Of a DNA stretch of 64,000 bases, positions 1 through 64,000 are shown piece after piece. Position 1 is the stretch's first letter, and each line of letters opens with the position of its first letter. The translations under genes and the position numbers were made by a program. Under the pieces are notes generated by a model, which saw only the letters and a program-made list of their open reading frames with translations, made no database searches and was not told the origin of the DNA. Origin of the DNA: Anolis carolinensis (lineage: Eukaryota); contig NC_085845.1 in assembly GCF_035594765.1 (NCBI RefSeq), positions 173,492,897 through 173,556,896 on the forward strand, read 5' to 3'.

Positions 1-12
1 AAAACTGAAACG

Positions 13-830
13 TGCTGTCCTTTATCCGGGCGAACTGCAAATCCCTATAAGCTGTCCTATAGATATTGAACGACTGAGTCTGGATAACTTCAAAAAAGGA
101 TGTTTATTCATACAAGGTTGTAAACCTGGCACAGATCTTAAAGTTGCAGAAAATGAAACAAATTTCTATAGGTTTTAGGTACAGAATTATCCCTGGTTCC
201 AGAAAGCAAAGGTGATTATAAAACCACTATACCCTAATCACGCTGCCTATATTAGAAGGAGAAACTCTTTCCTTCCCTATCTTTACAGCAAAGATTAGTT
301 CTAGAAGCGACAGAATAACCCTGCTCCTATAACTAGATTTCCTATTCCAGATCAATATAATTCAATACTTATCTAATTTGGATAGGCTTAGATTGGCCTG
401 GTTTTGAGGATGATTTGTCCCAGTTAGCCTTGCACAGCTCCAGCACGTTGGAAAACTATAGCCAGAATGAAGCTCCAAAATGGAGACTAGACCCTGGTAA
501 AAAGGGCGGTCCTAAGATGTTGCACTCTTTGACCAATCACTGCAAAGAAAACTGCAGCCAGCTTTTGCAGATTCCAAGCCACTTTTCCTGGGCTTTGCAG
601 CCAGAGGCTGAAACAAGATGCAAAGGAGGGAAAACAAACAAACGACCAATAGGTAAGGCAAACCATCGTCCTGGGGGACGGAACATAAACAATCTAAACA
701 TATATAAATCTCACCTACTATTCTCTTCTCTCTTTCTCTGTACCTAACCACCTATCATCTGTCCATTTTACAAGGCTCTGTTGAAGATACTATCTTTACA
801 TATATTCCATAGGAATGTAGAACGGCAGCA
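13..830 (-). mobile_element. Solo LTR-like element (Gypsy/ERV)
   Basis: Termini TGCTGTCC ... CGGCAGCA (TG..CA inverted ends); AATAAA on - at 103-108; imperfect flanking duplication aaacg/aaatc; no coding capacity. Confidence 0.55.
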
Positions 831-1344
831 AAATCATTTTAGAGCTGTATCTGAAGAATGCAGCAGACCGATCTGATGCTGCTACATGCTGCTAGGAAAA
901 AGCAGCATGTAATGCCTCCCCTCTTCCAAATCTGTGAGCAGCTGGCACACAATGAATTTTCAGGGGAATTCTGCATTTTTACACCTGTGTATTTCTCAAT
1001 GAGCTGGCGAAGGCATATGTTGTTCTGTTCCTTTTCATTATGGTCACACGGCAACCCTATAAAGTAGGGCAGGCTGAGGGAGATCGACTGGTCTTAGCCC
1101 ACCAAGTGAGTTTCAGGGCTGCATGAGGCTTCAGCTGCACGGGACATTGCCCAATCAGAGCTTAGTGCTCTAATCACTATACCACACTCAAAATATGATT
1201 CCGTCTTATTGTGTGCTAAAAAGCCAATTCTATGCAGAACAGTGAAGCAGGTCTTGGCATTATAGACTTGGCATTGGCACAAGCAGGCTTGCAAGAATTT
1301 CTGTGACTATGATAGCCATTGTGAGGTAGTGGCTTGAGAATTGG

Positions 1345-1832
1345 ATGATTTATTTACAGTATTTATATTCTGCCCTTCTCACCCCGAAGGGGAATCAGGG
1401 TCAGATCACAGAACACACATATGCAGAAAACATTCAGTGCCATTTATACACTGACAAGACAGACAATTGTACATAGATAGAGGTATATATAGGCATTTGC
1501 CATCTTTGGCATCTTGGCTTGTGCTTGGTTCCGGTCACCGGGGGGGGGGGGTGGTTCTGTCGCTCCATCTCCCTGCCAAAGAGCTTTGTTTGTAAACTTT
1601 CCTCCTTGATCGAATCACAGGCATTTTCCTGGTATTTCCTTATGGGTGCCTTAAATAACTCCCCACTTTTAAGTGGTACCTACTTATCTACTCACATTTT
1701 GCTTTCAAACTGCTAGGTACGCAGAAGCTGAGCTAAAGGCCAGGAGCTCACCCTGACCTCAGCTTCGAACTGTCAACCTTTCAATTAAGATTGACTGCAG
1801 TTGGTGGTTTGACCTGCTGTGCTAAAGCCCGA
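1345..1832 (-). mobile_element. tRNA-derived SINE with L2-type tail (Anolis SINE2-like), nested in another SINE (1320-2030)
   Basis: Sauria-like head; L2-type tail tttatttacagtatttatattctgcccttctcaccccgaagggg; the flanking pieces join into the SINE also seen at 3750-3945, 23525-23740 and 59630-59790. Confidence 0.6.
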
Positions 1833-2940
1833 CACTGGAGACCAGGCATTGAATCCCCATTCAGCCCTGAAACCCACTGAGAGCCTTTAGGCAAATCACA
1901 TTCTCTCAGCCTCAGAGAAAGGCAAAAGTCCCCCCCCCCCCCCCGAACAAATCTTGCCAAGAAAACCCTGCAATAGGCTTGCCAGGTCATTGTAAGTTGG
2001 AAACGAGTTGAAGGCACACAGCAACACAATTGTCTGGATATTTGTGCCTAATTTGAATGGTTCATTCCTGAGGGATTCACAAGACACAGGGCTGTACATA
2101 TCCTCTCCACAAGGTGATTGGACTGCAATTTCCAGCATTCTCTATTATCAGCTATGTTGGCGAGGTCACTGGGAGTGTCATTGCATCAACATCTAGAGAA
2201 TCACATATTTTCCTCATTGATGTAGAGCTAGGTTTCAGAATCGTTGAAGATAGAAATATAATGCTTTCCAGTTGGAGGTTCTTAGGTTAACTCCATAACT
2301 TTGGGGGATTTAGTTTAAAAGGAATATCAGGACAGATTCTGTATATATTAAGTGGAAGAGCAGTGGATTTCCTACCTGTTAAAAGAGATCATATTTTCCT
2401 TGTGACACAAAATTGCAATGTGAATGTTGAGTAAATATGGGCACATCTACGCTTTAGGATAAATGTAGTTTCATACCACTTTAACTGCCTAGCTCCGTTT
2501 TATTTCTTCTGAAATTCATGGGCTACCTGTGTAAAAACACATCTGTCTTGTTCTTATTATTCCTAAAGGTGAAAAGTGCTAAAATAAATCCCACTCAAAG
2601 GTTACAAGCAGTTTATTCCTTGAAGATGTGAAGACCTGCTATACACATCAGATGAATGGGTCAGATCAATCATATTCAGAATAGACCCATTGAGATTTGT
2701 AGGTCCCATTGATTCTACTCTAAGCATATCTGGTTGCAATCCACTTACTAGATGTTCCCTCATTTACATGCAACTCACTAACAACTGTTCCCTGATATCA
2801 TGGTTTCCCAAACTCTTAATTAGAAAGAGAAAGTTTTGAGAGCCTGTAATAGGTTTGTCTCAAGTCGAGAAGGACATGAAGGCACCAAACAACAGCAACA
2901 ACAACTGATATGATTATTTGTATAACCATATGAAATCTTA

Positions 2941-3250
2941 GGGGCCCCGCCAGTGCAGCGGGTTAAACCGCTAAGCTGCAGAACTTGCAGAGGTTCACAT
3001 CTGCTGGACAGGGTGAGCTCCCATTGTAAGCCCCAGCTTCTGTCAACCTAGAAATTTGAAAACATGCAAATGTGAGTAGATCAATAGGTTCAGTGGGAAG
3101 GTAACGGCACTCCATGCAGTCATGCTGGCCACATGACCTAGGAGGCGTCTACGGACAATGCTGGCTCTTTGGCTTAGAAATGGAGATGAACCCTACCCCC
3201 CAGAGTCTGACTCAACTAGACTTAATGTCAAGTGGAAACCTTTATCTTAT
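2941..3250 (+). mobile_element. Sauria SINE
   Basis: gggttaaaccgctaagctgc ... catgcaaatgtgagtagatcaatagg ... gcttagaaatggagatga ... gacttaatgtca; shared with several copies in the window. Confidence 0.8.
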
Positions 3251-3523
3251 GGAATCTTAGACCTCCATGATAGTTATTCTGACATCACTGACGTTATATT
3301 TTCATCAGATTGACTGTGACCAACATGGTACCCTCCAGATGTTTTAAAACCAGAAAAGCATAAGCAATACATCTGTTTTCCAAAAGACACTTTTCCTGGC
3401 CAAAAGAGGGGGGAAGGGGGGAGAGAGAGAAACTAAGCTAGCAGATTACAATTCAAGTGCAGTAGTCGCAATGAGAGAGCCAGTATACTGCAGTACACTG
3501 TAGTGGTTTAAGTGTTACACTCT

Positions 3524-3742
3524 GGGTGCATCTATACTGCAGGTTTAATGCAGTTTGACACTACTTAACTACCATAGCTCAATGCAACTGGATAGTGGAA
3601 GTTGTATTTTGGTGAGGTACGACACTCTTTGGCAGAAATGGCTCAAGAATTTTAAAAAATAGAATTCACATGACTCCATACCAATTAGACATGACAGATT
3701 AAAGTGGTGTCAAACTGCATTATTTCTACAGAGTTGATGCAC
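3524..3742. mobile_element. Non-autonomous DNA element (Harbinger-like MITE family)
   Basis: gggtgcatcta...tgcagtttgacac ... gtgtcaaactgca...gatgcac inverted ends; other copies at about 28078-28265, 32105-32320, 35970-36143, 43113-43325, 45940-46110. Confidence 0.6.
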
Positions 3743-4065
3743 TCTCTGGCTCTGGAGAACAGAGTTTGTATTCACATTCAGCCATGGAATCCCACTGAGT
3801 GACCTTGGAGAAGTCACACTCTCTCGGCCTCAGAGGAAGGCAAAGGCAACCTCCTTCTGAACAAATCTTGCCAAGAAAACCTTGTAGAACGCTTGCCTTT
3901 GGATTCCCATGACTCAGAAATTTCTTACAGGAACACAACAACAATGGCAATGAGGAGGTATATGAGCAAAAATGGTATTAGTGTAGGAGCACTTCTTTAC
4001 CTTGCTGGGCTTCCGACTTCTTCCATTCCCCATGTTGTATTTCCCCCAAAATGTTATAAAAGTTG

Positions 4066-4215
4066 AATTTATTTGTTTATCATGTCAGAAGTAAATTGTG
4101 TGTACAGTTATAATGTTATATAAACACAAACAAAGTTTAAAAACTTGGCATTATACTAGATTTCCTTTGACCAGCAGCTGGCCACTTGGAGTGCCTCTGG
4201 TGTCGCTGGGGATGG
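4066..4215 (-). mobile_element. 3' end of a Vingi-like LINE
   Basis: tttatttgtttatcatgtcagaag...aaacttggcattatacta..tcctttgaccag.agctggccacttggagtgcctctggtgtcgctg; family assignment from recall. Confidence 0.5.
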
Positions 4216-4692
4216 GATGTAGCTTACTCATATGCGTATGAGAAATGGGATGCGGCTTACTCATATGTATATGCTTTGGCTGCCCTTGGTTACCAGGGGA
4301 AGAAAGATGTGATACAGCAATGTACTTTGACAGTTCAGACAAGGCACAGTATCAACACTGGAAAGCAGAAGACAAAGGAGCCATTTCCATCCACTCCATC
4401 TTCACAGTACTGCTCCTCAATTCCCTTTCAATCACAGATGAGATGCTCTGAATAGGTAATCCAATTTCCTGGAATAGATGCCTGGCAGCCACACCGGTTT
4501 AGTGAAGCCAACTTCTAAGTGCTCTAAACATGATAAAGCCAGCAGAATGGAATAAAGTTGGGTCATTTGCAAAATCTGGATTTGAATAAAGAAGGATACA
4601 AACTTCCCCTTTTTTCTGAAGGTTCTTCTCACACTGTTCATAAGTTGGAATTAATTTGTTAAACTAATGCATTGCCTCTAAAGCCCCTTCTA

Positions 4693-4841
4693 GGCTCCTT
4701 CTACACTTCTGTATAAAATCCAGATTATCTGATTTGAACTGGATTATATTGCAATGTAGACTTATATAATCCTGTTCAAAGCAGATAATGTGGATTATCT
4801 GCTTTGATAATCTGGATTATATGGTAGTGTAGGAAAGTCCT
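4693..4841. mobile_element. Harbinger-like MITE
   Basis: ccttctacac...gtgtagga inverted ends, internal atccagattatctg repeats; related copies at 42296-42445 and 59793-59940. Confidence 0.6.
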
Positions 4842-5874
4842 CAGTTACTTATGCATAATTTAGAAGGCAATGTAAAAATATGAGCCATTGACCTTCCTTT
4901 CCTGGTCTACAGAGGACTGGGAATTCACCATTCAAAATGTTTCAACTCTAGCTCCCACATAGTTTAACATTGATTTGAAAAACAAACAAACTGGTTTTCG
5001 ACAACAGAAATCCATTTCCTGCCATTTCTGTGTTTTGTTTTTGTCATTTTTCAGGCATCCATGCAGTGCCCTAAAGATCTCAGGGGCAAAAATGTTCCAG
5101 CAACCCGATAAATAAATATATTTGGTTCCCCTGCTTGTTTCAGATCTTCTATCACCTCATTTTTTCTCTCAATAAGTATGATTTGTTGCTGTAATTTTGC
5201 TCAACCTATTATGTTGCCTGAATGACTGCATCAAGGTTGACATGATAATAAATCACTGGTTTGGAGCAGGTCAGCATTTACTATAGTTACAAGGCTGCTG
5301 CTAATTTTCTTACTTCTGTTTTAACTGCTAATAAACCATTTCCTTCAGTCAGGGCCTCACACTAACACTCCTGATCAGTCCAGGTCAAGGGCTGGCGGAA
5401 GCAGATCTACAGTATTGCCATAAGGATGTTGAAGCCATGGCTGGTTTTTGTCACCACTCCTCCCAGAGTTGCTTTGAGTTGCATAGAAACTGGGTCTGGA
5501 CCAAATTTCTAGGAAAAACCCCATTTGGAGTGGGAGTAGCTTGCAGGAGAGAGAAATGACTTCTAGGGGAACCTGGAGCAAAGCGGGTGCCTTAGAGCCT
5601 TTCCCTACATAGCAGTGGCAGAGTGAAAACTGGAAAGGGCTCCTGTCCCTTTAATGGCTGTGTTGAAGAGGGAATTTCAGCAGGTGTTGCTTGTTGCCTG
5701 GCTGTGTGACAAGCAACACCTGCTAAAATGTCTTTCATGCCAAATTTCAGCAGCAGCTGCACTGCAAATTCCATGACAGCTGGTAATTAAATTGGAAAAT
5801 CCAATCCAAGGAATGCTCAGGATCTAGATAACGTAGAGTTGATTGATCTGTTATTGTGTGTATGCATAGGTGCC

Positions 5875-6065
5875 TAATGTGAGTAGATCAATATGTACTG
5901 CTCCGGCGGGAAGGTAACGGCGTTCCATGTAGTCATGCCGGCCACATGACCTTGGAGGCATCTATGGACAACACCAGCTCTTCAGCTTAGAAATGGAGAT
6001 GAGCACCAACCCCTGGTGTTGGACACGACTAGACTTAATGTCAGGGGGAAACTGTTACCTTTTTA
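5875..6065 (+). mobile_element. Sauria SINE (5'-truncated)
   Basis: Matches the 3' half of the copy at 2941-3250. Confidence 0.75.
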
Positions 6066-6359
6066 TATGTTCCTTCTGGTTGCCTATCGACCCAATGAAA
6101 TTTGTAGTATTTTCTCAGGCAAGGAATAAACAAATGTGGTTATGCCAATTCCTTCCTCTGAAATACATTTGTATTCACAGATTCTGCATTCAAGGATTTA
6201 ACCATCCATGCTTCCATTTTTTAAATTCAAATAAAAACAAACCTTGATTTTGCTATTTTATATCAGGGACACTATTTTATTATGACATTGTATATAATGG
6301 GGTTTAAACATCCACAGATTTTGATATCCATAGAAAGTCCTGGAATCAAGGGCCTAATA

Positions 6360-7058
6360 CAGTGATTCCCAAAGTGGGTGCTACCGCCCCCTGGTGGGCG
6401 CTGCAGTGATCCGGGGGGGCAGTGATGGCACCTATTAGGACATGGAGGCGGGGCCAGGGGAGGGGTGGGGCCTCTTCCCAAGTGCCGGAGACAGGGCTGA
6501 GCCCCTGAGGTACCTCTTAGGACACAGGGGATGGAGCCAGAGGAGTGGGCGTGGCTTTTCCCCAAGAGCCCGAGACAGGGCTGAGCCTCTATACCTCTCC
6601 TGAGAGGCCTTTCAGAACTAAAGGGCGGGGCTGGGGCAGGGTGGGGTCCCTTCTCAAGAGCGCGAGACAGGGCTGAGCCTCTGTATACCTCCCCTGAGGC
6701 GCTTGTTAGAACACGGGGGCGGGGTATAGAGGTTCAGCCCCATCAGGCACTTGGGAAGAGGCCCCGCCCCCTCCTCTAGCCCCTCCCCCTGTGTCCTGGC
6801 AGATGCCGCAGGACAGGGATAGAAGCTCAGCCCTGCCTCAGAGCTCGTAACTCTGCCCATCCCAGTCCTGGCTGCCCATTTGTGGGCCCGCCCCCTCCCC
6901 CTCCCAGCCCTGTATCTTGGACTAGGGGAGAGGCTCAGCCCCGCCCACTTGAGCAGAGCCACGCCCACCCTTCTAAGCCACGCCCCCTTTCCAGGGGGCA
7001 CTGAGTCATATTTTTTCTGGAAAGGGGGCAGCAGGCCAAATAAGTTTGGGAACCACTG
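6360..7058. mobile_element. hAT-type MITE with GC-rich internal repeats
   Basis: TIRs cagtgattcccaaa / tttgggaaccactg; repeated gagacagggctgagcc units in both orientations. Confidence 0.65.
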
Positions 7059-8033
7059 AGCTATAGGAACACAGTAGGTGCTTTTCTGCCATCTCCCTGC
7101 CTTCCACATGCCAGCAAATGGCACATAAAAAATTCAACTGGAAAGAGAAATAAATTAGATGTTGAGATTGGGGACCCTGGCTGTAATAATTTTGAACAAA
7201 GAATGTCTCCCTGTCCTTTAGAAATAATTTGTACAATCTTCTGAGGTCCTAAGTGAATGTATTTTAAAATGTCAATATGGCCTTCTCAGAGTAGCATCAA
7301 AAGATGAAAAATGTGTGTGTGTGTGTTATAATGTCCTTTCAGTCAAATAACTCCTCATTTGCTGTTTAACAAAACTTGCAAACCAATGATCAGAGGCATC
7401 TATGGGTGCTGTTAATCTATTGGCATAAACTGAACATACATTCAGATTTGATGTGTGTGTGTTTATTATGTCTTATAAATGCATTATTATCAAAACTATT
7501 AAGTTCTCCTTTAATTCTTTTGGTAGTTCCCGAAGGAGGTCATAATACAATTATCTAGTAGAAACGTATTGAATATTTTAGTAAAAACACCTTGCTTTTT
7601 TGGCATTAGGGCTGGGGAGTGTGCGGTCCTCCAGATATTGGTGAACTCTGTAGCTCCCAGCATCTTTCACCATTGGCTATTCTGACTAGGCTTGATTGGA
7701 GTTGAATGTAATAGCACTTGGAGGACTGAATGATTCTTTCCTTTGTTTTACATTTTAAGAACCAGTCTTTCTTTTTTATTCAACAACTTTGGGCCTTTCC
7801 AGTTTTTATTGTTTTGTTATCTATCATGGGGCTGACATGTTGTAGTCACTTGTGGGTGTATTATCAGTGGAAATGTAAGGTTTATTCTGTTTAGTATGCA
7901 GAATAGCACTTATTTTATGCTACTAAGGAAACCAAGAATTGTCATGAGAGTTGTGTGAATGACTGTGCTAAATAACTCCTATGAATGCAGAGTTGTATCT
8001 TACAATCTGGTCTAATGTTGTGACTTGCAGGAT

Positions 8034-8864
8034 TGTTATTGAAAATTAGATCCCAGAATGATTAATTTTGGCTCACAGCTCCATGGAGACATACTGCAAG
8101 CCCACACTGACTTTTCATTTTATCCTATACTAACCTTTTTCATGAATTTCCCCAGGAATGTTTTCCCTCACCCCATCCCGGATTTCAGGAAGCTGCCTCA
8201 TGATTATCATAATCCTCTCACAATACCCCGGTAAGACATATGAGATACACAGTGAGCTTACACAAAAGCCTCTGGCTCTTTTCCTGTTTTTTTCCTGGTC
8301 TGTTCTGGTTTAGTCCTGGAAATGTTTCCTTCTCTCTGTCACCAAATTAGACTACCTCTTGGGGCTCCCATTGAAATGGCCATCACCTTGAGCACCCGTT
8401 TTGTTTAGCCAACCGGCACTCATTGTATTAATCAGAACTGGGATATCACAACCCATTCCAGCTCATTATCTCCTGCCCCACCAGGTTCCTTTCCAATTGC
8501 ACCCATTTCCTAGGTGGATCCAAAAATGGACACAAGTCTACAAAATCATCCAATGAGAGTTTATTAAATTTCCTGTTACAACTGGAGCCCCATACCAACC
8601 AGGGACTGAATCCTAGCTGGCCACATTTTGGACCAATCAGAAGCCAGCAAGGTAGTCTCGAATAGCTGTCAAAGTGCTATAAATATGTCTGTATGTTTGC
8701 ATTGAGGTATGTCAGTTCTTTGGAGTGCAGACGCCACTGATAACCTCTTTGACCGAGGAGAATAAATATATTTGATTATACAAGACGTGTCTCATCTGGC
8801 CTTTTGGAAGCTTGACACTCCAGGCTCTGGACCTGCGCTTTAGCAGAGCTGAAATCGCATAACA
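8034..8864 (+). mobile_element. Solo ERV-like LTR (831 bp)
   Basis: Perfect inverted termini TGTTAT...ATAACA; 4-bp flanks ggat/agat; CCAAT at 8633, TATAAAT at 8678, AATAAA at 8761 in U3-R order. Confidence 0.75.
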
Positions 8865-9244
8865 AGATGATACAAAAGAAAGAATTTTTTGAGATGAGAT
8901 TGCTGAAGTGTATCAAACCTGCAAGGGGGGATCTGGAGGGCAAATCTACCACAATCAAACAATGACCACTCCGGAGTTGTTTGCCAAAAATGTAATGTTC
9001 ACAGATTCTATGGCCGCTTTAAATCTCGTTATGGAAAGAAAAAACGGGGTATAAATAACAACAATAACAATAATATGGCCATCTCAAACATCTAAACTTT
9101 ACATCTGATCTATTTGCAAGGCTTATTCAAGACATCATGCTGCCTAAAGCAAAATAACAAGAGGGTTGTCTCAGCTGAGCTGGTCAATGGACTTTATTTC
9201 AACACTGGCAATAAACTTAGGATATCATCTCTAATGGAATTTTT

Positions 9245-9830
9245 GGCTGCATCAAAAGGAGTATAGTGTCTAGATAGAGGAAGTCATGGTGTCTTTGTAT
9301 TCTGCTTTGGTTAGACCTCACCTAGAATACTGTGTCCACTTCTGGGCACCGCAGTTCAAAAGAGATGTTGACAAGCTGGAAGGTGTCCAGAAGAGGGTGA
9401 CTAAAATGATCAAAGGTCTGGAGACCATGCCCTACGAGGAGCGTCTTGAAAAACTGGCTATGCTTAGCCTGCAGAAGAAACGGTTGAGAGGAGACATGAT
9501 AGTCATGCATAAAAATGTGAAAGAGTGTCATAAGGAAGAGGGAGAGGATTGTTTTCTGCTGTCCTTGAAACTAGGACCCGGACCAATGAGTTCAAATTAC
9601 AGGAAAGGAGATTCCACCTGAACATTAAGAAGAACTTCCTGACTGTAGGAGCTGTTCAACAGTGGAACTCTCTGCCTTAGAGTGTGATGGAAGCTGCTTT
9701 CTTGGAAACTTTTAAACAGAGACTGGATGGCCATATATCAGGGAGACTTTGATGGTGCTTTTCCTGCATGGCAGGGGGTTGGACTCGATGGCCCATGTGG
9801 TCTCTTCCAACCCTATGATTCTGTGATTCT
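9245..9830 (+). mobile_element. CR1 LINE 3' fragment
   Basis: [19 protein letters not shown]...LEGVQKR; tail ccaaccctatgattctgtgattct. Confidence 0.9.
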
Positions 9831-10948
9831 ATCACCAAGTATGGTGGCAGCAGGCTGGATTAGAGAGTGTGGAACCAGCCATGTGGCAAATGCATCTCAG
9901 TACAAAGGCATGGGAGGTGTTGGGAAGTTGAGGTGAAACAGCTAGAAGATGCTACTGCCCACCAGTATCTGCCATCTGAAGTAATGGCCTGAGTCTGAAC
10001 TGAGTATGGATCCTTTTTACTTTTATAGCATAGGATTGAGATGTTTTTGTTGTCAGGTGAGGATGATTTCTCTGTGTGGGTCACACATACAGTTGAACGT
10101 TATGCAGGAGGAAGAAACAATGGGAGTTAGGAAATGTACTTGAATGCAAGGGCTTTGCTGCCATGGAAACCAATGCATGTTGAAGTATGTGGCCTTGTCA
10201 ATATGCCCCGTTAAGCACAGAGCACACCATTTTAATACCTCTTTCAGCTTAGCCAAAACTGTGATATGTACCCTGTAGGCATGAAAGTTGGTTCTGTTGT
10301 TACTTCTGTCGTTGTTTCAGGTAATCTGTGCAGACTCCCATCCCATTTCATACATGGATGGTGTCAACCAATGGCCAAGAAAACCATCTTCTAATAACAC
10401 ACCTTTGACAATTTCTGTTAATCATATATACCACCACCAGGATTTTCTGCACCCATTATGAGCATTATCATACCATTAAAAGCACAGAAAACCAGTGTGG
10501 TATAATTACTGGGATGCTGAGTTAGGAAATACAATGTTCAAGTCCTTGCTGAGCCATGAAACTCACTGAATGATTCTTGGACTACTTTCCCTTCAGCTCA
10601 CCCTTACAGGATTGTTGTAAGGAAAAAAGAAAATAATCTTGAATTGAAATAAAGCAAAGGGAAGGCAAAATATACATGCAATCAGCCAATCAACCAATTC
10701 AAGCATCTCACACACACTTTTCCCAGTTGGTCAATAAGGTGGGTAATTTTCCCATCTTCAGTTCTTTATCTCACTGAGAACAGCAGTTCTGTCTGATATC
10801 AAAGCATGTAACTAGGGGAAAGGGAAGCTGGTAAACTCTTGGCCAAAGGGATCTGATGATAACAAAAAAAGGGTGGAGAGAAGCAACCTACAGGGTAAAG
10901 TTTGCTGCAGTTAAGAGAGACATTCATCTTGAAGCAGCAGTGGTAGTC

Positions 10949-11767
10949 ATGCATGTCACAGCACTTTTAGCAAGTGTGCTGCTACTTTGCAAGATGAGGG
11001 AGACCTGCTGCCAGAGATCTCCTTATGCTGAAACAACTTCCCTCTCTCAAGCACGGAAGGTTTTCCCAAGTGAGTCTTCTCAACCTCATGATCAACTCAA
11101 CAAGATGGCTCAATCCAACCCTGACATCCATCTCATCCGGAGTGATCTGGGCACCCAAGCAAAGCCCTACAGCCTGTCTCTCTCCCCTGAAGACTACCAT
11201 CATTACATACCCAAACCTAAGCGTCTGCGTACCACTCGGCTGATGAAACTGTTAGGATCTTCCTATGACCCTTTCTGGATGTCTGTTGAAGATCCACGAG
11301 ATCAAAATACCAGCCTAGATTATTTGGGCACCTTGAGTGTGGACCTGGCTGAACGTACAGCCCGATTTCGGAAGAAGCTCCTGCAGGAGGCAAAGCAGTT
11401 AGATCTTTCTGAACTTTTGTCTTCTAGGGACAGGACCTCCCATAACCAGAGTCAATCTTTCGTTGACCACCTCCACCAATGGCTAGTGGACAGTGCTACC
11501 TGCCATCTGACCTCTTCCTGGGTGAATATGGGATCCATTTTCTGGCCCCGCTGGGTACGTCATACAGAGTGTGATCTTAATCATGCCAGTTGCTCTTGGC
11601 CTCCTGGCATGACCTGTCATCCTGCCCAGGTAACCCACATCAAACTGTTAGCATGGCATTGTTGGGTTAGCAGGGACCAAACCTTTGGTCCTCGGAAGTC
11701 TCTTCAGCAATGTGCTTGGAGGCAAGTCCCTTACCCTGTGGTGGCAACCTGCAAGTGTTCCTGCTGA
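10949..11767 (+). CDS. NOG4: Noggin-family secreted cystine-knot protein, most likely noggin4 (single exon, 272 aa from the second Met)
   Basis: Within ORF 10856-11767. The ATG at 10949 (gtcATGc) precedes a signal peptide (MHVTALLASVLLLC). Noggin motifs: LLGSSYDPFWMS, W..SATC...W...G..FWPRWVR, CSWPPGMTC, 9 C-terminal Cys ending CKCSC. The PYSLSLSPEDY segment and the position next to GCAT fit noggin4 rather than noggin1/2. Confidence 0.9.
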   Translation: MHVTALLASVLLLCKMRETCCQRSPYAETTSLSQARKVFPSESSQPHDQLNKMAQSNPDIHLIRSDLGTQAKPYSLSLSPEDYHHYIPKPKRLRTTRLMKLLGSSYDPFWMSVEDPRDQNTSLDYLGTLSVDLAERTARFRKKLLQEAKQLDLSELLSSRDRTSHNQSQSFVDHLHQWLVDSATCHLTSSWVNMGSIFWPRWVRHTECDLNHASCSWPPGMTCHPAQVTHIKLLAWHCWVSRDQTFGPRKSLQQCAWRQVPYPVVATCKCSC

Positions 11768-12166
11768 TACAAGATGGCATCAAGGTTCTACATGATCAGG
11801 TTTGAGCTTCTTAAGGATTTCCTGCCAGTTGCCACCCAGCTCAAACCTGGTAATCATGATGAAAGAAAAATCTCAAGGCATTTGACCTAAAAGGCAGCTG
11901 TAGCAGAAGATGAAAGAAAGAGGTATGCTGCCATTCTATGTACTTTATGTACCACAACAAGAGTGAACAACATATTGGGAATTATGGCCATATTTCAGGA
12001 AAAGAGCTCAGGCAACTGAAGCGAAGGCAAAACATCTTTTTTGGATTGACAACTATTTTGATAAGTTGGCAGCAGAAACCGAACAGAATTGAGCACTGAT
12101 GTTCCATGAGGCAAAAGTCAACAAATCGTGGTTGTCACCTCAAGAGGGAAAATGTTCCTGTGAAGA

Positions 12167-12185
12167 AATAAATGTATTTAATAAA
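12167..12185 (+). terminator. Probable noggin4 polyadenylation signals
   Basis: AATAAA at 12167-12172 and 12180-12185, about 400 nt after the stop codon. Confidence 0.55.
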
Positions 12186-14032
12186 TATCTGGAATAATTA
12201 GCTTAATCATTTCATCCCTGGAGCCAGGGCAACTGCTATATTATTGAATGGTAGGACTACAGTTTTCTTTGTATCTTATATCTTCTGGTAAGTTGTAGAT
12301 CAGGGTTGGAAAACCTTTAATTCTCTTGATGTTTTGTGGTACAGATCCCTCAATCTCTTGTCATGCTGGACAGGTCAGACTAGAGTTGTCAGTCAAACAG
12401 CTAGAAGACTAAAATTTCCCCATCGTTATCTTAGGTAATTGAAATGTATGGTGCAGTTCACCTTGATGTTTCCCATATAGACTCTGCTGAAATGAGTGGA
12501 AGTGTGCACAATAGCTCTGTTTTTAATCTCCCAGTGGAAATTATCTGTGAGAATTTCAATGCTTTGTACCCCAAAATGGTGGTGGCACTTCCCATTCTAA
12601 ATGTAGTAGGGCAACTACAAAGATGGAGGGATGACTCTGTTCTTTGATATTGAAGGACTGCTTCTTAATTTGATAAGTCTTTTGATACTGAAGAGCTGCT
12701 CCTCAATTTGCTTGTCTGTTCTTCAGATGCATTTAAGACAAATATGGGAATCATCCAGCTGTCCAGATATTGGACTGTAACTCCATCATTCCACACCATT
12801 AGCTAGGCTGGTTAAGGTAGCTATGACTTGTAGAAAAATATATGGAGGGTTGCTTGATTCCGACCAGTAATTTAAAGAATCAGATGCCTGTGTTCCTTAT
12901 CCTGGTGCCTTTCCGATGCATTGGTCTACAGCCCTATGGCTGAAAGTTGTGGTCAAATGCGTCCAAAGGACATTATACTGAAGAAGGTTAAAAGCTCAGA
13001 AAAGCTACTATTCTCAGAATACTCCAGCTGTAGGAACATTATTCTAACCAACCAGGCTGAATTCTTGGGTTGCAGTTATGTAGAGTTATTTGGGAGTTAG
13101 TTCCATTGTACCCATGGTTTGAAGTACAGAAATACCACCAGCACAGTCTAGTCAGTAAATGCATTAGGGCTTTGTTTCTTACGGTCTGTATTGTAGATCC
13201 GAGTACCCCTCAATTAATGATATGCAATAGGACTACACAATTTGTCATCACAAAAGCCCCAGGGGCAGAAAGCAAGTTTTCAGAAGAGACACAGTGGGAC
13301 AATGGAAGGAGGGTAGAAGAATGTGCTGGCTCTATAATGATTACTTTAGCTCTCTTGAGTACCAATTAGGCTATTGTTACCTTGATCTAATTTGTCCTCA
13401 CAATTTCAAAATGATCACTGCTTTCCATGTTACAGAGGAAAATTCAAGCTGAAAGCAACTTTACCGACTGTTTGTGGTTCAGTAAGATCCCTCTGGGATT
13501 GGAATGAGATTGGAATGTAGTAATTAAGAGAACAAAAGTCCTGTAATATTGTGATGAGAATGGAGAGTGATTGAATTGGAGGAACAGAGAATGAAACATA
13601 ATGCAGCAAACATACTGGGACTCAAAAATGCAATTTTGAAAGGGATTGTCCAAACCAGATGTTTGAATGTGTATAGACATGTACTTGTGTTGTAGGCAGG
13701 ATAGAGAACACATCGCTTCAGCAGTACATTGTGCTTTATGGAAAGACATATTGTGTTAAACATGAATGCTGCTGGTTACATCATGAGACTTTCAAACAGC
13801 AACCTGCTGTGCAATATAATTGCCCAGAAACTAGCTAAGCAGCTCAGAACTAATAAGAAGAGTTAGTTGTGATCTCTACATAGACATGGGCATTATGATC
13901 AATGGCAACTGCATTATTAACCCCCCTTTTATCTGCTGAATCTTAAATATTACAGCCACCTTTCATTTCCAAGCATTCATCTTGTTTCATCAGCTCTTAT
14001 CAAGAGGTTTTTCCTAATGTTTAGATGAAATC

Positions 14033-14137
14033 CCAGCTTAAGCGGCTGAGGGGGAAAAGGAAGGGGCCTGAGGCTGTTAGGAATGGTGGGAGTTGAAGTC
14101 CAAAACACATGGAGGGCCAAAGTTTACCCATGTCTGG
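14033..14137. mobile_element. Half of the palindromic hAT-MITE family seen at 53944-54145
   Basis: gcttaagcggctgagggggaaaaggaaggggcctgaggctgttaggaatggtgggagttg. Confidence 0.7.
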
Positions 14138-14399
14138 TATAGAGCATGTGCTTGAGAGGATCAATGGGCTTGGAAATTAATGTGACAAAGTAATCACAAG
14201 AGAAATAGAGAAGGTCACTTCTGAACTTTTCATAAAGACACACAGAGGTTAACATGCTTAGAACAGTGAACAAGACAGCTACACTGGCAGCTTATAGAGA
14301 CTGTGTTGCGCTAGCCAAAATGTTTTGATCCGGAGTAGCCCATAAAGGATGCCAAACAGCTCCATAAAACGATTGAGGAGAAAAGAGAAAAGCTGAATA

Positions 14400-14715
14400 A
14401 GGTAAGGTAAGGTTTTCCCCTGACGTTAAGTCCAGTTATGTCTGACTCTGGGGGTTGGTGCTCATCTCCATTTCTAAGCCAAAGAGCCGGCGTTGTCCAT
14501 AGACACCAAGGTCATGTGGCCAACATGACTGCATGGAGCGCCATTACCTTCCCGCCGGAGTGGTACCTATTGATCTACTCACATTGGTATGTTTTTGAAC
14601 TGCTAGGTTGGCAAGAGCTGGAGCTAACAGCGGCTGCTACCGTTGTTCCCAGGGATTCAACCTGGGACCTTTCGGTCTCCAGCTCAGTGTTTTAATGCAC
14701 TTCGCCACTGGGGCT
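14400..14715 (-). mobile_element. Sauria SINE
   Basis: Reverse copy of the family; ggtaag tail repeats. Confidence 0.8.
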
Positions 14716-15099
14716 GGATAGATATTCTTTAGCCAATGGGCAACGGATCTGATTTTATGTTTGAAACGTATATTTTTAATTCACAATGTATTTTAATAGT
14801 TTTAACTGTTTTATGTGCTGTTTTATATTGATTTGTATGGGCATCTAATGGTTGCCACTGTTGTAAGCCGCCCTGAGTCCCTTCGGGTGAGAAGGGCGGG
14901 ATATAAATGTCAGAAATAAAATAAATAACATTCGGTTATAGTCCTAAAACGGATGGTTAAAAAGAGATAGCAGACTTGTTTGGGGGTATCTCTCATGAGC
15001 TTTGCAGGTTTTGTGCTGTGCCTAGAACTGCCTTTGTAATGTTATTCAAGTAAGAACATGTGACCAGGACAGCTGTTGTTGTTGTTGTTGTTTGTATTA

Positions 15100-15752
15100 T
15101 TATTATTATATTTATTTATACCTGGCTTTATCAAAGCGGTTTTACATTAAAGTATCAGCATAACCATTTAAAATGTACAAAAATGTGAACATTAAAACAG
15201 AATTAAATATAAACAGTCTTTTAAAATTCCCAGTTAAAAACCATTGAAACAAATTCAAAGTTAAAAACCACAGCACCCCCCTGAATTGATCTTTAAAACC
15301 TTCATCTTTAACAGCCTGCCTGAATGAAAAGGTTTTAACCTGCCGTCAGAAGGACAGCAGGGAGGGGGCTATTCTGGCTTCCATGGGCAGGGAGTTCCAG
15401 AGTTGAGGGGCAGTCACCGAAAAGGCCCTCTCTCTTGTTCCAACCAACCAGGCTTGAGATGGAGGTGGGACCAAGAGAAGGGCCTCTCCTGAAGATCTCA
15501 GGGTCCAGGCATGCAAGGAGATGTGGTCAGCCAAATAGCCTGGACCTGAACCATCTACCAGGGCTTTAAAGGTTATAACCAGCATTTTGAGTTGTGTCCG
15601 GAAACAGACTGGCAGCCAGTAGAGCAGCTGCAACAGAGGGTTGTCTGCTCCCTGTAACCAGCCTGAGTTAGCAACCTGGCTGCAGCTTTTTGGACCAGCT
15701 GAAGTTTCCAAGCACTCTTCAGAGGCAGCCTCACATAGAGCTGTTTCAACAG
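15100..15752 (-). mobile_element. L2 LINE 3' fragment
   Basis: LLQLLYWLPVCFRTQLKMLVITFKAL...RAFSVTAPQLWNSLP. Confidence 0.85.
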
Positions 15753-16873
15753 TAATGAATACATGGTCTATAGAAATCTTTCCTTGCACCTTTTGAATGT
15801 CTTAATGGAAACTAGCATGGCATAACATTTGGAGTCTATACTTATGTCATAAACAGGGGAGGTAGCAGAATAAATTATATGGCAGCTTCTGCCAATCTGC
15901 TTCCTGACATTCACAGATTTGAAGTTAACAACAGGGTTGAAAGTGGTCATTTTCCTGTTTCTCAAGTCAGTTTCTCAAGTCACCCTGACATGAAAAAAAT
16001 ACTCCTGTGTTGCTGCTACTTAATTTTGAAATGACTCACCCTGTATGTCCTTCTCATCATTTAAATGGCATAATACGGTGGCCAGTTCATTTGGGCATCT
16101 CTAACTTCTTTACACATACTTTCATTTCTTTGTCAGGATATTTTAGACACTAATCTAAATATTTTACCTGCTTATCAAACCACTACTCAAAATCTTACAC
16201 CCAAACTCATCTGTAATAAACAATTTAATCCTAATAGAGTAGATCAAACCAATAGATGATTTGATCTACACTTTAGAAATGCTTGACTAGCAATAATGGA
16301 TTAGTCTCAACAGAAATATGAATATTACTTCTGATATTTTTAGCCTTTGTGAGGTTATCCTATAAGGCATTTCTAAAACAGAAAAAAATACATTCCAGTA
16401 TGTTAAAACACAATAAAAACTGTTAGCCGTAACTGTTGGGAAAAGAATGAGAAGCAATTTTGGGATATCACTTCTACTGATATGTACTTATTCTGACTGG
16501 GAATTGTTGGGCAAGTTTCATCATAACAATGGTATATTCATTTTAGCAGGCTTTACAGAGCAGTATCTCTAGGGACCCACCTTTTTATTGTTTCCAAAAC
16601 TACGTGTTTGCTCTATTGGTCTTCTGTGTCTGTGTCAGTTGATGTCATCTTGGTTTTTTTGTTCTGAGCAAAGCCCAGAAGAAAACATGATGCCAACGGA
16701 AATATTCAAATATTCTCCTGAGCACTGGACCCTGACATTAACTGAAGTGTTTACCCAAATCACCATACAGGTATAAATGCAGTGCTCTGGAAACAGACTG
16801 TAATTGTTCCGAATCACAAGAAGGAAAAGCAAGACCCTAAGAATTATTGACCTTTGGTACACTGACTCTAAGT

Positions 16874-17838
16874 CAGGCCTGAGCAACTTGGCAGGGGCCA
16901 AAATGAAATTGACAAAACCTCTTTGGGCTGCAGATAGGTTCTTTGTGAGAGGGTGCCTTTCCCTCAGAGTGAGCTGCAAAGTAGATTAGCATCAATTTCC
17001 CCGTCTCTTTACAGCATGGTGGCAAATTGCAGTCCTTTTCTAAAGGAGGGAAAAACCACTGTTCATTTCCATCAAGACCCCACAACACCATCATGGTGAA
17101 GCTACATTCCTCCCTTGCAAGGGAGAGGGAGAGTTGGTGGTTTTTCCTACCAGAGGAGAAGACGACAGAGGCAACCCAGAGGCAAAGAAAGAGGAAAAGG
17201 GGTGTAGCCAAGTTTCTCCCTCACAAACCAATGGTACAGAGTTGGCAGTTTTGTTGCTGAATGGGAAAGAGACGACAGACGAAAAGGGAAAGGAAGAGTG
17301 CCAGAGGCAAGAACTGACACCCTTCTTTATCGCCTCCTCCTCCTGCTAAAACAACCAATCTATGGTGCTCCTTTTGTCACAGCTTAGTTTGGTAACTTTA
17401 ATGCACACCGAAAGGAAACATGTAAAGGTAAGATACTTGGAAGAGAGAATGGCGGAAAGGAGAAAATACAGGAAAGAAGATTCCACCTGAACATCAGGAA
17501 GAACTTCCTCACTGGGAGGGCTGTTTGGCAGTGGAACTCTCTCCCCAGACTGTGGTGGAGGCTCCTTCTTTGGAGGCTTTTAAACAGAGGCTGGATGGCC
17601 ATCTGTCGGGGGTGCTTTGAATGCCATTTCCTGCTTCTTGGCAGGGGGGTGGACTGGATGGCCCATGAGGTCTCTTCCAACTCTACTATTCGATGATTCT
17701 ATGCGGGTTCTAGTTGCTACTCTGCTGTAGTGCCACATGTGACCTCCCCCTTCAAGGCTTAGGCCAGAGCATATGTAGGCTGCTCCAAATCCTTGTGAGG
17801 GTCGCATCTGGCCCCTTGACCACATGTTCTGCAGGCTC
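16874..17838. mobile_element. hAT-like non-autonomous element, itself carrying a CR1 tail (17467-17705)
   Basis: Flanked by the duplication ACTCTAAGT (16865-16873 / 17839-17847); caggcctg..gcaac / gttc.gcaggc ends. Confidence 0.6.
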
Positions 17839-17859
17839 ACTCTAAGTTATATAATAAAT

Positions 17860-18209
17860 ACAGTAGAGTCTCACTTATCCAACACTCGCTTATCCAACGT
17901 TCTGGATTATCCAACACATTTTTGTAGTTAATATTTTCAATACATCATGATATTTTGGTGCTAAATTCGTAAATACAGTAATTACTACATAGCATTACTG
18001 CGTATTGGACTACTTTTTCTGTCAAATTTGTTGTTATACAAATTGCTATACAATGTGCTTAATTTTGTGTTTTGGTGCTTAATTTGTAAAATCATAACCT
18101 AATTTGATGTTTAATAGGTTTTTCCTTAATGCCTCCTTATTATCCAACATATTCGCTTATCCAACATTCTGCCGGCCCATTTATGTTGGATAAGTGAGTC
18201 TCTACTGTA
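17860..18209. mobile_element. Tc1/mariner-type MITE
   Basis: TA-flanked TIRs cagtagagtctcacttatccaac / gttggataagtgagtctctactg; second copy at 43477-43822. Confidence 0.8.
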
Positions 18210-18421
18210 TATGTAAAATAAATTGGAGGATTGGGAATCAAATAACTAGAAGATTTACCCTGAACACTATTGACCATTGTTTGACTATTTTTTGATTCAA
18301 CAAGGAATTGCTACTTGCTCCTACTAAACATTTATTTGCTGCCTTTGTTGACTTAGCAGCAACTGTTGGCTGGATTGATAGAAACCTGTTGTGGCATAAA
18401 GTGACCAACAGTAATATAATT

Positions 18422-19120
18422 GTATTGTCGAAGGCTTTCATGGCTGGAATCACTGGTTTATAAACCTCCCTTGCCTAGTTTCCAACATATCTCACAACCC
18501 CTCTATTCTGCCTTGATCAGACCACACCTGGAATACTGTGTCCAATTCTGGGCACCGCAGTTGAAGGGTGATGTTGACAAGCTGGAAAGCGTCCAGAGGA
18601 GGGCGACTAAAATGATTAAGGGTCTGGAGAACAAGCCCTATGAGGAGTGGCTCAAAGAGCTGGGCATGTTTAACCTGCAGAAGAGGTGGCTGAGAGGAGA
18701 CATGATAGCCATGTATAAATATGTGAGGGGAAGTCATAGGGAGGAGGGAGCAAGCTTGTTTGCTGCAGACTAGGACACGGAACAATGGTTTCAAACTACA
18801 GGAAAGGAGATTCCACCCGAACATTAGGAAGAACTTCCTGAATGTGAGAGCTGTTCAGCAGTGGAACTCTCTGCCCCGGAGTGTGGTGGAGGCTCCTTCT
18901 TTGGAGGCTTTTAAGCAGAGGCTGGATGGCCATCTGTCGAGGGTGCTTTGAATGCGATTTTCCTGCTTCTTGCAGGGGGTTGGACTGGATGGCTCATGAG
19001 GTCTCTTCCAACTCTATGATTCTATGATTCTCTGAGGATGCCTGCCACAGATGTGGGCGAAACGTCAGGAGAGAAAGCTTCTGGAACATGGCCATACAGC
19101 CCAAAATACCCACAGCAACC
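18422..19120. mobile_element. Penelope-like element remnant with an internal CR1 (18500-19030)
   Basis: Duplication CAGTAATATAATT at 18409-18421 / 19121-19133; the Penelope terminal repeat is interrupted by CR1 ([19 protein letters not shown]; ctatgatt tail). Confidence 0.8.
19028..19073 (+). ncRNA. Minimal type I hammerhead ribozyme motif (Penelope terminal repeat), intact core
   Basis: TTCT-CTGAGGA-T-GCCTGC-CACAGAT-GTGGGC-GAAA-CGTC-AGGA: CUGANGA and GAAA cores, 6-bp stem II, palindromic ACGU stem III, GUC cleavage triplet ending at 19066. Confidence 0.7.
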
Positions 19121-20202
19121 CAGTAATATAATTATCTATGGTTTCTAATCATGGACCACTATTCTGATACAACTGCTAGAACAAGAGTTGACATTTCTGA
19201 CTCATTAAATGATCCTATCCCTATGAATAAGAAAGTAAAACAAGGATGCCTATTGGCATCATCACTCTTTAATGTACAGTATATATGAATGACAAAATCC
19301 CAGCATTGCATGGCTAAGAATTTTTCCCTGCCTTTAAAAGCAATCCATATATCTATTTTGCATGCTTTTTTGCTTCTGTTATGCAAGATTAACACAAGTG
19401 GACTATTACAACCATGCCCTCTAGTGATCAAGCTGAAACAATGCTCTTCATGTATAGATTTTTGAGGGGGGAAAGAGGAGCTGGTTGAATTAGGGTTTGG
19501 CATGGGAGGAATAAAATCATTATTTCTTCTCCCATTTCAATGCTTGAGCTCTGGAGGAGCAATCTGGCAGAATGTGGTCACGATGTGCAATGATATCACC
19601 TGGAGTTTATAAGAACTACAACAGCAGTTGGAAATCTAACTTCCCGCTAGAAAGAAAACTGTTAAGCTTTCTGACAAACTGGTTAAATGCATGATTTACA
19701 TCACTGAGAAGTTATCCACAATAATAATTACATCACTTCGAAGTTATCCACAAAAATATTTAGACTACCTTGTGCTTCATCACCAGAAAAGCACACTATT
19801 TGGATTTCAGTGTTTGGACACTGCACACCATTAAAGTTCATTCCTACTCTACTCATGTCCAGAGTGATTTGTTTTAGGGCAGAGATTTGTTTTAGGGCAA
19901 GTTGTGGTTTTAGAAATGTTGGTATAGTGCAAGCACTACAAATTTTGCACCACTGGTATATTTTACAATGTATACACCTAGACTTTCTGCTTATTTGTCA
20001 TGAGCATATTGAAAAATTAGTAATATGTGGTGGATTGGGTGCAGGAACTGGTGAAAAGCCCTAAACTTACACTTGCAGCCACGAGATCCTTCAACCACAC
20101 TTTACTTTGTGAGATAAGAAAGGAATATGAGTCTCCAGTGTTAAGTCTTTCCTTGTAGCCCTTGCAGGTAAAATATACTTGTTTTTAAAAGAAAGCTAGG
20201 AT

Positions 20203-20430
20203 TCACCAGGTGACCTAAAAGCACCACATCCCACCTGATCTTGGATGCTAAGGAGGATCAACCTTGGTTAGTGTATGGATGGGAGACTACCAAATAGTAC
20301 CAATTGCTATAGATTATATTTTGAAGGTAGGAATTGGCAAAACTACCTCTCATTATTCCTTGCCTAAGAAAACCTGATAAAATTCATGAGGTTGCTGTAA
20401 GTTGACAGGCCACCTGAAAGCAAATGCAAG
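20203..20430 (+). mobile_element. 5S rRNA-derived SINE (5S-Sauria-like)
   Basis: ctgatcttggatgctaaggagga...ttggttagtgtatggatgggagac resembles 5S rRNA boxes A/C; followed by the ccttgcctaagaaaacc...gtaagttga tail shared with other SINEs here. Confidence 0.7.
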
Positions 20431-21537
20431 TTCGTACTCACAAACAGGATTCATCAGACATTGATGTTTCTATATTCAACATCAAGTTCATTGCATATGT
20501 AATATGAACACCTAAGAGCCAATACAACAAAATAAATCATGTGAGGTAATACTAAAATCTAGTAGCCACTAAGAGAGATGAAGAAATGGGAAAGAAGTGG
20601 GAGGCACCAGCTGGCTTATGCAATGATTACTTGAATGCAAAGATCCATTATATTTCATGGGTCTAGATACCTGATCTCTGCCCTCAATGTGGGGGGGATG
20701 ATGGAAGTTGAATGTATTGTAGTTCTTCATTTTTGTTGAAGCACAATTCAAGTTGCCAGCCCTGCCTTCCTATCAGACATCCCATCTATTTCAGTGAAAA
20801 GAAGTTTCGAAGAAACTGAGGTCAACATCACCTTTATTACTCTGCCCTCCTCCAGGCACTGTGGCAATTGAGATTGGAGTTAAAACACACTGGCATGTAT
20901 TAGACTGAAACCAGACATGAAAGAGTGCTGGAAATAATAAGAAAAGGACTGAAAATCATTCAGCCCTCCTACTATTGCTGAACTTTAACTCCCAATATCT
21001 TTAGGGAACAAAGGAAATGGTGAACAATGCTGAGAGCTGCAGTCGAACAATATGTGGAGAGTGTGCATAGATCCATTGTTCAGAACAAGGGAATATTACA
21101 TTTTTGTACCACAAATACTTGAAACTCATAGTCAAGCTGGCTGGAGATTTCTGGGAGCTATACAGTAGTACAAAAAAATAACTGACCCAAGTTCTGGTTT
21201 TCTTTTAATATCTTATGAAGCTGAATATGACTGCTTTGGCAAGAAGAGAATGTGGACAGAGTCTACAATCCAGCAGAGTAGCAAGCTATTGTTGAAAGCG
21301 ATAATCTGTTCTTCAAAAAGTGACATGGCCCACTTCCAGACTTTGGTTTTGAAAGTCATCCTATGGCCAGACTTTGGAAAAGCTCTCTCTCTCTTTTTTC
21401 TCTTTTTTTTTTTACCGTAACAGCCAGCCAGCAGGGCCAATGTCTATGGGAGCCCAATGGCAGATTCTGGGAGCTGTACTCCAGAAACATGACTCTTCCA
21501 AGCTCTGCATGTGCCACAGCTTTCACTTTTCTCCTGT

Positions 21538-21689
21538 TCAAGGTAAAGCTCCGTGTTTGCGCCCCACTTCAGTAAAGGCCTCCACACATCGGTCTATATC
21601 TTCTTCACTGTGAACAGCTGAGATCTGCACCCGGATACGAGCTTTTCCCTTTGGCACCACTGGGTAGCTGAATCCAATGACGTAGATGC
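21538..21689 (-). CDS. GCAT: GCAT exon 9 (terminal)
   Basis: [50 protein letters not shown]; the nine exons sum to 1257 nt = 418 aa + stop with consistent phases. Confidence 0.95.
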
Positions 21690-23141
21690 CTTTGGGGAGA
21701 AAAGAGAAAGCTTAATCACTTGTTACACATCTGTCTGCCCTTCTAATGAGCTCATGGTAGTATACAGTGGTATCTTCCACACTTTATACTCACAAGTCAT
21801 GCAGTGCACTTCAATTCTCAGTAAGGACTAGAAACTGGATCTCTGGTGTTCCAGATCAGCACTCTAACTATTATACTGCAGTGCTTGTTTCAGATTTTAT
21901 ATTGTGGCATGTTTATACTTATCTATTCTATTGTCTTAATTTTATTTTGTGAGCCTTGGCCATTGAGATGGGCAGTTAACAAAAAGAAGAATATATATGA
22001 CCAGCAAAAGCAGACCATATCGGGAACTGCTTTATTCTGAACTGGAATATTGCATCTATCTAGCCCAGTACTATCTATCAACTCTGGCTGGTTTTCTAGC
22101 TCTACCTAGAAATTCCCAGTATCTCCAATTGGTTTTCCATCCAAGTACTAATCAGACCAGAATCCAAAATTAGACCAACATGCTTAAGGTTAGTTTGGTA
22201 GTACATATAACAGAACTTACAACTATGGGTCAAACTGGTTTTCTGAAGATAATGCCGACCCTATGGAGCATTGAGAAAATCTCCTGTGAAAAGATGCAAC
22301 TTGGGCTCTTGAAGTTGCACTAATTTCCAGAAGTTCCCAAGGAGGCTCTGAGAGTCACAATCCAAAAAGGGTAAATATTTCCAAGCTGATTAAAACCAAA
22401 TCCACAAGTCATTTAAACAAGGACTGGCTCCATAATAAGGCAGAATGTGATGGCAACAGATTTAGGGAGAGATGAAAGGTTGAGCCTTTCATCTCCCAAG
22501 AACAAGAAGAAATGCAGGTGTGAGACTTTCAGCCTTAGTTGCCAATATAATGAGCTGGTTTTGGGTCAAAATATTCTAACTTGTGAGAGTGAAAGTGCCA
22601 TTTGCTACTGTGCTTAAGAATTGAGATGTCCCCTGCTTCATCAAGGAAATCCAAATTTATGTCTATGCATTTGAAGTGTGTGTGTGTGTGTGTGTGTTTG
22701 GGGGGGGGGGGGGGATAGTCCTGAATCAGAAGGATGCTTGCCTGCAAGCGATGCCAGCTGGGATCTATCTTGTTTGTAACTTGGGGACTGCCTGTATTTG
22801 CAGCCGGAGTCATTTGCATTTCCCAAATTCTAGGCTAAAGCTGAGTTTTCCTGGTTTCTTGTGGAACCCCTTGCTAAAGGAGAATAAACTTCCCTGGTTG
22901 CCTGTCATTGCTCAGTAAAGATCTATATGTTTGAAACAAAGGGCAGGTTCTATGTTGAATTTTATTTGCCTAAGAAATGCTATGAATACTTGTTACTCTA
23001 ACATGCAGTATCAGTGAGTAATATCTGCACACACTATAAAATGGAAAACGGGCACTTAAAACATTCTATGGTTAACTGGACCCAACTCTGATGGCAAAGC
23101 ATTCACAAGCTACACAAAGCTTCCTATCACAAAACAGTTAC

Positions 23142-23263
23142 CTCTCTTCAGCATGTCATCAGCCATCCCTGAAGCCAGCCGAGCATCACCCAACATCACT
23201 GGGCAAATAGGATGATCACTGCCTGAAATGGTGAACCCAGCTGCTGCCATCTTGCTTCGAAAC
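23142..23263 (-). CDS. GCAT: GCAT exon 8
   Basis: FRSKMAAAGFTISGSDHPICPVMLGDARLASGMADDMLKR; |gtaact donor; 122 nt. Confidence 0.95.
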
Positions 23264-24179
23264 CTTCAAGAAAAAGGAAGGCCTTCAAAATCCATGCATT
23301 TTATTTTTTGCAAATTTATCTCCAGCTGAGAGTAGTGTAGATAACTGTCTTCTCCTACTTTATCCTCAGAACAATCCCTAAAGTAGTAAACCTGAGTGAG
23401 GGAACCTGCTGAAAGTCACCTAGTAAGTTTTATCATGGCTCAGTGGAGATCAGAGCCAAGATCTCAAGCTTCAATCCAGCACTGCAACCACTACTGACAT
23501 CCTTTGCCCTAAGTTTATAAGCTTTGTAGTTGTTTGAGTGTTGGACTACAATGCTAGAGATCAGAGTTCGAATCCCCTCTCAGCCATAAAACCTACTGGG
23601 TGACCTTGGACAAGTCACATTCTTTCAGTCTCAGAGGAAGTAATGGCAATTCTTTCCTGAAAAAAATATTGGCAAGAAAACACTAAGTTTGCCTTAAGAT
23701 CGCCACAGGTCAGAAACAACTTGAAGATACACAACAACAAACTGCAACTGACCAGTTTAAGAATATCAGCTTTGTTTACATGTTTATGCCTTCTGTCATA
23801 TGTCATATGTCAAGGGTCCTGGAACGGATCTCTTGTGTGATGTTTTATTTTTGTGATCTTTTTGCATACTTTAAATGCTGCTTTATGTAGTTTGAAACGA
23901 TGTGTTAATATATTTTTAAGAAAAGAGTATCAGCTCTCCCTTCTCTTCTGCTTCACAGTGTGATTTAGTTTACTATTACCATTCTGACTTGTGCCATAGA
24001 AACATCTAAAAAGGAATGAGGCTTCCTGTTATCAAAATCTCAGTTAATGCATGTAGCCAAAATATATAGCCAGTGAAAATCATAAGAAAGGTATCAGCAT
24101 GTTATGCAAATGAAAAAAAAAATGTAAAAATATAATAAATACTTTTAAAACTAGAAAAAATCTCTCCCTATCCCCATCA

Positions 24180-24980
24180 TCGCAGTGGGGATATTCAGTT
24201 ACCTACCCTGGATGGCAAGGCACTACGCCCGTCATCATTGGTAAAGAGTCTGGGAGTCCTTTTGGACCCTCTGTTGACGATGGAGGCCCAGGTCTCCACC
24301 GTTAGCAGAACCGCCTTTTTCCATTTGTGGCAGGCTAGACGGCTGGCCTCCTATCTGTCTAGAGACGACCTAGCCACGGTGATCCAGGCCATGGTCATCT
24401 CAAGACTGGACTACTGTAACACCCTCTACATTGGCTTTCCTGTGTCGGTGATCCGGAAGCTCAAGTTGGTACAAAATGCAGCAGCTCGGCTTTTTGCAGG
24501 ATTCCCGTTGAGATGCCACATAACACCAATCTTACTACAGCTGCACTGGTTACCAATTGAGCACCAGATCGCCTTCAAAGTGATGGTACTTACCTTTAAG
24601 GCCTTACATGGTCTGGGGCCGATGTACCTGAGGGACCGCCTCATCCCCTACCAACCCCAAGGATCCCTCCGTTATGAGGACCAAGACCTATTGGAAGTTC
24701 CTAGTTTTAAGATCTTGCGCCTAACAGCAACTAGACACAGAGCCTTTACAGCAGTGGCGCCATCACTTTGGAACACCCTGCCACCTGAAGTTCATGCCTT
24801 GCGGGACATATCAGCCTTCTGCAGGGCATGTAAGACACACCTGTTTCGGCAGCTTTTGATTTCTGTTATTGCTGTTTTTAAATTGTTTTAGATTTTAGTC
24901 TGTTTTGGAAACCGCTCCGAGCCCTAGGGGAGTGGTGGCATATAAGTTCAAAGAATAAACAAATAAATAAATAAATAAAA
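24180..24980 (+). mobile_element. L2 LINE 3' fragment in GCAT intron 7 (antisense), open 217-aa ORF2 C-terminus
   Basis: VKSLGVLLD...SRLDYCN...LKLVQNAAAR...LHWLP...APSLWNTLP; (TAAA)n tail. Confidence 0.9.
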
Positions 24981-25150
24981 TCGCTATAGAATACAGGGAG
25001 TACAAAAGCTAGAAGAACAAGGAGTAAATAAAGTAAAGAAAACTTGGTGGTGGAATGAAGTATTCTGGAGGAAGCCAAAGCTGGCTGGAATGTGAATGGG
25101 AAGGCACTGCAACATTTTGATGCATGCTTCACTTTTTTTACACATTTCCT

Positions 25151-25572
25151 ACCGTGTTTCCCCATAAATAAGATGGTGTCTTATATTAATTTTTGCTCCC
25201 ATAGATGTGCTAAGTTTTATTTTCAGGGGATGTCTTATTTTTCTATGAAGAAGAATTCACATTTATTGTTGAACACAAAATGAACATTTATTATATACTG
25301 TACAGTAGTTGTCATCACAAACCAACATAACCAGACAAACTGTGAATCCTATCAAGAATTTCTTGTTACTACCATTATTTCCATGTACAACTAGTATGTA
25401 CATTTACCAATCCTGCATGCTCTGGTGTTCTATTTGGCAGGCGCTGGGCATGCATCCGAACAAAAACTTTGCTAGGTCTTACTTTTGGGGGAGGCCTTAT
25501 ATTTAGCAATTCAGCAAAACTTCTACTAGGTCTTATTTTTCGGGGATGTCTTATTTTCGGGAAAACAGGGTA
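25151..25572. mobile_element. Tc1/mariner (pogo/Tigger-like) non-autonomous element
   Basis: ta|ccgtgtttcccc ... gggaaaacaggg|ta; repeated gtcttatttt. Confidence 0.6.
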
Positions 25573-25733
25573 GTTTCTTAATCTGCATAGAATGATAGAC
25601 AGTGATGGAGTGCATGTGTGAGCAAGTATGCATCAATGAGAACATAAATATACAGATAGTGTCTTCTATGCAGTCTCAGTGAAATTGCTTAATTTAAATA
25701 CAGGACCTAAATCTTGTTAGCCTCTTGACTTAC

Positions 25734-25905
25734 CGTGTGGTCTTGGCAGCCATTGACTGTGCAATGGCATTGCTCTTCATGAGCAGATCCAAAGCCTTGG
25801 AAGCACAGCCAACCACTGCAGGAGGCAAGCTATTGGAGAAGAGGTACGGCCGAGAGCGTTGGCGGAGGAGGTCAACAAGTGCCTTGGGGCCAGTTGTGTA
25901 GCCAC
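25734..25905 (-). CDS. GCAT: GCAT exon 7
   Basis: GYTTGPKALVDLLRQRSRPYLFSNSLPPAVVGCASKALDLLMKSNAIAQSMAAKTT; ttcag| ... |gtaagt; 172 nt. Confidence 0.95.
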
Positions 25906-26255
25906 CTGAAAAGAGACAAAACTAGTATTTGACAGCAAGTTTGTGAAGCTTGTCGCCCATTATGTATTGGGCCAGGAGTTTCTGCACTCCTTTAAAGTTT
26001 CAGTTAGGCAACGAAGACTATGACAGGAGGTTGTTTCAAACAGAGCACAAAGTTTGAAAAGTACATGAGGTTTTAGGAGATTATACATTCCAGAATCCTT
26101 TAATCAGCATTGTCATGCTGACTAGGGGATTCTGGAAGTTGCAACCCACAAGATAACTGACGTACAGTATGCCTACCTGTTACACAAGCTCACTGAACGT
26201 AGTTTCAGTTAGATGCAAAAAAACTTTGAACACAAATTCTGCCGAAAGCCTAGAG

Positions 26256-26632
26256 TAGGAGTCCCCAAACTAAAGCCCGTGGGCCGGATGCGGCCTCCAA
26301 GGTCATTTACCCAGCCCCTGCTCTTAATCATAGACCTAGGGTCACCTCAAGTCCGAAATGACTTGAACGCACACAATAACAATAATCTTTATTAACTTGA
26401 CTATCTCATTAGTCAAAAGCAAGCTCACACTTCCCACTGAAATACTGGTAAGTTCATGTTGATTAAAGTTATTCATTTTAAATATTGTATTGCTATTGTA
26501 TTTGCACTACAAATAAGAAATATGCAGTATACATAGGAATTGGTCCATGCTTTTTTCAAACTATAATTCAGCTCCTCAACAGTCTGAGGATCTGTAAACT
26601 GGCCCTCTGCTTAAAAAGTTTGAGGACTTCTG
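26256..26632. mobile_element. hAT non-autonomous element
   Basis: 8-bp TSD GCCTAGAG on both sides; aggagtccccaaact / agtttgaggacttct TIRs. Confidence 0.75.
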
Positions 26633-27355
26633 GCCTAGAGAGAACATTGTGAGGTTCTCCTGCATGGTTCTATGGCAGGGGTGTCAAACTCATTTTCACC
26701 ACGGGTCACATCAGCCTTATGGTTGCCTTCAAATCCATAGACTGAGAATCTGTGCATACAGAGAGCCAACTATATATTTTACATAGTGGATGGTGCTCTC
26801 TAGTTTTTACCCAGTTTGGGTCCCAGATGTTATTGAACTATATTTCCCATCATTTTTTATTATCTGGCATGCGGACTGGGGATAATAGGAATTACAACTA
26901 TGCTGACTGACCAAAACAAACTGCAGCCTTCTAGATTTTATTGTATCACAACTCCCATCAGTTAGATTCATGATGTCTAATGATATCGGGGTTGTAGTTC
27001 AGCACCTGAAAGGCAACATAAAATTATTTGGAGGGCCAAATTTGGTCCATGGGCTTTGAGTTTGATACATGTGTTCTTGGTATGCTTCACCTGGAGGTCA
27101 AAGGCATTGTTCCTTTCAGGTAAGAAAATAGTGTTCCAATTTATACCCAAAAACTGGTTTACATCAAGTGTCCTGGAACGGATTCATTATGTGGGTCTAC
27201 TGTACTATTATACATGAGTGAAGAAACTGTCTATGGTCTAAAATAGTGCAAAAAGTGTAGAAGTTCAAGGCATACAATACCAAAAGGAAACAAAAAAGTA
27301 TGTTCTGCATTTTCTCCTAAATACCAAAACAGGACACCACTGTTAGAAACTTCAC

Positions 27356-27438
27356 CTGCTGCTCCTCCAAGTGCTTTTCCAAGGGTTGAGTTGATGATAG
27401 TGACTTTATCCATCACTCCCAAAAGCTCATCTGTGCCC
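27356..27438 (-). CDS. GCAT: GCAT exon 6 (PLP-binding Lys)
   Basis: GTDELLGVMDKVTIINSTLGKALGGAA; TLGKA motif of the alpha-oxoamine synthase family; 83 nt. Confidence 0.95.
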
Positions 27439-27619
27439 CTGCAAAGAGAGGATAGTTGGATTAACCTGGGCCTCTTACCTCTCATGGCAAATATCCAGCC
27501 AAAGATACTGCTATGACATTTATGGAACTTAGATCATCAAGGATCTAAGTGGCAGTACAATCCAATAAACCATACTGACACCAGAGGAAAAGACAAAGGA
27601 AAACAATTGAATTCCTTAC

Positions 27620-27774
27620 CGTCCATTGGGTCCCAGGAAGCCAGTGGCATGGCATTCATCAATAAAAACGATAGCATTGTACTTCTGGGCTAGGCTGCAG
27701 ATTTCCTTCAAAGGGGCAATATCACCATCCATAGAGAAAGCACCATCAGTGACCACCATCCGTAGACGACATTT
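27620..27774 (-). CDS. GCAT: GCAT exon 5
   Basis: KCRLRMVVTDGAFSMDGDIAPLKEICSLAQKYNAIVFIDECHATGFLGPNG; ccag| ... |gtaagg; 155 nt; preceded by an 82-nt intron. Confidence 0.95.
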
Positions 27775-27856
27775 CTGGACAGACAAGCAGATGTCATGAG
27801 GAAACAAATAGCTTTCAATAATGCTGAACAACAGGGAAGCAATGGCATTCACTCAC

Positions 27857-28003
27857 TTGTGCATCCTGCAATTTGGCTTCCAGGTCTTGCATGTCCATGT
27901 GCTTGTAGCGGTATTTATTAGCCTTACAGAGCCGGATCCCATCGATGATGGAGGCATGATTCAGTTCATCTGAAACTACTGCATCTTCAGGAGTCAGTAA
28001 TGC
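27857..28003 (-). CDS. GCAT: GCAT exon 4
   Basis: [49 protein letters not shown]; acag| ... |gtgagt; 147 nt. Confidence 0.95.
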
Positions 28004-28384
28004 CTGTGTCCCAACAAATAGAGTATGTTTATAATGCTTATATGCCTCTCTTTATTATATATAGTTTAGTTGACTGAGGGTGCTTCTACAAGTAGTTTGA
28101 AACCACTTTAACTGTCATGGCTCAATGATACAGAAGCTGCAGTTTTACTATGTGTTTAGACTTCTCTTCCAAATAGCACTGTTTTCTCGCCAAACTATAA
28201 ATCCCACCATTCCACAGCACTGAGCCATGACAATTAAAAGTGGTGTCAAACTGTGTTTGTGATGCTCCAGAAATTTAATTCTCTACTGACGCCAATAAGA
28301 TACCACACATGTGAAACCTGTGGAATTAAAATATTACAAATATTAAAATATTAAAAATTAACTAGGTATTTTTAATTACAAAAA

Positions 28385-28853
28385 TGTGAGTCAAGCACTG
28401 AAAGGGTTAAATAAGCTAGTGTTGCCCTAAGGAGAGTGAGTAGGCAGAAGCCTATTAAAGTTAGTGGGCTAAAGGTAATGTCATCCTGAGTGTGAAAGGC
28501 TCCTGTATGAAAAGGTCTCATGTGTGAAGCTCCAGTGTGAGAAGGCTCTTGTGTGTAAAGGCTACTGTGTGATGTTCCTGTGCACATATGTTCAGCGTAA
28601 GAGGAGGCTCTGTGAGAGCAGAGCTGTTTATCTGCATGAGAAAGAAGCCCAGCGTGGAAGCAAAGAAGGAAGTATAAAGAACTTTGTGTTATGGAAACCT
28701 TGTTTTTGTAAATAGTGCAAATATAAAATATTATTTTGCTACAGAGAAAAGCCTCCTAAAGAAGTGAAAACATTGGTCTATGTGTTTTTGTTTGTTTTAA
28801 TAAACCCACTCACCCAAACAATTTGTCTATCCAACTATAAGTAGGACTTAACA
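28385..28853 (+). mobile_element. Possible solo LTR in GCAT intron 3
   Basis: TGTGAGTC...GACTTAACA ends; internal ~17-bp tgtgaaaggctcc repeats; TATAAA at 28674 and AATAAA at 28799; no TSD found. Confidence 0.4.
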
Positions 28854-29855
28854 TAGTAATGTGCTACATTGGTCTGATCAATTATGGCTGCTCTTAACAA
28901 TTGGATGAGTTTTTTGGTTTAACTGGTGCAACAGTCAGATAGCTTTTACATTTTAGTTTCATTTGATTTCACTATTTGCCTTCTTTCTTGGTACAGATTG
29001 TGCATCCCTTATCCAGAATTCTGAAATTTGAAATACTCCTAAACCATCCACATGGGAAGCCGGGAAAGCAAAACCTTTGCTTTGCGAAAGTTCAATGTAC
29101 ACAAACTGTGTTTCAGGCACAAAATTGTTTTAAAATACTGCATATAAAATTACCTTCAGGCTACATATGAAATATAAAGGACTTTCATGTTTAGATTTTG
29201 ATTTCATCTCCAAGATACCTCATTATGTATATACAAATATTCTAAATAATAATAATAGTAGTAGTAGTAGTAGTAGTAGTAGTAACTTTATTTTTATATC
29301 CTGCTTCCATCTCCCCGAAGGGACTCAAGGCGGCTTACATGGGGATGATCCTGATCAAACATAGATTAAAAACATGAATCAGTAAAATGAACAGCATTAT
29401 AACAACATAAAACAACATCAGCAAACCATCAATAGCCTGAACAGTAATAAATACCGGAATTTGGAGGATAGGAGCTTGTGCAATAGAACTTCCGGACAGG
29501 CTGGTTGAAAATGCAGAGGCAATAATAAATTAGGGCTAGAAGGGCAATTATCACCTTCATTTGAAGGAGAGTTGGCACAAAACCACGAAATACTTCTGGT
29601 CCCAAGCATTTCAGACAAGGAAGACTCAATCTGTACCTGTACCTGTCCCAAATATGGACAAACACCTGACAATGGAAATAATATTTATTGTATCTGGTGA
29701 AGCTTATGACATAATAAATTTGTTAGGTTGCAATACTTTGATGTTGTTTTTGCTGCACTAACAAACCTTCCCAATAGAAATTATCATGATGATAAACTCT
29801 TTAGGGATTTTTCTCTAGTTATCATCCATGATTTACGTCCAAATGTGCTACAAAC

Positions 29856-29957
29856 CTCAAAGAGTCCTGCATTGGCATCAAAGCAGCTGGCATAGAGAAT
29901 GGCATCTTCTCTCTGGTGGAAGAGAGCAATTTTCTCCTCCAGATCCTTGTGTATGTT
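29856..29957 (-). CDS. GCAT: GCAT exon 3
   Basis: NIHKDLEEKIALFHQREDAILYASCFDANAGLFE; tttag| ... |gtttgt; 102 nt. Confidence 0.95.
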
Positions 29958-30574
29958 CTAAAGTGTTGGAAAAAAGCAACAGTAAAGAGTTGTATTATTC
30001 CTAATGTTACAGCCAGAAAAGTAGGCTGAGCAAGATTTACACTTCCTGGGAATAGATATTTGGTTCTGTGCCAAATCTGAAGTTGAATAAAACCATATCC
30101 CATAAGCAGATACATGCAAATACGCTAATTCTGCATCAGCTGTAGGTTAGATTCCTTTGCTAATTTTCTTCCTGAAGAAAGCAATTACTACTTTTAGCTA
30201 TTAACTTCCCACTGTACAGAAGTCTTCACAATTCATATTATAATTCAGGAATAATTACACAAAGAAAGCTCAGTTTTATGCAGAAGTTCTGAATTATTAA
30301 TAGCATGTTTTATGCACACAGTGTTGTGCAGAATGCAACATTTCAGTGAAAAAAACATGAAATATTTGCCAAGAATGAGCCCAACATCATTATTTTCCAG
30401 AAAAATGCTTCCCTGGGCAAAGCGACGATTTTCAAATTCATTCAAATAAAGTAAATCCTAAACCACAAATATTCTTGTCCAGGATTATTATTGTCAGGGC
30501 TTTGCAACATTAAAAAACCCCACACGTATTGATGCAAAATAAAACCTGATTTTCTACTACTTCTAATGTGTGTT

Positions 30575-30885
30575 GTCAAAGGCTTTCATGGCCGGAATCA
30601 CCAGGTTGCTGTGAGTTTTCCGGGTTGTATGGCCATGTTCCAGAAGCATTCTCTCCTGAGGTTTTGCCCACATCTATGGCAGGCATCCTCAGAGGCTGTA
30701 AGGTCTGTTGGGAAACTAGGCAAGTGGGGTTTATATATATCTGTGGAATGTTCATAAACCCCACTTGCCTAGTTTCCAACAGACCTCACAACCTCTAAGG
30801 ATACCTGTCATAGATGAGGGTGAAACGTCAGGAGAGAATGCTTCTGGAACATAGCCATACAACCCGGAAAATTCACAGCAACCCA
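30575..30885. mobile_element. Penelope terminal repeats in inverted arrangement (GCAT intron 2)
   Basis: About 30603-30735 is the reverse complement of about 30754-30884; both arms carry mutated hammerhead motifs. Confidence 0.85.
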
Positions 30886-31284
30886 GTACTCAAATGTTCT
30901 TTCCATTTCTAGCTAACTCTACTAGAACTGGCAGAATTTCAGTTTTAACTTCATGCAGAATTTCAATTTCTCCCCCACTTTTTAAAATGCAGATCCTTTT
31001 GCTTTTTTTTTAAATGCAGGTTTGATTATTTGCTTTTGCAGGTCTGATTATTTATAGATTTGATATTATCTTTAGATCCTTCCGTGCAACCAAAAGTCAT
31101 CTTCAGCCACAAGATGGCCACAGAGCTATGCTGGAGGACCTAGAGATTCCTACAGAGGGGCTTACCGGGGTTTCAACAGGATAACAATTTTCAAATGTGT
31201 GGATTTTCCACTTTCACTGGGGGAAGGCACCCTAAACACCATAAAACTATGGTACTTTTACAAAAGTGAAACACTCTTTCCTAC

Positions 31285-31415
31285 TTGTGTTCCACAGATG
31301 AAGCGGACAGAGCTGAGGCCGGCACCATACTGCTTCAGGGCATCCAATCCAGAACGGATCACTTCAGGATGACTGGAGAGCCCCAAGTAATTGTTGGCAC
31401 AGAAATTCAGAATAT
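31285..31415 (-). CDS. GCAT: GCAT exon 2
   Basis: DILNFCANNYLGLSSHPEVIRSGLDALKQYGAGLSSVRFICGTQ; ttgcag| ... |gtagga; 131 nt. Confidence 0.95.
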
Positions 31416-31653
31416 CTGCAAGAAGAGCAAAAAAGAAATTCTCTGCTGACTACAATAAAACAAACAAGATACCATACATGTGAAACATTAGCAGGAAGAA
31501 GTGAACAATACATGTAGGAATATGAGCCGTATTCATTTTCTTAAGCTGTTATATCTTTCTTACTCATCCAATCTGGGAAGCTCCTTATACACAGAGCTCG
31601 AAAGTTATGTTTAGACCACATCACCCAGAATTTCACAGCTAGATGGGTCAGAA

Positions 31654-31788
31654 CAGTGGTTCTCTACCTGGGGTCCCAAGATGTTTTTGGCCTTCAACTC
31701 ACAGAAATCCTAACAGCTGGTAAACTGGCTGGGATTTCTGGGAGTTGTAGGCCAAAACACCTGGGGACCCACAGATTGAGAACCACTG
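31654..31788. mobile_element. hAT-type MITE
   Basis: cagtggttctc ... gagaaccactg TIRs; partial copy at 35895-35968. Confidence 0.7.
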
Positions 31789-33694
31789 GGCCAGAAGCTA
31801 TACAAGACAAGCAAATCCGAGGAGTCCTAACCTTTTTTCTCAATGCTATCCTACCTATGATGGGTCTCCAAGGTTGTTTTAGCACCCCTTGGTCCCTTTA
31901 GACCTCCCAGATTTTCAATAATGATGACCATAACAATAAACTGTTTCACCTGGAAATCTTCAGAACAATTCTCTTTTTAAATATGTTGCAGATTGCCTGT
32001 GTTGCTTAACATTTAAAAATATACAAAAGGAACACAGAAGTAACTTTCCTGAGATCTGATGTATGTTTAAATACATTAAAAGACTTAGAAAATATTTCAA
32101 GACAGGGGTTACATCTGCACTGTAGAATTAATGCAGTTTGACACTATGTAACAGCCATGGCTCAACTGCTATGGAATTTGGGGAGTTATAGTTTGACAAG
32201 GCACCCTACTCTTTGGCAGAGAAGGCTAAAGACACTGTGAAACCAAAACTTTCATGATTCCATAACACTGGGCTACGGTTGTTAAGGTGGAAACAAACTG
32301 CATTGATTGATGCATCCTTAGTGGCTTATAACAAAAATTAGAAGATTACCCAAAGCTAACATAAGTTATTAAAAACATCACCAAAACAGAAGCATCTTGT
32401 TATTGTGAAGCAACCCATAACAATCCTTTCAAGGTGCAGAACATATTAGTTGCTCTACATCCTTCTTTTCATAAATACCATTAGTAGCGGCACTTGCCCT
32501 TTAGATATGCTTCCAAGTTCAACAACTGCTGTTTTCATACTCTCCTGGCTGTGCAAATATATCCGCCCACCTCTTTTCGTGCCAATACTAGCTATCATTC
32601 TTCAACGTCTGCATTAGCTAGGGTATTATTACTGTTGGAGGATATATTCTAATTGATGTTTGCTATTTAATATAAATTAATTTATACAATCTTAAATGCC
32701 ATATTTTTAGGAAGTAAGTACATTTCAGGCTAAACAAATAAATAAGGTATTGTTATCGTGAATTCTACTGACTGCACAATGAATTAAACATAATGCAACA
32801 TCAATTGATTCAGAGTTGGGGCATACTGGTCCCCCATCAGATATTTTAGTCTACATCTCCCATCATCTCACACAGTATGGAAGCAATTTAGTTTCACTGG
32901 CTGGATCCATGGGTCATTTAACTCTTTTCAACTCTTCTAACTAGAGCACATCAAGGTCACATGACTCCATGCAATTAGTAACTACTGGAGTCTCATGTCA
33001 ATGAATCTGTTCCAGGTTTCAGTCTGAACTTTAAAGAGGACTTGTTTCAGAGATACAGTTCAGCATTTTGGGATGGGTCCTTCAAAGTTCAACTAAAATC
33101 TAGAGTAGCTGTACTGACACCGAAGTCACTCGGGTGGTTTGTTTTTGGCTTCCTACATTGAAAAAAACTGATTTCAACTGAGAACTATGGATAGACAGAC
33201 AGGTAAATCTGGAACTCTTCCACACCTACAGCACATTGATTTCATTTTAATTGCCATGGCAGCATCCTAAGGAATCCTGTGACTTTAGGGAGGACTATTT
33301 AAAATTGCCAGCAAGAGAGTTGTAGTCATCAGACTACAATCCCCACAATATGTTGCCATGGCAATTAAAGAGGAATCATGGTGCTATGACTGTACAGTGG
33401 TTATACCTACAAGCTGCCTCTCAATGTCCAATTTGCAGCTTTGCGCTCTGCTTCATTGAGTCATCCAAGTGCCAGCATAGTTCCCGGTTGACCCTATACG
33501 TCAGGGCTTTCCCAACTGTGTAACAGCACGTTTGTGTGCTGGCTGTAAAGATGTGTCATGCAAACATAACATGAAACCTCTAAATCTATGTGAAATAAGC
33601 AATAAATCATGTATTTTGAAAAAGTATAAAGAAAACCTTTCATTAGGTGTGTTGTTCCCCTATACATTTTGTTATTTATATATGTGTCAATATC

Positions 33695-34200
33695 AGGGAG
33701 TCCCCAGTTCAACGGGTTAAACCGCTGAGCTGCTGAACTTACTGACCAAAAGGTCGGCAATTCGAATCCAGAGAGTGGGGTGAGCTCTTGCTGTTAGCCC
33801 AGGTTCTGCCAAGCTAACATTTTGAAAACATGCAAATGTGAGTAGATCGATAGGTACTCTTCCAGTGGGAAAGTAACAGAGCTCCATGTAATCATGCCAG
33901 CCAAATGATCTTGAAGGTGCCTATGGACAACACCGGCTCTTCAACTTAGAAATGGAGATGAGCACCAATCCCCAGAGTCGGACACGACTAGACTTAATGT
34001 CATGGGGAAACCTTTGAGTGCTGTTACCTTCCCGCCAAAGTGGTACCTATTGATCTACTTACATGCGCATGTTTTCGAACTACTGGGTTGGCAGAAGATG
34101 GAACTAACACCGGGAACTCATCCCATCCCACAGATTCGAACTGCCAATCTTCTGGTCAGCAAGTTCTGCAGCTTGGCAGTTTTTAAGCTACTGCGCCACC
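33695..34200. mobile_element. Two Sauria SINEs tail-to-tail (33695-34015 +, 34016-34200 -) in GCAT intron 1
   Basis: A full + copy followed immediately by a reverse 5'-half copy. Confidence 0.75.
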
Positions 34201-34346
34201 TCGTGCTGCTACACACATCATATTAATTTCTGTGGCTCCAACTTCTGGAACCTTAGAGCGTGCATTTTTAGATTTCCCGGCTAGATAGCTCTTGTGTTGC
34301 AACTCCTGGGGATGGATCAGATTTCTTTAGCAAACAATTTTAATTA

Positions 34347-34852
34347 GTGGGTTGCTATGAGTTTTCTGGGCTGTTTGGCCATGTTGCAGAAGCATTCTCT
34401 CCTGGTGTTTCACCTACATCTGTGGCAGGCATCCTCAGAGGTTCTTTATTTATCTGGACACAGCATAAATGCTGGACCACTCTAACAACCACCATGTCAG
34501 AATGCACAGAGAAGCCATTGTAATCCTCAAGCATGTGGACAATTTCAACAGAAGGGAGGAAACCATGAAAATGAACAAAATCTGACTATCAATATTAAAA
34601 AAAACTCCAAAATCAGGACAGTAAATAAAGAAGAACAGTATAAAAACAGGATAATTCCAGACATGAAACAATCAGGGCCAGCCAACACCTCTCAACAAAG
34701 GATTCCCTCAGGCAGGAAGCAGCCAGGCTTTGAATCTGCAAGGCCATTAAATGCTAACCAAGGTGATCAATTGCAACACTAAGATTTGATTCAAGCAGAC
34801 AAGACTGTTTTCTCCCACTCTGGATTTTCCACAGATATATAAACTCCACTTT
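34347..34852. mobile_element. Penelope-like element fragment: inverted terminal repeat plus GIY-YIG C-terminus
   Basis: Terminal repeat on - (34347-34443) joined to + strand LDHSNNHHVRMHREAI..KHVDNFNRREETMKMNKI. Confidence 0.8.
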
Positions 34853-35206
34853 GAAAAATACAATATGAATGGGTTCCCGAGTAGTTAAACTAAAACAAAT
34901 AGCCCACTTATATACAAAATAGAAAATGAATGAGTTCAGTGAATAATTTGAATATTAAACTAGTTATACTGTTCGAATTCACAGTAATCACGAACAATAT
35001 TATATGGGTTTTGTACAATCACTTTGAATACTGTTTCAAAGTGATTGTACAAAATCCATATAATATTGAGGCAAGTTCGAAAGTGGTGTCAACCCGCATT
35101 AATTCTACAGTGTGGATGCACCTACAGAGTTCACTTCCAAAGCAGCATCCGACCCAAGCTTCTCTCCCCGTCCTTCCCTGTTCCAGCTGGGTCCCCGCCT
35201 ACCTAC

Positions 35207-35399
35207 CTCCCCGGCTGCCTTCCACCTGGATGTGCGGCCCTTGTTTGGAGAGGATGACTCTCTCGCTCTTCCAGGTCCCGGCCCCGCGGATGCCCTCCAG
35301 CTCCCCTTCCAGCACATGCTCCAACTGGGCCAAAGCGGACCGCAGCCGGGCGCCCAGAGGCCGCGAAGCCCCGAAAAAAAGCCCACTCCTCGCCCACAT
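35207..35399 (-). CDS. GCAT: GCAT (glycine C-acetyltransferase / 2-amino-3-ketobutyrate CoA ligase, mitochondrial) exon 1
   Basis: MWARSGLFFGASRPLGARLRSALAQLEHVLEGELEGIRGAGTWKSERVILSKQGPHI; Arg-rich transit peptide; donor G|GTAGGT; 193 nt; in a CpG island. Confidence 0.95.
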
Positions 35400-35585
35400 G
35401 CCTCCTCCTCGCCCCTCGGATCAGAAAGAACGGGCGAGAACCGTGGGACAGGCCGCGCCCAATCAGAAAGCGGAGGCGGGTCCCGCCGCGGCCAATCAGC
35501 GGCGGTGTTTATTTAAAGAGACAGGCAGAAAAAGCCCACCGAAGCACTTGTTTTGGGAGTGGGCACGTGGCCTCCAAAGCCACCA
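35400..35585 (-). promoter_or_regulatory. GCAT CpG-island promoter with twin CCAAT boxes
   Basis: CpG-rich 35150-35580; CCAATCAG at 35459 and 35492 (33-bp spacing); GC-box-like motifs; CACGTG at about 35564. Confidence 0.65.
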
Positions 35586-35649
35586 CTAACTGTACTATAA
35601 CATAATGTAACACGACTTTTGTTCCTGGGTTATACATGTCATTTCCTAG

Positions 35650-35840
35650 AATTCTAGAGTTGGAAGAGATCTCATGGGCCATCCAGTCCAACCCCCTGCC
35701 AAGAAGCAGGAAAATCGCATTCAAAGCACCCCCGACAGATGGCCATCCAGCTTCTGTTTAAAAACCTCCAAAGAAGGAGCGCGGCAGAGAGTTCCACTGC
35801 TGAACAGCTCTCACAGTAAGGAAGTTCTTAATGTTCAGGT
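35650..35840 (-). mobile_element. CR1 3' end
   Basis: agagttggaagagatctcatgggccatccagtccaacccc. Confidence 0.8.
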
Positions 35841-36147
35841 AGAACCCTCATAGCAACCCTATTGTAATCTTGTTTTAAAATTACTTCCACACTATGCTGG
35901 TAAACTGGCTGGGATTTCTGGGAGTTGTAGGCTAAAACACCTGGGGACCCAAAGATTGAGAACCACTGCCGTAGAACTAATGCAGTTTGATACCATTTGA
36001 AATGCCATAGCTCAATGATATGGGATCATGGGAGTTGTAGTTTTACAAGGTTTTTAGCCTTCATCAAATTACAATTCTAGCCCATTGAACCATGGCAGCC
36101 AAAGTGGTTTCAAACTGCATTCATTCAACAGTGTAGATGGAGCTTTT

Positions 36148-36797
36148 AATAATAATAATAATAATAACTTTCTTTTTATACCCCGCCCCATCTCCCCGAA
36201 GGGACTCGGGGCGGCTTACATGGGGCCTAGCCCAATAAAACAATCAATATCAGTAACACGACTATAAAACAATTATACCAGTAAAACATCAATAAAAACA
36301 ATCGTTAAAATCGGCAAGAAGCATACGAAAAACATACAATATTAAAACAGGAGACTAATTCATAAAATCCAGAACAGAATGTGCTGGTAGAAATGGACAA
36401 TAAAGTGCAAAATAGCATTGGCAACATCTCGAAATGGGGGCTATTATAAAATGGGCAGATGGATCAGTCCAACATCAAATTAGGTATCAAAGGCCTTTTG
36501 GAAGAGCCAGGTTTTTAAGCTCCTACGAAAGGAGAGTAGGGTAGGGGCCTGCCTGATCTCTCTAGGGAGCGAGTTCCAAAGCCGGGGGGCCACGACGGAG
36601 AAGGCCCTCTCTCTCGTCCCCACCAACCGCGACTGCGAGGGTGGTGGGAGCGAGAGAAGGGCCTCCCCCGACGAGCAAAGAGAACGTGCGGGTTCGTAGG
36701 GGGAGATGCGGTCTCTAAGGTAGGTGGGTCCCAAACCGTTTAGGGCTTTGTAGGTGATAACCTGCACCTTGAATTGGGCCCGGAAAGTAAACGGCAG
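36148..36797 (-). mobile_element. L2 LINE 3' fragment
   Basis: LPFTFRAQFKVQVITYKALNGLGP...RAFSVVAPRLWNSLP; (TAA)n tail. Confidence 0.88.
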
Positions 36798-37311
36798 CTT
36801 TTGCATATATTTCATTGTGTTTTAATATTTGTATGATCTGTGAGACAAAAGATTTAGTTTTAAAACAAAATTATAGTCCTGTTTTAACACATTCACTCAG
36901 TTTTCAATTGTCTTGTGTCATGTTTGCTGTCAGTCACCATGAGTCCCTGTATTAGGAGTAAGTCAGCATAGGAATAAAGTAAATAAATGAAGCTGTGCTG
37001 TTGAATGAATGCAGCTTGACACTCCTTTATCAGCCTTGTGTAGATGCACTGCCAGAGGAACCAGAGACAATGAAGTGAAGCCTGGGAGTGGCTAAGTGGG
37101 TTGGTTGCAAGTCTGTGACTGTCAGCAAGGCTTGTGGTTAGAAAGCCTGCTAGACAGGTATGGCCAGGGAAACATCTGCTATCTTTAAGAAACAAAACAA
37201 CTTATCCCTCTTAAATGGTTATCTTAAATATTCCAAAATCCAAAATTGTCCGCATGGGTGGCTGAGATTATGACTCTTTGTGATCATTCTGTGTACACGC
37301 AGGTTCTGTTA

Positions 37312-38262
37312 TGCTGCTCATAGGGCTTGTTCTCCAGACCCTTGATCATTTTAGTCATCCTCCTCTGGACACATTCCAGCTTCAGCTTGTCAACATCTCC
37401 CTTCAACTGCAGTGCCCAGAATTGGACACAGTATTCCAGGTGTGGTCTGACCAAGGCACAATAGAAGGGTAGTATGACTTTCCTGGATCTAGACACTATA
37501 CTCCCTATTTATGCAGGCCAAAATCCCATTGACTTTTTTAGCTGCCACATCACATTGTTGGCTCATGTTTAACTTGTTGTCCATGAGGACTCCAAGGTCT
37601 TTTTCACATGTACTGCTGTCGAGCCAGGTGTCCCCCATTCTATATCTTTGCATTTCATTTTTCTGCCTAAGTGGAGTATCTTGCATTTGTCCCTGCTGAA
37701 CTTCATTTTGTTAGTTTTGACTCATCTTTCTAATCTGTTAAGATTGTTTTGAATTCTGCTCCTGTTTTCTGGCGTATTGGCTATCCCTTCCAATTTTGTG
37801 TTGTCTGCAAACTTGATGATAGTGCCATCTAACACGTCTTTTAAAAGTCATTAATGAAGATGTTAAACAGAACTAGGCCCAGGACAGAACCCTGCTTATG
37901 GCACACCACTCATCACCTCTCTCCAGGATGAAAAGGGAGCATTGATGAGCACCCTTTGGGTTCGTTCACTTAACCAGTTACAGATCCACCTAACCTTAGT
38001 TTTGCCTAGCCCACATTTGACTAGTTTGTTTGCCAGAAAGTCACAGGGGTCCTTGTCGAAGGCCTTACTGAAATCCAAATATACTACAGCCACAGAGTTC
38101 CCTGCATCGAAAAAAGAGATTAGATTAGTCTGTCAGTGTTTTTGAGAAATCCATGTTGACTACTAGCGATGACCGCATTCCTTTCTAAGAGTTTGCAGAC
38201 CACCTCCTTAATTATCTTTTCCAGAATCTTGCCTGGTATCCACGTGAGACTGACCAGATGGT
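37312..38262 (-). mobile_element. CR1 LINE RT fragment
   Basis: VYLDFSKAFD...WICNWLSERTQRV...SGVP; EKDLGV; [11 protein letters not shown], with frameshifts. Confidence 0.9.
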
Positions 38263-51673: not shown

Positions 51674-53300
51674 GTGGAAGGTGGGGCGCTCGGGACCACC
51701 CACCCTCCTCCCAACAAAGGGGTGGCATGGACCTTGGAGCCCCCTTCTCTAGATCTCCCCTTAAATAACATTACAGTAGTAAGTCAATACATGAGCCTGG
51801 CTGCCTAAGGAGAAGAAGGAGTTGGGGAGGAAAGGGGACACCAAATAGCACCCCAATAAAAAAGTCATAGAAAATGGGGCTCCGGCTTTGTAATAATATT
51901 TATAATATCCAACGAAGGGGGGACTTGGACCTTGGACCCCCCCTTCCCTAGATCTCCCCTTAAGTAACATTACAGTAGTAAGTCAATACATGAGCCTGGC
52001 TGCATTAGGAGAAGGAGGAGTTGGGGAGGAAAGGGGCACCAAATAGCACCCCAATAAAAAAGTCATAGGAAATGGGGCTCCGGCTTTGTAATAATATTTA
52101 TAATACCCAACGAAGGGGGGATATGGACTTTGGACCACCCCTCCCTTTTCTTGATCTCTCCTTAAATAATATTAGTAGTAAACAAATACATGAGCCTGTA
52201 TTTGGAGGAGTTGGGGAGCGGGAAGGGAAGGGGGCACCAAACGGCGCCCCAATTAAAAAAAAGTCATTGGAAATGGGGTCTCTGCTTTGTAATAATAATT
52301 ACATATAAACCCCTATCTCCCCTTAAATAACTTTACAGTAGTAAATACATAAGCCTGGCTGCATAAGGAGAAGGAGGAGTTGGGGAGGGGAGGAAGGGGA
52401 AAACACCAAACAGCACCCCAATAAAAAGTCATAGGAAATTGAGGCTCGGCTTTGAAATATTTATATTATATGTGGAAGGTGGGGCGCTCGGGACCACCCT
52501 CCTCCAACAAAGGGGTGACATGGACCCTGGACCCCCATTTCCTTGATCTCCCTTTAAATAACATTATAGGAGCAGATAAACACATGAGCCTGGCTGCATA
52601 AGGAGAAGGAGGGGTTGGAGAAGGAGGGGGGCACCGAACAGCACCCCAATAAAATGTCATAGGAAATGGGGCCCCAGATTTGTAATAATATTGATATTAT
52701 TATTACACATAAACACCCCAATAAATGGCCCTAGGAAATGGGGCACCGGCTTTGTACTAATATTGACATTATATATACAAAAACCCCTCTGGACATGATC
52801 CTTGGGGTTCCCCGAATTTTCGGTCACTTCTCTCGTATTTAATATGGAGCTTCTGTATCAGGAGACGGAGTTGGGGTGCGGGTGGGGGGGCAAACAGCCC
52901 CCCAATAAATCGTCCTAGGAAGGAAATGAAGTCTCGGGTGTTTAGTTTTGAAAAATGATCCCCTTGGATTCCACTTTAATTTCGCCCCTTCCCCTCGTGT
53001 TTGTGGAGCTTCCATACTTGGGAAGAAGGAGGCGAAGTTGGGATGGGGGTGGGCACCCCAATAAATGATCCTAGGCAATAGGGTCACGGCTTTTGTATAC
53101 GACCCCCCTGGACATGATCCCCATCCGATTCCAGTTTGTTTATGTTCCTATTCCCGTGTTTATGGAGCTTCTAACTAAAAGAGACGGGGTTGGGGAGGGG
53201 GGCACCCAACAGCCCCCCAATAAAAGGATCTTATGCAATGGGGTCCCGGCTTTCTTGGTTCTTATTAACCCCCCGTGGACCCCACTTATTCTCCCCCCCC
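51674..53300. repeat. Degenerating ~198-bp tandem array upstream of H1.0
   Basis: Unit ...gatctcccct taaataacattacagtagtaagtcaatacatgagcctggctgc...ggagttgggg...caccccaataaa...gtcatag.aaatggggctccggctttgtaataata; period 198 for the first units; about 9 units. Confidence 0.85.
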
Positions 53301-53943
53301 CCCCCCTCATGCTATGGAGCTGCTCCAGCCTATCTATGGGTTGTTTTTGTTCCTTCTGTCTTTTTCAAGGTGGAGTCGTTCCAGGGAAAAAGTCCTTCCT
53401 CAGCAGGACTTGCCCCTTCAGGAAGGGAAAAGGGGTTCGGGGCAGGAATGGGGGGCTGAAAACCGACCCCACTCCCTGCCTCGGACCCTTAATCCCCCCC
53501 TCCCCCCACCCCACACAATCCTGGAGAAGCGTTGGAGTGTTGTTAGGAGATTAAATATACGTGCCATCGCCATCTTTGCTGGGAGAAGCCAGCTTGTTTT
53601 TCTTTCCCCCTCATCTCTTTTTTTGCCACTTATAGGAATTGGAAAAGGGGGGGATCTTAACAGTGCCAGACCTCAATGAAGAAGGGGGTTCAAAACACCC
53701 ACTTTTCCCCCCAAAAGCAGGATTGAGACCCTAGAGATGAGATCCTAGCAACACGGAGGACACAAAAACATCCCTTCGGGGACTTTGCAACCTCTCTCTT
53801 CGCACCCCATTTCCCACCCAGACCCGCATGACACCCCTCGCAGTTTCCCCCGCCTTTCCATTCCCCCCTCTCCAAAACAACAGGTGTTTGTGGGATTGGA
53901 ATAATATATTTCAGTATAAAGTAAGTGTGTGTGTTTACTATTT

Positions 53944-54145
53944 CAGGCATGGGCAAAGTTGGGGTCTTTCTCCAGGTGTTTTGGACTGCAACTCCCACCA
54001 TTCCTAACAGCCTCAGGCCCCTTCCTTTTCCCCCTCGGCCGCTTAAGCGGCCGAGGGGGAAAAGGAAAGGGCCTGAGGCTGTTAGGAATGGTGGGAGTTG
54101 CAGTCCAAAACACTTGGAGAAAGACCCCAACTTTGCCCATGCCTG
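53944..54145. mobile_element. 202-bp near-perfect palindrome (hAT-MITE family)
   Basis: Centre GCTTAAGC with no spacer; only about 2 mismatches between the 101-bp arms. Confidence 0.9.
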
Positions 54146-54499
54146 TATAAACCGATTCCACTTCGTGAACTTGGTGGGAACCCCATAATCTGAACATCAA
54201 AAGTGTGCTTACAAAGTTGCAAGTGGGGTGTTTGGGGCATAAGACCTGAAAGTCCAAAGTGGGGGTTTGCAGAGGGAAAAGGACCGCCGGCAAGTGCTTC
54301 CCACAAAGCAAGCTGCCAGGGAACTGCTGACAGTTGTCATAATTGTTTTTGGAGAGCCTCTCTCTGGTCCGTCAGCTGTTTGGTTCTGGAAAAAAAAAAA
54401 GCAGGGACCTTGGGAAGGAATGGGCGCTCCTCCCTCGCCGCCACCGTCGCAGTGTCTTGTGGGAAATGTAGTCCGGGAATGGATGCTTGTGTGTCCTTC

Positions 54500-55110
54500 A
54501 AAGCAACCCCCCCCCCCCTCCCCAAATGAGGAGCCACTGCCAGGCGCAACACATGCAACGATCTGCAGAAATGTGTATCAAGCGCTCGTTGCTTTGTCTT
54601 GGAAAAGCATTATGCACATCATCACGATAGTATTTTTTTTTGGGGGGGGGGGGGGGTCACTACGCAGCCATGGCGTCACACATGTTGGGGAGGGGGGGAA
54701 GGTTGATGCCTGCCTCCCCCCAAAAAGCATCCGCCAAGTATTGTATTGGCTGAGCCCACTACCAGGGTCAACCAATAGAAGAAACTGGGTTCCCAAATGC
54801 AGGATGTTTATCAAGCGCGCACTACTTTGTCTTGGATAAGCAAACACCCAGATAGTATTTGCGGGGTGTGTGGATGTCATAAGGTAACACGTTTAGGGGA
54901 ACAGAAGCCTGCCCCTCTCAAAAGCAACCCCGCCACTAACAAACTTCATGAAAATGGAGAATGTTTATCAAGCGCGCAGGGCTTTGTCTTGGAAAGGCAT
55001 TACGCACAGCATGATGGTATTTTGGGGGAGTGGGGGTGTCTTCACGCTGGCATGGCGTCTCACTTTTAGGGGAATCGATGCCTGCCCTCCACCAAAAGCA
55101 CCCCCTCCCA
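54500..55110. repeat. Degenerate tandem repeat (about 160-230 bp units, 3 copies, 4th at about 57000-57130)
   Basis: tatcaagcgc....ctttgtcttgga.a.gca at 54576, 54809, 54966 and a diverged copy at about 57082. Confidence 0.65.
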
Positions 55111-55462
55111 TACGGTGAGCCTTGCGAGGGGAGATTTTAGGGGTTCACCCCCCCCCCGAAATTTTTCAGGTTATAAAAAAAACCTGGTTTACTCATGAAT
55201 TTTAACTGGTTAGCCAAATCCCCATGCTAAGTCTATGAGACGCAAAACATTAAGAGTCCCTCCAGGCACTATCTCAAGCAGATATTGACAGGTTTGTAAG
55301 GGGGGGGGGGGTGCGCTAGGGGTTCAATCCCCCCCGAAATTTTCAAAACCTCTCCCGAAATTTTTTTCTGGCTACGGCCCTGCCTTTACTAACTCAACCA
55401 ATACAGCAATACAACCCCGAGCCATTACTAGTTCAACCAATCGGCCATAAGTCATCTCAATG

Positions 55463-56057
55463 GGGGTTGCTGTGAGTTTTCCAGGCTGTATGGCTATGTT
55501 CCAGAAGCATTCTCTCTTGAGGCTTCATCCACATTTATATGGTATGAGGTCTGTCGGAAACTAGGCAAGTGGGGTTTATATATCTGTGGAAAGTCCAGGG
55601 TGGGAGAAAAGAACTCTTGTCTGTTGGAGGCAGGGGTGAATGTTGCAATTGGTCACCTTGATTAGCATTTAATGGCCTTGCAAATTCAAAACCTGGCTGC
55701 TTCCTGCCTGGGTGAATCCTTTGTTGGGAGGTGTTAGCTGGTCCTGATTGATTCATGTCTGAAATCCCAGTTTTCTGAATGTTTTTGACTGGGAGGTGTT
55801 AGCTGGCCCTGATTGATTCATGTCTGGAATCCCAGTTTTATGAGTGTTCTTTATTTACTGTCCTGATTTTAGAGTGTTTAAATACAGTACTTGTAGACAG
55901 TTTTGTTCATTTTCAAGGTTCCCTCCTTTCTGTTGAAATTGTCCACATGCTTGTGGATTTCAGTGGCTTCTCTGTGTAGTCTGACTTGGTGGTTGTTAGA
56001 GTAGTTCAGCATTTCTGTGTTTTCAAGTAATATGTTGTGTCCAGGTTGTTTCATCAA
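55463..56057 (-). mobile_element. Penelope-like element 3' part (GIY-YIG end and terminal repeat)
   Basis: Reverse of the 34450-34850 sequence; continues at 56838-56990 (VFLPYMKGTTGRIGKLMKKHNLQTIYR). Confidence 0.85.
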
Positions 56058-56836
56058 GTGTGGGGCTTGACAAATCCAAGGCTGGAGTTGAAATTCCTAG
56101 AAGAAACATTAACAACCTTAGATACGCAGATTATACCACTTTGATGGCTGAAAGCAAGGTGAAAGAAGAAAGCGCAAAAGCTGGTTTGCAGTTAAACACC
56201 AAGAAAACTAAGATTATGGCAACCAGACCAATTGATAACTGGCAAATAGAGGGAGAAAACGTGGAGGCAGTGACAGACTTTATAGTTCTAGGTGCGAAGA
56301 TTATTGCAGACGCAGACTGCAGCCAGGAAATCTGAAGATATTTACTTCTTGGGAGGAGAGCAATGACCAACCTTGATAAAATAGTGAAGAGTAGAGACGT
56401 CACACTGGCAACGAAAGTCCACATAGTTAAAGCAATGGTATTCCCCGTAGTAACCTATGGATGCGAGAGCTGGACCATAAGGAAGGCTGAGGAAAGGAAG
56501 ATAGATGCTCTTGAGCTGTGGTGTTGGAGGAAAATCCTGAGAGTGCCTTGGACCGCAAGAAGATCCAACCAGTCCATACTTCAGGAAATAATGCCCAACT
56601 GCTTGCTGGAGAGAAGGATATTAGAGGCAAAGATGAAATACTTTGGGCACATGATGAGAATCAGGAAAGCTTGGAGATGATAATGATGCTGGCGGAAAAG
56701 GAAGAAGGACCGACCAAGGACAAGATGGATGGATGGTATTGACCTTGAAGGAGCTTGCGGGTGGCGACAGGCCGACAGGGAGCTCTGGCATGGGCTGGTC
56801 CATAAGGTCACAAAGCGACTGAATGAATAAACAACA
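56058..56836 (+). mobile_element. BovB/RTE LINE 3' fragment inserted into Penelope
   Basis: RNINNLRYADYTTLMAES; IVKAMVFPVVTYGCESWTIRKAEERKIDALELWCWR; tail cgactgaatgaataaacaaca. Confidence 0.9.
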
Positions 56837-57732
56837 AAGCATTTGTTGGATTTTCTTAGTGGCTCTGTAGATAGTTTGTAGGTTGTGTTTCTTCATCAGC
56901 TTCCCTATGCGGCCAGTAGTTCCCTTCATGTATGGTAAGAACACTTTTCCTCTGGATGTATCTTTGTCTTTATTCTCGCAGCTTGTTCTTGGCCTTGCAC
57001 CTCTTCAAAACACCCCCTACTCCCCAAAAGTGAACCACTTCTGAACTCAACTGATAAACTGTATTCAAATGTAGAATATCTATCTAGCACGCCGCGCGTT
57101 TCTTTGTCTTGAAGAAGCATGCATAGAATATGTAATTGGACTAGCAACATTTAATTCCTTTGTTTTAGGGATTGAAAACTCTTTCTCAAGCAGCTCCCTT
57201 TGAAGGAAGGATCCTGGCAGGTGGCATTGTGTTTGTTTCCTGTCTGTGGCTTTTGCCAGCCTTTGCCCTTTTCACCTCAGTTTCACCACTGTCTGATTAA
57301 AACACAGAGTGCCCCGTGCGGATAGGAAGAATGCATTTTTAAAGACCAGTTTAAGCCATTTGGCAGGGCAGGCCTACCTTACCTACATCAAGGGAATTCC
57401 ATTTTTAAAAAAATAAGGAATTGAAAATGGAGGCATAGTAAGGCAAGCATGGCATCTTGATGTCAAATCACGGCCCCATCTCTATGGAAAATTATGAAAT
57501 GGATAAATCACCAGTGCAAGCCTCGGAGAGGACTTGCAGCAGAACCAGCTCCAGGAGATACATTGTTTCAACCCCATTTCTCCTTCAAATTGTAAAACTA
57601 TTCTCCAATAAAAAGTATCCTTTTATTCTATGCTTGCCTCCCCATATCCTCCTTGGCTCTCTTTTTCCTTTCTCTTTGCTGCTGGCCAGCTTCTACCTTT
57701 ACATACTCCATCGTTCCCGAACTAGGGCTTCC

Positions 57733-58800
57733 TGACCCCATCACCCCTGGCTGAGATTCCCTGCCTTCACATTCCTGAACAAGCTCCTTTCCCTTTCCAT
57801 ATGAAACCACTTGCATGCGTCCTCAACCCCCTGGATCAACCCCAAACCCTAAACCCTCGGGCAATTGCTGCCCCTGGGATTCACGGGTCAAATGGTACTG
57901 GGACCCTTGTGTGTTTTAATGTTTTGTGTTCCTTTTGTGTAATTAAAATACTTTTGGAGCCATGGAGTTGCTGGGAAGACCCTGGTGACCTTTCACCAGC
58001 AATACATGACCTGGATTCTTCTTGCGTCTTCCTGGTTTTCACTTGAACAAAGGACTCAAGGACCCATCATCTTCAGCCAGCATGAACTAGCTGCACAAAG
58101 GGATAACTGGACATGAATTGGGCCAACCTTATTTTGTGTGGCTACCTGGACAAAAAGAACTCATCATATGGCACCCATCCTGGAGTTGGGAGGTTCTGCC
58201 ATTTTTCTCCCTCAATGCCATTTCCCATTTTCCAGGGATGGATCACCTATCCCATCGTTCTGAACAATACACTGACTTGGTCAGCAATGGAAACAGGCGC
58301 CATGGGGGCCAGACACACTTAACACTTTGAAAGACAGTAACTTCCAGGGACCTGATAGCCCCGCTTTGTTAGTCTCAAGATTAAGACACTATTGTCCACT
58401 CACAAGTTCATGTTTTCCTTTGTTCCCCATAATAATTCGATCCCGGCAGGCCATTGGAGGGCCACAAATTTGCATTGGAAACAGGGAAAGCCTTCTAATT
58501 GGCTGCCGGATGCTGCAGTCCCGCCCCACAGGGGAATCCTCCCAGCAGGACATGACATCAGCACTGGCTCCACCAATCAGTACAAAGCCAGGCAGGTGCG
58601 GGAAAAACAAAGGATTTTACTGTATTAAAGTGTATGTTTCATTCTTGCAAAACACATCCGCTTCTTTGAGCAACTTACCGCTGCCTGTCATTCTTTCTGA
58701 CCAGATCGAATAAAGTACCTCAGCGGTTTCTGAATCAACTGAGACTTCCTTGATTGGGAACGTTGGTTTTCAGCTTTAAGCCTCACCAGGCATGGATTCA
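57733..58800 (+). mobile_element. Solo LTR (1068 bp) with 6-bp TSD
   Basis: GCTTCC at 57727-57732 and 58801-58806; termini TGACCCCAT...ATGGATTCA; CCAAT at 58573, TATTAAA at 58623, AATAAA at 58709. Confidence 0.8.
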
Positions 58801-59057
58801 GCTTCCGCATGCCGGACCTCACTATCCACAAACTGCCCTAAATTGCTTGATAACAACCTGTTTTTTAGGAAAGGGAGAACAAGCCTTCATTGAAGGGATG
58901 CCAGAAGATAAACTTCGTTTCCAAGGCGTCTTCAGTTCGAAGGACCGTCTGATCCATGCCTATTCATATTGAGACAGATATTCGGGGTCACATGGTCACA
59001 ATCATGCCCATTTCAGGGCGATACATTACAATTCTGTTTAAATTATATGCACATACT

Positions 59058-59482
59058 TACAGGCAGTCTCTGAGTTACAAACATATGATTTACAAATGAC
59101 TCATAGTTAAGGATGGAGTTGGGACAACAGAAATTGAGAGAAATCTACAGTACCTCTAGGAAGGGAAATCCAGTCCTGAAAAAGCTATCATGGGGAAAAG
59201 ATGTCTCCACTGAAACTTTATCCCCAATCTTTGTTTCCACAACAAACAATTTTTTCCGAATTCCAAATATCACAGGGACAGAAAGTGAGGTGAAATCCTC
59301 TGAACAGGGGCACAGACAGCAAAACAAGTATCGTAGGGGTCCTTATGCTAGCCAAAGTCGAAAAATATACGTATTTGGTTGGAGTTACATTTAAAAATGC
59401 CCTTGGCTCTCACTTACAAACAAATTCAACTTAAGGACAACCTGCAGAACCTATCTTGTTTGTAACTTGGAGACTGACTGTA
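59058..59482. mobile_element. Tigger-like Tc1/mariner non-autonomous element
   Basis: ta|caggcagtctctgagttacaaaca ... tgtttgtaacttggagactgactg|ta. Confidence 0.7.
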
Positions 59483-62400
59483 TATATTTCTAATTTTGTG
59501 CCCAAGTGTATCACCTGTACATACTCCTCTGTGTTTGGTACATATAAATATTAAGACATTTCACATAACCACTGAAGTACTGACCACAAGATTTTAACCA
59601 TAAAAGGAGACACACCACCGAACCAGTATGGTAGTGCTTTGAGTATTGGGCAGTGACTAGAGACCAGGATTTGAATGCCAACTTAGTCATAGAAGCCCAC
59701 AGGGTGACCTTGGCCAAATAATACTCTCAGTCTCAGAAGGAAAATATAACCTCTCCACTGAACATGTCTTGCCAAAAATAATTGGTTTCTTAGGGTCCTT
59801 CCATGCAGCCATATAACCCAGAATATCAAGGTAGAAAATCCCACAATATCTGCTCTGAACTGGGTTATCTGAGTCACACTACCATATATTCTAGTTCAAA
59901 GCAGATGTGGGATTTCATTCAGCTGTGTGGAAGGGACCCTAGACTCACCATAACTCAGAAGCTTAACCATGTTTGGTTTGTCTCTCACCATAACTCAGAA
60001 ATGAAAAGAACACACATAGCAACAAACAAAAACAACATGAAGAAGTCAAGGATGGATTTTCCTTAATGAATCTGGTAAGGTACTGGAGCACTTTATGCCA
60101 AGATTAATATCTGGGAGGAGAATGTTCCACAGTGAAACTACTGCTACACAAATCGGCCCACTTGCACTCTGGCATAAGAAGCATGAGTATGATTCAAAAC
60201 AAAGGTGATATTTGAGCACAAAGTGCGCATTCAATGGCAATACATTGGAATCTTGGGAGTCAGGGGATCCACTTATTCTAAGACTGCCTAGATTTAAAAC
60301 ACACAAAATTAAATATTGACCCACCAAGAGTTTCAAACTCAGAGGATCTTGGCATCCTTTTAAAAAGAATATATTTCAAGAGGCAGTTTTCTAGTCATGC
60401 TAGTGAACTTTGTGAGATTTTTCAGTTCCAGGCATACATTTGACATCTTTGAGAGAAAATGAACAAATATAAAAGCACAAACGAAGACACTGAATGTACT
60501 AATACAATTTGAAAATTGACATTTATGTCTTGCTCTTTTGTGTGTGTGTGTGTGTGTGGTGTGGGGGTTGCCAATGTGAGCCCACCTACTGAAAACCATC
60601 CTGCAATCTTCAAATAGCTTCTGGCCACTCCAACCTTGCAACCATTTCAAAAACGAAGTGTTTGAAGCATAACTGTTATCTCCCTATTTTTTCTGTGTAA
60701 GGTAAAAAAAATCAAGATGAGAGTATGAGAGATGACTGGGCTGATTAACTAAAGTCACTTCAACTTTTGTACTTCCACAGCATTTGCAGCTTGAAGCGAT
60801 TGCCTCTTCTTTCACATATGAGGATGGTGTTGATGAGGACTAAGTGTCAGTTATGTAAGAACAACATCTTCTGTTAAGGCAGAATGAAATTTTTGCCGCA
60901 AAGAAAGCAATCATAAACACGGGGAACCTAAGTTCTCCTGCCAGCTGAGATCAGAAGCATTGCTCACCTTCCCACTTCAGGTAGCATACTGCTCCAAATG
61001 CTATGGATGTGCCAGAAGGAAAGACAGACAGGTGGAAGTGGCATCTCTGTACCCTCCCTGCCATAGAAGAGGTAGAGGAGATGAACAATGAAGATCATGT
61101 ACCAGCTCCAGTAGCTTTCCCATGACACCATATTTAAACTTTTATTTATAAAGTAGATACACCTCCTTGGCTGAGTAAAATGGGGAGGTGAACTCATAAG
61201 TACTAAGTGACGAAGCACAGCAAGCAGCAAGAAGGGAGTGAAATGCTTCACTAGGTAGTGACCCAATAGGCATCTGTGGCTCGGTATTGAAAAAGGGTTT
61301 GTATTGTACACTTAGAAAATTTGCAGCAAGGCAAATGGAGTGGCAAAATTGCAACGGAGGAGTGGGAGGCAGAACATCAGAAACAGAGGCTGCACAGGCC
61401 AAGAACTTTGCTACTACAGCAGCAAAACAACAAAGCAGTGTGACAGCTGATCAGACACAGCACAAAACAATGAAATGTCTGTTGTCAAAGAAAGCTGACA
61501 AGGTGAGAAATGATCAGGTTAAGTCTGCAAAACCCACAAACAAAATTGAGGGAAAAGATGTGTTCCTGTGTTGCTCCCAAAACCCCACAAACCACGCCTT
61601 CCTTTCTCCATAGTGCCTTAGGCCCCAAGGATCTCAGGTGCAGGCGCTGAAAATAGTAACAGGCTCTTCCTTGTTCACTGTGATGCCAGAGCTGCTGCAA
61701 GTGTTTTTATCATCCTCTCCCACAATAGGGAAGGTGTAGGTATGTCACTGCCCGCCTTTTCAAGAAAATGGGTTCTCCAGGGTTCTGCTCCTTGAGGTTG
61801 CTACTTCACCAGCCTTAGTCATAGTGCTGCCCCAGGGACAATGACTGCACAAATCAAGAAGCACCACCGCCCTTTTGGTATCTTGAGGATTTTTATTATG
61901 TTAGTTTATAACTGTGCAGAAAGAAAGAAAAACCCGCCGCCGTCATTGTTTGGCTCTGGCGACGTCAGCAGTGAAGTCTTTCCTCACCCCAGGAACGCAG
62001 AGGTGGAAGATGAGCTTCTGGAATGCACTGGACGCTGACCTTGTAGTAGGATGTGCAGAGGTTTTCATCAACACAGGAAAGTTTGCCTTTGTTTCAAGTA
62101 TATGGAAACAAATGGCTAGTCCCAGATCCTTAGTTAAACAAACAAACAACAAACAAACAAACCAGAAATCCTACAGTCTCTGGACAAAACTGGTCCCTCC
62201 AGCAAAATAGTCACAACACAAAGCAGCCACAATACATTCTTCCAGCACACAGTGCATCTCAAAACATGAATCATCATGAAGCAACATCTTTCTTCCAAGA
62301 AGATGCACTGTGAAGTTGGATGTGTGCAACTTTGCTTCTTTGTTTAAACAGGTAGCTTTGCCTACCATTTCCACTTTATAGATATACTCAAGGTTTTGGA

Positions 62401-63114
62401 AAATGAATTTATTCTGACTAAAGGGGAGGCTGGGACAAGGTATCTGATTCACTGCTCTGGTCACCTGCTGGTTAAAAACATAGTATACTATTTCTTAACA
62501 TAACCCACCCCACCATATAAAATATATTTTCATGTATAAAATTCCAAAGAAGGTGCAAATAGTAGGATCCAGCCCCAATATGCTGAGTTATGGAGGTGCA
62601 CGCAATGGATGGTCTGGTGGAGTCTTGGTCTTGTTTCCTTTAGGGGGAACGTTGGTCACTAGGATACAGCTTTACCATCCAAAGCCAGAGACAAAAAGCA
62701 AGCTAACCTAAGGAATAAGCAGATAACAAGGGTTAAGAAAATGTACTTACATTTGAAACATATTAAGAAATGAGTGTCTTTGAAGAAATTACTGAAAACA
62801 CTAGTTTTCACAATTCTTGCTTATAATTTGATTTTAGTCTGAAATGATTCTTTATGTCTCCATTTAAGGTCTAAAATATATTTCAGTAGACCCATTAAAA
62901 GCAGGGATGGGTAACCTATAGCTTTAGTTTATTTTCATGGGGTCTTATGAGAGTTTAGGCCAGGAATGGGTAAAGCATAGGCCCAATGTTGCTTTTGCTG
63001 ACTGTAGGCAGAAGATTTTTGCCTAATGATAGGGATGCCTCTGTTAATGAAAAAAACCTTCATTTAATAATAATAATAATAATTTTTATCATCATCATCA
63101 TCACCATCACCATC

Positions 63115-63243
63115 ATCATCATCTGCGCGCATCATCCGAAAATACATCACACAGTCCTAGACACTTGGGAAGTGTTTGACTTGTGATTTTTTGATACGAA
63201 ATCTAGTATATCTATCTTGTTTGCTGTGTCATAATAAAATAAT
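63115..63243 (+). mobile_element. R4/Dong-like LINE 3' end next to (TAA)n/(CAT)n microsatellites
   Basis: catccgaaaatacatcacacagtcctagacacttgggaagtg...gctgtgtcataataaaataa; family assignment from recall. Confidence 0.5.
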
Positions 63244-63459
63244 TTTATTATCTGCTCTTCCTTGAGGCTCGAAAGACATGTAATAAATCTGCATGTTCTT
63301 GAAGCCTTCAGTATGAAGCTCCTTGCTTTTTTGCCAAGGCTGGTTTTGATCACATACAAGGAGCAAACTGAGATGCCTATTCCAACACAGATGGGGAAGG
63401 TAGCATTCCAGATCCTCTCCTTCAACTGAACCGTCATTGTGTCTGGCAGTCCCATGAGT

Positions 63460-63621
63460 CTACTGACCGATACTGTTGTGCATCATCTCTTTCTCCTGGA
63501 GGGCTGCCATGGCCAGGCGCAGGTGCTCCTTCAGCTGCTCAATTTCTCGCTCTGACCGCCGCTTGATGTGGTTCAACTCTGCGTAGACATCTTGGTATTT
63601 TCCTGATGCAAACCTCTTATC
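63460..63621 (-). CDS. TRIOBP: TRIOBP last coding exon (gene continues beyond the window)
   Basis: ttttcag| [53 protein letters not shown]; matches the TRIOBP coiled-coil C-terminus; synteny with H1-0 and GCAT. Confidence 0.92.
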
Positions 63622-63682
63622 CTGAAAACAGTAAGGACAGATTCAGCACTCTGGTGCTGCTTTTTATTTTTGGTCAAGAGGT

Positions 63683-63954
63683 TTTTTTTTGGGTTTTTTT
63701 CATGTCAGGAGCAACCGAAGTTGCTTCTGGAGTGAGAGAATTGGCCATCTGCAAGGACGTTGCCCAGGGGACGCCCGGATGTTTTTGATGTTTTACCATC
63801 CTTGTGGGAGGCTTCTCTCATGTCCCCGCATGGAGCTGGAGCTGATAGAGGGAGCTCATCCGCACTCTCCCCAGGTGGGATTCGAACCTGGCAACTTTCA
63901 GGTCAGCAACCCAACCTTCCAGTCACTTACTCCACTACGCCATCTGGGGGCTCC
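63683..63954 (-). mobile_element. tRNA-derived SINE with poly(A) tail in a TRIOBP intron
   Basis: B-box ggttcgaatccc on -; TSD TGGTCAAGAGGT on both sides. Confidence 0.8.
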
Positions 63955-64000
63955 TGGTCAAGAGGTGTCTGGGTGGAATTGCCTTTTCTACATCAGGGAT

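What the first reader, a model, noticed from the sequence alone, without database searches (positions are those of the whole stretch)
19028..19073. Hammerhead ribozyme motif hidden in Penelope terminal repeats; a CR1 tail rebuilds its stem I
Seen in the sequence: CUGAGGA-U-[GCCUGC/GUGGGC]-GAAA-CGUC-AGGA, a complete hammerhead core with a palindromic ACGU in place of stem III. Established: Penelope-like elements carry minimal type I hammerheads that are thought to cleave as dimers. A CR1 inserted into the 5' arm of stem I (the native ctcacaacc is left at about 18491-18499). The CR1 tail nonetheless supplies UUCU, which can still pair with AGGA (U-A, C-G, U.G, U-A). Inference: a chimeric, possibly still active self-cleaving site on the noggin4 strand, 7 kb past that gene, which could clip read-through RNA.
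Basis: partly seen in the sequence, partly recalled or inferred. Interest (0 to 1): 0.7.

Follow-up and report, generated by a model that had tools for sequence, protein, structure and literature searches.

The report
Anole Penelope hammerhead split by CR1
This is a real but ordinary leftover: one of more than 14,000 identical copies of a lizard jumping gene's already-described self-cutting RNA motif, with a second jumping gene inserted just in front of it, and it likely does not cut RNA at this spot.

Summary
The motif is there as described: core at 19032-19066 (+), with a 530-nt CR1 between the element's two halves. It is the hammerhead of PAc/Poseidon_Ac, tested by Frangieh et al. 2024 (PMC11167929), who saw cleavage only with the element's own protein. 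The genome holds 14,628 exact cores. 'CR1 rebuilds stem I' is largely a by-product. The two inner bases are native or shared with the CR1 tail. CR1 joins where its tail matches the target, and the same junction arose independently on another contig. CR1 tails also interrupt this repeat at other positions, with no excess here (9 seen, 6.1 expected). This copy stops at ORF +83-87, short of the 172 nt PAc needed for insertion activity in vitro, and has no intact same-strand partner in the window. Its predicted fold buries the core. Noggin has poly(A) signals 6.9 kb earlier. The transcript shown near the site is GCAT's long 3' UTR, on the opposite strand, ending about 190 nt away. Verdict: likely an inert fossil. 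The scan noted this hammerhead before elsewhere in this genome. One lead: a native hairpin predicted to cover the core, which CR1 removed.

The parts
18409..18421 (.). Left copy of the 13-bp target-site duplication (CAGTAATATAATT) of the Penelope insertion
18422..18459 (-). Inverted 'tail' piece of the Penelope repeat (about +85 to +125 counted from C3)
   Evidence: (row L060)
18460..18499 (+). Left arm of the Penelope terminal repeat, ending in ctcacaacc; holds the displaced CUC(A) and the outer base(s) of the native stem I 5' arm
   Evidence: (90% to other copies)
18500..19031 (+). 5'-truncated CR1 LINE (ORF2 end, 3' UTR, ATTCTATG tail); no clear duplication (0-1 bp), C-run shared at the 5' junction, CT shared at the 3' junction
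   Evidence: median 91.5% to 19 other copies; a longer copy at 91.5% encodes RVT_1; octomer tail described in PMC2612034
19028..19031 (+). Chimeric stem I 5' arm UUCU (UU from the CR1 tail; CU native or shared)
19032..19066 (+). Minimal hammerhead core: CUGAGGA, extra U, stem II, GAA, ACGU palindrome, C17 (predicted cut after 19066, 26 nt after the element's ATG at 19038-40)
   Evidence: matches the PAc RNA printed in PMC11167929 Methods at all but one loop base, 19048
19067..19070 (+). Stem I 3' arm AGGA (native)
19071..19120 (+). Rest of the Penelope piece; ends at ORF +83 (to +87 with shared bases)
19121..19133 (.). Right copy of the 13-bp target-site duplication
19252..21688 (-). GCAT last exon with long 3' UTR; contigs end at 19252/19254, just past a - strand ATTAAA at 19268-73, about 190 nt from C17, antisense to the hammerhead
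10835..11767 (+). Noggin ORF (noggin4 by neighbourhood with GCAT); AATAAA at 12167 and 12180

Best explanation
A short, non-coding stub of the anole Penelope-like element PAc (Poseidon_Ac), carrying that element's published minimal hammerhead, has a 5'-truncated CR1 inserted two bases in front of the catalytic core, and the result is likely an inert fossil rather than a working ribozyme. Shown: the stub has a 13-bp duplication and an inverted tail, and the CR1 splits it between positions -3 and -2. Inferred: CR1 joined where its tail (..ATT-CT..) matched the target (..AC-CT..), so a pairing UUCU arm is automatic. Inferred: the site would rarely cut, because the parent motif needs PAc protein and likely a partner copy, this stub lacks the ORF RNA that PAc needed for insertion in vitro, the tail favours an off-register helix, and the RNA shown nearby runs on the other strand.
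For: Identity with PAc: core and flanks match the template printed in PMC11167929, and the cut 26 nt after ATG agrees. That paper: no cleavage without protein, first 172 ORF nt required for DNA cleavage/extension, no RNA-seq reads ending at the cut. Abundance: 14,628 exact cores, 39,916 native junctions, 38,019 strict CR1 tails. No hot spot: 9 of 14 distinct loci were CR1-Penelope junctions in the 15 positions before GAGG, against 6.1 expected (Poisson p=0.16); other anchors gave 9 of 13, 4 of 10, 3 of 10 and 1 of 5. Microhomology: 11 of 26 junctions overlap by 2 or more bases against 15.6% expected (p about 0.001); TTCT is a reported CR1 site preference (PMC2612034). Of the 9 junctions at this site, 5 destroy C3 and 2 give UUCU. 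Direction: 9 of 9 long CR1s checked have the left Penelope arm upstream, one of them in antisense. Folding: first stem I pair 0.0000; UUCUCU:AGAGAA and GAUG:CGUC form instead; the active double hammerhead lies 16-20 kcal/mol above two monomers. Partner: the next + strand copy (30795) has G5->A. RNA: the GCAT intron joint CT..AC is in 3 runs of 3 studies and not in the DNA-like run, and one spliced contig runs to 19254.
Against: The core is fully intact although the copy is about 8-10% diverged. Chance of that is 0.25-0.34 for 13 key bases and 0.07-0.12 for 25 bases: not significant, but no support for decay either. With 45-nt flanks the chimera's gap to the active dimer (17.0) is smaller than that of 15 of 17 intact native copies (median 21.8), because CR1 removed a hairpin that covers the native core; in the monomer model with 60-nt flanks 20 of 30 natives are worse. 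The folding model also puts the native ribozyme, which does cleave with protein, far from the active fold, and it ignores tertiary energy, so it discriminates poorly. The 172-nt requirement was measured for DNA insertion, not for help with RNA cleavage. Contigs cannot show strand or ends, so + strand transcription is not excluded. The expected count of 6.1 is rough: the patterns were looser than the counts, and element ages were ignored.
Confidence: 0.86

Rival explanations
1. The chimera is chemically competent in vitro (as a forced dimer, at high Mg2+, or with PAc protein) but has no role in the cell, because the + strand is hardly transcribed here.
For: All core bases, G10.1-C11.1, the palindrome and a 4-pair stem I are present. 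Min-HHRs show low dimer activity (PMC4209133). The native core-covering hairpin is gone.
Against: Off-register helix made by the tail; stem I is weaker than native with short flanks (17 of 17 natives closer to the active dimer at 5/6 and 12/10 flanks); ORF +88..+172 is missing. This rival overlaps the best explanation in its biological outcome.
Confidence: 0.09
2. One reading: an active site that clips noggin4 read-through and so insulates the convergent noggin4 and GCAT genes.
For: Same strand as noggin; lies between two convergent genes, about 190 nt beyond GCAT's distal 3' end; intact core.
Against: Two AATAAA signals 6.9 kb earlier, and 10 more + strand signals listed before the site; no cis partner; the parent needs protein; one exact core per 127 kb genome-wide makes such a position unremarkable.
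Confidence: 0.03
3. The CR1 piece was captured by the Penelope reverse transcriptase (template jump to CR1 RNA and back at the hairpin before the core), or CR1 targets this site.
For: Two independent loci have the same 3' junction, and three leave the same left end CACAACC; no clear duplication; Penelope inversions also often turn near this spot.
Against: CR1 interrupts the repeat at many positions and in both orientations; no excess at this site (p=0.16); clustering follows tail microhomology.
Confidence: 0.02

Closest known systems
PAc hammerhead (Repbase Poseidon_Ac, Anolis carolinensis); Frangieh et al. 2024, PMC11167929 (read: text parts 1-3 of 4; supplement search and file 2, whose figures are images and gave no text)
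   Same: Same core, stem II, palindrome, ATG overlap and cut position; one loop base differs (19048 C, seen in 6% of 109 copies).
   Different: This copy is a stub ending at ORF +83-87; its upstream repeat is pushed 530 nt away by CR1; stem I 5' arm is UUCU instead of ACCU.
Minimal type I hammerheads (min-HHR) of metazoan Penelope-like elements; Cervera and de la Pena 2014, PMC4209133 (read: parts 1-2 of 4)
   Same: No helix III, palindromic 15.1-16.1, unpaired base between 9 and 10.1, G10.1-C11.1, short helix I; mostly single dispersed copies from truncated elements.
   Different: Helix II is 6 pairs here (7-8 given for Schistosoma); helix I is chimeric; no partner in tandem.
CR1 LINE 3' fragments with octomer tail; St John and Quinn 2008, PMC2612034 (read: part 1 of 3 and passages)
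   Same: 5' truncation, ATTCTRTG octomer tail, junction bases that match the tail (TTCT preference).
   Different: Only that the target happens to be a ribozyme arm.

Membership tests
PLE minimal type I hammerhead | Core CUGANGA ... GAAA ... UH | tested here: met
PLE minimal type I hammerhead | Unpaired base between 9 and 10.1, and G10.1-C11.1 pair | tested here: met
   U19039; G19040-C19058; feature from PMC4209133
PLE minimal type I hammerhead | Palindrome in place of helix III | tested here: met
   ACGU 19062-65
PLE minimal type I hammerhead | Short helix I can form | tested here: inconclusive
   4 pairs on paper, but pair probability 0.0000 in the ensemble; natives are also at most 0.0022
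PLE minimal type I hammerhead | Lies in the terminal repeat of a Penelope-like element | tested here: met
   Matches the PAc pLTR-ORF junction
PLE minimal type I hammerhead | Second intact copy on the same transcript for a dimer | tested here: not met
   One pattern match in 64 kb; the other + strand copy has G5->A. Beyond the window not examined.
PLE minimal type I hammerhead | Self-cleavage at C17 | not testable with these tools
   Needs a bench assay or raw stranded reads; only contigs were offered
Active PAc element / PAc RNA substrate | First 172 nt of the ORF present | tested here: not met
   Copy ends at +83-87; requirement from PMC11167929
Active PAc element / PAc RNA substrate | Tail and inverted end with AT-rich target | tested here: met
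   Inverted tail 18422-18459; 13-bp AT-rich duplication
Rfam hammerhead families | Covariance-model match | tested here: not met
   No hammerhead hit at E<=10; likely because helix III is absent (inference)
CR1 LINE | ATTCTRTG octomer tail and reverse-transcriptase ORF2 | tested here: met
   Tail at 19012-31 (PMC2612034); a 91.5% identical longer copy encodes RVT_1. No clade tree was built.

The most novel reading that the evidence does not exclude
Native PAc RNA is latched by a hairpin (CCUCA pairing with UGAGG of the core, predicted at P 0.97-0.98 in 17 intact copies), and this latch is why the ribozyme needs PAc protein. CR1 insertion cut the latch off, here and independently at L002, making natural unlatched hammerheads that cleave without the element's protein. 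This one would then cut + strand RNA at the boundary between the convergent noggin4 and GCAT genes.
Probability: 0.04. Interest if true: 0.5.

Novelty: already known. Interest (0 to 1): 0.12.

Why it matters
As it stands it matters little. The ribozyme is published and tested, it exists in at least 14,628 exact copies, and one repeat landing in another is expected at these copy numbers. Two small points have use. First, CR1 tail/target microhomology explains why such junctions can look like designed repairs. Second, this locus and L002 are natural variants lacking the predicted core-covering hairpin, so they give a cheap test of why the PAc hammerhead needs protein. If the chimera did cleave alone and on a real transcript, it would show one retroelement switching on another's ribozyme.

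Tried and rejected
Rfam scans of the window and of 18990-19110 found no hammerhead.

Site-specific targeting by CR1 was suggested by L002 and rejected with four control anchors. Rows dropped before that count: 26 of 52 distinct loci failed the rule (CR1-like upstream and at least 22 of 30 ungapped matches to one Penelope copy). Most are chance 9-mer matches, but the rule under-counts the antisense anchors, where L075, L077, L078, L108 and L109 continue as Penelope by eye. It also scores mutated junctions (for example L088, L101, L102, L105) as negative overlap.

Three short ones (L066, L082, L097) showed no left arm and stay open.

Sequencing runs: no RNA holder listed on record; 7 of 24 runs were laid as RNA-like and 1 as a DNA control. 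The low or absent cover between 12.3 kb and 19 kb in unique bins is no evidence either way. The contig end at 19077 in run X7 is not an RNA end, because the DNA-like run also breaks at 19080, the repeat edge. Whether the CR1 is polymorphic could not be told, since paralogous copies give the skipping joint.

Folding used one temperature (32 C, 37 C) and secondary structure only; 17 of 30 natives with intact flanks were used for dimers. Three pair indices that I set for the competing helix were off register and read 0.00; that helix is taken from the printed structures instead.

Luense et al. 2017 (dimer cleavage) was not held; I rely on passages of the review PMC6765202. PMC6740152 (passages) was not relevant. 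The supplementary figures of PMC11167929 are images; Fig. S2C shows an RNA fold and may already depict the hairpin I call a latch. Literature searches. None was aimed at CR1-hammerhead chimeras, so I make no claim that these are absent from print.

Full report
Observation. The hammerhead is at the stated place: UUCU 19028-31, CUGAGGA 19032-38, an extra U, a 6-pair stem II with two G.U pairs, GAA, the palindrome ACGU, C17 at 19066 and AGGA 19067-70. A strict core pattern matches once in the window against 0.04 expected. Rfam has no matching hammerhead model at E<=10.

What it is. The Methods of Frangieh et al. 2024 (PMC11167929; text parts 1-3 of 4 read) print the RNA of PAc, the Poseidon element of Anolis carolinensis. 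By reading, its core matches the window's except at one loop base, and the cut lies 26 nt after the ATG in both. The paper shows that this hammerhead cleaves only when PAc protein is added, that cleavage is not needed for insertion in vitro, that the first 172 ORF nt are needed for DNA cleavage and extension, and that no RNA-seq reads begin or end at the cut. Cervera and de la Pena 2014 (PMC4209133, parts 1-2 of 4) define the class: no activity as monomer and low activity as dimers. The genome holds 14,628 exact copies of the 35-nt core, one per 127 kb. The window has six copies of the repeat; only this one matches the strict pattern.

Anatomy. A 13-bp duplication (18409-21 and 19121-33) brackets an inverted tail piece (18422-59), the left arm of the terminal repeat (18460-99), the CR1 (18500-19031) and the rest of the repeat up to ORF +83-87. 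The CR1 is 5'-truncated, ends in the ATTCTATG octomer described for CR1 (PMC2612034), and a longer copy at 91.5% identity encodes a reverse transcriptase. The two Penelope halves are contiguous across the CR1, so CR1 went into the stub.

Did CR1 rebuild stem I? The native arm is CCU against AGG in 26 of the first 30 exact-core copies on contig C1 (not a random sample). After insertion the inner CU is native or shared with the tail, and the tail's phase then fixes the next bases as UU. An exact search finds this junction twice in the genome. The second (L002) has a different CR1 5' end, tail length and Penelope subtype, so it is independent. I tested whether this marks a targeted site. In the 15 positions before GAGG, 9 of 14 distinct loci are CR1-Penelope junctions; 5 of the 9 destroy C3 and 2 give UUCU. 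Four control anchors give 9 of 13, 4 of 10, 3 of 10 and 1 of 5, the last two under-counted by the rule. Random insertion with 38,019 CR1 tails and 39,916 targets predicts about 6.1 per window (p=0.16 for 9). Junctions favour tail/target overlap: 11 of 26 share 2 or more bases against 15.6% expected (p about 0.001), in line with the TTCT preference reported for bird CR1. Nine of nine long CR1s checked have the left Penelope arm upstream. So the 'repair' is a by-product of how CR1 joins its target.

Could it still cut? In secondary-structure models the tail pairs out of register (UUCUCU with AGAGAA) and GAUG pairs with CGUC, burying the core; the first stem I pair has probability 0.0000. The active double hammerhead lies 16-20 kcal/mol above two monomers. 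With short flanks all 17 of 17 intact natives are closer to the active form; with 25-nt flanks 14 of 17 are; with 45-nt flanks only 2 of 17 are, because natives fold a CCUCA:UGAGG hairpin over the core (P 0.97-0.98) that CR1 removed. This last result is against my reading and is the basis of the novel case. The model also places the native ribozyme far from its active fold, so it is weak evidence either way. Firmer points are the missing ORF +88..+172 and the lack of an intact same-strand partner in 64 kb (30795 has G5->A). The intact core does not show selection: at 8-10% divergence the chance is 0.25-0.34 for 13 key bases.

Is it transcribed? Noggin (10835-11767, +; Pfam PF05806) has AATAAA at 12167 and 12180, 6.9 kb before the cut. 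Its last intron (21688-23141, CT..AC on +) is joined in three runs from three studies and not in the DNA-like run. One spliced contig runs to 19254, and a second run of the same study ends at 19252, just past a - strand ATTAAA. Two other runs have low-depth contigs reaching 19152 and 19077. The RNA shown near the site is therefore GCAT's long 3' UTR, antisense to the hammerhead. No run is on record as RNA and all are contigs, so + strand transcription and RNA ends remain untested.

Verdict. Real motif, known ribozyme, ordinary nested insertion; likely inert (0.86). Earlier notes of this scan describe the same hammerhead at other places in this genome; I used them as leads only. The supplementary figures of PMC11167929 could not be read and may already show the hairpin discussed here.

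Noticed in passing
window 19252-21688 (-): GCAT has at least two 3' ends: contigs stop at 20817 (after AATAAA 20833-38 on -) and at 19252/19254 (after ATTAAA 19268-73 on -), giving a 3' UTR isoform of about 2.3 kb.
   Followed up: partly
L043:1490-1506 and 16 other native copies: Native PAc repeats are predicted to fold CCUCA onto UGAGG of the catalytic core (P 0.97-0.98): a candidate latch behind the published protein dependence. No covariation test was done.
   Followed up: partly
L002 (G000:C6:39.91 Mb): Independent CR1 insertion at the same base of another Poseidon copy, giving the same UUCU arm; L059 is a third with the same left end.
   Followed up: yes
window 40607-40641 (-): A Penelope hammerhead copy with core boxes intact and G10.1-C11.1 changed to U-A (pair kept); it lies upstream of GCAT exon 1, outside the gene.
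   Followed up: no
window 30564-30888: Fold-back pair of Penelope ends in a GCAT intron; both cores damaged (G12->A on -, G5->A on +).
   Followed up: partly
L005, L009, L014, L026, L041, L044: Many inverted Penelope copies turn around within about 20 nt in front of the core.
   Followed up: no
window 49851-50438 (-): Linker histone (H1.0-like) ORF upstream of GCAT, with a GC-rich promoter region and a 198-bp tandem array at 51710-52301.
   Followed up: no
window 53944-54145: Near-perfect 101-bp inverted repeat (MITE-like) that draws several sub-threshold miRNA hits in Rfam.
   Followed up: no
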